Source: an uncultured delta proteobacterium | GTDB taxonomy: Bacteria; Desulfobacterota; Binatia; UBA9968 | Direction: 5' to 3' | Assembly: GCA_963847445.1 (NCBI GenBank) | Contig: CAWJZV010000015.1 | Span: forward strand, 64,001 to 128,000 | Length of the DNA: 64,000 nucleotides | In this document: positions 1 to 64,000 of the stretch, piece after piece | How the letters are laid out: the number at the start of each line of letters is the position of its first letter | Numbering within the stretch: the first letter of the stretch is position 1 | Translations under genes and position numbers: made by a program | Notes under the pieces: model-generated | Told to the model about the DNA's origin: nothing | The model's database searches: none | The model's input: the letters and a program-made list of their open reading frames with translations, nothing else

Positions 1-47
1 GCCGCGAATCGACTGATTATCCTCTTTCCGGCAAGTTTCGCTCCAGC

Positions 48-420
48 GCACGCAAGTCCAGGGTCGAGAATGACGGAGCGTTGTACCATGTGATCGTCCG
101 CGGCAAGGCCGCGAACGTTTCATGACGACCAAGACCGAGACAGCTACCTGGAACGCCTGGAGTGCTAGCGCTAGCGCTGTGGAATACGCCCGTTCGCCTG
201 CGTCTTGATGTCGAACCAAGTACATTTTCACTTGGAGGCCAAAAACGTCCCGGTCTCCGAAATCATGCAAGGGATCCAGTTTAGATACACCCAGAGGTAT
301 AATCGGCCGCAGCGCGAGGTCGACCCTGTTTCAAGGCCTTATAAAGCGATAGTGCGTATCGAGATGCCGATTTGCTAGCACTGGTGCGCTATATTCATCT
401 CAATCCCGGACGGTTGAAAT
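48..420 (+). pseudogene. Decayed REP-associated tyrosine transposase (RAYT / IS200-like Y1 HUH)
   Basis: Manual translation across frames gives ARKSRVENDGALYHVIVRG, VLMSNQVHF, SEIMQGIQFRYTQRYN, LFQG..YKAI and LLALVRYIHLNPGR, which are typical RAYT motifs. No start codon, TAG stops and frameshifts. Confidence 0.8.
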
Positions 421-789
421 CTCTCGCTTTCAGTCGCCGTGATCGGTCGTACAGTCCGGTTCTGCGACGTTGCTCAAGATAAACTCCAGCCGTCATCCAG
501 GTTTGATTTTAGTCAGCACCGGATTCCCCGGTGCGCGGAAATACCGAAAATCACAATCGAGTGCAAATCGATTAAATTAACACCATCGGGCTTGCTGCCG
601 AGGGTCGCACTGTTAGACCTGCTAGCCAACTCTGGCTAGATGCCACGCCCGATTCCGCGTCGAGTCTTAATCCTACGGGTACGTATATCGCTAGTTCTGA
701 CGTGCCGGGGCAGCTTCCACCAGTGGCGCATTTGTGCTTAGAACCTGCCACCGTTTACAGTCAAATAGCAAGTTTTCTGCGCTATTCGC

Positions 790-818
790 TTGACAGGGAT
801 TTTGTCCGATGGCATAAA
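790..818 (+). promoter_or_regulatory. Putative sigma70 promoter for lrp-gltBD
   Basis: TTGACA at 790, 17-nt spacer, TG-n-CATAAA, then an AT-rich leader. Confidence 0.5.
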
Positions 819-859
819 AAGTTTAAGTTAATATTGAGAAAAGGCTTAAGATTTTTAAC

Positions 860-1345
860 TTGTTAGACTTAATAGATTTAAAAATCCTTTATATTCTGCA
901 AAATAGCGGGCGCAAGCGGCTGGCCGATATCGCCGATGAGGTGGAGTTGTCGGCGCCGGCCGTTATGGAGCGAGTAAAGAAGCTCGAGGCGAGCGGGGTC
1001 ATTAGGGGTTACCAGGCGCTGATCGACAGCAAGAAGGTCGGCAAGGACATTACCGCCTTCATCGGCGTGTCGATCGGCAACCAGAGCGGCATCGATAACT
1101 TTGCCCGGCAGATGCTTCGTTATGGCGATGTTTTGGAGTGTCATCATGTCACCGGTGACGAAAGCTTCATTCTCAAGGTGAAGTCCGCCAACACCGGTTC
1201 GCTGGAAAAACTATTGGGTGAGATTCGTTCGGTCGACGGGGTCACGCGCACCGTCACCAACGTCGTCCTGTCGACAGCCAAGGAGAGCCAAGCGCTCGAT
1301 CTCAACGCGGGCTTGGCCGAAAACGCCAGGGCCAAGAAGAAATAG
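860..1345 (+). CDS. Lrp/AsnC family transcriptional regulator
   Basis: N-terminal HTH (LDLIDLKILYILQNSGR...ERVKKLEASGVIRGY) and C-terminal RAM domain (ECHHVTGD). Confidence 0.93.
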   Translation: MLDLIDLKILYILQNSGRKRLADIADEVELSAPAVMERVKKLEASGVIRGYQALIDSKKVGKDITAFIGVSIGNQSGIDNFARQMLRYGDVLECHHVTGDESFILKVKSANTGSLEKLLGEIRSVDGVTRTVTNVVLSTAKESQALDLNAGLAENARAKKK

Positions 1346-1417
1346 CCCGATCGGGCGCTAATACATCGTCACCGCAAAATTGTCACAAGCAGGGAGTGAA
1401 AGCTGAAGGATAACCCC

Positions 1418-4400
1418 ATGAGTCATTCAGGATTGCCGGAAAAACAAGGTCTCTACGATCCGCGCTTCGAGCATGATGCCTGCGGCGTCGGTTTCGTCGT
1501 AAATATCAAGGGCGAAAAATCGCACGAGATCGTCGAGCAAGCGCTCACGGTATTGGAGAATCTCGATCATCGCGGCGCCTGCGGCTGCGAGGAAAACACC
1601 GGTGACGGCGCCGGCATCCTGATGCAGGTGCCGCACGTTTTTCTCAAAGAGGCCTGCGCCGGATTGGGTTTTCAGCTGCCGGAGCCGGGCGATTACGGCG
1701 TTGGCATGATTTTCTTGCCGGATCACCGCGAACAGCGCCTGCAGTTCGAAAAAATCATCGAGGCGATCGTTAAAGAAGAAGGCCAGCAGTGTCTCGGTTG
1801 GCGCAAGGTGCCGACGGACAATCTTTACCTGGGCGATGGTGCCAAGGCGACCGAACCGTTCGTGCGCCAAGTGTTTATCGGCCGCAGCGCGGATCTCGCG
1901 GATGACCTGGCGTTCGAGCGCAAGTTGTTCGTGATCCGGCGTCGCGCCGAGAATGCGATTCGCTACGCCGGACTGCCCGGCGGCGAATTTTTCTATGTGC
2001 CGAGCCTGTCGAGCCGGACATTGATTTATAAAGGCATGCTGACGTCGCGCCAGGTGTCGACTTTTTATCCCGACCTCAGCGATCCACAGTTCGAGTCGGC
2101 GATCGCGCTGGTGCACTCACGCTTCAGCACCAACACGTTTCCCAGCTGGGGACGGGCGCATCCCTATCGCTATCTGATTCACAACGGCGAGATCAATACC
2201 CTGCGCGGCAATGAGAACTGGATGCATGCGCGCCAGGGCATGTTGGCCTCGGAGATGTTCGGCGACGATCTCACGAAAGTTTTCCCGATCATTCAGGAAG
2301 ATGGCAGCGATTCGACCAAGTTCGACAACTGTCTGGAGTTTCTCGCGCTGAGCGGCCGCTCCTTGCCCCATGCCATGATGATGATGATCCCAGAGCCTTG
2401 GGAGAATCACGAGAGCATGGACGCCAAAAAGCGCGCCTTTTACGATTATCACAGCTGTCTGATGGAACCCTGGGACGGCCCGGCGTCGATCGCCTTTACC
2501 GACGGCACCGTGGTCGGCGCGGTGCTCGATCGCAACGGGCTGCGACCGTCGCGTTACTACGTGACCAAAGACGATCTGGTGATCATGGCGTCGGAAGTGG
2601 GCGTGCTCGACGTGCCGCCGGAGCGCGTGTTGGAAAAGCGCCGGCTGCAGCCGGGCCGGATGTTTCTGGTCGACACCAGCGAGGGGCGCATCATCAGCGA
2701 CGAAGAGATCAAGCAGCAGATGGCTGCGGCGCGAGCCCTATGGCCAGTGGCTCAAGGACAATCTGGTGCGCTTCAACGATTTGCCCGAAGTGAAAGATCA
2801 CGAGCCGCCGGTCGATCACCAGGCGACGCTGCAACGCTTGCAGGCGTTCGGCTACAACTTCGAAGATTTGCGCGTCAATATCGGTCCGATGGCGCAAAAC
2901 AGCATCCAGCCGGTGGGCTCCATGGGCACGGATACGCCGCTGGCGGTTTTGTCGGACAAGCCGCAATTGCTCTATAACTATTTCAAAGAACTGTTCGCCC
3001 AGGTGACCAATCCGCCCATCGATCCGATCCGCGAAGAGTTGATCACCTCGACGACATTGACCATCGGCAGCGAGGGCAATCTCGTCAATCCTGGACCGCA
3101 GAGCTGCCGGCAGCTGCGCTTGCCCGAACCGATTCTAAAAAATGCCGATCTGGAAAAACTCCGCCAGATCAGTTTGCCTGGCATCAAATCCGTGACCCTG
3201 CCGATCTTGTTCAATGCCAAGCGAGGGCAAGGCGGGCTTGGAGCGCGCGCTCGAAGATCTATTCAAAGCGGCCGATGCGGCGATTGTCGGTGGCGCGACG
3301 ATTGTGATTTTGTCCGACAAGGGCGTCGATCGCGCCCATGCGCCGATCCCGGCGCTGCTTGCCACGGCTGGCTTGCATCATCATCTGATCCGCGCCGGCA
3401 CGCGCACCCGCGTCGGCTTGGTGCTGGAGTCCGGCGAGCCGCGCGAAGTGCATCATTTCTGTTTGCTGATCGGTTACGGCGCTCAAGCGATCAATCCCTA
3501 TCTGGTCTACGAATGTCTGAACGACATGATTCATCAAGGGCTGCTGCAAAACATCAGCTACCATGACGCCGTCAAGGGTTACGACAAAGCCGTGCTACAA
3601 GGGCGTGGTCAAGGTGATGGCAAAGATGGGCATCTCGACCATCAAGTCCTACTGCGGCGCGCAGATTTTCGAGGCGGTGGGGTTGGGCGCAAGAGCTGGT
3701 GGATAAGTATTTCACCTGGACGCCGTCGCGAATCGGCGGCATCGGTCTCGAAGAAGTGGCGCGCGAAGCGCAGCAGCAGCATGCGCGGGCGTATCCAACT
3801 TATCCGTTGAATGGCCACACGTTGGAAGTCTACGGCCAGTACCAGTACCGCAAGGATGGCGAGCTGCATCTGTTCAACCCGCGGACGATTCATCTGTTGC
3901 AAAAGGCGGCGCGCAGCAACGATTACCGGACGTTCAAAGAATACACCCGGCTGATCGACGATCAGTCGGAGCGGCTCGCGACGCTGCGCGGTCTGATGGC
4001 GTTCAAGTACGTCGACAAACCGATTCCCATCGAGGAAGTCGAGCCGGTGGACGCAATCGTCAAACGGTTCAAGACCGGCGCCATGTCCTACGGTTCGATC
4101 AGCAAAGAGGCCCATGAAGCCTTGGCGATTGCGATGAACCGCATCGGCGGCAAGAGCAATACCGGCGAGGGTGGCGAAGATCCGGCGCGCTACGTGCTTG
4201 AAGGCAATGGCGATTCGAAGAACAGCGCGATCAAGCAAGTGGCTTCCGGCCGCTTCGGGGTCACCAGTTACTATCTCACCCAGGCCAAAGAGTTGCAGAT
4301 CAAGATGGCCCAGGGCGCCAAGCCGGGCGAAGGCGGCGAATTACCGGGGCGAAAAGTTTATCCATGGATCGCCAAAGTGCGCCACTCGACGCCGGGCGTC

Positions 4401-6020
4401 GGTCTGATCTCGCCGCCGCCGCACCATGATATTTATTCCATCGAAGATTTGGCGCAGCTGATTCACGATCTCAAGAACGCCAATCATCATGCGCGCATCA
4501 GCGTCAAGCTGGTTTCTGAAGTGGGCGTCGGCACGATTGCCGCGGGTGTGGCCAAAGGCCATGCCGATGTCGTGTTGATCAGCGGCCATGACGGCGGCAC
4601 CGGCGCTTCGCCGCAGACGAGCATCAAGCACGCCGGTTTGCCGTGGGAACTAGGTTTGGCCGAAACGCACCAAACCCTGGTGCTCAATAATCTGCGCAGC
4701 CGTATCGCCGTGGAAACCGATGGCCAATTGAAAACCGGCCGCGATGTCGTGATCGCCGCATTGCTCGGCGCCGAGGAGTTTGGCTTTGCCACCACGGCGC
4801 TGGTGACATTGGGTTGCATCATGATGCGGGTGTGCCATCTCGATACTTGTCCGGTGGGTGTGGCGACGCAAAATCCCGAGCTGCGCGCCAAGTTCGCCGG
4901 CGATCCTGAGTATGTCGTCAACTTCATGCGCTTCATCGCCCAAGAAATGCGCGAGCATATGGCCGAGCTCGGTTTTCGCACGATCAATGAAATGGTCGGC
5001 CGCGCCGACCGCATCGAGATGCGCCGTGCCGTCGCTCATTTGAAAGCGCAGGGGATGGACTACTCGGCGATACTTTATCAGCCGAAGGTCGGTCCCGAGG
5101 TCGGGCGCTACTGTCAGATCCCGCAGAATCACGGCTTGGAGAACGCGCTGGACAATCAAGTGCTGCTCGATCTCGCGGCGCCGGCCTTGGAGCGCAAGGA
5201 AAAGGTCAAAGCCACGCTCGATATTCGCAACACCAACCGGGTCGTCGGGACGATTCTCGGCAGCGAAGTGACGCGCCGTTACGGTCCCCAGGGTTTGCCC
5301 GAGGACACGATTCATTTTCATTTTCAGGGGTCCGCCGGACAGAGCTTTGGCGCATTTATCCCGCCGGGGGTAACCCTCGAACTGGAGGGCGACGCCAACG
5401 ATTATTTCGGCAAGGGCTTGTCCGGCGGCAAGGTCGTGCTCTATCCGCCGGAGGATTCGACCTTCGCGCCCGAGGAAAACATCATCGTCGGCAACGTCGC
5501 CTTCTACGGTGCGACCAATGGCGAGGCCTACATTCGCGGCATGGCGGGCGAGCGTTTTTGCGTGCGCAACAGCGGCGTGCGCGCCGTGGTCGAAGGCGTC
5601 GGCGACCATGCTTGTGAGTATATGACCGGCGGGCGGCTGGTCGTGATCGGTAAGACCGGCCGCAACTTCGCCGCCGGCATGTCCGGCGGCATCGCCTATG
5701 TCCTCGACGAAGATGGCACGCTCAAAAACCGCTGTAACCTGGAGACGGTGAGTTTAGAACCCCTAGACCAGCGTGACTTGCAAGAAGTAGAAGAGTTGCT
5801 CAAGCGCCACGCGGTCTATACCCATAGCGCGCGGGCGTGGCAGCTCTTGGCGCTGTGGCAGGAGACCGCGCCCAAGTTCGTCAAAGTCATGCCGAAGGAT
5901 TACCGGCGTGTGGTCGAGGCGCTGCAAGCGGCCGAGGCCAAGGGACTGGTGGGTGACGATGCGCTGATGGCGGCGTTCGAAGCCAACAAGAACGATGCGT
6001 CCCGGGTGAGCGGCAACTGA
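1418..6020 (+). CDS. gltB: Glutamate synthase large subunit (split over four ORFs by frameshifts, probably sequencing errors)
   Basis: [52 protein letters not shown] repeats in ORFs 1418-2977, 2766-3566, 3214-3810, 3699-6020. Confidence 0.97.
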
Positions 6021-6218
6021 TCCGCAAGACGCAGACAAAACCCGAAACTTGAAAGCGGCCCCGCGGACCGAAACCAATCCCGATGGACCAAAGCACATCT
6101 TCAATGTTCTAAACGGACCCGTTGCGGATTTCGAATTTTTTCGCCGGCATATCGGTGCGGTAAATTTTTTAAATCGCTCCGGTTAACACTTCTGCTTAGA
6201 GAAAGAGAAGATTGAGAG

Positions 6219-7702
<1,484 letters not shown>

Positions 7703-8009
7703 CTCTTCGGCGGGCTGCGCTGCGCGTGCCCGCCTTCTGGATTCCTTCGGCAATTCTGCACTTCGCTGTTACCAAGATTCGCTATATTGCATGACCTCCA
7801 GAGGCTGCTGTCCCGGTTGTCTCAGGACTGCCCGGTCATGCCGGTTTTGCATGAGCCATTTGTCAGCAGCTGTCAGCCGGCGCTGCGATGATTTAAGGGG
7901 AATCGATGCGACACTCATGATGCTCCATTGCTATTTGTGTCATGGCATCGCGTTGCTCTTGCCACTATGGCGGAGGACTGAGGTCCTACCAATTATCGCT
8001 GATAATCAT

Positions 8010-8112
8010 CTCGTCTGAAAAAGCCAAACTCATCGTGAGGTGAGGGCGGAAAGCCACGGATCAGCAAGGCTTCATACCGAAGCCCGGTCTGACTGCCGAG
8101 CTGCCAAAAGCG
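8010..8112 (+). ncRNA. Cyclic di-GMP-I (GEMM) riboswitch
   Basis: AAGCCAAAC, P2 stem CTCATC-GTGA(GNRA)-GGTGAG, GGCGGAAAGCC junction, P3 with TCAG/CTGA and GGCTTC/GAAGCC, closing CTGCCGAGCTGCC; matches GEMM-I consensus; 40 nt upstream of RBS and ATG 8154. Confidence 0.85.
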
Positions 8113-8153
8113 GGTTTAACGGATTGCCGGGCAGTTCGAAGAGGAGTCAGGCT

Positions 8154-8823
8154 ATGAAACAAAGCAGCACGCAGAATTCAGAATTTTTCGAATACGAAGA
8201 CTTATCCAGCGTGGCGCAAGAAAGGTCCGAAGCTAGCGAGTTTTTGCCATACCATCGCATCCTGCGGATTCTGGGTTCTATGCTTCAGCAAGGAGAGTCT
8301 CGCGGAGTTTGAGATACAGCAGAGTGATGATGTTTATACGATTCGCGGGCAATCTCCACGGCAAGCTTCCGGCTGTTTGTCGCTGTTAGGCAGAATCTTC
8401 GGCGCCGGTAAATCAATGAGAAATGGCGATCTCGCGGTCACGGGTAAGCTGCGTTACTCGGTTCGCGATATCTTGCTTTTCGAGACCGAGGAGCGCGCGC
8501 AGCGCAAAGAGTCCAGCGAAATACCAGATCCCTATGCTCCATCGCAAATTCTTCGTGGCGTCGGCTGCTATCTCGACAAGCGTGAAGGTAGCCGGCTAGT
8601 CAGTGTAAAAGTGAAAAATCGCTGGGTGACGATCGATTATCTTGCTAGAGACGGCCGCGTGGAAAAGATCTATCAGGATTTCGATTACTTTTACGATTAC
8701 GGGGTGAAGATGTATATGCAGCGCAGCAACCGGTCTAAGTTGCCACCTCCGAGCGATCCGACGCTTTTCGTGACCTGGGAAGCCCGGCAACAGCGACATA
8801 AGTTGTCCCGGAATCCTGTTTAA
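8154..8823 (+). CDS. Hypothetical protein downstream of the riboswitch (frameshifted; ORFs 8154-8312 and 8377-8823)
   Basis: GAGGAG RBS before ATG 8154; two similar segments LPYHRILRILGSML and DPYAPSQILRGVGCYL. Confidence 0.6.
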
Positions 8824-9062
8824 CGGCGGAAAATAGGCGAGCCCAATGCCAGGCGTCGCTTGGTTGAGCTGCCATTCTGCAGTCCCGCTGCCGCGTTTCC
8901 AAATAGTTTTTGCAGTCTGCCGCGCGAATTGCGACGCACGCATCCGTCGCTGCGATCAATGATGGCTTCGCCTCTCCGACAATTGACAAGAGAAAATCGC
9001 AATTGTTATGGTCGCGTTGCGTCATTGTTCGGCAGCGACAGGCGTATCGGAAAGGAGTCTGA

Positions 9063-9918
9063 ATGGCGCCTGAGAAAACATTGGAGTGGCCTAATGGTGC
9101 GCGTCGTTGCCTTCGTTCTCGGCATCGCCTTCGAGGCCTGGGATAAAAACAAACCGACCCAAGGCGCAGCGTTGCAATCGCCGCTGCCTAAAGACGCTTT
9201 GTGGAAACGGGACTGGTCGACGGAGACCTTTCGCGAGTTCGGCGCCAAAGTCGGACTCAAGCGTTTGCTCGACATCTGCGATCGCTATGATGTGAAGACC
9301 AGCGTGCAGGTGAACGGCTTGACCTGTGTGTATTATCCAGAGCTGGTCAAGGATTGTTACGACCGCGGCCACGAGCTAGTCGCCCATGGCTGGGATCAAG
9401 GCGAGCGGCTCTATATGCTGACCCGCGAGCAGGAGCGCGAGAATATTCTCAAGACCATCGACGCCATCGTCAAAGTTACCGGCGAGAGACCCAAGGGCTG
9501 GTCGTCGCCGGGCGTGCGCCCGACCGATAACACGGTGGAACTGCTCGCCGAAACTGGTTTAGAATTTCATTGCGATTTTCACGACGACGAGATGCCCTAT
9601 CCGATCTGGGTCGGCGATAAGCTGATCATCGAGTTTCCCCATCAGTACACGATTAACGATCATCGCATGCAGGAAGAGGGCACGCGCCAAGAGTTCTTCG
9701 AAAAATTCACCGACGAGTTCGACTACCGCTACCGCATCGGCGACAAGAATCCGACCATGATGAACGTCATCACCCACGCCTATCTGATCTCGCGGATTCC
9801 CTTCATCGATACATTCGAAAAAATCATCGGTTACGCGAAGAATCACAAGGACGTTTGGTTCGCTCGGCGCGGCGATGTCGCGGCGTGGGCGAGGAAGCAT
9901 GTGTTGGCGAATAGGTAG
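9063..9918 (+). CDS. Polysaccharide deacetylase (NodB/PuuE-like), frameshift near the 5' end
   Basis: MAPEKTLEWPNG start, EFGAKVGLKRLL, GHELVAHGW, GERPKGWSSPG, VWFARRGDVA. Confidence 0.85.
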
Positions 9919-9968
9919 AGTTTTAACGATTCCGTTTTAGAGCGAGCTAACGCGGTCCCTCGACTTTT

Positions 9969-10007
9969 CGTTCCAATCGTTCAAACTGTTCAAACCGTTC
10001 AAATCGT
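9969..10007. repeat. Tandem 9-mer array (YGTTCMAAY x4), single arm
   Basis: cgttccaat cgttcaaac tgttcaaac cgttcaaat between convergent genes. Confidence 0.85.
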
Positions 10008-10070
10008 CAGGGAGGCGGAGACGCCGAGCCGAGAGGGATTGCTGCCGTCGCGGCTCGGTCGTATCCTGAG

Positions 10071-11039
10071 CTACTTAATCCAAAGCGCGTTGAGGTCGCC
10101 GATGTTCGGCAGCAGGCCTAAGCCGATGCCGGACTGGAGGATCTTGTTCTGCGACTGAAAGAAGCCGTCGCCCCATTTGTCAGCGAAGTTTTCCTTGTTG
10201 ACCCTCATGCCGGCGCTGACCTCTTCGGCGCTGCTTAGATTGAAAAACTCCTTAGCTTTAGACTTGAAGAACTCATCGTCCTGTCCTTTTTTAATCATTT
10301 GCACGGCGTCGATGTAGGCGCCGCGCAGGGCTTTGACCAGCTGGGGCTGTTTCTCGATGGTCTCTTTGAGCATGCCGACGGTGGATTTGAGCGGCGGCGC
10401 GCCGAAGATTTGTTCCAGGGCGATATCGAAGTCGACCAAGACGCGGTAGCGGCCGGAGATGACCATGCGCGTGACGTGAGGTTCGAACATGTTGATCGCC
10501 TCGACATCGCCGCGTTCGAGTAGAGCAATCAGCGCGCCGGTCTCCGCCGGAATGTGCTGAAAGTCTTTTTCGAGATCGAGCTTATGTTCCTTGGCGATGA
10601 CGGCGGCGAAAAAGAACGCGCCGGTGACGCGGGCGAAGTTGCCGATCTTTTTGCCCTTGAGATCGGCGAAGGACTTGTAGGGCGAGTCTTTCTTCACCAC
10701 CCAAGAGTTGCCGGACCAGATTTGCGGCGTGATCAAGCGAATGTCGGTGCCGCTCTTGACCAAGTTGACCGCGGTGCTCGGCTGCATGGCGCTGGCGACG
10801 GCGCGGCCGAGTTTGACCGCGTTGGCCGCTTCGGTAAAGTCCATCATCATGTTGGTGATCTTGATGCCGTACTTGACGTCGAGCCCTTTGTTCTCGATCA
10901 GCGCGGCGACGTAGCCGGACTGGCCCGACGCGCTGGTGGCGACGTTGATCGGCTGTATCGCTGGCCGGCGGGGGCTTCGGTTCTAGGTGGCGAGCGTCAT
11001 CCAAGCGGTCGCGATTAAGACGAAAAATTTATTTTTCAT
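10071..11039 (-). CDS. ABC transporter substrate-binding protein, NitT/TauT/NMT1 family (5' frameshift)
   Basis: KSFADLKGKKIG, LERGDVEAINMFEP; ATG 11039 overlaps the ATPase stop. Confidence 0.85.
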
Positions 11040-11797
11040 GATTCTTCCTCCTCTTTGAGAGTCACTTTGGTTTCGAGTTCGGCGGCGAAGCCATAAAGCT
11101 CCGGGCCCCATTGGCGCGGCGTCGCTAACGGATTGGTCACGTAGGCGTCCAAGCGCGCCGGCCGGCGCGTGAGCGTGACGACGTAGTCGCTCATGTAAGC
11201 GGCTTCGGCGAGATTGTGGGTGACGAATAATACGGTGCGGTGCAGCTGCTCGCAGAGCCGTCGGGTGGTTTGACGCAACTGGCGCGCGGTCAATTCATCG
11301 ACGCTGGCAAACGGCTCGTCCATCAATACCAGATCGGATTCGATGGCCAAGGCGCGCGCCAGACCGACGCGCTGGCGCTGGCCGCCGGAAAGATAGAGCG
11401 GAAATTGATTGATATATTCGTCGAGCCCGACCAGTGCCAAATAGTGACGAACCCGCTTCTCCGATTCGGCTTCATCGACGCCGGCGCCTTTCAATGCCAG
11501 CCGGAGATTGTCGCCGATGGTTTTCCACGGCAGCAGGCGCGGGCTTTGAAATACGTAGCCGATCAGCGGCCGCTCTTGGGTCTTGCCGTTGTTAATAAAT
11601 TTTAGCTCGCCGCGGTCGAGCCGTTCCAAGCCGACGATGGAATTGAGCAAGGTAGACTTGCCGCAGCCGGAAGGCCCGATCAAAACCGTGACCGAACCCT
11701 CTTTAGCTTGGAAGGACAAACGGTCGATGACTTTGAAGGGTTGGCCGTCTTCGCGGCGAAACCACTTTTCAATATCTTGGACGACCAGTTCCGCCAT
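11036..11797 (-). CDS. ABC transporter ATP-binding protein, NitT/TauT family
   Basis: GPSGCGKST, LSGGQRQR, LMDEPF, FVTHN. Confidence 0.95.
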   Translation of the reverse strand: MAELVVQDIEKWFRREDGQPFKVIDRLSFQAKEGSVTVLIGPSGCGKSTLLNSIVGLERLDRGELKFINNGKTQERPLIGYVFQSPRLLPWKTIGDNLRLALKGAGVDEAESEKRVRHYLALVGLDEYINQFPLYLSGGQRQRVGLARALAIESDLVLMDEPFASVDELTARQLRQTTRRLCEQLHRTVLFVTHNLAEAAYMSDYVVTLTRRPARLDAYVTNPLATPRQWGPELYGFAAELETKVTLKEEEES

Positions 11798-12662
11798 CTA
11801 GCGTCTCCACACGTCGATCTTCGGCCGCCAGGCGGTCAGCCGGCGCTCAGCGAGATTGATGATGCCGTATTCGATGACGATCATGGCGACGACGAAGGTC
11901 AGCGTCCAGGCGATGACGCCTTCCATGTTGAAGACCTGATAGGACTTCATGACTTGATAGCCGACGCCGTTGCTAGTGCCGAACATTTCGACGACGACGA
12001 CGACTTTCCAGGCGAGCCCCAGGCCGTAACGGGTGGCGGCGAAGATATTCGACACCAACTGCGGCAGGATCACCTGGGTGATTTTCATCGACTTGGTGAA
12101 ATGAAAGACATGGCTCATGTCCATCAGTTCTTTGTCGAGGGATTTCACCCCGGCCCAAATATTGATCACCAGCATGGGAAAGGTCGTCACCGCCACGGCG
12201 AAATAGGAAGCGAATTCATTGATGCCGAACAACATGACGGCGATGAGCGCCCACATGAGCCCTGGAATCGTCAGCCCCAAGACGACCAGCGGCTGAAAAA
12301 AGTGCTCGCCCATGCGCACCGTGCCCATGTAGATGCCGACGGCGACGCTAAAAATCATCGCCACCGTGGCGCCGACGAAGACGCGGCGCAGGCTCTGGTA
12401 CATGTGGAAGAAAAAGGAACCGTCGGTGATGAGCCGGATCGCTTCGTTCAGCGTGCTCATGGGGCTCGGCAGCAGGCGCGGATAGATCAGATAGAGCAGC
12501 CACCAGATTCCCAGGACACTGCTGACGGCCAACAACGGTGGTAGATATTCTGCCGAGCAAATCACGTCCCGCCGAGTTGCCGAAAGTCGGGATGGTTTCG
12601 GCTCCGGCGATACCGGCTGCTTGGCCGGAGATCGCTGCTTGATTGTTCGGGTCGAAGGCCAT
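11798..12662 (-). CDS. ABC transporter permease, NitT/TauT family (5' frameshift)
   Basis: Hydrophobic; LLPSP, LAWKVVVVVEMFG...GVGY, ERRLTAWR. Confidence 0.9.
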
Positions 12663-12813
12663 CGACAGCATTTGTGCTATAGACCGCGGACCCTGTCAAA
12701 CGTCGTCGCAGAAACCTGGATTTCGGCACCGCAAGGGATGACAGAAAAAGACAACCGAGAGAATTTTACCTATGGTGCTCAGACACGGATACGCTTCCGT
12801 AGGTAGATAGGCG

Positions 12814-13320
12814 CTATCGGGTATTCTGCTGCCGCAACCTGTCCAAATCATGCTGCATCTGATTGCGTTGGATCTGCTCCTGCAATGAGCGGATTTGTTG
12901 TTGGCGCTGCAAGTCGTTGATCTGCTGCTGCTGGCGCAGCGGATCTTTCTCTTGTTCGATGCGGCGCAGCTGTTGGTCGGTTTGCAGGCGTTGGAGTTGC
13001 TGGTCGTTTTTTAGTTGATCGAGTTGTTGTTGGGTTTGAGTTGTTTGGGGTTTCTGGGCGTCCGCTGGGTCGGTCTTTTGCTGTTTGATTTGATCTAACT
13101 GCTGTTGCGACTGGCTGCTCTGTTGATCCCGTTTGAGTTGTTCGATTTGCTCCTTGGCTCTCAGCTCTTTGGTCTGTTGTTCCTGGCGCGTCTTGCTTGT
13201 CTCTTGCAAGATTTCTTGCACCGGATCGGCCGCGGCCTGAAGATTTCCAGCCTCAGTCACAAGCAAGGCTAATAAAGAAAGCACCGACAGCTTCGTCGTC
13301 ATATGGTTCAATGTTGGCAA
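12814..13320 (-). CDS. Secreted glutamine-rich coiled-coil hypothetical protein
   Basis: Signal-peptide-like N-terminus; repeated QQQLDQ(I/L)K. Confidence 0.65.
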   Translation of the reverse strand: MPTLNHMTTKLSVLSLLALLVTEAGNLQAAADPVQEILQETSKTRQEQQTKELRAKEQIEQLKRDQQSSQSQQQLDQIKQQKTDPADAQKPQTTQTQQQLDQLKNDQQLQRLQTDQQLRRIEQEKDPLRQQQQINDLQRQQQIRSLQEQIQRNQMQHDLDRLRQQNTR

Positions 13321-13356
13321 CCTAAAGCGGTCATTGCAAGTGCTGCGTGGTTGGGG

Positions 13357-14310
13357 TTAGCGCGCGCCCGGCAGCATGGAAAAGTCCACCAGCTTTTCCG
13401 GGTCGAGGTCATCGGCTACTGGCCGTTCCTCGCGCAGGAGATTTAGGTAGCCGCGGATTTTCTTCATGTTGATGGCGCCATCGGGGGAGAGGATCGCGAC
13501 CATGGTGTCGTAGGAACGTTCGGCTTCGCCGCTGCTGATCTGGTAGCGCGCCGCGATCATTTTGACCGCTTCGCTGCGGTTGCTCTTCTGCCATTCGATG
13601 GCGTTCATGACCGCGGCGATGGTGCGGCGGATGCGCTCGCGGTTGGCGCGGATCTCTGCTTGCGATGTGAACAGCCCTACATAGGGAATATCGGCCAGGT
13701 CGCCTAAGAAAAGAAACTTCTTGTAGCCCAGGGAAACCGCTTTCTCGTCGAAGGGCGGACTCAATACCGCGCCGGCGACCTGATTGGTCGTCAGAGTCGC
13801 GAAGCTGTTCGAGGTGCCGCCGGTGGTGACCAGGTTAACTTGTTTCTCTTCCAAGCCGAGTTTGCGCAGTCCGGCGCGGGCGAAGTAGTAGGGCGAGGAG
13901 CGAATGTCCGAGATGGCGAGGCGCTTGCCGCTGAGGTCGTGGGGCCTGTTGATGTCTTTAGTCGTCACCAGTACCCATGGGGTGTCGCGATAGAGCGACA
14001 GCACGACGACTAACGGCAAGCCGGCCACCGCGGCATTGATCGCGGATTGCGGTGAAGTGAAGAATTGGATGTTGCCGTTGAGGATCGCCTGTGGGCCTAG
14101 CGCGCTGCGCATCTGGATGTATTCGACGTCGAGCCCGGCTTTGCTGTAGAAGCCTTTTTCTTTGGCGATGTCGAAGGGCAGGGTCGAAACGGCCGAGGAT
14201 GGATAGCCGATGCGCACCTTATTCGAGGGGTCAGCGGCGACGGTCTGTTCGGAAATAGTCACGCTGCCAATCATTACGACCATCAGTAATAAGCGGCTAG
14301 CCTGTACCAT
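13357..14310 (-). CDS. ABC substrate-binding protein (NMT1/SsuA-like)
   Basis: Signal peptide, IAKEKGFYSKAGLDVE, DLSGKRLAIS. Confidence 0.88.
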   Translation of the reverse strand: MVQASRLLLMVVMIGSVTISEQTVAADPSNKVRIGYPSSAVSTLPFDIAKEKGFYSKAGLDVEYIQMRSALGPQAILNGNIQFFTSPQSAINAAVAGLPLVVVLSLYRDTPWVLVTTKDINRPHDLSGKRLAISDIRSSPYYFARAGLRKLGLEEKQVNLVTTGGTSNSFATLTTNQVAGAVLSPPFDEKAVSLGYKKFLFLGDLADIPYVGLFTSQAEIRANRERIRRTIAAVMNAIEWQKSNRSEAVKMIAARYQISSGEAERSYDTMVAILSPDGAINMKKIRGYLNLLREERPVADDLDPEKLVDFSMLPGAR

Positions 14311-14321
14311 CTGCGTTCCGA

Positions 14322-14382
14322 TGTAGGGGCAACCCCCTGTGGTTGCCCGTCCGGAGGGCAGGCACGGGGGCCTGCCCCTACA
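14322..14382. repeat. REP doublet (REPIN) with GTAG termini
   Basis: GTAGGGGCAACC-n6-GGTTGCCC followed by inverted GGGCAGGC-n6-GCCTGCCCCTAC. Confidence 0.85.
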
Positions 14383-14426
14383 AAAATCGGATGCGTGTAA
14401 TGTTCTGACAATTTGACCATGTTCCT

Positions 14427-15560
14427 CTACATCCCCATCATGCCGTAGTAGGTCGCGCAGTTGTCCCAGAGGATCTTGCGTTTGTCTTCATGACCGATGG
14501 GCAGTTCGAGAAAACGTTCGACGGCGCGGGGATACTTGGTGTCGACATGGGGGAAGTCGGTGGAGAAGACCAGCCGTTCATTGCCGAGATAGTCGATGGT
14601 GTATTTCACCGGCTCCTCGTCGCACTCCACCGAGGCGTAGCATTGGCGCTTGAAATAAAAGCTCGGCGGCTGCTGCAACCCCGGCGCCCATTGATCGCCA
14701 TACTGCTCCCAATGTTCGTCCAAGCGCCAGAGCAGAAACGGCAGCCAGCCGCAGTTGCCTTCGAGAAAAGCGACTTTCAATTTCGGGTGGCGATCCAAAA
14801 TGCCGCCGCCGCAAAACGCGCCGACGGCGAGCATCTGTTCGACCGGATGAGCATAGGTGTGGCGCAGCATGAAATCGTAGCCGAAATTGTCGCCTGACTG
14901 GCGCGCCAACGAGTTATTGGCTTCGTGAAAGCCTAGTGGTACGCACAGCTCTTCTAATGCCGACCAGAGCGGTTCGTAGTAGGGCTCATGCCAGTTGTGG
15001 CCGTTGACGATATTGGCGCGCAGAAATATCGCGCGAAAGCCCAACTGCTTGACGCAGCGCTCGGCTTCTTGGACGGCACGGTCGATATCGAATGGCGAGA
15101 TCATGCCGGCGCCGATCATTTTGCCGGGATCGGCTTGGCAAAAATCATAAAGCCAGTCGTTATAGGCGCGGGCAAGCGCCGCGGCGAATTCAGGATCCAG
15201 ATCGGGCACGCTGAGCAGATTCAAGCCGCGGCTGGGATAGAGAATCGCCACATCGATGCCTTCCTCGGCCATGGCGTCGAGCTGAACCTGCGGCGACCAG
15301 CCGCGCTCGTTGTGCGGTTTAAACAGTTTTTGGTTTTTGTGAAAAATATGGCCCGGCGGCGGCAGTGTTCCCGGCGCTGGATCGACGGGACGCCCCCAGG
15401 CTTTGCCATCAGGGCCGACGAGCCGCAGATCGCGCACATGATCGGTCAGGCCCACCGGCGCGCGCTGTTTGAACTTGGCATCCAGGTAGCGCTGCCAGAG
15501 GTCGGCGGGCTCGAGGATGTGCATGTCGCTGTCCAATACTTTGAAGCCGTGCTTGGTCAT
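14427..15560 (-). CDS. Amidohydrolase family 2 protein
   Basis: DSDMH, ARAYNDW, PLGFH, FLEGNCGW, FSTDFPH. Confidence 0.92.
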   Translation of the reverse strand: MTKHGFKVLDSDMHILEPADLWQRYLDAKFKQRAPVGLTDHVRDLRLVGPDGKAWGRPVDPAPGTLPPPGHIFHKNQKLFKPHNERGWSPQVQLDAMAEEGIDVAILYPSRGLNLLSVPDLDPEFAAALARAYNDWLYDFCQADPGKMIGAGMISPFDIDRAVQEAERCVKQLGFRAIFLRANIVNGHNWHEPYYEPLWSALEELCVPLGFHEANNSLARQSGDNFGYDFMLRHTYAHPVEQMLAVGAFCGGGILDRHPKLKVAFLEGNCGWLPFLLWRLDEHWEQYGDQWAPGLQQPPSFYFKRQCYASVECDEEPVKYTIDYLGNERLVFSTDFPHVDTKYPRAVERFLELPIGHEDKRKILWDNCATYYGMMGM

Positions 15561-15575
15561 TAGAACCTCCGAAGA

Positions 15576-15695
15576 TGTTCCAATCGTTCAAAACGTTCCA
15601 ATCGTTCAAGCCGTGGGAATTGCAGGAACAGACGGTTGCAAGCAACCGTCCGAAATACGTATTGAACGAATTGAACGGCTTGAACATTTTGAACG
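15576..15695. repeat. Inverted pair of tandem 9-mer arrays with an internal palindrome
   Basis: (YGTTCMAAN)x4 at 15576-15611; (NNTTGAACR)x4 at 15660-15695; GACGGTTGC-AA-GCAACCGTC at 15631-15650. Confidence 0.9.
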
Positions 15696-15698
15696 CGT

Positions 15699-16647
15699 TC
15701 ATTCCGCCTTCGGATTCGTTGAAATATATCGCGCGGCTTTTTGCGGGTCCACACCTTCGGCGCGGAGCGCGACCTGCGCCGCTTCTTCCTGAAGTTTGAA
15801 CGTCACGGTGTAGGCGGACTTATCGCCCCAGCCGCGATTGATCGCCTTCGATTAGTTTTTGCTCGGCGATGTTCGCCAACGGCAACGACACGTTGAGATC
15901 GCGGCCCAAAGTCGTCGCCAGGCCGACGTCTTTGCGCAGCAGCTTGAGCGGAAAGGTGTCGGTCTCGTAGTCGTCGCGAAACACGTTCTGCGGCACTTGG
16001 CTGTGCAGCACGTGCATGCGCCCGACCATGCCGCGGCGCACGCACTCCCACAGCGCCACAGTGTCAACGCCGGCTTTGACACCGAGGGTGAGCCCTTCGG
16101 CGATGGCTTGAGCGATGGTGCTGTTGATCATTTGATGGACGAGTTTGCAAATACTTCCCGAGCCGAGCGGCCCGGCATGGATCACTTGATCGCCAAAGGC
16201 GTCGAGCACCGGCTTGGCGCGCTCAAAGATTTCTCTGGCGCCGCCGACCATCACTTCGTGAATGCCGCGCGCCGCGCCGGGTTGGCCCGACGCCACCGGT
16301 GCGTCTAACAGATGGGCACCTTTGGCGCGAAATAACGGTTCAAGGTCGCGCAGCAATGACGGCGGGCTAGTCGAGATGTCGATGTAGATGGCGCCGGGAT
16401 TTATTGCTTGGAGAATTTCTCTGGCACCCTTCTCGACGTCATCGGGCATCGGCAAGGCCGTGATTACAATGTCGCTGCGGTCAACAAGCGCGCTAATGGA
16501 GTCGGCGACCGTTGCGCCGCGCTCGCGAAACGGCCGAGTCGCTTCCGCGCGCAGATCGCAAACGATCATCGGAAAACCGGCTCGCTGTATATGTCCCGCA
16601 ACCGGTCCGCCCATGTTGCCCAAGCCTATGAATCCGACGGTTGGCAT
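15699..16647 (-). CDS. NAD(P)-dependent oxidoreductase, 3-hydroxyisobutyrate dehydrogenase family (3' frameshift)
   Basis: VGFIGLGNMG, LDAPVASG, GSGSICKLVHQ; alternate frame ends KLQEEAAQV...PKAE*. Confidence 0.9.
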
Positions 16648-16785
16648 ATTTTACCTCGTTGGTTCTGCTTATCGCAGAAGTGAGATTCGGGTGTCAATGC
16701 GGCGATCATGCGATTTCGGGAAATAATTTTCAGGTTGGTGATAGGGGCGAATTTTGTTAAGAGTTAAGGCTGCGGCGAAAGGAGA

Positions 16786-17778
16786 ATGACTATGGGTCAC
16801 ATGATGAACGGCAAATGGGTCGATGACGACCGGATCAGCGCCGATGTGCGCGGCGCCTTTGTGCGCGCCGATTCGCAGTTTCGCAGCTGGGTCACGCCCG
16901 ATGGCAGCGCCGGCCCTTCCGGCAGCGGCGGTTTCAAAGCCGAGCCGGGACGTTATCATCTGTTTGTTTCGTACAATTGCCCCTGGGCGCACCGGTCGAT
17001 CATCTTTCGTAAGTTGAAGCAGTTGGAAGGCGTGGTTTCGATGTCTCTGGCCGACAAACCCAAGACCGCGGGTTGGGCCTACTCGGAAACCATCGACGAT
17101 TTTCAACCCGAAGCTGACGGCGTGTTTCGGTTGCATCAAGTTTACGCCGCGGCGGATGCCAGCTACACCGGCAAAGTGACGGTGCCGACGCTGTGGGACC
17201 GCGAGCGGCGCACCATCGTCAACAACGAGTCGTCGGAAATCATCCGCATGTTCAACGCCGGTTTTCGCAATCACACGAAGGCCAGCTACGATTTCTATCC
17301 GGAGGCGCTGCGCGGTGAGATCGACAAAATCAATGAACTGGTCTACAGCCATTTCAACAACGGCGTCTATCGCGCCGGCTTCGCGCGCAGCCAGGAAGCC
17401 TACGATGAAGCGGTGAAGAAAGTGTTTGTCTGCTTGGATCAGATGGAAAAGTGGCTGAGCGAGCGGCGCTATCTAGCCGGCGATAGAATCACCGAAGCCG
17501 ACTGGCGCGCCTTTCCGACGCTGCTGCGCTTCGATCCGGTCTACCACGGCCACTTCAAGTGCAATTGGAAACGGGTGCAGGACTATCCGAACTTAACCAA
17601 TTATTTGCGCGAGCTCTACCAGTGGCCGGGGATCAAAGAGACCTTCGATTTACAGAAGACCAAGGCGGGCTACTACAGCCAGCGAAACGTCAACCCGACC
17701 GGTATTGTGCCCATCGGGCCGGACATGAGCCATCTAGAGGCGCCGCATGATCGCGGGCGGTTGCCTGCCGAGGGTTAG
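16786..17778 (+). CDS. yqjG: Glutathionyl-hydroquinone reductase (GST omega/Xi, YqjG-like)
   Basis: GRYHLFVSYNCPWAHR, VTVPTLWD, IVNNESSEIIRM, NNGVYRAGFA, HFKCN. Confidence 0.9.
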   Translation: MTMGHMMNGKWVDDDRISADVRGAFVRADSQFRSWVTPDGSAGPSGSGGFKAEPGRYHLFVSYNCPWAHRSIIFRKLKQLEGVVSMSLADKPKTAGWAYSETIDDFQPEADGVFRLHQVYAAADASYTGKVTVPTLWDRERRTIVNNESSEIIRMFNAGFRNHTKASYDFYPEALRGEIDKINELVYSHFNNGVYRAGFARSQEAYDEAVKKVFVCLDQMEKWLSERRYLAGDRITEADWRAFPTLLRFDPVYHGHFKCNWKRVQDYPNLTNYLRELYQWPGIKETFDLQKTKAGYYSQRNVNPTGIVPIGPDMSHLEAPHDRGRLPAEG

Positions 17779-17784
17779 GATTGT

Positions 17785-17923
17785 CGCCGCAAAGAACGCA
17801 AAGGGCGCAAAGTTAGATTTCTCGCTTCGCTCGAAATGACAAGCCGACAAATGACTGAAGTCATCCGCATTGGGCAAAGAATTCGGCAAATCAGTTTTTG
17901 GGAACTTTGCGTTCTTTGCGGCG
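17785..17923. repeat. Inverted CGCAAAGNN arrays enclosing a second palindromic repeat
   Basis: cgccgcaaagaacgcaaag ... ctttgcgttctttgcggcg; nested agatttctcgcttcgctcgaaatgaca at 17815-17841. Confidence 0.85.
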
Positions 17924-17950
17924 TCCCGTTTGACTCTTCCGTCGCAGCGG

Positions 17951-18373
17951 TTAGATTCGCTTCACGCTCTGCGGCCCGACTTTCTCGATGTTGATGCGGA
18001 TCAGAACGCGTTTTTCGTCGGTCATTTGTTTCTTGTAGTCTTCCCAGTTTTTGTGTTCGCCGCGCACGGTTTTGTACCAATAGATTAGCCCATCCATCGC
18101 TTGCGGTAGGTCTACGACCTCCGCGCTGCCGTGGATCTGGACGAATTTGGAGCCGCTGTATTGTTCGCCGAAGACCAGCATGGAGACGCGCGGGTCGCGG
18201 CGCAGATGTTTGACTTTATAGGTTGTGCCGCGCGAGGTCAGGATGACTCGCCCTTCGGCATCGATACCGGGAGTCACCAGGGTCATTTGCGGCAAGCCGT
18301 CTTTTTGTTTCACGGCGATGCAGGCGCGATGATTGTCTTGCAGGAATTTCTGTGCGGTTGCGACATCCATCAA
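17951..18373 (-). CDS. PPOX-class (putatively F420-dependent) oxidoreductase
   Basis: KQKDGLPQMT, KVKHLRRDPRVSMLV, EKRVLIRI. Confidence 0.85.
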   Translation of the reverse strand: MMDVATAQKFLQDNHRACIAVKQKDGLPQMTLVTPGIDAEGRVILTSRGTTYKVKHLRRDPRVSMLVFGEQYSGSKFVQIHGSAEVVDLPQAMDGLIYWYKTVRGEHKNWEDYKKQMTDEKRVLIRINIEKVGPQSVKRI

Positions 18374-18379
18374 TCCTCC

Positions 18380-18628
18380 TCAGTCTGGTAATCCGTGGCC
18401 GTTCGAACCCGACACTTTGCCGTCGATCCAAAGCTTTGCCAATTCGAAACCGTAGGAATCGGCCTGCTCCTGGCTGTCGAAGGTGGCGTGGCGCCGGCCA
18501 TAGATCGGAATGCGCTTAGGCTTTTGACCGTCGTCGATCACGATGGTGGCGCGTGCCACCCATTCGCCGGCGCGAACTTCTTCGGCGTCGAGTTCGACGC
18601 CGTGGCCTTGGTAGGTTTGGTTACTCAT
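18380..18628 (-). CDS. Small hypothetical protein
   Basis: MSNQTYQGH...FDSQEQADSYGFELAKLWIDG; co-oriented with PPOX gene. Confidence 0.65.
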   Translation of the reverse strand: MSNQTYQGHGVELDAEEVRAGEWVARATIVIDDGQKPKRIPIYGRRHATFDSQEQADSYGFELAKLWIDGKVSGSNGHGLPD

Positions 18629-18719
18629 TAGCTGTAGCAAGTGACTGAAGGATCGACGGCGCAAGGATGCGATTCGCTCCGTCCCGTGGTCCTTCCTTCA
18701 TCCCTTCCGCCTATCTGTA

Positions 18720-19550
18720 TCAGATACTGACTTTGCCGCCATTCAACTTAATTCCCAATGCCGCGAGCGCTTCGACCACCGGAATCTCGGCGCCAAGCGC
18801 TTTGCCGACTTCCGCGGCAAGGGGCAGATCTTTGTCGTAAAGATTAGTGCCGGGATTGAATGTCATTTCGTTGCCGTCAAGTTGGTAGCGGGTGTCCCAA
18901 CGTTCGAGGATATGCGCCGAGCGGGTTTTCTGCATGAGATCGAGAGCGGCTTTGTAGCCGATGCCGCCGGCCTTGGCGATCTGCAGCGCTTCGTAGACGA
19001 CCAAGGCTTCGGAAGCCGTAACCATGTTTTTGAAAAGTTTGGTGACGTTGCCGCAGCCGAGCGGGCCCATGTGCACGGCGTCTTTGGCCATGTTCAACAA
19101 ATGCGGTTTGGCGCGGTCGAACAAAGCTTTTTGTCCGCCGACGAGAAAGGTCAGCCCGCCCTGGCGCACGACGCTCGGCACCGCGGTCATGCAGGCGTCG
19201 ATGACGTTGACGCGCTTGTCGGCGGCGGCTTGGGCGACTTTCTTGGTGGTGGTCGGACGGATCGTGCTGTGGAGCAGGACCAGCGAGCCCGGCGCGGCGC
19301 CTTCGACGACGCCATTTTCACCGAGCATGCAGTCGAGCACTTCTTGATCGGTGCGCACGACGACGTCGATGATGGTGCAGGCTTGGGCGACTTCCTTCGC
19401 CGAGTTCAGCGTCTGGGCGCCCTCGGCGCGCGCCGCTTCCTGCCCTTTGGGCGTGATGTCGAAGCTGACCGCGGAGACGTTGGCCAGTTTCAAACGCGAC
19501 AGCAGCCCGCTGCCCATGGCGCCGGTACCGACAAAGCCGATTTTTTCCAT
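18720..19550 (-). CDS. NAD(P)-dependent oxidoreductase, 3-hydroxyisobutyrate dehydrogenase family
   Basis: MEKIGFVGTGAMG after GGAGG RBS; GPLGCGNVTKL. Confidence 0.88.
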   Translation of the reverse strand: MEKIGFVGTGAMGSGLLSRLKLANVSAVSFDITPKGQEAARAEGAQTLNSAKEVAQACTIIDVVVRTDQEVLDCMLGENGVVEGAAPGSLVLLHSTIRPTTTKKVAQAAADKRVNVIDACMTAVPSVVRQGGLTFLVGGQKALFDRAKPHLLNMAKDAVHMGPLGCGNVTKLFKNMVTASEALVVYEALQIAKAGGIGYKAALDLMQKTRSAHILERWDTRYQLDGNEMTFNPGTNLYDKDLPLAAEVGKALGAEIPVVEALAALGIKLNGGKVSI

Positions 19551-19612
19551 AACGGTTTCCTCCCTAGATTCTAACGTTCGTTCTTGGTCTGTGTCGATTG
19601 CAATCGGGACTT

Positions 19613-19686
19613 TCACCACGAAGATTAGGACGGCCACGAAGGTTCTTGATAGAATATTTTCCGTGGCTCCATGTCCTTTGTGGTGC
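19613..19686. repeat. Degenerate inverted CACCACGAAG-type element
   Basis: caccacgaag...gccacgaag / ttccgtgg...ctttgtggtg. Confidence 0.6.
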
Positions 19687-19708
19687 AACCATCGGGGGCT
19701 CGTAACTG

Positions 19709-20723
19709 CTAGGCGTGTCCCTTTAGCTTCGGTCATGACTGCTTTCTTGAAACAGCTCCACGCGTGCGCAGCGATTCGGCGAGGCTGAGATCGCCGAAGG
19801 CGAATTGTCCGACCAGATAGTTCGCCGCCGATTCATCGAGCTGGGCTTGGAGAAACTGCCGCACGGTTTCCGGCGTGCCGGCGATCGCTTGGCCGATCTC
19901 CATCATTCGATCGAACTCGGGCGAGCGCGGATGGGCCGGCATGCGGCCGCTCAGGTGCGCCAGAAAGTAAAAATTCTTATGCCACACCGGATAGGCACGG
20001 CGGGCGATGTTGAGCGCTTCCTGGTCCGTGTCGGCGATGACGATGAAGCGGCTCAAGCCGAGTTTGCCCGTCGGCTTGGCGCCGTGCAGGGCGCGCCAGA
20101 CTTCACGATACTTGTCGTTGAAGCTGCGCGTGTCCTTGGCCGAATCGAGGCTGATCATGTTTAAACTTTGCTTTGCCGCGCGCTCGGACGGCCTCGACGG
20201 AGTGGACGCCGTACCACATCGGCGGATGGGGCTTTTGCAGCGGCTCGAGCTCCATCGGCACGTCTTTGAACTTGTAATGGTTGCCCTCGTAGTTGAGGAT
20301 TTTTTGCGTCAGTCCCTGAAGGATCAGCTCGCGTCCCTCGGTGTACATCTCTTGCGCCAACGCCGGGTCTTGGCCGTAAAGCGCGTTCTCCGTCGGCGAC
20401 GAGCCGCGGCCGAAACCGATCTCCAACCGTCCGCCGCTCAATTGATCGACCATGCAGATCTCTTCGATCAAGCGCAGCGGATGGTGCAAGGGCAGGGCGT
20501 AAACCATCGGCCCGAAGCGCAGTGTCTTGGTCCGCTGCGCGATGGCGGAAAGAAACACGCTCGGCGACGGCGCCAGGCCGATGGGTGTCGAATGGTGCTC
20601 AGCCAAGTGATAGGCGTAGAAGCCGGCGCGCTCGTAGGCCTCGATCAACTTCAGCCTGGCTTCGTAGTATTCGTTCAGAGGAAGCGCGTTGCGATCCAGA
20701 TGGTCGAAAATGCCGTAATCCAT
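19709..20723 (-). CDS. LLM-class flavin-dependent oxidoreductase (frameshifted; 3' end approximate)
   Basis: AEHHST, HPLRLIEEICMVDQLSGGRLEIGFGRG, PLQKPHPP, GTPETV. Confidence 0.9.
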
Positions 20724-20836
20724 ACCAGGCCGGATATATCGTGAATCGGCGGGAAATCAAAGTCGTTGGGGGAGATTTGTCCAAAACGCGTCAACAATGC
20801 TGTGATCACGCGCGAACGGTGCTATAAAAATATCTT

Positions 20837-20986
20837 ATGGAAAAGCCACCGATCCGAAAAGACTACTTCGAAGCCGAATGCGGTTGCCGGCAGTGGTACG
20901 AGTCCGTGCCGGGCGGTCCGGTGGAAGAGTTAGTGGAGGTTGTCGAATACTGCGAGACCCATGATATCGAGAGCGGCAGCGCTTGA
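20837..20986 (+). CDS. 49-aa small protein with CGC and CxxH motifs (not in ORF track)
   Basis: MEKPPIRKDYFEAECGCRQWYESVPGGPVEELVEVVEYCETHDIESGSA*; TG-C-TATAAA 8 nt upstream. Confidence 0.55.
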   Translation: MEKPPIRKDYFEAECGCRQWYESVPGGPVEELVEVVEYCETHDIESGSA

Positions 20987-21014
20987 ATGGCAACCGATGA
21001 TGCGAGGATCCCAT

Positions 21015-21240
21015 TCACCACGAAGGCACGAAGATCACGAAGTTCGGATGAAATTATCCGAACTCTGCTCGTGTCTTCGAGCACACGGATGCAGGATGAT
21101 CTGCGCACGATAGCGATCTCGTTCCGTATGACGGGAGCCGGTATCCATTCGAGACCCTGTCCTGCATGCTCCGGATGAGGTCAGAGGACGGTTCGGAGTT
21201 TATCATTATCCGAGACTCGTGATCATGACCTTCGTGGTGA
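21015..21240. repeat. Inverted CACGAAG-array element
   Basis: tcaccacgaaggcacgaagatcacgaagttcgga ... tccgagactcgtgatcatgaccttcgtggtga. Confidence 0.75.
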
Positions 21241-21282
21241 GATCGAATTTTATGTCCAGCTGCAAAAGTTCAAAGTGATTCG

Positions 21283-22344
21283 TTAGTGCGCGGCGTGCGC
21301 TTGCTGCTGCCTCGGCACTTCCAATCCGACGATGAACGCCGGGTTCACGGTACACATGGTGTAGATCTCGTCGTCGGTGCAGCCGAAGGCTGACATGTGG
21401 CCGCGCAAGAGCCGCAGCGATTCCACCGAGTTGGGGAATAGCGGTTCGCCGGCGTCGGACGACAGCGTGCAATGTTCGGGGCCGACGGTGCGAATCGCTT
21501 TATACATATTCCCAGGATCGATGCCGAGCAGCGGCGATAGTTCGTCGTAGGTGAAATTCAGCCACAGGCCGGCGGCGCCGGCTTCTTTCATTTCCTCGAT
21601 GGTCAAACTGACGAAGGGGCTAAACGGATGGTCGACGACGCCGCGCGTGAAGCCGATCTTCTGACAGTACTCCGCCATGGCGCGGAACTCCGGCTTGGTC
21701 GGATGGCCGAAGAAGACCGCGGCGTTGTGGTCGTGAGCCATGCGGAAGATCTCTTCGATCTCCGGCAAGAGGCGGCCTTTATCGTCGAGCAGGTAGTGGC
21801 CGTACTTGAGCGAGTCTTCCCAAGACAGCGGTTCGGTGTGCGCTTTCGGATCGGCATTTTTGTCCCAAGCGCTGGGCTTGCCGCCGACGATGTTGAGCGT
21901 GTTTGCCGAGGTGTTGTTGGGCATCCACAAACCTTTGACGCCGGATTTCAGGTTGTTCTCCGACCACGCCGGCTCGATCTTCGAGAGAAAACCTTGGGTG
22001 ACCGAGGCGCCGGCCCAGAGATGTACGGGGGTGTAGCCTTTTTCGGCGCACCACGACTCAAGTGTAGCGCGGATGGCCGCGACCGTTGCCGCCGAATCCT
22101 TGCGGCCGACGATGGTTTTGTAGAGGATGCCCGCCATGCCGCTTTTCGAGGCGAGCTTGGCGACGCCGAGAGCGTCCTGCTGTCCCTCGTGGGCGTGGCA
22201 ATGGATGTCGATGGAATCGTCGACGCCGATCACATAGTCGAGCGATGGATCGACGGGCCCTTGTTTGAAGCCGCGGCGGGCGGGATACGATGTCACCGAG
22301 CGAACCGCGCTCGGCGTAGAATAGTTGGGTCTGGTATCAGCCAT
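21283..22344 (-). CDS. Metal-dependent hydrolase-like protein (DUF6282-like TIM barrel)
   Basis: DIHCH, FFGH, VVDHP, LSSDAG, MCTVNPA. Confidence 0.7.
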   Translation of the reverse strand: MADTRPNYSTPSAVRSVTSYPARRGFKQGPVDPSLDYVIGVDDSIDIHCHAHEGQQDALGVAKLASKSGMAGILYKTIVGRKDSAATVAAIRATLESWCAEKGYTPVHLWAGASVTQGFLSKIEPAWSENNLKSGVKGLWMPNNTSANTLNIVGGKPSAWDKNADPKAHTEPLSWEDSLKYGHYLLDDKGRLLPEIEEIFRMAHDHNAAVFFGHPTKPEFRAMAEYCQKIGFTRGVVDHPFSPFVSLTIEEMKEAGAAGLWLNFTYDELSPLLGIDPGNMYKAIRTVGPEHCTLSSDAGEPLFPNSVESLRLLRGHMSAFGCTDDEIYTMCTVNPAFIVGLEVPRQQQAHAAH

Positions 22345-22445
22345 GGTCAATCCTCCTGATTAACGATTTGATCGGAACATAGCGCTTCCGTCGGTCGCGG
22401 GCAAACTGAATTTAACATTGAAAGAAGATTCGCAAGCGGAGAATT

Positions 22446-22549
22446 GGCCGCAAAGAACGCATAGAACACAAAGGGATGAATTCGGAGTGTACAAGGGGCG
22501 GGTTTGAAACCCGCCATCTTCAAATTGCCTCGTGATCTTCCTGGTGAGA
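22446..22549. repeat. Mosaic of CGCAAAG arm, REP-like palindrome and CTTCGTGGTG-type arm
   Basis: ggccgcaaagaacgcatagaacacaaag; ggggcgggtttgaaacccgcc; ctcgtgatcttcctggtgaga. Confidence 0.7.
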
Positions 22550-22562
22550 CGGTCGCTTCTGT

Positions 22563-23588
22563 TTACTTCACCTGTCCGGGAAATATTTTTGCGCCGTAGT
22601 CGCGGTTGACCTCTTTAATCAGGGTGTTGTCGAAAAATCGCCGTGGATCGAGGTCGGCGGCTTTGGCGACCGTCGATTGTTCGAGCACCAGTTTGATCGC
22701 GTCGCCGTCGACGGTCATGTCTTTGTTCCAGACTTTCTTGCCTTCCTGGTAACTTTCCTCGAGCAGTTTGGGGTCGGTGTTCTTTGTGTAGTGGGCTTCG
22801 ACCTGTTTGGCGGCGCGGGGATCGTCGAGGGCGCGTTTGATGCCGTCGAGATAGCCCATCAAAAAGATTTTTAACGTATTGGGATTCTTCTGCATGAAGG
22901 AACGGGCGACGCCGGTGCCGGGGCCGATGATTTTTAAGCCCCGCTTATAGAAGTCGATGATCACCGGATAGCCTTTGCTCTTGGCCATTTCCGTTTGCGG
23001 CGGGGTGACGATCAGACCGTCGGCGTTGTTCAGCACGAATGTCTGAAGGGCGTCCGGCGGTCCCTTGTGGTACAGCAGCTTGATGTCCTTGCCGATTTCC
23101 ATGCCGCGTTCTTTGGCGGTTTTGCGCATGGCGATCTCGCCGAAGGCGCCCACCGAAGTGGTTGCCACCGCTTTGCCGCGCAACCCTTCCAACGTAGTGA
23201 TGCCCTTTTGCCCGAACAGGACCAGCGTGCTTTTATCGACCGCCGCGCCGATGTAGATAACATCCGAGCCGGCGACATTGGCATGAATGGTTGCCGTGCC
23301 GCCCTGGTAAATATCGACCGTCCCCGAAAGCAGCGCCTGAGCGGATGCGGTGGCGCTCAGCACGGTCAGGTTGACGCGCAGTCCGCGCTTCTCGAAGTAG
23401 CCGGCATCGGCGGCGAGGAGCAGCGGCAGATAAAGCGGTCCGGTGGCGGCGATGGCGACTTCGAGCGTAGCTTTCTCTGGCTTTAACGTCGGACCCTGGG
23501 CGTTCGCCGTCGTGGCGATTACCGAAAAGATCAAAGCCGCGGCGCCAAACCTCACTGCGTGTTTGCTTCGAATGAATTGTTTCAACAT
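22563..23588 (-). CDS. ABC substrate-binding protein (NMT1/SsuA-like)
   Basis: Signal peptide, AGYFEKRGLRV, LRGKAVA, FFDNTLI. Confidence 0.88.
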   Translation of the reverse strand: MLKQFIRSKHAVRFGAAALIFSVIATTANAQGPTLKPEKATLEVAIAATGPLYLPLLLAADAGYFEKRGLRVNLTVLSATASAQALLSGTVDIYQGGTATIHANVAGSDVIYIGAAVDKSTLVLFGQKGITTLEGLRGKAVATTSVGAFGEIAMRKTAKERGMEIGKDIKLLYHKGPPDALQTFVLNNADGLIVTPPQTEMAKSKGYPVIIDFYKRGLKIIGPGTGVARSFMQKNPNTLKIFLMGYLDGIKRALDDPRAAKQVEAHYTKNTDPKLLEESYQEGKKVWNKDMTVDGDAIKLVLEQSTVAKAADLDPRRFFDNTLIKEVNRDYGAKIFPGQVK

Positions 23589-23625
23589 GATCGGTCTCCT
23601 AAGTGCACAGCAATTTCCAGTAACG

Positions 23626-24645
23626 TTATTTCGGAATCAAGGTGCTGACCAGTTTAGACTTCGTTGTCGGATTCAGTTTGAACAGATCGTCGACTAGCTT
23701 CTTGACCTCTTCGCCGGTGAGCGGGTTGATGTCGAGGTTGGCTTTCTTCGCTTCAGCGACAAATTCCGGATCGGTTAAGGTCTTGGCGAAGGCGCTGCGC
23801 AGGATCTGCAAACGGTCGTTGGCGATGCGCGGGGTCGTCACGTAGACACGGACGACTGCGGCGGGGTCAATGGCGCCGGCGCGCAGCAACAGTTTGGCTT
23901 CCTCGGTTTTGGCCAGATCGAGAGCGAGCGGCGCGTTGGGCAGCTCCGGCAGCTTCTTGGCCGTCACCTGCAAGACGACGTTCACTTCGCCCGCCGGGAT
24001 CGCTTTCGCCCACGCGGTTTTCAATGTCTCCCAGGCCCAGCAGGCGCCGTGCAATTCACCGGCATCCGCCGCCAAGCGAATTTCATTGGTGCCTTTGTAG
24101 CCTTCGACTAATTGCACCGGCAGGTTGAGAGCGCTTTGAATGATCCGCGCGACGTCGCTGGTGCTGTTGCCCGGACTCAAGCCGCCCAATTTGATCGGCG
24201 TCTTCGACGACGCCCATTGCTCCATGTTGGTGACGCCGCTTTCCTTGCGCAGGGCGCAAACCGGATTGTCCTGCACCGGCACGCCCAAGTATTCGAGCTC
24301 GCGCATGTCGAAGTCGATGCCTTTCATGCCGAGGACGCGGCCGAGAATCAATCCGCCGTTGAACATGCCGATGGACAGCCCGTCAGGCTTGGCGCTGCCG
24401 TGGACGTACTTCGCGGCGATCAGCGTGCCGGCGCCGGTCATGTTCTCGACGATCAATGATGGGTTGCCAGGTATATGTTTGCCCATGTGGCGCGCCATGG
24501 CGCGGGTGTAGATGTCGAAGCCGCCGCCGGCGCTGCCGCCGACGATGACGCGAATGACTTTGCCGCGGTAGAATTCTTGAGCCGGCAAGTCTTCGGGCGT
24601 TAGCAGCGCAAGGAGTAGCGTGAATAGCGCCAAGCGTGGTTGCAT
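23626..24645 (-). CDS. Tripartite tricarboxylate transporter substrate-binding protein (Bug/TctC)
   Basis: FYRGKVIRVIVGGSAGGGFD, HIPGNP, KPDGL, GYKGT. Confidence 0.92.
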   Translation of the reverse strand: MQPRLALFTLLLALLTPEDLPAQEFYRGKVIRVIVGGSAGGGFDIYTRAMARHMGKHIPGNPSLIVENMTGAGTLIAAKYVHGSAKPDGLSIGMFNGGLILGRVLGMKGIDFDMRELEYLGVPVQDNPVCALRKESGVTNMEQWASSKTPIKLGGLSPGNSTSDVARIIQSALNLPVQLVEGYKGTNEIRLAADAGELHGACWAWETLKTAWAKAIPAGEVNVVLQVTAKKLPELPNAPLALDLAKTEEAKLLLRAGAIDPAAVVRVYVTTPRIANDRLQILRSAFAKTLTDPEFVAEAKKANLDINPLTGEEVKKLVDDLFKLNPTTKSKLVSTLIPK

Positions 24646-24803
24646 CGTTAAACCTCCGAATGCGGCTGATTATGTTGGAAATCGCGGCCTTGTCAATGAT
24701 TCCGCCTCGTCAAGTTTACCCCGGCGCATTGCCGCTTGACGGCTGTCGTTCACTTCGCGTAGCTTGTGCTCCAATCTCGGTTGAGCTGGAAAGAGGAATC
24801 TCA

Positions 24804-25835
24804 ATGAGACGAAATATTGTTTCGGCTTTGACACTCGCGGCTGTCATGACGTGCGCGCATGCGGCTCATGCCGCCACCGCATCGGCTGATTTTTATCATG
24901 GCAAGGTGATCCGCATCATCGTCGGCTTCTCGGCCGGTGGCGGTTTCGATACTTTCGCGCGCACGGTGGCGCGCTACATGGGCAAATACATTCCAGGTAA
25001 TCCGTCGATTATCGTCGACAATATGCCGGGGGCAGGCAGCTTGATCGCCGCCAATCACATTTACCGTGTCGCCAAACCGGACGGCCTCACCATCGGCGCC
25101 TTCAACGGCAATCAGATCCTTGGCCAGTTGGTCGGCGCCCAGGGCACCAACTTCGACTCGCGCAAGATGGAGTGGATGGGCGCGCCGGGCTATAACCACG
25201 ATCTCTGTGTATTGCACCAGCGCACCGGTATTACCAGCGCCGAGCAATGGATGGCGGCGAAGACGCCGCTCAAGCTCGCCGGCAGCGCGCCCGGCTCGAC
25301 GACTGACGATGTTGCGAAAGTACTGAAAGAAGCGATCGGCCTGCCGATGCGTCTGGTGACCGGCTATAAGGGCACGGCGGATATGCGCATCGCCGTGGAG
25401 TCGGGTGAGATGGACGGACTGTGCGGGTTTTCCTGGGTGTCGGTTAAATCCACTTGGCGCCGAGCAGTGGAATCGGGACAGGCGATTATCATGCTGCAAA
25501 GCGCAGCCAAGGCCCACGCCGACCTGCCCAAGGTGCCGCTGACGATCAGCTTCGCCAAGACGCCCGAGGCGCGCCAATTGATCGAAGCCGGCGTGCATCA
25601 ACCCGGCGCGATCACTTACGGCTATTCGCTGCCGCCGAACACGCCGAAGGAGCGCGTGCAAATTCTGCGCAGAGCATTTATCCAAGCGGTTAAAGATCCC
25701 GATCTATTGAACGACGCCAACAAGGCCAACCTGGAAATCGCCCCGGCATCGGGTGAAGAGATCGCCAACGCCATCGAAAATATGTTCAAGACGCCGCCGG
25801 CGGTGGTGGCGAAGCTGAGGGAAACGCTGAAGTGA
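24804..25835 (+). CDS. Bug/TctC substrate-binding protein
   Basis: GAGG RBS, FYHGKVIRIIVGFSAGGGFD, NMPGAG, KPDGLT. Confidence 0.92.
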   Translation: MRRNIVSALTLAAVMTCAHAAHAATASADFYHGKVIRIIVGFSAGGGFDTFARTVARYMGKYIPGNPSIIVDNMPGAGSLIAANHIYRVAKPDGLTIGAFNGNQILGQLVGAQGTNFDSRKMEWMGAPGYNHDLCVLHQRTGITSAEQWMAAKTPLKLAGSAPGSTTDDVAKVLKEAIGLPMRLVTGYKGTADMRIAVESGEMDGLCGFSWVSVKSTWRRAVESGQAIIMLQSAAKAHADLPKVPLTISFAKTPEARQLIEAGVHQPGAITYGYSLPPNTPKERVQILRRAFIQAVKDPDLLNDANKANLEIAPASGEEIANAIENMFKTPPAVVAKLRETLK

Positions 25836-25845
25836 TGCGATAAAA

Positions 25846-25914
25846 CGTGAGGGGTGAAGGGTAAGGGGTGAGGCGCTGATCGGTCGCCTTACGCTTCACC
25901 CCTTACCCCTTACG
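25846..25914. repeat. Inverted pair of heptamer arrays (GGTRARG x4)
   Basis: cgtgagg ggtgaag ggtaagg ggtgagg cg / cg ccttacg cttcacc ccttacc ccttacg between convergent stops. Confidence 0.9.
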
Positions 25915-25929
25915 ATTTACTGAGATTCG

Positions 25930-26949
25930 TCACTGCTTGACCGTCAGAATGCTGGAGAGCTTGGCGACAGTCTGCGGATTGAGAGCAAACAGGCTGTCAA
26001 CGACTTTTTTGACTTCGTCGCCGTCCAGCGGATTGACTTCCAGGCCGCCCTTTTTAGCTTCGAGTAGAAACTCTGGATCTTTGAGCGTGTTGGCGAAGGC
26101 CTTGCGCAGTATATCGACGCGCTCCTTGGGCGTCTTCGGCGAGGTAACATAAACGCGGGTAACCGCGCTCGGGGCGATGCCGCCGGCGCGAATGATCTGC
26201 TTGAGATCTTCGGTTTTCGCCAAGTCGAGGGCGAGCGGGACATGCTGCAGGTCGGGCTGTTTTTTCGCCGTCACCTGCAGGATTGGATTGACCTCTCCCG
26301 ATTGCAGTGCTTTGGTCCAGGTCGCGCGGATAGATTCCCAAGCCCAGCACGCGCCGCCGAGCTCGCCACTGTCGGCAGCCAGACGAAGATCGGCCGTGCC
26401 CTTGTAACCCTCGACCAATTGGATCGGCAGATTCAAGGTCGCTTTGACGATGCGCACGGCGTCGCTGGTGCTGTTGCCGGGACCGAGTCCGCCCATTTTT
26501 ACCGGAGTCTTTGCCGCCATCCATTGCTCTACGTTGGTGATGCCGGTTTCCTTGCGCAGGACGCAGGCGACGTTGTCCTGGATCGGCACGCCGAGCCATT
26601 GGAACTGGCGGGTATCGAAGTCAAAACCTTTGGGATCGAGCACCTGGCTGAGAATCAAGTAGCCGTTGAAAATCCCGAAGGTGAGCCCGTCCGGCTTTGC
26701 CGCGCTGTGGATATACTTGGCGGCAATCCGCGTCGCCGCGCCGGTCATGTTCTCGACGATGAAAATCGGATTGCCGGGAATATGCTTGCCCATATGGCGC
26801 GTCATCGCCCGCGTGTAAACATCGAAGCCGCCGCCGGCCGTGCCACCGACGATGACGCGCACGGTTTTGCCTTTGTAGAAATCGTCGGCGCAGAGGGCCT
26901 GCGACGTTATAGCTGCCAACAAGAGAACGCAGACCAATATTATCTTCAT
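25930..26949 (-). CDS. Bug/TctC substrate-binding protein
   Basis: FYKGKTVRVIVGGTAGGGFD; close paralogue of 23626-24645. Confidence 0.92.
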   Translation of the reverse strand: MKIILVCVLLLAAITSQALCADDFYKGKTVRVIVGGTAGGGFDVYTRAMTRHMGKHIPGNPIFIVENMTGAATRIAAKYIHSAAKPDGLTFGIFNGYLILSQVLDPKGFDFDTRQFQWLGVPIQDNVACVLRKETGITNVEQWMAAKTPVKMGGLGPGNSTSDAVRIVKATLNLPIQLVEGYKGTADLRLAADSGELGGACWAWESIRATWTKALQSGEVNPILQVTAKKQPDLQHVPLALDLAKTEDLKQIIRAGGIAPSAVTRVYVTSPKTPKERVDILRKAFANTLKDPEFLLEAKKGGLEVNPLDGDEVKKVVDSLFALNPQTVAKLSSILTVKQ

Positions 26950-26978
26950 GTGAATTCTCCAATTAAAACTTTAGAAAT

Positions 26979-27587
26979 CTACAGGATCGCTTTTACCGAT
27001 GGCCGTTGTTTCATGCGCTCGAACCAAGCCGTTAGTTTCGGCAACGCCGCGCTTGGCAACACACCGTATTGTTCCAGACGAGGAAAACGCGGCAACATGG
27101 CGATGTCGGTGAGACTGTAATCGCCCAAGAAGTATGGCTTTTCGCCAAGGGCGGCTTCGAGATATTGCAGCCTGGTCGCTACTTCTTTTCTGGTTTCAGC
27201 GATGAGCTTTTGATCGCGCTCAGCTTCGTTCTTCTTGATCATCTCTCCGCGCAGCGCCCAGTAGGGTTCGTGGAGAAAATTCAAAAAATAGTCGATCAGT
27301 ATTCTCCCGCGGGCGCGCAGATAAGGGTCTTTCGGCTGCAGCGGCGGGTTGGGATATTTCTCGTCGAGATATTCGTTGATGATGCACGACTCGAACAAGA
27401 GTTGGCCGTCATCGTCGATGACCGGAATCTTGCCGTAGGGATTGCGCTTGAGATGCTCAAGACTTTTCTGCTCCATCTTCCCAAGCTTGACCCATATCCC
27501 TTCCCAGGGGAGTCCTTTTTCCGCCAAGACGATTTTGACACGATCGCAATTGGTCGACGGCACGTCGTGATAGAGTGTTATCGGCAT
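26979..27587 (-). CDS. Glutathione S-transferase family protein
   Basis: NPYGKIPVI, LFESCIINEYLDEKYP, YSLTDI. Confidence 0.92.
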   Translation of the reverse strand: MPITLYHDVPSTNCDRVKIVLAEKGLPWEGIWVKLGKMEQKSLEHLKRNPYGKIPVIDDDGQLLFESCIINEYLDEKYPNPPLQPKDPYLRARGRILIDYFLNFLHEPYWALRGEMIKKNEAERDQKLIAETRKEVATRLQYLEAALGEKPYFLGDYSLTDIAMLPRFPRLEQYGVLPSAALPKLTAWFERMKQRPSVKAIL

Positions 27588-27596
27588 AGGGCCTCC

Positions 27597-27631
27597 AATT
27601 CCATATTACAAATTCCAGATTCCAAATTTCG
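27597..27631. repeat. Left heptamer arm of the four-helix-bundle cassette
   Basis: aattcca tattaca aattcca gattcca aatttcg. Confidence 0.9.
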
Positions 27632-27640
27632 GATTGAACA

Positions 27641-28115
27641 CTAGCTGCGGCGTTTTTGGCCGGTTTCCTCGGTTGCTTGCTTGGCCAACGTCGATCTTGA
27701 AGCCTTTGGCTTGGATACAGCATTAAGATGTTTTTGACCTCGGAATTCGGACCGTTTCACTTGCTCAATCCAGCCATAGAGTTGTTTTGAGATGGATTCG
27801 CAGCAAGCCCTAGAGAGCCGCAATTTGATTTTTATGATTCGCGAAAACCTTTCATGAATAGAGGACGCGGAGCATGGACCGAACTTCTCCTGCTGATCCT
27901 CGAGAAATATAGAGAAACGCGAGTAATTCATTATTGCCGCCACGCTCGAATCCTTCAGCGATGTTATTGGATACCGATCTGGCGGCTCGCTCCAATTGGT
28001 TGCGGAGGCCGTAGTGATGGCGAAAGAGATCGTCACCGGTGAACTCCAGCACTGACTGGGCCAGCCGGGCAGCGTCCTGCCATACTGGCAGGTCTTCGAA
28101 ATGGTGATAAGTCAT
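27641..28115 (-). CDS. Four helix bundle protein (23S rRNA IVS protein / Avd-like family), frameshifted
   Basis: MTYHHFEDLPVWQDA, YGLRNQLERAARSVSNNIAEGFERG, FLYISRGSAGEVRSML; continues CESISKQLYGWIEQVK in ORF 27641-28036. Confidence 0.9.
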
Positions 28116-28190
28116 CGCGGTAAGCAGAATTACAAGCTTCGGCAAGGTGCTGTCAAACGCTTTAATACGCTCGGTTGGGGAGGCGCAGTC

Positions 28191-28232
28191 TCCAATCTGG
28201 AATTTGGAATTTGTAATCTGGAATTTGCAATT
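28191..28232. repeat. Right heptamer arm, inverted relative to 27597-27631
   Basis: tccaatc tggaatt tggaatt tgtaatc tggaatt tgcaatt. Confidence 0.9.
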
Positions 28233-28234
28233 GG

Positions 28235-29150
28235 TCAGCGTGTCTTTCTCGCGCTAACCAGGACCACCGAGCCGATGATCAAACCGGCGGCGAGCTAGTA
28301 CCCGCAGGGCCAGAATTTCCTTGCCAAGAAAGTAGCCGAGGATGATTGCGACCAACGGATTGACGTAGGAGTAGGTCGAGACCAATGGGATCGGCGCGTT
28401 GCGCAGGAGCCAGGCGTAGGCGACGAAGGCAATGGGACCGATCACGGTCAGATAGACCCAGCCGATGGCGGAGCGCGATGAAACTTGCGCGGGATCGAAT
28501 CCGTTCACTTCGCCGACGGCGAGCGCGATGATGAGCAACGCGGCGCCGCCACTGAGCATTTCCATGCCGGTGATGAGAAGCGGGGATGATGGCAGCTTGG
28601 CGGTCTTGCCGTAAGATCGAACCGGCGGCCCAGAAGAGCGAGCCGAAAACGACTACGACGGCGCCGGCAAAACTGTTTGGCGTGGTGCCGTTGGCGCGAC
28701 CAGCCAATCAGCAACACGGCGCCGCAGAAGCCGATGACGATCCCAGACAGAGCCCGCGGCCCAGGTTTTTCTCCGCCGCGCCGGAGGAAGTCGAATAGCA
28801 ACATCCAGAGCGGACAGGTGGCGACCAGCAAGGCGGCCAGACTCGATGGAATGTAGCGCGCCGCCCAGACCACGGCGCCGTTGCCGCCGACGAGTAAGAG
28901 CAGTGCCGATCACCGTGGCGCTGCGCCATTCGTGCCGGCTCGGCGTTGGATCGCCGCATAGTCGCCGCCAGAGATACAGCACAGCGCCGGAAATGATGAA
29001 GCGTGCCGCGGCTGACAAGAAACGGCGGTGTGGTCTCGACGGTGAAGCGAATCGCCAGGTAGGTGGAACCCCAAATCAGATAGACCGCGCTTAACGCCGT
29101 CCAGATCAGTACCGATGAGCTAACGCGCTGAGACGAAGCGGTTGTCTCTG
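28235..29150 (-). CDS. EamA/DMT transporter (YedA-like), multiple frameshifts; start approximate
   Basis: VYLIWGSTYLAIR, AALLVATCPLW, YSYVNPLVAIILG across ORFs. Confidence 0.88.
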
Positions 29151-29152
29151 AT

Positions 29153-29685
29153 TCACAACTGCACGCCTTCATGGCGTAGCAGCCAGCGCTTCAAGTCTAG
29201 TCCGGTCTTGCCGCAATAGCCGCCGAGAGTGCCGTCGCTGGCGACGACGCGGTGGCAGGGGATGACGATCGGAATCGGATTGCGGCCCAAGGCTTGGCCG
29301 ACGGGCGGCTGGATTTCGGCCGTCCCATTTCTTGGGCAATACGCTGATAGCTCCAAACTTCTCCCCATGGAATCCGGCTCGTGACGGCCAAGACTTCACG
29401 CTGAAACGGCGTGAGCGAGGATAGATCCAGCGGTAGGTCGAAGCTGGTCGTCGCCCTGAAAAGTATTCTGCAATTGGCTGCAAACTTGAATTGACAAGTG
29501 ATCTGGCGATCTCGTTGGGCTCGGGATTTGAAAAGAGACTTAGGTCCGGTTCAAGGCGGCCAAACTTGATGGCGCATAGTCCGCGGCCGTTAGTGGCGAT
29601 GTATAGTCGACCCAGCGGCGTGGATATTTCCGACCAGAAGTCGGAGTGTTTCGCCGCCGTTGCCGTCGAGATCGGTCTCTGTCAT
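29153..29685 (-). CDS. ogt: Methylated-DNA--protein-cysteine methyltransferase, frameshifted
   Basis: STPLGRL, EYFSG, IPWGEVWSY, VGQALGRNPIPIVIPCHRVV. Confidence 0.88.
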
Positions 29686-29703
29686 CGGGTTTCCCTCATC
29701 CGA

Positions 29704-30160
29704 TCACTCCGGCGCCATGCCTTTTTTCTTAAGTTCTTCGATGGCACTGGCTGTCTTCGCCGGCGCGTCGACGGCCATGCCTCTAAGGATGTTGGCTCGC
29801 TTTGGTGAACTGGCAGTCGTCGTAGGGGACGATTTCTATGCGGTTGCCCCAGGGGTCGAGGATGTTGAGCCGGTCGTTGATGCTTTCGATGCCGAGTTTC
29901 TCCATCGATCTTCGCACCGCATCACGATCGTCGACGACAAAGCCGAAGTGGCGCTTGGTATCGGCGACTTGGCTGCGGCCGAGAGTGAGCTGGATGAACT
30001 GGTCGCCGAGATCGATGAAGGCGTTGTGTTCGCTCTTGCCGCGCAGGGTGAATTCGAACAGGGCGCCGTAGAATTCCAAGGCTTTATCCAAGTCGTCGAC
30101 TTCGAGGACGACATGGTTGATGCCCAGAGCGCGGGCTTTCTTTTCCGAGTTATCGCTCAT
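29704..30160 (-). CDS. VOC/glyoxalase family protein (3' frameshift)
   Basis: GINHVVLEVDDLDKALEFY, HFGFVVDD, DPWGNRIE. Confidence 0.88.
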
Positions 30161-30439
30161 GACAACCTCCTGGTTTAAATAATTTCTCCGGTAAGGTCCT
30201 TTGCCGCGAAAACCGACTTTGGGTCGAGTCATATCATGAACATCGCTCCGGTCGCTACGATTCGTCATCGGCGTTTGGCTCTTGACGGTGCCTCGGCAAC
30301 TGCCCTATGGATAGGCAAGATGACGAGCTGGCGGGGTTAGCATGACAAAGGGTCGTAAGCGTTTTTTGAACTGATCTCAAGAAGAGCGGATTTCTCGCTC
30401 AACTTCGGGTGAAACGTCAATTGATTCGGAGGAAAGAAG

Positions 30440-31475
30440 ATGCGGTCAATGCTTAAATCAACGTTCGCTACTGTGAGCATCGGCGGTGTTGCTTGCGGTC
30501 GATCAGAGTCTGGCGCAGGCACCTTATTACGCCGGCAAGACGATCACCATCGTGCGCGGCGGCGGCGCCGGCGGTTCGGGGGAGTTTCAGTCACGCGCGC
30601 TGATACCTTATCTGAAAAAATATATCCCCGGCAACCCGAACATCGTCATGGAGTTTATGGACGGCGCCTCGGGGCGCAAGGCGGCGAATTATTTTTACAC
30701 CGCGAAACCTGACGGCTTGAAGATCGCTTCGGCGGGAAACATGATTTCGGGACCGATACTCGGCCTGTCGGGCAGCAACTACGATATCGAAAAGTTTCCT
30801 TACATCGGCTCGACGGAAACCGGCAATCCCTACGTGTTCTTTAGCCGCAAGGTCGGCAACTTCGATACCCTCGACAAGGTTCGTAATGCGCGCGGCTTGC
30901 GCGTCGGCGCTCACTCGGTGGGCCACTCGGTCTACATCACCGGCCGCATGTTCGCGCATCTGTTGGACTTGAAAGAGCCGCGCTTCGTGGTCGGCTTCAA
31001 CGACCCGGAGATGGACATTGCGCTCGCTAACGGCGAACTGGACGGGCGCACGTCGGGCAATATCGATAGCGTCCTCAAAGATCTCCGCGACCAGGTTTAT
31101 TTCCATGCGACGATCTCCAATCCCAAGGGTCGCTTCGACTCGCGCCTGCCGGGACTACCCGACCTCGACAGTTTCGCCAAGAACGACCGCGAGCGCAAAG
31201 TGATCGACTTGTTTCGCGCCTTTCAGGTGCCGCGCTGGCCGCATCATCTGGCGCCGGGCACGCCGGCGGAACTGGTGAAGATCCTGCGCGACGCGATGGC
31301 ACGGACTTTCAAAGATCCCGAGTTCCAGCAGGAGTTCAAGAAGCTGATGGGGCGCGAGCCGTCGCCGCTGACGGGAGAAGAGGTGCAGAAGGTGGTGAAA
31401 GAGTTGCCGCGCGATCCGGAGACAGTCGCGCTTTACAAACTGTACGCCGAGGGCGGCGCGCTGCCGCCGCGCTGA
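30440..31475 (+). CDS. Bug/TctC-like substrate-binding protein (signal-peptide frameshift)
   Basis: YYAGKTITIV, KYIPGNP, KPDGL, PGTPAELVKILR. Confidence 0.88.
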
Positions 31476-31493
31476 GTTCGATTTGACAAATTC

Positions 31494-32165
31494 TTAGCGA
31501 GTGAAGCCGGCGTCGGCGTAAGGTTGCCAGCCCGATGTCCAATCCAAATATTCCAGCCCGGTGAGGCGCTTTTTGTAATCGTAAGCGAAGGGTTCGCGAT
31601 AGGCGTAACCGGGGTAGTAGTAGCGGCAGCCGCGCTCGCGGCTCAGGGCGATGGAATGCAAAATCATCAGGATGCCCAAGCTGCGCTTGGCCTCCGCGGG
31701 ATCGAAGATCGCGTAGATCGCCGAGGTGGCGCGCTCGCCAATGTCCAGGAACGTGACGCCGACCAGCCGGCCGTGGAGATAAATGCACAGCTCCAGATTG
31801 GGACAAGGAATTTCCGCCGGGTTGGGCGAGAGAAAGTTAAACAGTGAGTCGGGAACATTGTCATTGAAGCGGACGCGATGCCGGTCAAAGAGTTTTTGTT
31901 TTTCGTTGTTGATGAATGATGGCCGGACGATCACTTCAATGTCGCGGTTCTTGGCCAGTACGCGCTTCTGGCTGCGGGTTAACTGAAAGCGCGTGAGATC
32001 GACGCGCAAGGGCAGAACGGTATACGGCTTGCCGCCATGGGATGAGGTGCGGTAGCGGACGAAGATCACGCCGAAATGACGCCAGCCCTCGGCCCAGTAG
32101 TGGTCCATCTTGGCCGGCGAGGCTCGTAAGCAGAGAAAATGCTCGTCCTGGTTCGAAGCGGTCAT
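31494..32165 (-). CDS. Aminoacyl-tRNA--protein transferase (ATE/Bpt-like)
   Basis: GWRHFG, LRVDL..F...RSQKRV, SAIYAIFDP...RSLG, YYYPGY, YKKR. Confidence 0.82.
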   Translation of the reverse strand: MTASNQDEHFLCLRASPAKMDHYWAEGWRHFGVIFVRYRTSSHGGKPYTVLPLRVDLTRFQLTRSQKRVLAKNRDIEVIVRPSFINNEKQKLFDRHRVRFNDNVPDSLFNFLSPNPAEIPCPNLELCIYLHGRLVGVTFLDIGERATSAIYAIFDPAEAKRSLGILMILHSIALSRERGCRYYYPGYAYREPFAYDYKKRLTGLEYLDWTSGWQPYADAGFTR

Positions 32166-32339
32166 AGATCGATAAGGCGATCTTGAATCATTAGCCAAGG
32201 CTCGGTCAACTCAATTGGCCAATTCTTTTGGCAACCCGTCCACGAACAAAAGCCGCCAGCGCCACTGACGGCGATGACAATTCCTGCCATGACTGAGCGA
32301 TTAGCAAAAGCGCGGGATCGAATTCACATCCCGCCAAAT

Positions 32340-32375
32340 AAAAAAGGGCAGCCGTCAAGTCAACGGTTGCCCTTT
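32340..32375 (-). terminator. Rho-independent terminator
   Basis: AAAGGGCAACCGT-loop-ACGGCTGCCCTTTTTT on the minus strand after the VOC gene. Confidence 0.8.
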
Positions 32376-32399
32376 AGTTCTAACAAATTTCACTTGTTA

Positions 32400-33200
32400 C
32401 TATTCCGACACGTCGATCAGCACGCCGTCGGGATCGGACATTTGATATTGGCCGAAGCAGCAGGATGCGAGCAGTTTTTGCCGCACTTCGCGCTCCGGGT
32501 TTTTCTCTGGGCGGTTTTCATCCACGGTGTATTGAGGGGCATGTTTCTCCAAATCCGCTTTGAACGCTGTCAGGCTCTCGACCTTGAAACCGATGTGATC
32601 GAGGGCGGGGCGTTCGATACCGGAGCCGGCGAAGTCAGAGATCTTCCAAGGCATCACCGCTAATGTAACCTTGCCGTCGGAAAGATAATGGTTGGGATCG
32701 CCGTTGGGTTTTTCCAGTTCCTGCAGTTCAAATACGTCGCGATAAAACTCGCCGCATAGATCGGGATCGACGCAGCGCAGGCCGATATGGCCGACGCGCC
32801 GTTTGCGCTCTTCGACTTTGTCGGTATAGAGGTCGCGTGCGGTTTTCCATGTTCAGCTTGCGACAGATCGAAGACATTGCCGTTGGGATCGTGCATGCTG
32901 ATGCCGGCGAAGGGGCGGTTGCTCGGCCGATGGAGCACTTGGATTTTAGGATACTTGTCTTTAAGCCGGGCGAAGACGACCTCGGTGTCTTGGACCTCGA
33001 AGCCGAAATGATCGAATCCGGCCTGCCGTCCCGGCGCGCGCGGATTCAAGTTCAACCCGACGTAACCGTCGTGGCAGACGACCGCGCCGCCCGCTCGCGT
33101 TACAGCCCGACCGTTTCATGCCAAAAATATCGCGGTAAAAATCACCTTCATGATCGACGTTGCTGGTGACGATGGCCATGTGTCTCAATTGTGCGAACAT
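32400..33200 (-). CDS. Two-domain VOC/extradiol-dioxygenase-like protein, frameshifted
   Basis: LRHMAI, GFDHFGFEV, HDPNGNVFDL, LDHIGFKVE, DPDGVLIDVSE. Confidence 0.85.
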
Positions 33201-33273
33201 AGCGGGCTCCTTTGCGGGTTAGATTACCACTAACCTAGTTGAAGCGTGAGCAACTTGTCAACCGCAAACAAAC

Positions 33274-33358
33274 TGGAGTGATGGAGCATTGGAATGGTGG
33301 AGTGATGGGTGGAATCGGAAAACCCAACACTCCATAACTCCAACACTCCAGTACTCCA
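33274..33358. repeat. Inverted octamer arrays (TGGAGNNN)x4-TGGGT...ACCCA-(NNNCTCCA)x4
   Basis: Directly visible; starts 10 nt after the ALDH stop. Confidence 0.92.
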
Positions 33359-33367
33359 ATTCGTTCG

Positions 33368-34831
33368 TCAGATGTTGACGACGACCACGCCCTTGGGCTC
33401 GAGGTAATAGTCGAGCGCTTCGGGGCCATGCTCGCGGCCGACGCCGCTGGATTTCACGCCGCCGAAGGGCAGTTCGTCGTAGCCGTAGTGCAGTGAATTG
33501 ACCCACACGTTGCCGGCTTGGAGCTTGTCGATGGCTTTGTTGGCGTGCAGCAAGTTGCGCGTCCAGATCGATGAGCCGAGGCCAAACTCGGACGCGTTGG
33601 CTTTCTCCAGGGCTTCGTCGAGAGTCTTGAAGGTGTAGACTGGCAGCGCCGGACCGAAGACCTCTTCTTTGGTCAAGCGCGAGTCTTCCGGCACGTTGGT
33701 CATCAGGGTCGGCAGATAGTAAAAGCCGTTGTCGAACTCGGCGCCCTTGGGGCGCTCACCGCCGAAGAGCACCTTGCCGCCACGGGCTTTGGCGTCTTCG
33801 ACTTGCTCTTCGACTTCTTGGCGCTGGGCGCCGACATGGATCGGCCCCATGCGGGTTTCCTTGCTCATGCCGTTGCCGACGGTCTTCTTTTTCAAGATTT
33901 CCACCAGTGCGCCGATAAAATTGTCGGCGATGGATTCTTGCAGGAACAAACGCTTCACGCCCAAGCACATCTGGCCGCAGTTAAAATAGCGGCCGACATC
34001 GGCCATCTTCACCGCCAGGTCGACGTTGCTGTCTTCCATGACGATCATTGGATCGCTGCCGCCCAATTCCAGAGTCACACGCTTGATTTCGCGGCCGGCG
34101 ACTTCCATGACATGGCGGCCGATCGGCGTCGATCCGGTAAAGGCGATGCGACGCACGCGCGGATTGCGCAGGAGTTCTTCGCCGACGCTGCCGCCGGGGC
34201 CGGTGACAATATTCACCGTGCCTTTGGGCAATGGTTTTTGCGCTTTGCCTTCGCCGAAGGTCGCCTGGGCGATGAGTTCGATGACTTTGATCGTCGCCAA
34301 CGGCGTGGTGCTGGCCGGCTTGATGATGATCGTGTTGCCGGCGGCCAACGCTGGACCCAACTTGGTGCCCATTAAAGTCAGCGGGAAATTCCATGGCACG
34401 ATGCCGCCGCACACGCCGATCGGTTGGCGCACGACCATGCCGTAGGCGTTTTTCTGCGGCAGCGGCACATGGGAGCCGCGCACTTTGGAGGCGAGGCCGG
34501 CGTAGAATTCCAGCCCATGCACGAGATGATGAATCTCCAAACCCGCTTCGAACAGCGTCTTGCCCTGTTCTTGGGTGAGCAGTTGGGCGATCTCCGCGGT
34601 ATTTTTCTTGATCAGCTCGCCGGCGTTCATCAGCGCGTTGCCGCGATCTTCGGGCGAAACGTCGGACCAGACCTTAAAAGCGTCTTCGGCCGCGGAGATC
34701 GCTTGTTGGACGTCCTTGTCGTTGCCCTGCGGCACGGTGTCGACCGTCGCGCCGGTGGCGGGATTGCGCACTTCGCTAGTGTTCTTGGTTACTGAATCGA
34801 CGGACTCGCCGCCGATGAACATCTTGGCCAT
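33368..34831 (-). CDS. Aldehyde dehydrogenase
   Basis: PWNFP, FTGST, LELGG, GQMC, EEVFGP, PFGGVKSSG. Confidence 0.96.
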   Translation of the reverse strand: MAKMFIGGESVDSVTKNTSEVRNPATGATVDTVPQGNDKDVQQAISAAEDAFKVWSDVSPEDRGNALMNAGELIKKNTAEIAQLLTQEQGKTLFEAGLEIHHLVHGLEFYAGLASKVRGSHVPLPQKNAYGMVVRQPIGVCGGIVPWNFPLTLMGTKLGPALAAGNTIIIKPASTTPLATIKVIELIAQATFGEGKAQKPLPKGTVNIVTGPGGSVGEELLRNPRVRRIAFTGSTPIGRHVMEVAGREIKRVTLELGGSDPMIVMEDSNVDLAVKMADVGRYFNCGQMCLGVKRLFLQESIADNFIGALVEILKKKTVGNGMSKETRMGPIHVGAQRQEVEEQVEDAKARGGKVLFGGERPKGAEFDNGFYYLPTLMTNVPEDSRLTKEEVFGPALPVYTFKTLDEALEKANASEFGLGSSIWTRNLLHANKAIDKLQAGNVWVNSLHYGYDELPFGGVKSSGVGREHGPEALDYYLEPKGVVVVNI

Positions 34832-34851
34832 TAGTTAACCTCCATGGAAAA

Positions 34852-34950
34852 AGTAAATTAGTGAGTTAGCGAATAAGTGAATAGGAAGAAAAGTGCGTCT
34901 AGCGATGAAAGTTTTAGCCTATTCACTAACTTACTTATCCCTGAATTGCA
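34852..34950. repeat. Inverted AT-rich octamer arrays
   Basis: agtaaatt agtgagtt agcgaata agtgaata gg ... cc tattcact aacttact tatccctg. Confidence 0.75.
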
Positions 34951-34958
34951 CTTGGCTA

Positions 34959-35744
34959 TTACTTTGCCTGTGAATTTTGCCGTGCGTCTTTTCCAGATAG
35001 GCTTTGACGCCTTCCTGGCCGTCTTCGCTGCCGAAGGTCTGCGCCAGGAGCTCGCGCTCGAAGGCCAAGCCGTCGGGCAGGGACAGTTCGAGGCCGGTGG
35101 TGATGGCGCGTTTCACTTTGCCCACCGCCAAACTGCTCTTGTTGGGCACGACGAACTGTTTGGCGTAGTCCATGACTTGATCCAGGAAACCCTCTTTCTC
35201 GTAGATGTAGTGGACCAAGCCCATTTCGAGGGCTTCTTCGAAGGCGATGGTTTTGCCGGTGAAGCAGAGCTCCATGGCGCGGGCTTTGCCGACCAAGCGC
35301 GGTAGGCGCTGGGTGCCGCCCATGCCGGGCATGACGCCCAGATTGATTTCCGCCAAGCCGATCGCGGCCGCCTTCCTTCTTGGCGATGCGGATGTCGCAG
35401 GCCATGGCGATTTCCAAGCCGCCGCCGACGGCGTGGCCGTTGATCGCCGCAATGATGATCTTCGGGGTGTTTTCCAGGCGCATGAGCACTTCGTGGCCGT
35501 GCAGCGCGAAGTTGTTTTTGAAACCGAGCGACTTGCTCGAGAGCATGTTGATGTCGGCGCCGGCGGAGAAAAACTTTTCGACCTTGCCGGTGATGACGAT
35601 GGCGTGGACATCGTCGTTGAAGCGGGCGTCGAGAATCGCCGCGTCCAATTCTTTGAGTAGTTCCGTAGTGTAGCTGTTGACCGGCGGGCGGTTGATTTCC
35701 AACACCGCGATGCCGTTTTCAATGCGCGAATCGATCATGGCCAT
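34959..35744 (-). CDS. Enoyl-CoA hydratase/isomerase, frameshifted
   Basis: FSAGADI, AAINGHAVGGGLEIAMACDIR, GLAEINLGVMPGMGGTQRLPRLVG. Confidence 0.93.
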   Translation of the reverse strand: MAMIDSRIENGIAVLEINRPPVNSYTTELLKELDAAILDARFNDDVHAIVITGKVEKFFSAGADINMLSSKSLGFKNNFALHGHEVLMRLENTPKIIIAAINGHAVGGGLEIAMACDIRIAKKEGGRDRLGGNQSGRHARHGRHPAPTALGRQSPRHGALLHRQNHRLRRSPRNGLGPLHLRERGFPGSSHGLRQTVRRAQQEQFGGGQSETRHHHRPRTVPARRLGLRARAPGADLRQRRRPGRRQSLSGKDARQNSQAK

Positions 35745-35887
35745 AACTGCCTCCTCATGCAAAATCAACTCAATGAATTAGCTGGCATGACCTCGTAAGT
35801 CAAGGCGCTTGGGCGATCACTAAGCGGTTGGAAAGTGCGCACAACTGTGACATCAGTAAGCGAAATCGGCCGAGGAAGGAATGACCT

Positions 35888-37087
35888 TTGGCGAAAAAAG
35901 ATTTACATGACGAGCGGCTGGAAAAAGGGCTTGCGGCGCTGCGATCGGCGGGGATTGCCGCAAGGATAGCCATAGACGCGCCCACGTCGGCGAGCGTTGC
36001 GCAGCTCAAGAGCGCCATCGGTCAATCGGCGGAAACGGATATTGCAGCGATATTCATGCTCGGCAAGATTGCCGCGCATGAATCGCTACATTTGATTCGC
36101 GAGATCGAAATCAGCGCCACCGACAAGGATGTAAAGAAAGAAATCAAACGCGCGCTCTTCAAGCTCAGTCAAAAGGGTATTGTCGCAGCCCAGGAGCCGC
36201 CGGCCGAGAAAAAGCCCGCGCCGCTGTTCGAGCGAGAATACGAGATCGAGGCCTATATGTCCGCCGTCGATGGCGGCGGCGGCAGGTTGGTTTGGATCGC
36301 CAAGCCGCAGCCCAATCGCGGTTTGCAGGTGATCCAGGCGATGTTGCATGACCGCGACGGGCTCTTGCGTTTTGGCGGTGTGCAGATGAAGCGCAAGGAG
36401 TTGCGCGCCATGGCCGACGAGATCAAGCAGCAGCATGGCGTCAGCATGATCGCGGTGCCGTGGGAGTTCGCCGACCGGATCGTTTACGAAGGTTATGAAA
36501 GGGCCAAGGCGCGCGGCCAGAGCGGCCAAAGCGACCTCAATGACTTTCACGCGATTCGCTCGGTCATCGGCACGGGGAAGCCGAAAGCCGTGACGCATCC
36601 GGTTTACCAAAAACTTGGCACTGAGGATTTTCGTGACGGTTCGTGGCGCGAACAGTCGCGCCGTTTGCTCGAAGAACCGGAGCTGCGCTACTGGGTGATC
36701 GTCGACGAATGGGTGCAGGACTGCCTGGCGGCGTTGCATGAAGCGCAGTCGAGCCCGCTGGTGTTGAACCCAGTGCAAAAGGAAGAACGGCTCGCCAGCG
36801 TCGTGCGCGACGCGGTCAAGACGCTTTGCGCCGGCGACAACGGCCAAGCGTTCAAGCGGCGCATGGAAGACATGGCGCTCTATTTCGCCGAGACAGGTCG
36901 CCTGGAGCAGGCCAAAGTTTCACTCGCGGTGGCACAGCAAGTCGGCGAAGGCGATCCCGGGCCGTTGGATATTTCATTTCTCACCGGGCTGATGCAAAAG
37001 AGTTTCGTCTTTCTCATGTCGCAGATGAAAGCGCAGCACGAAGCCCAGCAGAAAGCGGAGCAATCGTCGCTGATCATCAAGCCGTAG
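35888..37087 (+). CDS. Hypothetical protein with HEAT-like N-terminal helices
   Basis: 399-aa intact ORF after AGGAAGG; KDVKKEIKRALFKL. Confidence 0.75.
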   Translation: MAKKDLHDERLEKGLAALRSAGIAARIAIDAPTSASVAQLKSAIGQSAETDIAAIFMLGKIAAHESLHLIREIEISATDKDVKKEIKRALFKLSQKGIVAAQEPPAEKKPAPLFEREYEIEAYMSAVDGGGGRLVWIAKPQPNRGLQVIQAMLHDRDGLLRFGGVQMKRKELRAMADEIKQQHGVSMIAVPWEFADRIVYEGYERAKARGQSGQSDLNDFHAIRSVIGTGKPKAVTHPVYQKLGTEDFRDGSWREQSRRLLEEPELRYWVIVDEWVQDCLAALHEAQSSPLVLNPVQKEERLASVVRDAVKTLCAGDNGQAFKRRMEDMALYFAETGRLEQAKVSLAVAQQVGEGDPGPLDISFLTGLMQKSFVFLMSQMKAQHEAQQKAEQSSLIIKP

Positions 37088-37416
37088 GACGACCTGATCT
37101 TATAGAATAGCAAGGGAATCCTAAGATTCGGTTTTAGGAATATCCGCCTTCGAGCCGTTGCCAACAAGTTTGCCTGATTGTCGCCAAGAAAAAATTGCCC
37201 TACGAGTCGGTGCTAACTTAGCCCCAAGAAATTCAGCTGACTGTCATAACCTACACTATCTTTCTGTTTGCTTAGGGACCTTTTTGATCGACAAGGTTCC
37301 ACTTTGTACCTAATCCCTCGGCGTTAGCGGAACACATTTCTCGTGCAAGTTCTCGGGAAGTTCATTTCTTCGTTTTTGCTACCTTGGTGTCGCGGAGAGT
37401 TTTTAATCTGCTTTTC

Positions 37417-37431
37417 TGGCACGGGGTTTGC
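37417..37431 (+). promoter_or_regulatory. Sigma54 (-24/-12) promoter
   Basis: TGGCAC-GGGGT-TTGC, an exact TGGCAC-N5-TTGC match, 36 nt before ATG 37468. Confidence 0.75.
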
Positions 37432-37467
37432 GCTTAACTGCTGCAAATCTATCATCGAGGAGGTTTA

Positions 37468-38157
37468 ATGAAATCTAAGTTTTTAGCAGCGACACTAGCA
37501 GCAGCATTGGCAGCACCGTTGGCCATTGCATCCCAAGGTGCCGCATCGGGTAAGGGGAATGGCAAGTCGAGTCGAGACGGCGGGTCCTCGACCAAACTTT
37601 ATGCGAAGTTTGTTGCACCGGTGCCGCCTATAGTTCTCCCGGATGAATTTAAGAGCCGGGTGAAATATCAAAAGAAGTCGAACAGTAAAGGGACCGAGGA
37701 GGAGATCGAGGCGAAGGTTCTCTTTGCCGTGCCAGCGGCTACCGCGTTGGATCCATTAGTCGATACCACGGGTTTTCTGGTAAGGATATTGACTGCCGGG
37801 GTGGAAAAGGGCAGCTGCGTGCTGCTTGCCAAGGCCATCGAACTTGAATATTTGGCGGGTGTTTTGAGCGAGTTCGATGTCAGATACGCCGCCAAGGTAC
37901 AAGAAAAAACTCCGATTGCCGGTCCGCCGTCGACGATTAAGAACCGAGTCGGCGATTGTTGGGTGACGACAGCCGTTGCCCCTGCGCTGCCGGGGAGAGG
38001 TGTGCCGGATGTCGCGCTTGGCGATACCGTAGAACTGTCCTCGATAACGCTGCCCGTGTTGCCTCTAGCCGCCGCGCCTGCTCCTGGCACGCTGCTTCTC
38101 TCGGGGGTATTCGGCACGGGTCATGACCATGGTGATGACGAAGACGACGAGGATTAA
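37468..38157 (+). CDS. Secreted hypothetical protein with His/Asp-rich tail
   Basis: GAGGAGG RBS, signal peptide, C-terminal GHDHGDDEDDED. Confidence 0.8.
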   Translation: MKSKFLAATLAAALAAPLAIASQGAASGKGNGKSSRDGGSSTKLYAKFVAPVPPIVLPDEFKSRVKYQKKSNSKGTEEEIEAKVLFAVPAATALDPLVDTTGFLVRILTAGVEKGSCVLLAKAIELEYLAGVLSEFDVRYAAKVQEKTPIAGPPSTIKNRVGDCWVTTAVAPALPGRGVPDVALGDTVELSSITLPVLPLAAAPAPGTLLLSGVFGTGHDHGDDEDDED

Positions 38158-38184
38158 CCCGCGACCTTTGTGAATTAGTTCACC

Positions 38185-38220
38185 GCCGGGGTGCGTTTAA
38201 AAGCGCACCCCGGCTTTTTT
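38185..38220 (+). terminator. Rho-independent terminator
   Basis: GCCGGGGTGCG-loop-CGCACCCCGGC-TTTTTT. Confidence 0.88.
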
Positions 38221-38471
38221 ATGCTCAGCCGGGCTTGCGCGCTAGAAATTATCCGCGTTTACGTGCATGGGAGAGTTCTGGGCGCGCATGAGTCTGAACT
38301 TCGCCAACCATTATCGGCACAGGATCTTACCCAGGATTATACTCGGCGGCAAGTGCTCGCCACCGCTATGAGCGATTGATGTTTAACGGGGATCTAGGCA
38401 GGTCTGGGCCAGGTCATGCGAAAAATGCTGTGGGACAACGCGACGTGATGTTTCGGAGAGCCGTATTGAAG

Positions 38472-38502
38472 CAGGACCGGGCTGCTTTCAAGCCCGGTCC
38501 TG
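38472..38502. repeat. Perfect 12-bp hairpin after the M20 gene (terminator or REP-like)
   Basis: CAGGACCGGGCT-n7-AGCCCGGTCCTG. Confidence 0.6.
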
Positions 38503-38517
38503 ATCATCGTTCTTGCG

Positions 38518-39801
38518 TCAGCTTCTCACTCGCGTGCAGATATCCAACGCGATCAGCGCGTAAAGTTTGGCCGCATTGACCATCGCGTCGATTTCTATTT
38601 CTTCATTGCGCGGGCCGATGCGCCGGCCGCGCGGGCCGATCTTGATCGCGGGAATTCCTAATTCGTTGTAAACGTTGGTGTCGGTCCAGATGCTGGCGCG
38701 GTCGGCGGCTTCGTGTTTGATCTTTTCTTTGAATAGATGCTGATAAACTTCCTCGGCGGATTGCACCAGCGGCTCGACCTGTTTGCCTTCGTGGCCGAGC
38801 AGCGACTTGTAGATGTCCAACTGGTAATCGAGTCCGGTTGCGTTCAGAGTTTTTTCTAATTCGTATTGGATCTGCACGGGGCGGACTTGCGGCGGCATGC
38901 GGATGTCGACGTAGATGGCGCAGACGCCGGGGAAATAGTTGGGCCGATAGGGCGCGCCGCCTTCGATGCCGCCGATGTTCACTTTCGGATAGAGCGGGCC
39001 GGTGGGGGATTGATAGATATATTTGGCTTCGAACTCGGCGCCCCATTTTTCGATGGCGTCGATGATCTTGGTCATTTTGACGATCGCATTCATCTTTACC
39101 ATCGGATGGGTTTCACGGTTGGTGCCCCAGGCGGCTTCGGCTTTGCCGGTGGTCTGTATCTTCACTTGCACGACGCCGTTCTGAGTCCAGACGATGTTCA
39201 TGTCCGAACCGTCGCAACAGATGGCGTAGTCAGAGTGCATGCCGTGGGTGAGCAGATGACGGGTGCCGGCGCCTTCGCCGCGGTACTCTTTGGTCTGCCA
39301 GGGGCCGACGGGGGTGCGCGAGATCTCGCCGACGACGGCGGCCAGGATGACATCGCCCTTCAGCTTCACGCGCTTTTGTGGAGTGCCTTGCCGGCCATCA
39401 TGAAGGCGGCGACGCCGCCTTTCATGTTGGAAATGCCCAGGCCTTGGACTTTGTTGCCGACGATTTTGCCGGCGAGTTCCGACTGCGGTTCCATGACCGC
39501 GACCATGCGGCGGTCTTCCTCGGTGCCGGTGAAGCTGGTGTCGGTGTGGCCGTTGAATCCCAGGCTCAAGCCGGTGCCGTCACCTTTAACGATGCCGACG
39601 GCGTTGGGCCGATCGTATTCGACATCCTGGCGCACGGCGCGCAGGCCGTTGGCTTCGAACCAAGTCAAAATAAATTCGCCGATGGCTTTTTCCTGTCCGG
39701 TGGGACTGGGAATGCTGGTGAGATCGGCGCCAAGTTGGGCCAGTTCGTCGCGGTCGATTTGTGACAAAACTTTTTGTGCTGCTGCGAGTATCGAGAGCCA
39801 T
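38518..39801 (-). CDS. M20 family peptidase/deacylase (ArgE/DapE-like), frameshifted
   Basis: IPSPTGQE, FNGHTDT, GLGISNMKGG, VVGE, LGIPAIKIGP. Confidence 0.88.
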
Positions 39802-39911
39802 CGGCTTCCTCCAAAAGTAATCGTTTGTAACTAACCAAGGGGACTGGCTAAGTCAATCTGACGGTGCCGATGGTAATGGTTTGATTCTGGCTTGGGTGCT
39901 GGGAAAGGGAA

Positions 39912-39978
39912 AGATTTCTCGCTCCGCTCGAAATGACAGAATTGCCGCACCGTCATCCCGAATGAAGCTGGGGGATCT
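39912..39978. repeat. Inverted pair of GTCAT...GATCT palindromic repeats
   Basis: agatttctcgctccgctcgaaatgaca (near-identical to 17815-17841) and gtcatcccgaatgaagctgggggatct. Confidence 0.75.
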
Positions 39979-40118
39979 CGCCAAACCTAAGCCCCTGGGC
40001 GTGAATTGCTACTCGCTTGAAATCTTCGGCTGGGCTCTTTACAGTCAAATCGCTTCACTCGCTGCCCCAAATGGCCGTCCTGTCAAAAGAAAAATTTCAC
40101 GCAGCATTAAGGAAATCG

Positions 40119-40619
40119 ATGGACACATCGTCGCTCTTGATGGTCGCCGCGGCAGTAATCGCGGTGATCGCCGTCTATGTCAAATCTCCCAAGGCCGCCG
40201 AGTCCGGTGTCGGCGCCGGGCTCTCGTTGCTCATCGAGATCGCGCCGCGCATGATCGCGGCATTTACTTTGGCCGGCCTGGTGCAGGCGGTGGTGCCGCA
40301 GGAAACCATTGTGCGCTGGATGGGGCAGGGTTCCGGTTATCGTGGACTTGATGATCGGCATGACCTTGGGCAGCGTCACCCCGGGCGGGCCGATGACCCA
40401 TTTCCCGGTGATCGCCTCGCTCTACAAAGTCGGCGTCGGCGTCGGACCCTTGGTGGCGTACCTGACGGCTTGGTCGCTTTCGGCTTGCAACGCATTATCA
40501 TGTGGGAGCTGCCGTTTCTTGGCGCGAAAGTGGTGGCGATTCGTGTGGCGGTGAGTTTGTTCTTTCCCTTCTTCGCCGGCTGGCTCTGCGAATTGATTTG
40601 GGACAAATTGAACGTCTAA
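40119..40619 (+). CDS. Putative permease (DUF318-like), two compensating frameshifts
   Basis: AGLVQAVVPQE...WMG, GSVTPGGP, YLTAWSL. Confidence 0.75.
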   Translation: MDTSSLLMVAAAVIAVIAVYVKSPKAAESGVGAGLSLLIEIAPRMIAAFTLAGLVQAVVPQETIVRWMGQGSGYRGLDDRHDLGQRHPGRADDPFPGDRLALQSRRRRRTLGGVPDGLVAFGLQRIIMWELPFLGAKVVAIRVAVSLFFPFFAGWLCELIWDKLNV

Positions 40620-41903
40620 GTGAGCATGAACCGGCGTAGGTTTCTCAAAGTCATGGGCGGGGCCGGGCTCGCCATGCCTGGGCTGATCGGCGTGTCGAGT
40701 TGCAGCCGGCAACTCTTCAATCCCGATGCGGGAACCGGCTTGTCGCTAGGCTACGTCAGCGGCGATGTCAGTGCCGACAGCGCGCTGGTGTGGCTCCGGG
40801 CGGACGCGGGTAGTCGCGTGGTTCTCGATTACGGCAAGGAGCCGGGTCTGGCGCAGTTTCAAACCACTCAAGCGCGCGCTGTCGACGCCGCCGCGGATCA
40901 CTGCGCGATTTTTTCTCTGGATGGTTTGGACCCGGCGACAAGGTATTACTACCGGGCGATGGCCGAAGGCCGGACGGCGGGGCCGGTGGCGAGCTTCGTC
41001 ACGGCGCCACGCGCGGATGACGATGCCAAGGTAACGTTCTGCTTTAGCGGCGACACGCGCCAGGGTTACAAGCCGTTTACGGTGATGCATGCGGTGCGCG
41101 CCCAGCGGCCGGACTTCTTTCTCCATTTGGGCGATACGATCTACGCCGACCGCAACGGGACAGCCCATACATTGCCCGAGTTCTGGGACAAGTACCGGAT
41201 CAACCGCGACGATGCCGCGGCACAGCGCTGCTTCGCCGAGACCAGCGTTTACGTGATGTGGGACGATCATGAAGTCGAAGACAATTATCTGCCGGGCCAT
41301 CCGTTGGCGCCCATCGGCAGACAAGCCTTTCTCGACTACTGGCCGGTGCGCCGACCGGCCTCCGAACCGGAGCGGATTTATCGCGCGGTGCGCTGGGGGC
41401 GGGCGGTGGACTTGCTTGTCCTCGATACCAGGCAATACCGCGCTTTCGATCGCAGCACCATGCTGGGGCGCCGGCAGAAGGACTGGTTTTTCGATCGTCT
41501 GGGTAACTCCAGCGCGACGTTTAAGTTTGTCGCGACCACCGTGCCCATGGCCGGCGGCGGTCAGGACCGCTGGGATGGCTATCCCAAGGAACGGGCCGAG
41601 ATCCTGCGCTACATTCAACAAAAGAAAATTCCCGGCGTGGTGTTCATGAGCGCCGATATGCACTACGCGGCGGTGACCAAGATTCCCAAAGGCAATGGGC
41701 TGATCGACATTACCGCCGGGCCGTTGGCCGCGCAGCTCAACCGGGTCACCAACAGCGCCAATCGCCGCTATGAATTCTTCCTCGCGGAAAATTTCAACTT
41801 CGCCAAAATCACCGTCGACCCCAAAGTGAATGCCAACGTGGCGCTGCTTGAGTTCATCGATCAAGATAATCGGGTGTTTTACACGCGGAAGATTCGCGCC
41901 TGA
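40620..41903 (+). CDS. phoD: PhoD-family alkaline phosphatase, Tat lipoprotein
   Basis: NRRRFLK Tat motif, SGDV, HLGDTIYAD, WDDHE, LDTRQYR, DRWDGY. Confidence 0.88.
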   Translation: MSMNRRRFLKVMGGAGLAMPGLIGVSSCSRQLFNPDAGTGLSLGYVSGDVSADSALVWLRADAGSRVVLDYGKEPGLAQFQTTQARAVDAAADHCAIFSLDGLDPATRYYYRAMAEGRTAGPVASFVTAPRADDDAKVTFCFSGDTRQGYKPFTVMHAVRAQRPDFFLHLGDTIYADRNGTAHTLPEFWDKYRINRDDAAAQRCFAETSVYVMWDDHEVEDNYLPGHPLAPIGRQAFLDYWPVRRPASEPERIYRAVRWGRAVDLLVLDTRQYRAFDRSTMLGRRQKDWFFDRLGNSSATFKFVATTVPMAGGGQDRWDGYPKERAEILRYIQQKKIPGVVFMSADMHYAAVTKIPKGNGLIDITAGPLAAQLNRVTNSANRRYEFFLAENFNFAKITVDPKVNANVALLEFIDQDNRVFYTRKIRA

Positions 41904-41955
41904 GTGAATGACTCTGCGTCAAGAATTCACGCGAGTTTGCTGTAGACCGGCTTGG

Positions 41956-42200
41956 CGTCATTGCGAACCCAGTGCGGAATTTTGTCCGACGGAAGCGACT
42001 GTGTGACGAGACGAAATCCTTCACTTCGTTCTAGGATGACACAACTGCTGCGTCATGCCGGTGAAGACGGGCACCATCTTCGCCTTTGGTTCAGCCGCAA
42101 AACGCCTGGATTCCCGCGTCGCGGGAATGACGGAAATCGAGGAGTTGACGATTGCCAGCGTCGGTAACCGGATTTAGGATTACGCTACGCTAACCCAACC
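41956..42200. repeat. Cluster of small palindromic repeats
   Basis: aaatccttcacttcgttctaggatgaca; cgtcatgccgg; ggattcccgcgtcgcgggaatgacg; ggattacgctacgctaacccaacc. Confidence 0.7.
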
Positions 42201-42213
42201 GCGGATTCTGATT

Positions 42214-43194
42214 TCATTTGCCGCGTTTGCGGCGATGATTCAGCGCCTCCGGATTGAGCGCACGGGTGAGTTTGCCTGCCATGTAGTCGAGGATGTTGGT
42301 CACGGCGTTTTCGGCGAAGCCTTCAAAGCCGGAGTCGGTGGGCCAGCCCAGGTGGGGCGTCAGGACGACGTTGTCCAGTTGGGTAATCGGATGATTCTTC
42401 GGTAGCGGCTCTTCGACGAAAACATCGAGGGCAGCGCCGGCGATGGCTTTCTCCTGCAAGATTTTTACCAGCGCCAACTCGTCGACAATCGCGCCGCGCG
42501 CCGTGTTGACGAGGTAGGCCGTCTTCTTCATCAAGCGCAGCCGAGTGTCGTTCAAGAGGTTCTTGCTGTCCTCGGATAGCTTCAAGTGTACGCTGACGAC
42601 ATCAGCGCTGCGCAGGACATCTTCAAGCGGCATAAAAGTGGCTGAGGATTTCGCGGCGCGTTCTTGGCTCAAGGTCGGTCCCCAGGCGATCACTTTCATG
42701 CCGAAGGCTCGGGCGATGGCCGCGACTTCGGTGCCGATCTTACCGAGGCCCAAAATTCCCAGGGTTTTGCCTTTCAAGACATAGCCCAGCATCAACGGCC
42801 ACTGGCCGCGACGCATGGCTTGGTCGCTCTGGGAAATGCGCCGCATGACATCGAGCATCAAGCCGAAAGTAAGTTCGGTGGTGCTGTTGCCGCCGGGAGC
42901 GAGGCTGACGACGACGCCGTGCGCCGTCGCCGCCTCCATATCGATGTGGTAGGCGTGATTGCCGGTCTGCGCGATATATTCCAGCGCCGGTAATTTGTGA
43001 AACAAGGCTGCGGTGAATTTGGTGCGCTCGCGGATCGGAATCACCGCTTGGGAATCCTTGAGCGCGTCGACGACCGCCGCTTCGTCGGCAAGCTTTTCAT
43101 GGATGATCTGCACGTCAACATTTTGCCGCAGCCGGGCGATGGCTTGGGTCGGCGAGATGGCGTGCTGATAATCGTCGAGGACGGTGACTTTCAT
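42214..43194 (-). CDS. D-2-hydroxyacid dehydrogenase family
   Basis: LDDYQ, GLGKIG, VNTARG, AALDVF, TPHLG. Confidence 0.93.
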   Translation of the reverse strand: MKVTVLDDYQHAISPTQAIARLRQNVDVQIIHEKLADEAAVVDALKDSQAVIPIRERTKFTAALFHKLPALEYIAQTGNHAYHIDMEAATAHGVVVSLAPGGNSTTELTFGLMLDVMRRISQSDQAMRRGQWPLMLGYVLKGKTLGILGLGKIGTEVAAIARAFGMKVIAWGPTLSQERAAKSSATFMPLEDVLRSADVVSVHLKLSEDSKNLLNDTRLRLMKKTAYLVNTARGAIVDELALVKILQEKAIAGAALDVFVEEPLPKNHPITQLDNVVLTPHLGWPTDSGFEGFAENAVTNILDYMAGKLTRALNPEALNHRRKRGK

Positions 43195-43196
43195 TC

Positions 43197-43586
43197 TTAG
43201 ATTACCGCGATGCCGGCGATTTCGATCAAGTAGTCGGGATGGGCTAGGCCCTTGACGATCACCAACGTGCTGGTCGGGGATTTTTTCTTATACTGTTTCA
43301 TGCGCACTTCGTTGTAGCCGGGGCGATACTTGCGGTCGACGATGTAGGTGGTCGACATGACCAAGTTGTCGATGGAGCCGCCGGCTGCTTTGAGCACGGC
43401 GTTGATGTTGGCATAGACCTGCTCGGTCTGCTTTTTAATATTGCCCTTGCCGACGACGTTGCCATTTTGGTCCGAGGCCGTTTGGCCGGAGATGAATAGG
43501 AGCTTGCCGCCCTTGGTCTGGATCGCCTGGGTGTAACGCGGCCGGGGATCGCTGAGCGTTTTGGGTTGAATATCTTTGCGTGCCAT
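43197..43586 (-). CDS. RidA/YjgF family protein
   Basis: LFISGQ, PTSTLVIVKGLAHPDYLIEI. Confidence 0.9.
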   Translation of the reverse strand: MARKDIQPKTLSDPRPRYTQAIQTKGGKLLFISGQTASDQNGNVVGKGNIKKQTEQVYANINAVLKAAGGSIDNLVMSTTYIVDRKYRPGYNEVRMKQYKKKSPTSTLVIVKGLAHPDYLIEIAGIAVI

Positions 43587-43609
43587 GGGAACTCCTTTCG
43601 GGGTTAGGT

Positions 43610-43691
43610 TGGAGTGATGGAGTGTTGGAGTACTGGAGCATTGGGTTTATCCGGACCCATCACTCCACCACTCCAGAACTCCATCACTCCA
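43610..43691. repeat. Inverted TGGAG octamer arrays (same family as 33274)
   Basis: tggagtga tggagtgt tggagtac tggagcat tgggt ... accca tcactcca ccactcca gaactcca tcactcca. Confidence 0.92.
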
Positions 43692-43697
43692 ATGTTT

Positions 43698-44688
43698 CTA
43701 TTTCGACGGATATCGCTTGGCCATTTCGTTAAAGAAACCATCTTTCTCCATCTCCTGGAGAAAACAAAGGTCGACGAACTGTTCGGGCTTGAAATTCTTC
43801 GCGTTGGGCAGGGTGGGTGCCAGGACGTCGAGCATGAATTGAATGCCTTTCAAGGTTGGATAAGGTTTCTTCGGGATCGTCTTGATGTAGCCGTTGTAGG
43901 ATTCCTCAAGCACCGCCGGGTCGTTGGTGCGCATGTATTTGGCGAAGACTTTTTGCGTCGCCGCCTTGTTGCCGTAAACGAAATAGATCGCCTCGACGAA
44001 GCCGCGCAGCGCGCTGCGCACCGTATCGCGATTGCTGGCGATATAGGCGCGCGAGGTGGCGAAGCCGTTGCCTTGAACCTCGACGCCGAGATCGCCGATG
44101 GAAACATGTTCGACCAGACCGGCGCGGCGCCCCAGCGGCGCCGCCGACGAGGACAGGTAGGTCGCATCGATCACACCGGACTGCACCGAGGCGATGCGCT
44201 CGGTATCGAGGCCGGCGGGTATCAGGGTGAATTCTTTAAGGTCTACGCCGAGGTGGCGGGCGAGGATGATCGAAGCGTAATGGGTTGCCGAGTTGAAGCC
44301 GGTGATGCCGATGCTTTTTGCCTTTGAGTTGTTCCAGCTGGGTGATCCCCGGACGGGAAAACACGATCAGGTCGTACTTGGTTTCGACCGCGGCGGTGAG
44401 CACGAGATTGTGACCCTGAATGGTCGCCTGGACCACGGTGCCGATATTGACGATCGGCGGATCGCCGCTGACCAGCGCCTGGGTCGCCACCTGGCCGCCG
44501 CGAAACAAGATCGGCTCGACTTCTAAACCGTATTTGGCGAATAACCCCATCTCTCGCGCGACCCAGACATTGCTCTGGCGAAAGCTCAAAGACGGGTAGC
44601 CGATCTTGATCTTCTTGAGTGTCTGCGCTTGCGCGGAGGAGAGTGGGAATAGGACAGATAAGAGGCATATGACCAATAGTTTTTTCAT
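43698..44688 (-). CDS. ABC substrate-binding protein (NMT1-like), frameshifted; tandem paralogue
   Basis: GYPSLSFRQSNVWVARE...KKPYPTLKGIQ. Confidence 0.88.
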
Positions 44689-44695
44689 AGCTGGT

Positions 44696-45704
44696 CTACT
44701 TGCTCGGATAGCGTTTCGCCATTTCATTGAAGAAGCCTTCCTTTTCGAGTTCTTGTAAAAAGCTCAGATCGACGAACTGTTCGGGCTTGGCATTTTTCGC
44801 CTGGGGTAGTTGCGGCGCGACCAGGTCGAGCATGTATTGGATGCCCTTGAGCGTGGGGTAGGGCTTCTTGGGAATCCACTTGATGTAGCCATTGTAAGAA
44901 TCTTCGAGCATCTCTTGATCGTTGGTGCGCATGTATTTGGCGAAAACCCGTTGCGCCTCCTTTTTGTTGGCGTAGACAAAGTAAATCGCTTCGACGAAAC
45001 CTTTGAGCGCATTTTTCACCGTGTCACGATTGCTCGCAATATAACCGCGCGACGTGGCAAAGCCGTTGCCTTGCACTTCAACCCCCAAATCGGCCACCGA
45101 GAATAGCTCGTTGAAGCCATTCTTTCGTGCCGGCGCTGCCGCTGAAGAGGTGAAGAATGTCGCATCGATCCGTCCCGCCATCATCGCCCCCATCCGTTCC
45201 GCGTCCGGTCCAGTGGGAACCAGCACGATATCCTTGTTGATCTCCAGATTGAGGTGCTGAAATAGGATATTGGCGGCGTTATGGGTCGCCGAGCCGTAGC
45301 CGCTGATGCCGAATTTCTTGCCTTTGAGCTCTTCTAGTTTGTTAATGCCTTTGCGCGCGAAAACAATCTGATCGTACTTGGTTTCGACGGCGGCGACCAG
45401 CACCAGGTTGTAGCCTTGCAAGCTCGCTTGCACGACGGTGCCGATATTGACGATCGGCGGATCGCCGGCCACCAGCGCCTGGGTGGCCATCTGGCCGCCG
45501 CGCAGAAAGATCGGTTCGACTTCCAGTCCGTATTTGGTGAACAGGCCGACTTCCCGAGCGACCCAGACGTTGCTCTGGCGAAAGCTCAAAGACGGATAGC
45601 CGATGCGAATCTTCTTGAGCGGCTGGCGTTTGCGCGGCGGCATTCGCGGCCAGGGCCATTGCTAAGCATACTAATAGATTGATTGAACGTAATACTGTTT
45701 TCAT
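44696..45704 (-). CDS. ABC substrate-binding protein (NMT1-like); tandem paralogue
   Basis: GYPSLSFRQSNVWVARE, LKGKKFGISG; frameshift in the signal peptide. Confidence 0.88.
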
Positions 45705-46108
45705 ACGATTCGTTGCTGGGAATCCTTTCTCCAAGATTTTTCATTGTCATTTCATCGACGGTTGAAGCCGGCGAGCTTGGGCGCGACGCGAGCAGGGCGC
45801 GGCTGCAGACTCGCGATAATAAACGGCAGCGCCGGCAGGCGAATTTTGATGGTCTGCCAGCTCGACAAGCGCATGGACTGACCGAGCCGCAGACCGGGTC
45901 GAGCATGAGCAGTTCGTTTTCCGCTAACGCGCGCGCTAGCGTTCCCAAGCGCGATGCCGGCGAATAGGAATGCGCAGGACTTCCTCGAGGGTGGCCGATG
46001 ATCGTCATTGCTAATTTACTCGCCGAGGATGAAAGATCGAGGATCGTAAATCCGCTCATCTCGCGACATCCCAACTTTTTCTTACTAATTGCGAACGGCG
46101 CGGCGCCG

Positions 46109-48619
46109 TCAGCGATAAAGTTCCGGGTCCGAGCCGCTATCGACGCCGGTACGGATGCGCGGATAGACCGAGACGCCGCCGGGGCGGCCTTGGACCATGA
46201 AGTCGACGGGGATGAAGCCTTGCAAGAGCGGTATAGGGAATTGTACGCCGCCATAGGGCGCGCCCTGATCGGTGCCCAGCGCCAACTGGCTGCCGCCAAA
46301 GCCGGTGGGCAGAGCGCCGGTCATGCTAAAGCGGCTGGCCGATATGCTGCCCTGAATCGGCGGTAGTTGATATTGGCTGCCGGGATTGCGTTCGTTTTCG
46401 GTGATCAGCTCGGCATCGAGCACCCGGCGATAGGACGAGCCGCCGGCTTCGCGGATCAAGGTGAAGGTCGCGTCTTCGCGCTCGTCGGCGGATTGGCCGC
46501 GGCGTTCGCGTTCGCCACGGACGATCGCGCTTGGCACGTTCCTGATGCCGCCGACGCTGTCTTTGCCGCGCTGGTTGGCATCGGCGGCGGCGACTTGCTG
46601 GTTTTTTTCACGCAGGGCGACGTAGAAACGCTCGGTGGCCGCTTTGGTCAGACGATGGTTTTGGCTGCGCACGCCCCAAGGGGTCTGGTAGTAAACCATC
46701 AGGTCGTTGTCATTGAGCAAAATCGCGCCCCGTTCGGCGATCTCCATGTTGCGCGGATTACCGTCGAACAGGGACGCCTTGAGCGCCAAGCCTTGGGGAC
46801 CCCGGATCTCCGGATGCTCCAGTAGGAATTGCTTGCTCATGCGCATGCCTTGGTTTTCATCTTTGGCGAGCGCGGCGAGCTTCTTGGTTGCTTCGGCGGC
46901 GGCGCTGGAGTCGGGATGATAATCGACCACCGCCTTCAAATAATTTTCCTGGCTGCTGCGGGATCTCGACTTGCTGGCGGCGTTTAACAAGGCGCGGGCG
47001 GCTTTGTCATTGAGGGCGTCGAGTTTTTCTTTAGGCGAACCGGCAAGCTCGTGATAGGTGAGAGCGCGATCGATCAGGCCGCGCTCTTCATAGGCGTCGG
47101 CGAGCACACGATAAACTTCGCTGGCGTTTTCCGATTTGGGATGGCTGCGCACATAGGCGACGCCGGCGTCGATCACCGGCTGCGCCGAGATCGGGTTGTT
47201 GGTCATGACTTGAAATAGATTTCTGCTCCACATCAAGGCGTTGGCCATGCCTAATGTCGCGGCGCCGCCGGGACCGGCGGCGGCCATGGCGCCGGCGGCG
47301 AACAGCATATTCTTGCGCAGGAAGTCTTCGCCAAGCAGAACGTATTTTACCGACTCCAGCTGCCGCTCGGTGCGGGCATCGTGAAAGGTCGCCAGCCGAT
47401 TGTAGTCGGGGCTTCGCAGTAGGACGTTGGCGCGCTCTTTGGCTGCCGGTGTCGTCGCCTTACGGGCGTTTTGCTCAACGGCTTTGCGCGCCGCTTCGTG
47501 CCATCCCTTCATTTCCAAGGCGACGGCTTCGGCGTCGCGGGCGGCGTCGGCAAGCGGCTTGCCGGGATGTTTTTTCTCGGTGTCGATGGCGACCCTTTGG
47601 ATCAAAATGGTATCGCGCAGGGACAAGGCTGCCAAAAGTTTTTCCGCGTCGGCTTGTTGCTCTGGGCTCAAGTTTTCTTCTTGGCGCGCTTTGAGGGATT
47701 TTTGGCGGACGGCTTGGCGTTCGCCCAGGAGCTGAGCGCTCTGTTGGCGCAACTTCGCGGCATCCTGCGACTGGGGATCGAAGAAGCCCGCCACTTGGGC
47801 ATGAAACAGCGCCCGGTCTTCGTCGCCTTTGTTCAAGGCCTCTTTCGCCTTGGCGAGCTGCTTGGCGACCAGGACGGCACGTTTTTTCTTGTCGAGAGCG
47901 TCGACCTGTTTGCGCACCTGCGGGTTTTTGGGATCGTCGGGATAGCGCTTCAAATGATCGAGGTCGCGGGCCAGGGCGCGCCGCTCTTCCATGGGCATGT
48001 CGCGATCCATCAGGGCGTACAGCTGGCTGATGGCGGTTTCGGCGGCGGCGCCGATGTAATTGCCCGACGCGACGCCGACGAGGTCGACGGAATTCAACAA
48101 GCGATTGACCATGCCGCCCCAAAAATTGGTCGAGCTCCGGCGCATGAGCTGCTCAGACTGAAAGTGATCGTCGCGGTTGAGCACCGATTCCAGATATTTT
48201 TTCCGCTCCGGCGACGAAGCGTTGCGCAGCGCCTCACGGTACGCCGCTAGATTCTTCTCGCGGTCTTGAATCGTGTTGTTGACCAGATCCTGGGCTCGCT
48301 CGGTTAGACCAGTGCTGCCGCGCCGCTCCTTCTGCAGCCGGGTGTCTTCATTCTTCAAAAATGTGAGATGATCGCTCAAGGCCGGGTTGCGATAGGTCAA
48401 GGTATCGATCAGCAATTCGCGCACCCGTTTATCGACCGCGTCGGGGAAGAACTGCGGCGCGCTGGCCGGCGTCTCAAAGGGGTCATAGTCGGGCATCGGG
48501 TTCAAGATTCTTTCCAAGTCCAACTCGCGTGTTTGAGCCTGGCCCACGGCTGGAACGCCGGTCAAGCTCAAGGCGGCAATCAGCGCGGCGGTAATTAGGC
48601 GGGTTCTATGAAATCTCAT
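46109..48619 (-). CDS. Large secreted helical-repeat (TPR-like) hypothetical protein
   Basis: Intact 836-aa ORF, signal peptide, TPR-like segments, beta-rich C-terminus. Confidence 0.8.
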   Translation of the reverse strand: MRFHRTRLITAALIAALSLTGVPAVGQAQTRELDLERILNPMPDYDPFETPASAPQFFPDAVDKRVRELLIDTLTYRNPALSDHLTFLKNEDTRLQKERRGSTGLTERAQDLVNNTIQDREKNLAAYREALRNASSPERKKYLESVLNRDDHFQSEQLMRRSSTNFWGGMVNRLLNSVDLVGVASGNYIGAAAETAISQLYALMDRDMPMEERRALARDLDHLKRYPDDPKNPQVRKQVDALDKKKRAVLVAKQLAKAKEALNKGDEDRALFHAQVAGFFDPQSQDAAKLRQQSAQLLGERQAVRQKSLKARQEENLSPEQQADAEKLLAALSLRDTILIQRVAIDTEKKHPGKPLADAARDAEAVALEMKGWHEAARKAVEQNARKATTPAAKERANVLLRSPDYNRLATFHDARTERQLESVKYVLLGEDFLRKNMLFAAGAMAAAGPGGAATLGMANALMWSRNLFQVMTNNPISAQPVIDAGVAYVRSHPKSENASEVYRVLADAYEERGLIDRALTYHELAGSPKEKLDALNDKAARALLNAASKSRSRSSQENYLKAVVDYHPDSSAAAEATKKLAALAKDENQGMRMSKQFLLEHPEIRGPQGLALKASLFDGNPRNMEIAERGAILLNDNDLMVYYQTPWGVRSQNHRLTKAATERFYVALREKNQQVAAADANQRGKDSVGGIRNVPSAIVRGERERRGQSADEREDATFTLIREAGGSSYRRVLDAELITENERNPGSQYQLPPIQGSISASRFSMTGALPTGFGGSQLALGTDQGAPYGGVQFPIPLLQGFIPVDFMVQGRPGGVSVYPRIRTGVDSGSDPELYR

Positions 48620-49542
48620 CGATTGAGTCTCGTGAGCTTTTCCAAGTAGCCCCGGGTGGCTTCGATCTTCGCTTGGGCTTCAAGTTTCTCCATCACGCCG
48701 TCGGTTTGCGCGACCTCGCTGTAAAACTTCAGCGCGGCTTTGGCGAATTGATCTAACAGGTTTAAATCGAACGCTAACCCCTCGGGATCGTACTGGGCGG
48801 CATAGTCTTTTGCAAGTATCATGTAGAAGTCGCCGAAGTCGAGAAGATAGCGCTGATAGTTCTTGCTTTGTTGATGTTTGGTGATCAATTGGCTATAGCC
48901 CAGGATCGTCAATTGGTTGCCTTCCTTCAAGCGAAGGCGGTTGGCTTCGACGAAGGCGACCTTGGCGCGGTCGATGCGTTCTTCTTCGACGCGCGCGAGA
49001 AATTCGTAGGGCGTGCCTGAATGTTTCTTGATCAGGCCGTTCCAGGCCGCTACTTTCTCGTCGAGGCCAGCGATGTATTTGAATGGATCGTCGGTGGGGA
49101 TCGTGCGGTCGAAGATGCGCAGGAAGTTGTCCAAGATCTCGGCATTCTTGGCCGCTTCGCTGCCCAAGCGGCCCTCGGTTTCGGCGACTTTGCGATAGAG
49201 CGCGGCGGCTTGGTCGTATTCGCGCAAACGTTCCAGCGCGAGCGCCCGGTTGTATTGAACGATGTCGGTAAACTGGCCGCGGTTTTTGGTTTCGTAGTCC
49301 TGCAGGCGGGTCAATGTCGCCTTCATGATGTTGATACCGGTGACATCTTTGGGAATGGCAAACCGGTAGGTGTCTTCCTTGGCCAGGCGCTGAAAGTCTC
49401 GGACGATGTCGAGCAGATCGCCCGCCGGCATATAGCGCCCATCCGGTGCGGCGGCTTGAACAGAGTGTGCTATGGGCAAAGCGACGAGGCAGACGACCAG
49501 GAGTCGAACCAGCGGCAGAAAGTTTAGTTTAGCGATTGCCAA
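48616..49542 (-). CDS. Secreted TPR-like hypothetical protein
   Basis: Signal peptide, YNRALALERLREYDQAAALYRKV; 4-bp overlap with the next gene. Confidence 0.8.
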   Translation of the reverse strand: MAIAKLNFLPLVRLLVVCLVALPIAHSVQAAAPDGRYMPAGDLLDIVRDFQRLAKEDTYRFAIPKDVTGINIMKATLTRLQDYETKNRGQFTDIVQYNRALALERLREYDQAAALYRKVAETEGRLGSEAAKNAEILDNFLRIFDRTIPTDDPFKYIAGLDEKVAAWNGLIKKHSGTPYEFLARVEEERIDRAKVAFVEANRLRLKEGNQLTILGYSQLITKHQQSKNYQRYLLDFGDFYMILAKDYAAQYDPEGLAFDLNLLDQFAKAALKFYSEVAQTDGVMEKLEAQAKIEATRGYLEKLTRLNR

Positions 49543-49698
49543 AAGCGTAACTTCGCCAAGGGGCTTGGTGAAAATTTCTTGAAGAGCGATGACAAATCTC
49601 GGACTTGGGCTATTTTCCGAGAAAATCCCTTTAAGTCAAGCTACGATCGATCGCTTTGTGCGCTTGACCAATTCTCTGAAGCCTATTACCCATAGATC

Positions 49699-50890
49699 AT
49701 GGCAACGACGACGCGGCGCACGCTATTAGCTTTGGCAATCCTGGTTCACTTGGCCGGTTGCGCTGAACGGGTCTTCGAACCGGCGCGTCCGGTGACCCGG
49801 CCAGTGCCGGTCGCGCCGCCAGCGCCGCCGCCGTTGCCCGAGTATCGCGGTCCGGCGACACGATCGTTCTTGATGGGATTCACGCGCTGGCCCGCTGATC
49901 TGACCCGTGAAGGCGTCACAATCGCCGAGAATTATGCGTATGCCCATGGCGATATTGTCTCGGTGACGTTTATCGGCGGCATCCCATGGTCCGAAGCGTT
50001 GGACGGCAAGCCCTATCCCCAAGATGTGCAGGAGAATCTGAAATACCGGCCGCCGGCGGGAAAGAAACTCTTTTTGTCGATCTCGCCTTTGGATAAAGAC
50101 CGCCGTGGCTTGGCGCCCTACTGGGGCGAGACCGATAATCAGCCATTACCGTCGCCGTGGAACCGCGAGCCGCTCAACAGCGCCCGGGTCAAGCGTGCCT
50201 ATCTTAACTTCGTCCTGCGCGCAGTCGAGACCATGCGGCCGGACTTTCTCGCCATCGGCGTCGAGGCCAACGTGCTGTTGTCGCGCGACCTGCTCAAGTG
50301 GGAGCAGTTCAAAGAGCTGTATCGCGAAACCTACCGTGCGGTGAAGAAAGCGCATAAGGCGCTGCCGGTGTTTTTCACCACTGACGTGTTGCACTACAAA
50401 CGTTTGGCGCGGGACGCCCGCGGCACTCAGCAAGAAAAAGAAGTGATGGAACTCATGCGTTTCAGCGATTTGTTCGCCATGAGCGTCTATCCGCATATGA
50501 GTGCGGACGTACCCCGGCCGGTGCCGGCAAACTTTTTCGACTTCGCTACCCGATTCAAACGGTCGGTGGCGGTGGCCGAGAGCGGTATGTCGGCGCAGGA
50601 TATCGAGCTGCGCAGCTACGCGACCCAGCTGCGCGGCTCCGAGGCCGACCAGTATCATTTCACCGAGCTGCATGCTCAAAACCGCCGCGCGGGATTACTA
50701 TGAATTCGTCATCAACTTCGCCAGCACAGATTTCGAACGGTTGGTCGCCCGGCTTCAGCCGCCCCTCGACGATCTCGCGCGCATTTGGGCGTACACCGGG
50801 ATGCAGACCAGCGACAAGCGGCCCAAGTCTGCGTCGGCGGTATGGGATGGATTCTTGCGTGCCAAGTATGTGCCTGCGAAGTGGTGGTGA
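49699..50890 (+). CDS. Lipoprotein with putative glycoside-hydrolase-like TIM barrel, 3' frameshift
   Basis: Lipobox LAGC, Pro-rich linker, PDFLAIGVEAN, SVYP, AVAESG. Confidence 0.65.
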
Positions 50891-50907
50891 TCCTCGCTGG
50901 CGCTCGG

Positions 50908-50939
50908 AATTTCAAATTACAAATTGCAGATTTCAAACT
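50908..50939. repeat. Solo heptamer arm of the AATTNCA family
   Basis: aatttca aattaca aattgca gatttca aact. Confidence 0.8.
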
Positions 50940-50997
50940 TGGGACGTGGGTAGCTGCGCGTACCCGAAGAGTGCCGACCGAATCGCGAGCCCATCGG

Positions 50998-51327
50998 TTA
51001 CGTCGTGATCAGTGAATAGAACAGCACCAACTCCGCAGTCTTGCCCGCCGCGAAATCATGGGGTGTGCCTTTCGGAATATGACAGACGACTCCGGGCCGC
51101 AGTGGAATCCGTTTCCCATTCACGCGCAGGCGGCCGCTGCCTTTGATGACATGACAGACGACGTCTTTGTCGTCGTGGTTGATCTGTTTTCGATCTGAGT
51201 TTTTGGTCGGGCGGAAGGCGATCAGACCGCTGGTGAATTTTTCTTCCTTGAAACAGTCGGCGTAGCGGATCTCGTCGGTGATTTTCTTGAGGCCTTTGAG
51301 GGCCTGGTTAATTTTGATGATTTTCAT
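50998..51327 (-). CDS. Cupin domain protein
   Basis: H..KDVVCHVIKGSG, IPKGTPHDF. Confidence 0.8.
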   Translation of the reverse strand: MKIIKINQALKGLKKITDEIRYADCFKEEKFTSGLIAFRPTKNSDRKQINHDDKDVVCHVIKGSGRLRVNGKRIPLRPGVVCHIPKGTPHDFAAGKTAELVLFYSLITT

Positions 51328-51361
51328 TGAATCAAGCCAGTGGCAGCGGCCATGCAAGGGA

Positions 51362-51423
51362 GGGCGAATGCCATTCGCCCCTACAATCCAATCTTATTGC
51401 GGATTTTGCGTTCTTTGCGGCTA
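51362..51423. repeat. REP-like palindrome plus CTTTGCG arm
   Basis: gggcgaatgccattcgcccctac (GTAG on the minus strand); ttttgcgttctttgcggcta. Confidence 0.75.
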
Positions 51424-52390
51424 ATTCTCTAGTTTCGATCCTACTTCGGTCACCGCGGCCAATATTTCTTTGATCGCTTGCTCGGCTTGGTCGTTGGGCA
51501 CTCGGCTGGAGCCGACGACTTTGTGGCCGCCGCCGCCGTAGTTGTTAAGCAGCTCGCCGACGTTCACGTTCGATGTCGGGTTGAAGATGTTGTAACCCAC
51601 CGAGATCGACGTGGTGTTGGCGCGCTGGCTGTCGTGGGCGACTTTGACCTGGATGTTGCCTTTGGGAAACAGCGTGAAGACTAAGAAACGGTTGCCGTCG
51701 GGGATTTCTTTGACGCCGCGCAGGTCGCAGTAGATCACGTTGCCTTTGTAGCTAGTGCGTTGGAGCAGCAATTGACGCAGTTTTTCCTGTTCTTCTTGGA
51801 TGCGCTGGCAACGCTGCTTGATGTCGGGGTCGCGCAAAACTTCTTCCAACGTCGCGTCGCGCAGTAGATTGATGACCTTCAACCAGTAGGGTTCGTCGCC
51901 GGCGTTCCTGACCGTCGGTGGTCATGGAGAGGAGCACGTAGCCCTGCGGGTTGAGCACGTCTTCCTGTTCCAATTTTCCGGCGTCCACTCGGTCGACCTC
52001 GTGCATAAGATGCTGCATGCGCGCTGTGCCGAGAAACTGCGCGATCTCTTCCGGTGTATTCCGGTTGCCAGTTGCCTGCTGCCTATTGCCTACTTCTTCA
52101 TAGTATTCGTAGACCACCCGCGCCGCGCTGGGCGCTAAACGAAAGCCGCCGCGGCCGAGAATGATCGGCGTTGCAAAATTGGGCGTGGTGTTGGTGATGT
52201 GATGGTCGAACCAGAGGGTGCAGTTGGGGTGGTAGGGGAGATTGGTAATGATGTCGCCGCGGCGAATCTCGACCAAACCATCCTGCATGAACTTGGGCTC
52301 GACGTAGAGATAGTCGTCGATTTTTTCGAATTTCGTGACGAGTGCGCCGCACACTAGGCCGTCGAAGTCGGCGCGAGTGACGAGTCTCAT
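51421..52390 (-). CDS. DHH-family phosphoesterase (exopolyphosphatase-related), frameshifted
   Basis: RLVTRADFDGLVC, PKFMQDG, NLPY, FDHH, PSAARVV, YGGGGH. Confidence 0.85.
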
Positions 52391-53503
52391 CGAATCACCT
52401 CGTCCAACGGCGTGAAGGGAAGGTTTAACGCGCTGGCGACACCCTCGTAGGTGACTTTGCCGTCGACGGTGTTCAAGCCTTTGGCCAACGCTTTGTTTCT
52501 GACCAGCGCTTGGGGAAAACCGCGGTTGGCGAGTTCGAGGCCGTAGGTCAGGGTCGAATTGGTTAGCGCGTAGGTCGAGGTATTCGGCACGATCGCGGGC
52601 ATGTTGGTCACGCAGTAGTGGACCAGTTCTTCCTCGACGTAGATCGGATCGCCATGCGTGGTCGGCCGCGAAGTCTCGGCGCAGCCGCCTTGATCGATGG
52701 CGATGTCGACGAACGCCGCGCCGGGCTTCATCCGTCTCGACCAAGGCGCGCGGAATGAGCTTCGGCGCCTGGGCGCCGGGGATCAAGACTGAACCGATGA
52801 CGAGGTCGGCGTCGACCACCGCTTCTTCGACATTGGCGCGGTTGGACATCAATGTGGTCACATGGCCGCCCAGGATGTCGTGGACGTAGCGCAGTTTGGT
52901 TGGATTGATATCGAGAATGCTCACATAGGCGCCCATGCCGGCGGCGACTTGGCAGGCCGCGGTGCCGGACATGCCGGCACCGATAATGACAACATTGGCC
53001 GGACGCACGCCCGAAGCGCCGCCGAGCAGAATGCCGCGCCCGCCGTTCTCCGCCTGCAAGCACCAGGCACCGACTTGAATCGATAACCGGCCGGCGATCT
53101 CGCTCATGGGCGCGAGCAACGGCAGCGAGCCGTCGTCCAGCTGAATGGTCTCGTAGGCGATGGCGGTGACTTTGCGCTCGAGCAGGGCGCGAGTGACGGA
53201 CTCGGCGGCGGCGAGATGGAGGTAAGTAAATAGAATCAGACCTGGACGCAGCAAAGGAAACTCGGATTCCTGGGGCTCCTTGACCTTCATGATCATGTCG
53301 GCCTTGTCCCAGACTTCCTTCGCCGTGGCGACGATGCTGGCGCCGGCTGCTTGGTAAGCGGCATCAGTCAATCCACTGCCGTTGCCGGCGCCTTGCTCGA
53401 TCAACACTTTGTGATTTCGTGCAACGAATCCAGCCACGCCCGTCGGAGTGACGGCGACCCGGTTCTCTTCGGTTTTGATTTCTTTAGGGACGCCGATGAT
53501 CAT
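52387..53503 (-). CDS. ald: Alanine dehydrogenase, frameshifted
   Basis: GVPKEIK..ENRV, KVKEP, FTYLHLA, LAPMSEIAG, IAIDQGGC, HYCVTNMP. Confidence 0.95.
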
Positions 53504-53548
53504 GCGTAAAGGCTACGCGAAGGACCAGAAAAAGGCAAAAGTAAAAAC

Positions 53549-53603
53549 AGAGTGATGGAGTACTGGCGAGGTTGGGTGCGAGAGCATTCACTCCACTACT
53601 CGA
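53549..53603. repeat. Degenerate TGGAG octamer element
   Basis: agagtga tggagtac tggcgaggt tgggt ... ttcactcca ctactcga. Confidence 0.6.
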
Positions 53604-53619
53604 AACCGCCGTCACCGAT

Positions 53620-53979
53620 TCAGCGACCAGATGAGGATCGCCCAGCCGGCCAGAAACGCCAGGCCGCCGATGGGGGTGACGGCGCCGAGCCAGCGCATGC
53701 TCGGTGAAGCTCAGTAGATAGAGGCTGCCGGAGAAGATGACGATGCCGGCGATGAAGCACCAGCCGGCGGCGTTGAGGTTGGCGTCGGGCCAACGGCTGG
53801 TCGCCCACGCCACGGCGAGCAGTGCTGAGTGCATGGTACATCTGGTAGCGCACGCCGACTTCGAAGATGCTGAGCATATCCGCCGAGATTTTGGTCTTGA
53901 GCGAGTGGGCGCCAAAGGCCCCTAGGGCGACGGCGATAAACGCGGCGATGGCACCGGCGCTGAAGAAGAAGCGATCCAT
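53620..53979 (-). CDS. DUF423 membrane protein (YgdD-like), frameshifted
   Basis: [30 protein letters not shown]. Confidence 0.88.
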
Positions 53980-54037
53980 GGTTAGTCGTGCTCGTGGCTC
54001 GTGGGTGTGATCGTATTCGCAATGCGCGGTTGTTCGT

Positions 54038-55511
54038 CTATGCAGCTTGCGCGCTGCGATTCAGTGACACCACCATCTCGCCTTTTTGAATGACGATCTG
54101 GCGGTAATCTTTGCGTTGGCTGAGCGCGTCGATCAACTTCACCAGCGGTTGGCTCGCGGTTAAATATTCCTTGGGCGCGCCGGCGGCTTTCATCTCTTCG
54201 ATTTCTTTCGCTTCGAGATTCCAGCGCAGGAGAAATTCTTCGTCGGAGATATTCTCCGCAGTTCATTTTTTTGCGCAGCTCGGCGACCGATGGCTCGGGC
54301 GGCGGCCGCTCGGCCCATTCCTTGGCGCGCGGGCGGTCGAGGATTTTCGCTTTGACTTCCGGCGCCATCAATTCGGCGCCTTCTTTGCCCCAGTAGCCGA
54401 GCGCGTACTGAATGATCTGATCGGTCACTTCTTTGTAGCGCTCGCCGACGATGACATTGATCGCCGCCTGGCTACCGACGAATTGCGACAGCGGCGTGAC
54501 CATGATCGGGTAGCCGAGCTCGGCGCGCACTTGCATGGTTTCTTCGAGCGCTTGCTCGATCTTGTTTTCCAAGCCGACTTTTTTCAGCTGGAAGCGCAGG
54601 TTGGAAATCATGCCGCCAGGGACTTGATGCTGGTACTGCGAATAGTCGTATTCGACAGGCGCGCCGATGGGAAAGCCTTCGCGCTTGGCGATGTAGGTGA
54701 AGTGGTCGGATACCGGCTTGAGCAGTTCCTCGTCGATGAGCGTCTTGTAGCCCAGGGCGCGCAGATTCTTGGCGACATTGAACAATGACGGATTGGACGA
54801 GCCGTCGGCCAGCGGCGGCAGCGCGGTGTTGACGATCTTGATGCCGAGCTTGACCGCTTCGAGGCAGCAAAGCGGACCGAGACCCGTCGTGCAATGGGTG
54901 TGCAACTCGACGGGAATGCCGTTGGCATTGGCGAAGACGATCGGCACCAAGGTTTGCACCCGTTCCGGCGTGAGCAGGCCGCCGGGATCTTTGAGGCAAA
55001 GCCGATTCACCTTCAGCGACGCGGCTTGGCGCGTGCGCTCGGCGAAGTATGCGTCGGTGTGTTTGGGCGAAACGGAGTAAATGATGTTCAGCACCGGATT
55101 GATGCCGACGTCACGAGAAACCTTGGTTTTCCACTCCCAGCCTTCCAGCTCGTTCCACTCTTCCGAGATGCGCGCTTCGCGGATGCCGTTGGCGGCCATC
55201 CGCTCCATGAACAGGCCGTACATCGAGCGCGGCGTGATGTCGAAGGCGCTGAAGCGGCCGGCGTTCAGACGCAGCGGCGTATTCTTGATCCGTTGGCTGA
55301 CCAGCTTGACCCGTGCCCAGGGGTCTTCTTTCAATTCACGCACGCATTTTTTCAAATGCGAGCTGGAGATCAGTTCAATGGCATCGAAGCCGGCGCGATC
55401 CATCGCTTCGGCGACGGGCAACATCATGCCGGTGGTCATGCTTTCCGCCCACAGGCTTTGATGGCCGTCGCGGATGGTGGTGTCGACGAAGTGTATACCG
55501 TCAGTGGTCAT
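54038..55511 (-). CDS. Pyruvate carboxylase B / oxaloacetate decarboxylase alpha-like carboxyltransferase without biotinyl domain
   Basis: DTTIRDGHQSL, LKDPGGLL, ELHTH, HQVPGGM, GYPIMVTPLSQ. Confidence 0.85.
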
Positions 55512-55533
55512 GATGGAATTCGGGGAGTTTCAC

Positions 55534-55610
55534 TGGAAGTGATGGAGTACTGGAGTGATGGGTTTCGGACTCCGAGCACTTCCACCACTTCGAGTGACTC
55601 CATCACTCCA
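55534..55610. repeat. Inverted TGGAG octamer arrays
   Basis: tggaagtga tggagtac tggagtga tgggt ... gtgactcca tcactcca. Confidence 0.8.
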
Positions 55611-55617
55611 ACTTTCT

Positions 55618-56475
55618 TTACAGGGTCAAGCCGAAGAACTTCACGGCGTTGTCCAGCATGATCTTTTTGCGGATCTCGGGCTTCATGTTGACCTGGCCGA
55701 ACTCTTCCAACCAGCGCTCGACGCCGATGGCGGGCCAGTCGGAGCCGAACATGGCTTTGTCTTGCAGCAGCGTGTTGATGTTGTGCAGCAGTTCGGCCGG
55801 GAAATATTTCGGCGCCCAGCCGGACAGATCGATGTAGTAGTTGCCCTTGTGGCGGGCGACCGCCAAGCTTTCCGCGGTCCATGGCCAGGTCGGATGAGCG
55901 CTGATGATTTTCAGCTCGGGAAAATCCGCCGCGACCTCGTCGACATAAATCGGCTGGCTGTATTTCAGTTTGATGCCCATGCCGCCCGGCGTGCCGGCGC
56001 CGGCCGCCGCCATGCCGCCGTGAAACAGGATCGACATGTCCAATTTGGCGCATTGCTCCCAGATCGGATAGAAGCGCGGATCGTTGGGGTAGAAGTGTTG
56101 GCGCGCCGGATTGAGCTCGCCCATGCCGCGCAGGCCCAGATCATGGCAGCGTTTGACTTCATCGATGGCCAACTTGCCGGTCCAGGGATCGATGGCGCCG
56201 AAAGCGAGGAACACGTCGGGATGTTTTTTGATCGCGCTGGCGACATGATCGTTGGGCACCGGCGTCAGGCCGGTGATGGTCTCGTCGCGGGTGTTCATGA
56301 TCACCGCCATCATCTTGCGCGCCCGGTATTGATCGGCCATCTCATCGATGGAAACCGGCGGCCGTTCGCGGCCGAAATAGCGCGCCATCTGCGCGGTGCG
56401 GTCGCCTTTGGCCTTCTGGGTGGTTTCATCGGACAGATGCACATGAACGTCGATAGCTACAATGTCGCTTGCCAT
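55618..56475 (-). CDS. Amidohydrolase family 2 (resembles CouO-type beta-ketoacyl-CoA hydrolases)
   Basis: IDVHVH, GAGTPGGMGIKLKYS, AHPTWPW, IDLSGWAPKYFP, FGSDWP. Confidence 0.85.
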   Translation of the reverse strand: MASDIVAIDVHVHLSDETTQKAKGDRTAQMARYFGRERPPVSIDEMADQYRARKMMAVIMNTRDETITGLTPVPNDHVASAIKKHPDVFLAFGAIDPWTGKLAIDEVKRCHDLGLRGMGELNPARQHFYPNDPRFYPIWEQCAKLDMSILFHGGMAAAGAGTPGGMGIKLKYSQPIYVDEVAADFPELKIISAHPTWPWTAESLAVARHKGNYYIDLSGWAPKYFPAELLHNINTLLQDKAMFGSDWPAIGVERWLEEFGQVNMKPEIRKKIMLDNAVKFFGLTL

Positions 56476-56528
56476 GGTCTAATGCCTCCTGATTAAGTTT
56501 CTTTTCTTATTGCACTGGCTTGAAGATA

Positions 56529-56658
56529 GTTCAAGGTTCCAGGTTCAAACGTTCAAGGTTGTCGGACTTCGGGCCGCTTCATTGGCGCCAAATTTGCGAG
56601 GCTAACCTCGAATTCCGAACATTATTGAGCTCTTGAACCTTGAACTTTTGAACGGAAC
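56529..56658. repeat. Inverted GTTCAAG / CTTGAAC heptamer arrays
   Basis: gttcaag gttccag gttcaaac gttcaag ... cttgaac cttgaac ttttgaac ggaac. Confidence 0.85.
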
Positions 56659-56664
56659 TCGCGC

Positions 56665-58123
56665 TCAAGCGCGACGTTCCATGGTCACAGAGAAATTCGC
56701 CGTCTGCACATGAATCTGCCGGTTCTTGGTGCGTTTGGACAATTCTTGCAACAAGTTCACCAGCGGCTGTTGCGAATTCAGATACTCCAGCGGCCGCTTG
56801 TTGGCGCGCATGAAGTCGATATCGTCTTTGCCGATGATCCAGCGCAAGAGTAATTCTTCGTCGGAGGTGCCTTCGGCGCCGATGTTGCGGCGAATCTCGT
56901 CCGGCGACGGTTCGTCAGGCGTCCACTTGGCCCACTCCTTGGCGCGCGGCCGATCGAGGATCTTGTCTTTGACGGTCGGGTGCATGTCGCGGGCGCCTTC
57001 GGCGCCGGCGTGGCCCAGCGCGAACTTGATCACCTGGTCGGTGACTTCTTTGTAGCGCTCGCCGACGATCACATTGATCGCCGCCTGGCTGCCGACGAAC
57101 TGTGACAGCGGCGTGACCATGATCGGATAGCCGAATTCTTCGCGCACTCTTGATGGTTTCCTCCAGCGCCGCGGGAAAGCGATGTTCCAGGCCGACCTTG
57201 CGCAGTTGGAAGCGCAGGTTCGACAGCATGCCGCCGGGCACTTGGTGTTGGTACTGCGAGTAGTCGTATTCCACCGGCGCGCCGATGGTGAAGCCTTCGC
57301 GCTTGGCGATGGCGCTGAAGTGGCGCGACACCGGCTGCAGGATTTCTTCGTCGATGTCGGTTTGGTAACCGAGGGCGCGGGCGTTCTTGGCGACATTAAA
57401 CAGCGACGGATTCGACGTGTCGTCGGCCAGCGGCGGCAGCGCGGTGTTGATCGAGCGGATGCCCAGCTCCATAGCCTTGATGCAGCACAGCGGCCCCAGG
57501 CCGGTCGTGCAGTGGGTGTGCAGCTCGACTTGGATGCCGTTGGCGTTCTTCAAGATGATCGGCACCAAGGTTTCCATGCGCTCCGGTGTCAGCAAACCGC
57601 CTGGATCTTTCAGACAAAGCCGATAGGGTTTGAGTGACGCCGCCTGGCGCGTGCGCAGGGCGAAATATTCGTCGCTATGTTTGGGCGAGACCGAATAGAT
57701 TAAATTTAAAATCGACTTCATGCCGGCGCGGTGGCACTCGCCGACGCGGAACTTCCAGCCTTCGTAGTCGTTCCATTCGTCCGAGATGCGCGCTTCCTTG
57801 ATGCCGTTGGCGAACATGCGCTCGACGAAGAGGCGGTACATGGACGGCGGATTGTATTCGAAAGTATTGACCCGCCCGGCGATCAGCCGCAGCGGCGTTT
57901 TGGTAATCAGCTTCGCTACCAGCCGCACGCGCTCCCAAGGGTCTTCCTTCAAGTCGCGCACGGATTTCTTCAAGTGCGAGCCGGAGATCAGCTCGATGCC
58001 TTCAAACCCCGCGTCGTCCAAGTTCTTGGCGATCGGCAGCATCATGCCGGTGGTCATGTTTTCCGCCCACAAGCTCTGATGGCCGTCGCGGATGGTGGTG
58101 TCGACGAATTTAATGGTTTCCAT
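56665..58123 (-). CDS. Second carboxyltransferase paralogue, frameshifted
   Basis: DTTIRDGHQSLWAE, LKDPGGLL, ELHTHCTTG, HQVPGGM. Confidence 0.85.
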
Positions 58124-58371
58124 GGCTTCTCCGGCGAATCGCAAATTTCAAATCTCTCACTTTGAATATCATGAAGATTAGACAATTTCATGAACCCGGT
58201 GCCTAAAATTCGTTTGAACCCTCGATCACCGTTGTGTTAAGTCGGTGGCGGGTCAGGCGCCGCGGTTCGAGGCCGCTTCTTCTCGTGTTTACTTTGAGTG
58301 GGGCACTAGCGTTCGTCCAGTCTTAGTAAAATGGTTTGTGGCTGATTATCAGCCAGGAAAAGAGCAAAGCG

Positions 58372-59454
58372 ATGAAACTGAACAGTTCGTCGAAGCTGGT
58401 GCTTTTGGGTGCCATTTTGAGTTCGCTCGGTGTGACTCCGGCTTCATTTCAGCCGATGCGCCGTTCTATCGAGGCAAGACCCTGACCGTATTGATCAACT
58501 TCGCCGCCGGCGGACCGACGGATATCGAAGGAAGACTTGCGGCGCGTTACTTAGGAAAGCACATTCCCGGGCAGCCTACGATCGTAGTGCAGAACATGTC
58601 CGGCGCGGGTGGCGTGACTGGCACTAATTATCTCGGCGAGGTTGCCAAACGCCGATGGACTGACCCTGGGGTATTTCACTGGGCAGTTTTTTAATCTGCT
58701 GACCGCCGATCCCAATCTTAGAGTCGATCTGGCAAAATTCGCCTATATCGCGAGCATCGAAGGAGTCGCTGTTGCCTACATACGCAGGGATGTCGCGCCG
58801 GGCATCCAGGAACCTAAAGATCTTATCAAAGCGAAGGGTTTCAGGGCGGGCGGCTTGAGCCTCAACAGCGCGAAGGATGTTCGATTCCGGCTCCAGCTCG
58901 ATATCTTAGGTGTTCCCCATCAATACGTGACCGGGTATAACTCTAACTCGGATGCGCGGCTAGCTCTCGAACGAAACGAGATTCAGTTTTTTACCGAGGG
59001 AACGCCCGGCTATCGCTCTCAGGTGCAACCGCGCATGGTGAAAGACGGTCTGGTTGTTCCCGTCTATGCCGATGAGCTGGTGACCGCGGATGGGGAGTTT
59101 CGCTCGAGCGCCGAGGTGCCTGACATACCTTCTTTCTCACAGCTCCATCAGCAACTATTCGGTAAGCTGGGTTCTGGGCCGCTGTGGGAAGCGCTGAAAA
59201 CTATCAATCTCACGCACGCCATGCAGCGCATCGCCAAAGTTGCTCCGAACACGCCCGCGGAAGCCGTTGCCGCCCTGCGCCAAGGATTTTCGCAGATGAT
59301 CAAGGATCCGGAATTCATTCAGGAGTTCAAAAAGGTCACGCGCTCCGATCCGAATTTTCAGGTAGGGGGCGAAGCGGACAAACTGATAAGAAAGCTGGTC
59401 CAGGCCCCGCCCGAAGTAAGAGCTACGATTCGAAAATATACGGAAAGCAAGTGA
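58372..59454 (+). CDS. Bug/TctC-like substrate-binding protein, frameshifted
   Basis: FYRGKTL...AAGGPTD, HIPGQP, NMSGAGG, APNTPAEAVAALR. Confidence 0.85.
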
Positions 59455-59684
59455 TTCAAGCCGGCCTTCCTGAAAGTACGGTGTGGACTCATTTCTCGGG
59501 TTCAGGAGCAACGAGGGGAGCGTGCCTTGAATGTTGCCCGGAGCTTCACTCATTCGCAGCATCCCTCAATCTTTTGAATTTTTTCGCCAGCAGGTTTAAA
59601 AAACCAAATTATCAAGCTGTTTTTCGCGATCGTTGCCGCTAAAGTTGTTTAGGTTCTGACGCCGATGTTCTAACATTGCACGCG

Positions 59685-60131
59685 ATGATTGAGATCGCCC
59701 AAGCGCTGCTCTTTGACCGTGACGGCAAGCTGCTGATTTACTTGCGCGACGACAAGCCGACGATTCCGTTTCCCAACCATTGGGATTTATTTGGCGGGCA
59801 TGTGGAGGTAGGGGAGACGCCGGAACGGGCGCTATGCCGGGAACTGCAAGAAGAGATCGGCGTGACGCTCGATAGCTGGCGGCTGTTTCGCCGTTATGAA
59901 TGTCTGGCCGGCGACGTTTATCCCAATACTAAGTTTATTTATTACGCGCAGATCGACTGCCGCCCGGCCGACTTGACGCTTTGTGAAGGTCAACGATTGA
60001 CCGGCATTGCGGCTGCTCAACGGCTCGATTATAGGTTCGCCAATATCCTTGGCGCGGTCGTGGAGGATTTCATCGCCGCCGGATTGTGGCCCGGTGCTGT
60101 GGATAACTTTCGCGGTAGAAAACTGGACTGA
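59685..60131 (+). CDS. NUDIX hydrolase
   Basis: GGHVEVGETPERALCRELQEEIG Nudix box. Confidence 0.9.
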   Translation: MIEIAQALLFDRDGKLLIYLRDDKPTIPFPNHWDLFGGHVEVGETPERALCRELQEEIGVTLDSWRLFRRYECLAGDVYPNTKFIYYAQIDCRPADLTLCEGQRLTGIAAAQRLDYRFANILGAVVEDFIAAGLWPGAVDNFRGRKLD

Positions 60132-60175
60132 GATTTGTCGCCACTGTTGGATTGTGATAGTAATCTTCCACTGCG

Positions 60176-63672
<3,497 letters not shown>

Positions 63673-63676
<4 letters not shown>

Positions 63677-64000
63677 AGCAGTTGATTTCCACCCGGCAGC
63701 CGCAGGAGAGGGCCGTTCTGGTCGGCGTTGATCTACCGTCGCGCGTCCACAAGGTGCCGGTGGATTATAGTTTGGAAGAGCTCGAGCGGCTCGCCGAGAC
63801 CGCCGGTGCCATGGTGGTGCACAAGTATTCTCAGCAAGTGCGCAGCGTCACGCCGGCGACTTTGATCGGTCGCGGCAAGGTCGACGAGATTTGCGCTGGT
63901 CTGCAAGAGCATCACGCCAATCTGGTCATCGTCGACGAAGATCTGACGCCGGCGCAGCAGCGCAATTTGGAAAACGCCTTCAAAGTTCGCGTCGTCGACC
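63673..64000 (+). CDS. hflX: GTPase HflX, N-terminal part (runs off the window)
   Basis: Manual translation from TTG: ERAVLVGV..SLEELERLAETAGA..IGRGKVDEI..LTPAQQRNLE..VRVVD. Confidence 0.92.

Follow-up and report, generated by a model that had tools for sequence, protein, structure and literature searches.

In the window (the whole stretch of 64,000 nucleotides that was analysed) we found a small gene of the PF05635 four-helix-bundle family lying between an EamA-family transporter gene and a glutathione S-transferase (GST) gene, and enclosed by two inverted arrays of tandem heptamers. The gene with its two arrays, which we call the cassette, and its neighbours are arranged as follows, listed in the reading direction of the genes:

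28235 to 29172, minus strand: EamA-family transporter gene, adjoining upstream, with stop codon at 28235-28237 (profile match, C-termini of orthologues)
28194 to 28234, minus strand: upstream (5') arm in the orientation of the gene, about 5.6 heptamers of TGGAATT type on the plus strand (repeat search and TRF)
28129 to 28156, minus strand: possible internal sigma-70-like promoter (by eye)
27641 to 28115, minus strand: PF05635/TIGR02436 four-helix-bundle pseudogene (profile match, reading frames, orthologue comparison)
27595 to 27628, minus strand: downstream (3') arm, about 4.6 heptamers of AATTCCA type on the plus strand (repeat search and TRF)
26979 to 27596, minus strand: GST gene, adjoining downstream, intact, 202 aa (profile match)

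The arms and the gene take up the whole spacer between the co-directional EamA and GST genes, as the preliminary description of this DNA had it. The terminal aattgg of the upstream arm touches the EamA stop codon, and the downstream arm starts with ccaatt, its outer end overlapping the ribosome-binding site GGAGG (27592-27596) of GST, which starts at 27585-27587. The EamA gene of the window is split into at least four reading frames, while intact orthologues have about 290 aa; its stop codon was placed in the frame that agrees with the C-termini of the orthologues.

The open reading frame 27852-28145 on the minus strand matched PF05635 with 82.1 bits (cut-off 33.8), covering only profile positions 1-80 of 106. 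An intact orthologue (L063) reached 82.4 bits with TIGR02436 (cut-off 24), so the family assignment made earlier is upheld, and it matched PDB 2gsc_A by sequence with E = 1.2e-11. The four-helix-bundle fold of XCC0516 is a pentameric toroid. The profiles of the family also matched in Bacteroides thetaiotaomicron, which served as a control. As a correction to the preliminary description, the window copy is decayed and holds no full four-helix reading frame. It begins with ATG at 28113-28115; an in-frame TGA (27852-27854) interrupts it, an additional base near 27812 then brings a TAG (27810-27812) into frame, and the last helix and basic tail are read in a shifted frame that ends at 27641-27643. 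Metagenome contigs of close relatives, compared at 27812, lack the extra base there, so this lesion may be peculiar to the strain or may come from the assembly.

Through the repeat search of the window, the arms were found at 27597-27628 and 28194-28225 (32 nt each, 91% complementary), and in an extended pair at 27595-27642 and 28187-28234 (48 nt, 79% complementary). TRF gave period 7 for both arrays, with 4.6 and 5.6 copies. Read by hand, the reverse complement of the left arm is identical to the right arm at 26 of 28 core bases, the variant tgtaat is the third unit in both arms, and the termini are ccaatt and aattgg; the search and the hand reading together bear out what was first noted of the arms. 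A two-unit motif (at most two mismatches) matched the window 13 times against 1.53 expected (maximum of 5 in 100 shuffles), and nine of the 13 matches fall within the two arms. In the minus-strand RNA, both the minimum-energy and the centroid fold pair the arms (z = -3.2; none of 20 shuffles was as good), and the ends of the cassette are predicted to pair into a long stem around the reading frame, as in the intervening sequences (IVSs) of 23S rRNA. The terminator scan found no T-run terminator at the arms, and the Rfam search of the window found no family at the arms or at any hairpin, its sole match being a c-di-GMP riboswitch.

Between the upstream arm and the ATG lies a promoter-like site, TTGACA (28151-28156) and TGTAAT (28129-28134) with a 16-nt spacer, which is conserved in the cassette remnants of the relatives G035, G031, G005 and G013. 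The consensus promoter scan did not flag it, because position 2 of the second hexamer breaks the rule of the scan. With this site inside the cassette, the gene's own transcript in this sub-lineage might be without the upstream arm, in which case pairing of the arms would need read-through from EamA.

The inverted arrays that the preliminary description expected around homologous genes were found enriched in this genome, in its relatives and across phyla. In this genome, an inverted-flank score of at least 20 was reached by 9 of 11 PF05635 loci, compared with 42 of 1500 random windows. Of nine rows of split inverted array pairs whose loops measure 400-600 nt, eight (7 distinct loci) enclose PF05635 and the ninth encloses a remnant of PF13366. 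Among relatives, 22 of 28 loci of the gene family exceeded all 50 shuffles; over many phyla, 44 of 77 loci exceeded all 100 shuffles, and 41 of 75 matched flank pairs scored at least 20 against 27 of 750 mismatched pairs. Arms were strongly periodic in 37 of those 41 (period 7 in 26, period 8 in 8 and period 9 in 3). The remaining 34 of the 75 broad loci scored below 20, and the layout is therefore common, not universal; among these 34 are, by our reading, most of the closest homologues of the window protein from other phyla. Genes of PF13366 (GxxExxY-type nuclease) were bracketed likewise at 22 of 26 loci, with arm families of their own. These counts show that the architecture is strongly and locus-specifically tied to PF05635 in the genome, in the genus and across phyla, and that a second family of small genes has the same architecture. 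Arm type correlated with protein clade (Spearman 0.18; 9 of 2000 permutations as high), and heptamers of TGAGATT/TGAAATT type are common to relatives of the window protein in Acidobacteriota, Verrucomicrobiota and Planctomycetota. In the literature searched, with most subscription journals outside its scope, we found no description of inverted tandem arrays around PF05635 or PF13366 genes outside rRNA.

We compared the EamA-GST site among relatives, where 17 of 24 loci fetched were informative. Four of the 17 carry an intact cassette and one, the window copy, is full-length but broken; three keep both arms with a partial gene, two have lost one arm or most of it, two hold degenerate traces and five show no trace. 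Occupied, decayed and empty states, the last of which the preliminary description had proposed to look for in sister genomes, are thus all present. The four intact same-site orthologues, from congeners, had dN/dS of 0.07-0.13 at dS above 1 and kept the arm unit type. Complementarity between orthologous arms was no higher within species (21.3) than across species (20.8), which means conservation without covariation at this scale; no covariation was found among the orthologous arms. These results show long vertical inheritance of the EamA-GST cassette, purifying selection on the intact protein and conservation of the arm sequence. A mobile cassette had been one of the early suggestions; at EamA-GST the element is old and not recently mobile, having persisted there from a time before the divergence of most of the genus.

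The comparison also showed how cassettes are lost. G031 and G005 have kept both arms and deleted the gene, and the deletion in G035 has, by our reading, short matching letters at its ends. The remnant loops in these three retain the promoter-like site and the gene's first codons, which shows that the direction was from cassette to hairpin by deletion. Elsewhere in the genome, contig C24 has an empty site where four congeners carry a cassette, and two sites on contig C30 have a compact hairpin where G013 and G011 have full cassettes. Cassettes are shown to decay by point lesions and deletions, leaving arms-only hairpins or single arms. One type of cassette occurs at two sites in this genome (C30:251591 and C30:274553). 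We found no transposase or other insertion signature, and saw by eye no target-site duplication between occupied and empty sites.

Besides the cassette, the window contained gene-less arrays, to which no strand is assigned:

15577 to 15685: compact gene-less hairpin of tandem 9-mers, GTTCAAnnn type (TRF)
25847 to 25913: compact gene-less hairpin of GTGAGGG-type heptamers, 9-nt loop (TRF and same-site comparison)
43608 to 43691: compact gene-less hairpin of tandem 8-mers, TGGAGTGA type (TRF)
50908 to 50937: solitary array of AATTTCA / AATTACA units, the same heptamer family as the cassette arms, with no partner arm nearby (motif scan and TRF)
56529 to 56653: gene-less inverted arrays of GTTCAAGG type, loop of about 60 nt (TRF)

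The unit type of the hairpin at 15577-15685 is the arm type of two cassettes on C30, and that of the hairpin at 25847-25913 is similar to the arm units of a different four-helix-bundle subfamily in congeners. The whole genome has 236 compact hairpins, 175 of them mostly outside crude genes, which cover 77.5% of the genome.

These gene-less arrays had been proposed to be empty or non-autonomous forms of the cassette. The arms-only loci of G031 and G005 and the two hairpin sites on C30 support this origin, but the hairpin at 25847-25913 does not: among relatives with alignable flanks, G004, G035 and G008 carry the same compact hairpin in this place, while G036 has an expanded array of about 10 units and G002 a different hairpin, and a cassette is absent there from all relatives examined.

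The nearest known system is the 23S rRNA IVS, and the relation proved closer than was first stated, for tandem heptamers precede the same gene family in the Coxiella IVS, according to passages of PMC4990558. The same passages place IVSs with an S23p/PF05635 reading frame in helix 45 of Coxiella burnetii and also in Leptospira, Brucella and Xanthomonas; in Coxiella, strains differ in the copy number of the heptamers before the reading frame, the first repeat is where RNase III cuts, and the reading frame is decaying while the RNA part is kept (PMC4990558). As far as this source describes it, the IVS shares with the window cassette the same gene family inside a long stem formed by the ends of the element, and tandem heptamers adjoining the reading frame, which in the window become period-7 arrays in both arms. 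The cassette differs in lying between protein-coding genes, EamA and GST, rather than in 23S helix 25 or 45, and in that both its arms are clear tandem arrays; processing is described for Coxiella and hypothetical for the window cassette. The 23S gene of this genome (3007 nt against a 2925-position model) has no insert of the size of a reading frame and no tandem-array hairpin.

We lean towards the view that the window cassette is a decayed copy of an IVS-type selfish cassette outside rRNA. In a read-through transcript the two arms would pair into a stem of about 30 bp, and this stem could be a substrate of RNase III, by analogy with the homologous 23S rRNA IVS. RNase III, whose gene is present in this genome, would then free the host transcript of the cassette RNA, which would limit the harm to the host. 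Arms made of tandem units could be lengthened by replication slippage and the stem would still stay in register. As DNA, the inverted arms may favour hairpin-mediated deletion. The sequencing runs, available as contigs only and with no run matching more than 0.33 of the sampled words, are uninformative on expression and processing, also in the depth, the gaps in cover and the contig ends of the RNA libraries; their contigs contain arm-to-arm joints with 12-29 other letters between sides of 24-30 nt, which probably derive from compact hairpins elsewhere in the genome or from different organisms.

A different explanation, which we consider rather unlikely though the strongest of the alternatives, keeps the arrays at the DNA level, as a foldback or terminal-inverted-repeat element. 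The arrays would form a hairpin or cruciform, or would be bound by a trans-acting enzyme, and in this way allow the element to insert, excise and be copied; the arms would stay complementary through template switching from one to the other, and pairing of the RNA would be incidental. The mismatches in the stems speak for it, since G.U and A.C are equally frequent both in 72 cassettes (85 against 96; p = 0.46) and in 108 compact hairpins between co-directional genes (69 against 66; p = 0.86). Neither set bears an RNA-strand signature, and maintenance at the level of DNA accounts for this balance at least as well as selection for RNA pairing does. The near-clean losses (the empty C24 site, the G035 deletion with its short end matches), the many gene-less copies, the array copy number that differs between species at one site (G036) and the cassette type found at two C30 sites point the same way; the near-clean losses and the many compact hairpins would also be expected if the inverted arms favour hairpin-mediated deletion of an IVS-type cassette. 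Eukaryotic foldback transposons have inverted repeats of tandem subrepeats, like the cassette arms, and most of their copies are non-coding. Against an element of this kind stand the lack of a recombinase in or beside the cassettes, the fact that no target-site duplication was seen by eye, the stability at EamA-GST and the processing of the homologous rRNA IVS as RNA, as described in parts of PMC4990558. The Y1_Tnp profile had four matches in the genome, two of them clear, and none of the four has matching inverted arrays within 2.5 kb, for which reason Y1 transposases were rejected as mobilisers of the cassettes.

It is a good deal less probable that the hairpins came first. Tandem-repeat hairpins would here be host or independent repeats in spacers at the 3' ends of genes, and small selfish genes (PF05635, PF13366) would insert preferentially into their loops, much as IVSs are located at the tips of 23S helices 25 and 45, so that the arms are the target and not a part of the cassette. 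Two sites fit this order, having a hairpin in one species and a cassette of the same arm type in another (hairpin C30:552486-552536 and cassette L032; hairpin C30:76502-76667 and cassette L033). Arm units also vary widely among cassettes, compact hairpins far outnumber the genes (236 against 11 plus 3), and the orthologous site where G002 differs from the other relatives bears different hairpin types. Yet the arm unit type tracks the protein clade, also across phyla and at different sites, and PF13366 cassettes have their own arm families. The remnant loops of G031, G005 and G035, with promoter and first codons retained, likewise argue for the opposite order, and the first letters in the loop of the C30:552486-552536 hairpin look, by eye, similar to the 5' interior of the G011 cassette.

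We hold it for very unlikely that the arrays are chiefly binding sites, in RNA or DNA, of the encoded four-helix-bundle oligomer, serving autoregulation or packaging, with the complementarity of the arms secondary. Avd, a nucleic-acid-binding accessory protein of diversity-generating retroelements, would be a precedent; orthologues conserve the sequence of the arms and not pairing alone, in spite of saturated synonymous sites, and arm type correlates with protein clade. But that correlation is weak and confounded by shared descent, the unrelated PF13366 family has the same architecture, and the arms outlast the loss of the gene. Coincidence, with unrelated simple repeats or terminators standing on either side of a small gene by accident, is hardly credible even in a genome with 3770 merged tandem arrays, being contradicted by the enrichment over random windows and mismatched flanks, the excess of the two-unit motif, the PF05635 genes within array pairs of 400-600 nt loop, the variant unit at the same position in both arms and the arms without T-run terminator.

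We also compared the cassette with other known systems. MITEs and foldback transposons resemble it in inverted ends and in many short gene-less copies with few that hold an internal gene, but for the cassette we found no transposase, saw by eye no target-site duplication and have no sign of recent movement at EamA-GST. REP/BIME sequences with RAYT (Y1) transposases are also repeats that form hairpins, numerous in intergenic DNA and frequently located at 3' gene ends; they are single imperfect palindromes, unlike the tandem 7-9-mers of the cassette arms, and the REP/RAYT system was rejected on the ground given above for the Y1 homologues. Integron cassettes likewise consist of a small gene, poor in promoters, with a structured repeat as its boundary, in operon-like arrays. 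However, their attC, located at one end, is a lone imperfect palindrome that depends on an integrase and attI, whereas cassettes of the window type have mutually complementary ends and are scattered singly between housekeeping genes.

Avd (NF033474) belongs to the same Pfam superfamily of four-helix bundles. NF033474 did not match the clade of the window cassette, and two other paralogue subfamilies matched it weakly (28.6 and 34.9 bits against an equivalog cut-off of 80). The one reverse transcriptase gene found in the genome (two adjacent matches) is located on another contig (C45) than the cassette. On both grounds, identity of the window protein with Avd was rejected. The link of the PF05635 family to Avd, also named in the preliminary description, is stated in a passage of PMC10053308.

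Tandem heptamers are reported from other bacteria. In Xanthomonas, passages of PMC4692102 describe intergenic GGGAATC heptamers with 70-75 convergent pairs able to form stem-loops, whose position is mostly conserved between species; the unit is one base from that of the window cassette, and both are intergenic tandem heptamers. Others are mentioned in Nostoc (PMC4692102) and, as TAACTGA, in Beggiatoaceae (PMC4679880). They are treated there as G-quadruplex or regulatory elements, and the passages searched in these two papers do not link them to PF05635 genes. More tentatively than for the window copy alone, we consider it conceivable, if less likely than not, that a single class of selfish cassettes, spread throughout bacteria, carries PF05635 and PF13366 genes as its cargo; these cassettes would end in inverted tandem 7-9-mer arrays and would be shed by RNase III from any host transcript. 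The ORF-bearing 23S rRNA IVSs would then be the special case in rRNA, and the cassettes would have left gene-less descendants in the abundant, unexplained hairpins of heptamers, octamers or nonamers of many bacterial genomes, among them the GGGAATC pairs of Xanthomonas and perhaps the heptamer repeats of cyanobacteria.

The four-helix-bundle protein family is named among CRISPR-associated proteins in a figure legend of PMC10910872. From this legend we infer that repeat finders may list the family next to "arrays" owing to the arms of its cassettes.

The cassette ties the ORF-bearing 23S rRNA IVSs to the very large and functionally unexplained part of the PF05635 family outside rRNA and retroelements, and also to the surplus of tandem heptamers and heptamer hairpins between bacterial genes, three subjects treated separately in the open-access papers searched. 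If the cassette reading is true, it would give a testable origin for the heptamer hairpins, and a rule, likewise open to testing, by which a selfish gene could reside in an operon or an rRNA gene and leave it functional.

The cassette lies on the minus strand between an EamA transporter gene and a GST gene, and contains a four-helix-bundle gene enclosed by two arms of inverted tandem heptamers.

Arms of the cassette (plus-strand view)
27595-27628, left arm, starts with ccaatt, 4-5 heptamers
28194-28234, right arm, 5-6 heptamers, terminates with aattgg at 28234

These positions agree with the preliminary description, which placed the left arm from 27595 and the right arm up to 28234. Comparing the four core units by hand reproduced its 26 of 28 matches, and the tgtaat variant is the third unit in each arm. 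An inverted-repeat search of the window gave 91% arm complementarity over 32 nt and an extended pair of 79% over 48 nt. A two-unit motif matched 13 times in the window vs 1.5 expected, with nine matches in the cassette arms. The cassette occupies the spacer exactly, as had been claimed: the EamA stop is at 28235-28237, and the GST GGAGG at 27592-27596 comes directly after the last arm unit. A lone array of the same heptamer family is located at 50908-50937, with no partner arm found nearby.

The proposed protein family was also confirmed: the ORF between the arms is a member of PF05635, with 82 bits. Its intact orthologues exceed the cut-off of TIGR02436, "four helix bundle protein", and resemble PDB 2gsc (XCC0516) in sequence at E = 1e-11. 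The gene in the window is broken when set against its orthologues in four relatives, G002, G007, G008 and G009, which are intact at this site with 145-152 aa. A TGA at 27852-27854 replaces their tryptophan codon, and one additional base near 27812 leads to a TAG and shifts the last helix and basic tail to another frame. Close relatives' contigs in two metagenomes lack the base near 27812, so this lesion is either strain-specific or an assembly error. A second window-specific additional base, at 28612 within EamA, is absent from the metagenome contigs. The EamA gene (28235-29172, minus strand) is divided into at least four reading frames, while its counterparts in G014, G007, G008 and G035 are uninterrupted, at about 290 aa; the broken EamA is either a pseudogene or a product of assembly indels. 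The assembly may carry indel errors. An SDR gene (contig C30, ~76.7-77.5 kb) and a substrate-binding-protein gene (contig C4, ~219-220 kb) also look frameshifted. Several ORFs at 24636-26949 and 30486-31475 of the window look, by translation reading alone, like paralogous TctC/Bug-type substrate-binding proteins, and a c-di-GMP-I-GGC riboswitch aptamer (RF03167) was detected at 8014-8109 (+) with 65.7 bits, the gathering score being 59.

Twenty-four loci were fetched by the GST protein, and the 17 with EamA adjoining GST were read. L049-L052, L054, L055 and L062 were left out, having EamA absent, about 1.4 kb off, or lost at a contig end.

State of the EamA-GST site in the 17 loci
Intact cassette: G002, G007, G008, G009 (4/17)
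Full-length but broken cassette: window genome, G000 (1/17)
Both arms, gene mostly deleted: G004, G031, G005 (3/17; G005, here and at L021, L037, L059, L157 and L171, is an unpublished genome)
One arm, or most of one, lost: G035, G014 (2/17)
Degenerate traces of cassette: G013, G042 (2/17)
No cassette trace: G039, G038, G001, G015, G037 (5/17)

Sister genomes thus include sites without cassette, which the preliminary description had suggested seeking. Cassette traces span near and far congeners (GST identity 94% to 63%), suggesting one old insertion followed by vertical descent and repeated decay. Among intact orthologues dN/dS was 0.07-0.13; five of the six pairs had dS above 1, and for the sixth dS was undefined. 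Judged from these sequences, the PF05635 protein is under purifying selection where intact. The arm unit type is kept across these species despite dS above 1.

The layout is not limited to this site. The window's genome (7.19 Mb, 48 contigs) contains 11 PF05635 matches, nine of which have an inverted-flank score of at least 20, vs 42 of 1500 random windows. A blind scan of this genome, for inverted tandem-array pairs with no partner close to either arm, found nine rows whose loops measure 400-600 nt; eight rows (seven loci) enclose PF05635 genes and the ninth a PF13366 remnant. Each cassette has its own repeat unit. In relatives, 22 of 28 PF05635 loci scored above all 50 shuffles. A broad sample of 80 PF05635 loci was taken from Acidobacteriota, Verrucomicrobiota, Planctomycetota, Bacteroidota, Chloroflexota, Ignavibacteria, Gemmatimonadota, Cyanobacteria and others, and 44 of the 77 testable loci scored above all 100 shuffles. 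Under a null preserving repeat content, a score of at least 20 was reached by 41/75 matched flank pairs vs 27/750 mismatched ones. Strongly periodic arms were present in 37 of these 41 loci (period 7 in 26, period 8 in eight, period 9 in three). The other 34 of 75 fell below the threshold of 20, including, by reading, most of the window protein's closest homologues in other phyla. The enrichment around homologous genes that was to be looked for therefore exists in this genome, its relatives and many phyla, and the inverted-arm layout is common, not universal. The closest paralogue of the window gene (C27:131380-131703; L004:1483-1968) is intact, with 162 aa, and carries a heptamer array within its coding sequence, encoding roughly ...NYRSQISNFTT.... 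Arrays of the same type lie on either side of the gene, in direct orientation to each other and inverted relative to the internal one, so the locus fails a simple inverted-flank test.

A second cargo family of the same architecture is PF13366 (PDDEXK_3), whose members NCBI names "GxxExxY protein". By eye, all three PF13366 genes of the window's genome (C18:483-770, C27:90187-90525 and C46:333597-333893) are bracketed by inverted tandem arrays, one only partly, and two have in-frame stops. Inverted arrays also bracket 22 of 26 loci in relatives (among L154-L181). The arm families of PF13366 loci are distinct, CACGAAGnn and CGCAAAGnn being two of them, and they recur in compact hairpins of the window's genome. 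The window has two single arrays of CGCAAAGAA type, at 17788-17812 and 22449-22473, separated by about 4.6 kb and directly oriented to each other; other parts of the genome have this unit family around PF13366 genes.

Compact hairpins, gene-less inverted pairs of tandem 7-9-mer arrays with a short loop, number 236 in the genome. Crude genes cover 77.5% of it, and 175 of the 236 are mostly outside them, enriched in convergent spacers (48/175 vs 881/4682 background) and scarce in divergent ones (19/175 vs 915/4682). The preliminary description regarded the window's gene-less inverted arrays as empty or non-autonomous cassette forms, and three same-site comparisons on C30 and C24 connect the genome's compact hairpins with cassettes. 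At C30:552486-552536 a compact CGTTCAAAT-type hairpin corresponds to a full cassette of the same arm type in G011, and at C30:76502-76667 a TGGAGTGA-type hairpin to a full cassette with related units in G013. At C24:126611-126651 there are about 40 nt without arms, and a cassette in G014 (flanks 94.5% and 85% identical), G018, G015 and G006. Cassette-bearing relatives were located via the gene, which skews the sample to occupied sites. At the site of the window hairpin at 25847-25913 no relative had a cassette. Remnants at EamA-GST retain the gene's first codons and a promoter-like site (TTGACA-16 nt-TGTAAT, at 28129-28156 in the window's copy, found by eye), which gives the direction as cassette to hairpin, by deletion. 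The hairpin at 25847-25913 is of GTGAGGG type and conserved in G004, G035 and G008 (orthologous sites L183-L187); in G036 the array has grown to about 10 units, and G002 has a hairpin of another unit type. In the sequencing runs X1, X2, X16 and X18, summed contig depth over arm bins 27571-27631 and 28181-28241 was several-fold to ~100-fold above flanks, and arm-to-arm joints with 12-29 nt loops occurred in X1, X16 and X18; biofilter, soil and sediment communities thus seem to carry window-type heptamer arrays in multiple copies.

The 23S rRNA intervening sequence (IVS) of Coxiella has the same architecture, but within rRNA: an ORF for S23p, of the PF05635 family, lies in the loop of a stem, preceded by three tandem heptamers and a degenerate fourth, with copy number differing among strains. 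RNase III cleaves at the first of these heptamers, and the RNA portion stays conserved as the ORF decays (Warrier et al. 2016, PMC4990558). In Xanthomonas, arrays of the GGGAATC heptamer form 70-75 convergent pairs, for which G-quadruplexes were discussed (Rehm et al. 2015, PMC4692102); a term search of that paper showed no link to PF05635. "23S rRNA IVP" appears among CRISPR-array-associated proteins in a figure legend (PMC10910872), and such matches probably reflect arrays flanking PF05635 genes. No description of the architecture outside rRNA was found in the open-access papers searched.

By homology with the rRNA IVS, the arms in a read-through transcript would form a stem of ~30 bp, and RNase III, encoded in this genome, would cut it, releasing the cassette's RNA from the host mRNA. 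When the entire unit is folded as minus-strand RNA, both the minimum-energy and the centroid prediction pair the arms (z = -3.2). The PF05635 gene is co-directional with both neighbours in the window and, by a crude gene call, at 6-7 of 11 loci in the genome. Our confidence in this RNA processing is moderate. A purely RNA-level account is weakened by three results. Stem mismatches are equally G.U and A.C in cassettes (85 vs 96; 72 of 114 passing the arm filter) and in 108 compact hairpins (69 vs 66); orthologous arms showed conservation and no covariation; and the promoter-like site, not flagged by a promoter scan, lies interior to the upstream arm in the window's sub-lineage. Action of the arms on DNA, through hairpin-mediated deletion or an unknown recombinase, is therefore still a serious rival, and the two roles are compatible. 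Arm type tracks protein clade. Overall the relation is weak but significant (Spearman 0.18, 9/2000 permutations as high, 39 loci); it is clear in the window protein's clade, where members with arms from three other phyla have the same TGAGATT/TGAAATT-type heptamers. This speaks for joint movement of gene and arms and against insertion of the gene into arbitrary host hairpins.

We hold the anatomy and generality of the cassette with high confidence. The feature in the window is real and non-random. It belongs to a widespread class, of which it is a decayed example, and we classify it as an IVS-type cassette outside rRNA.
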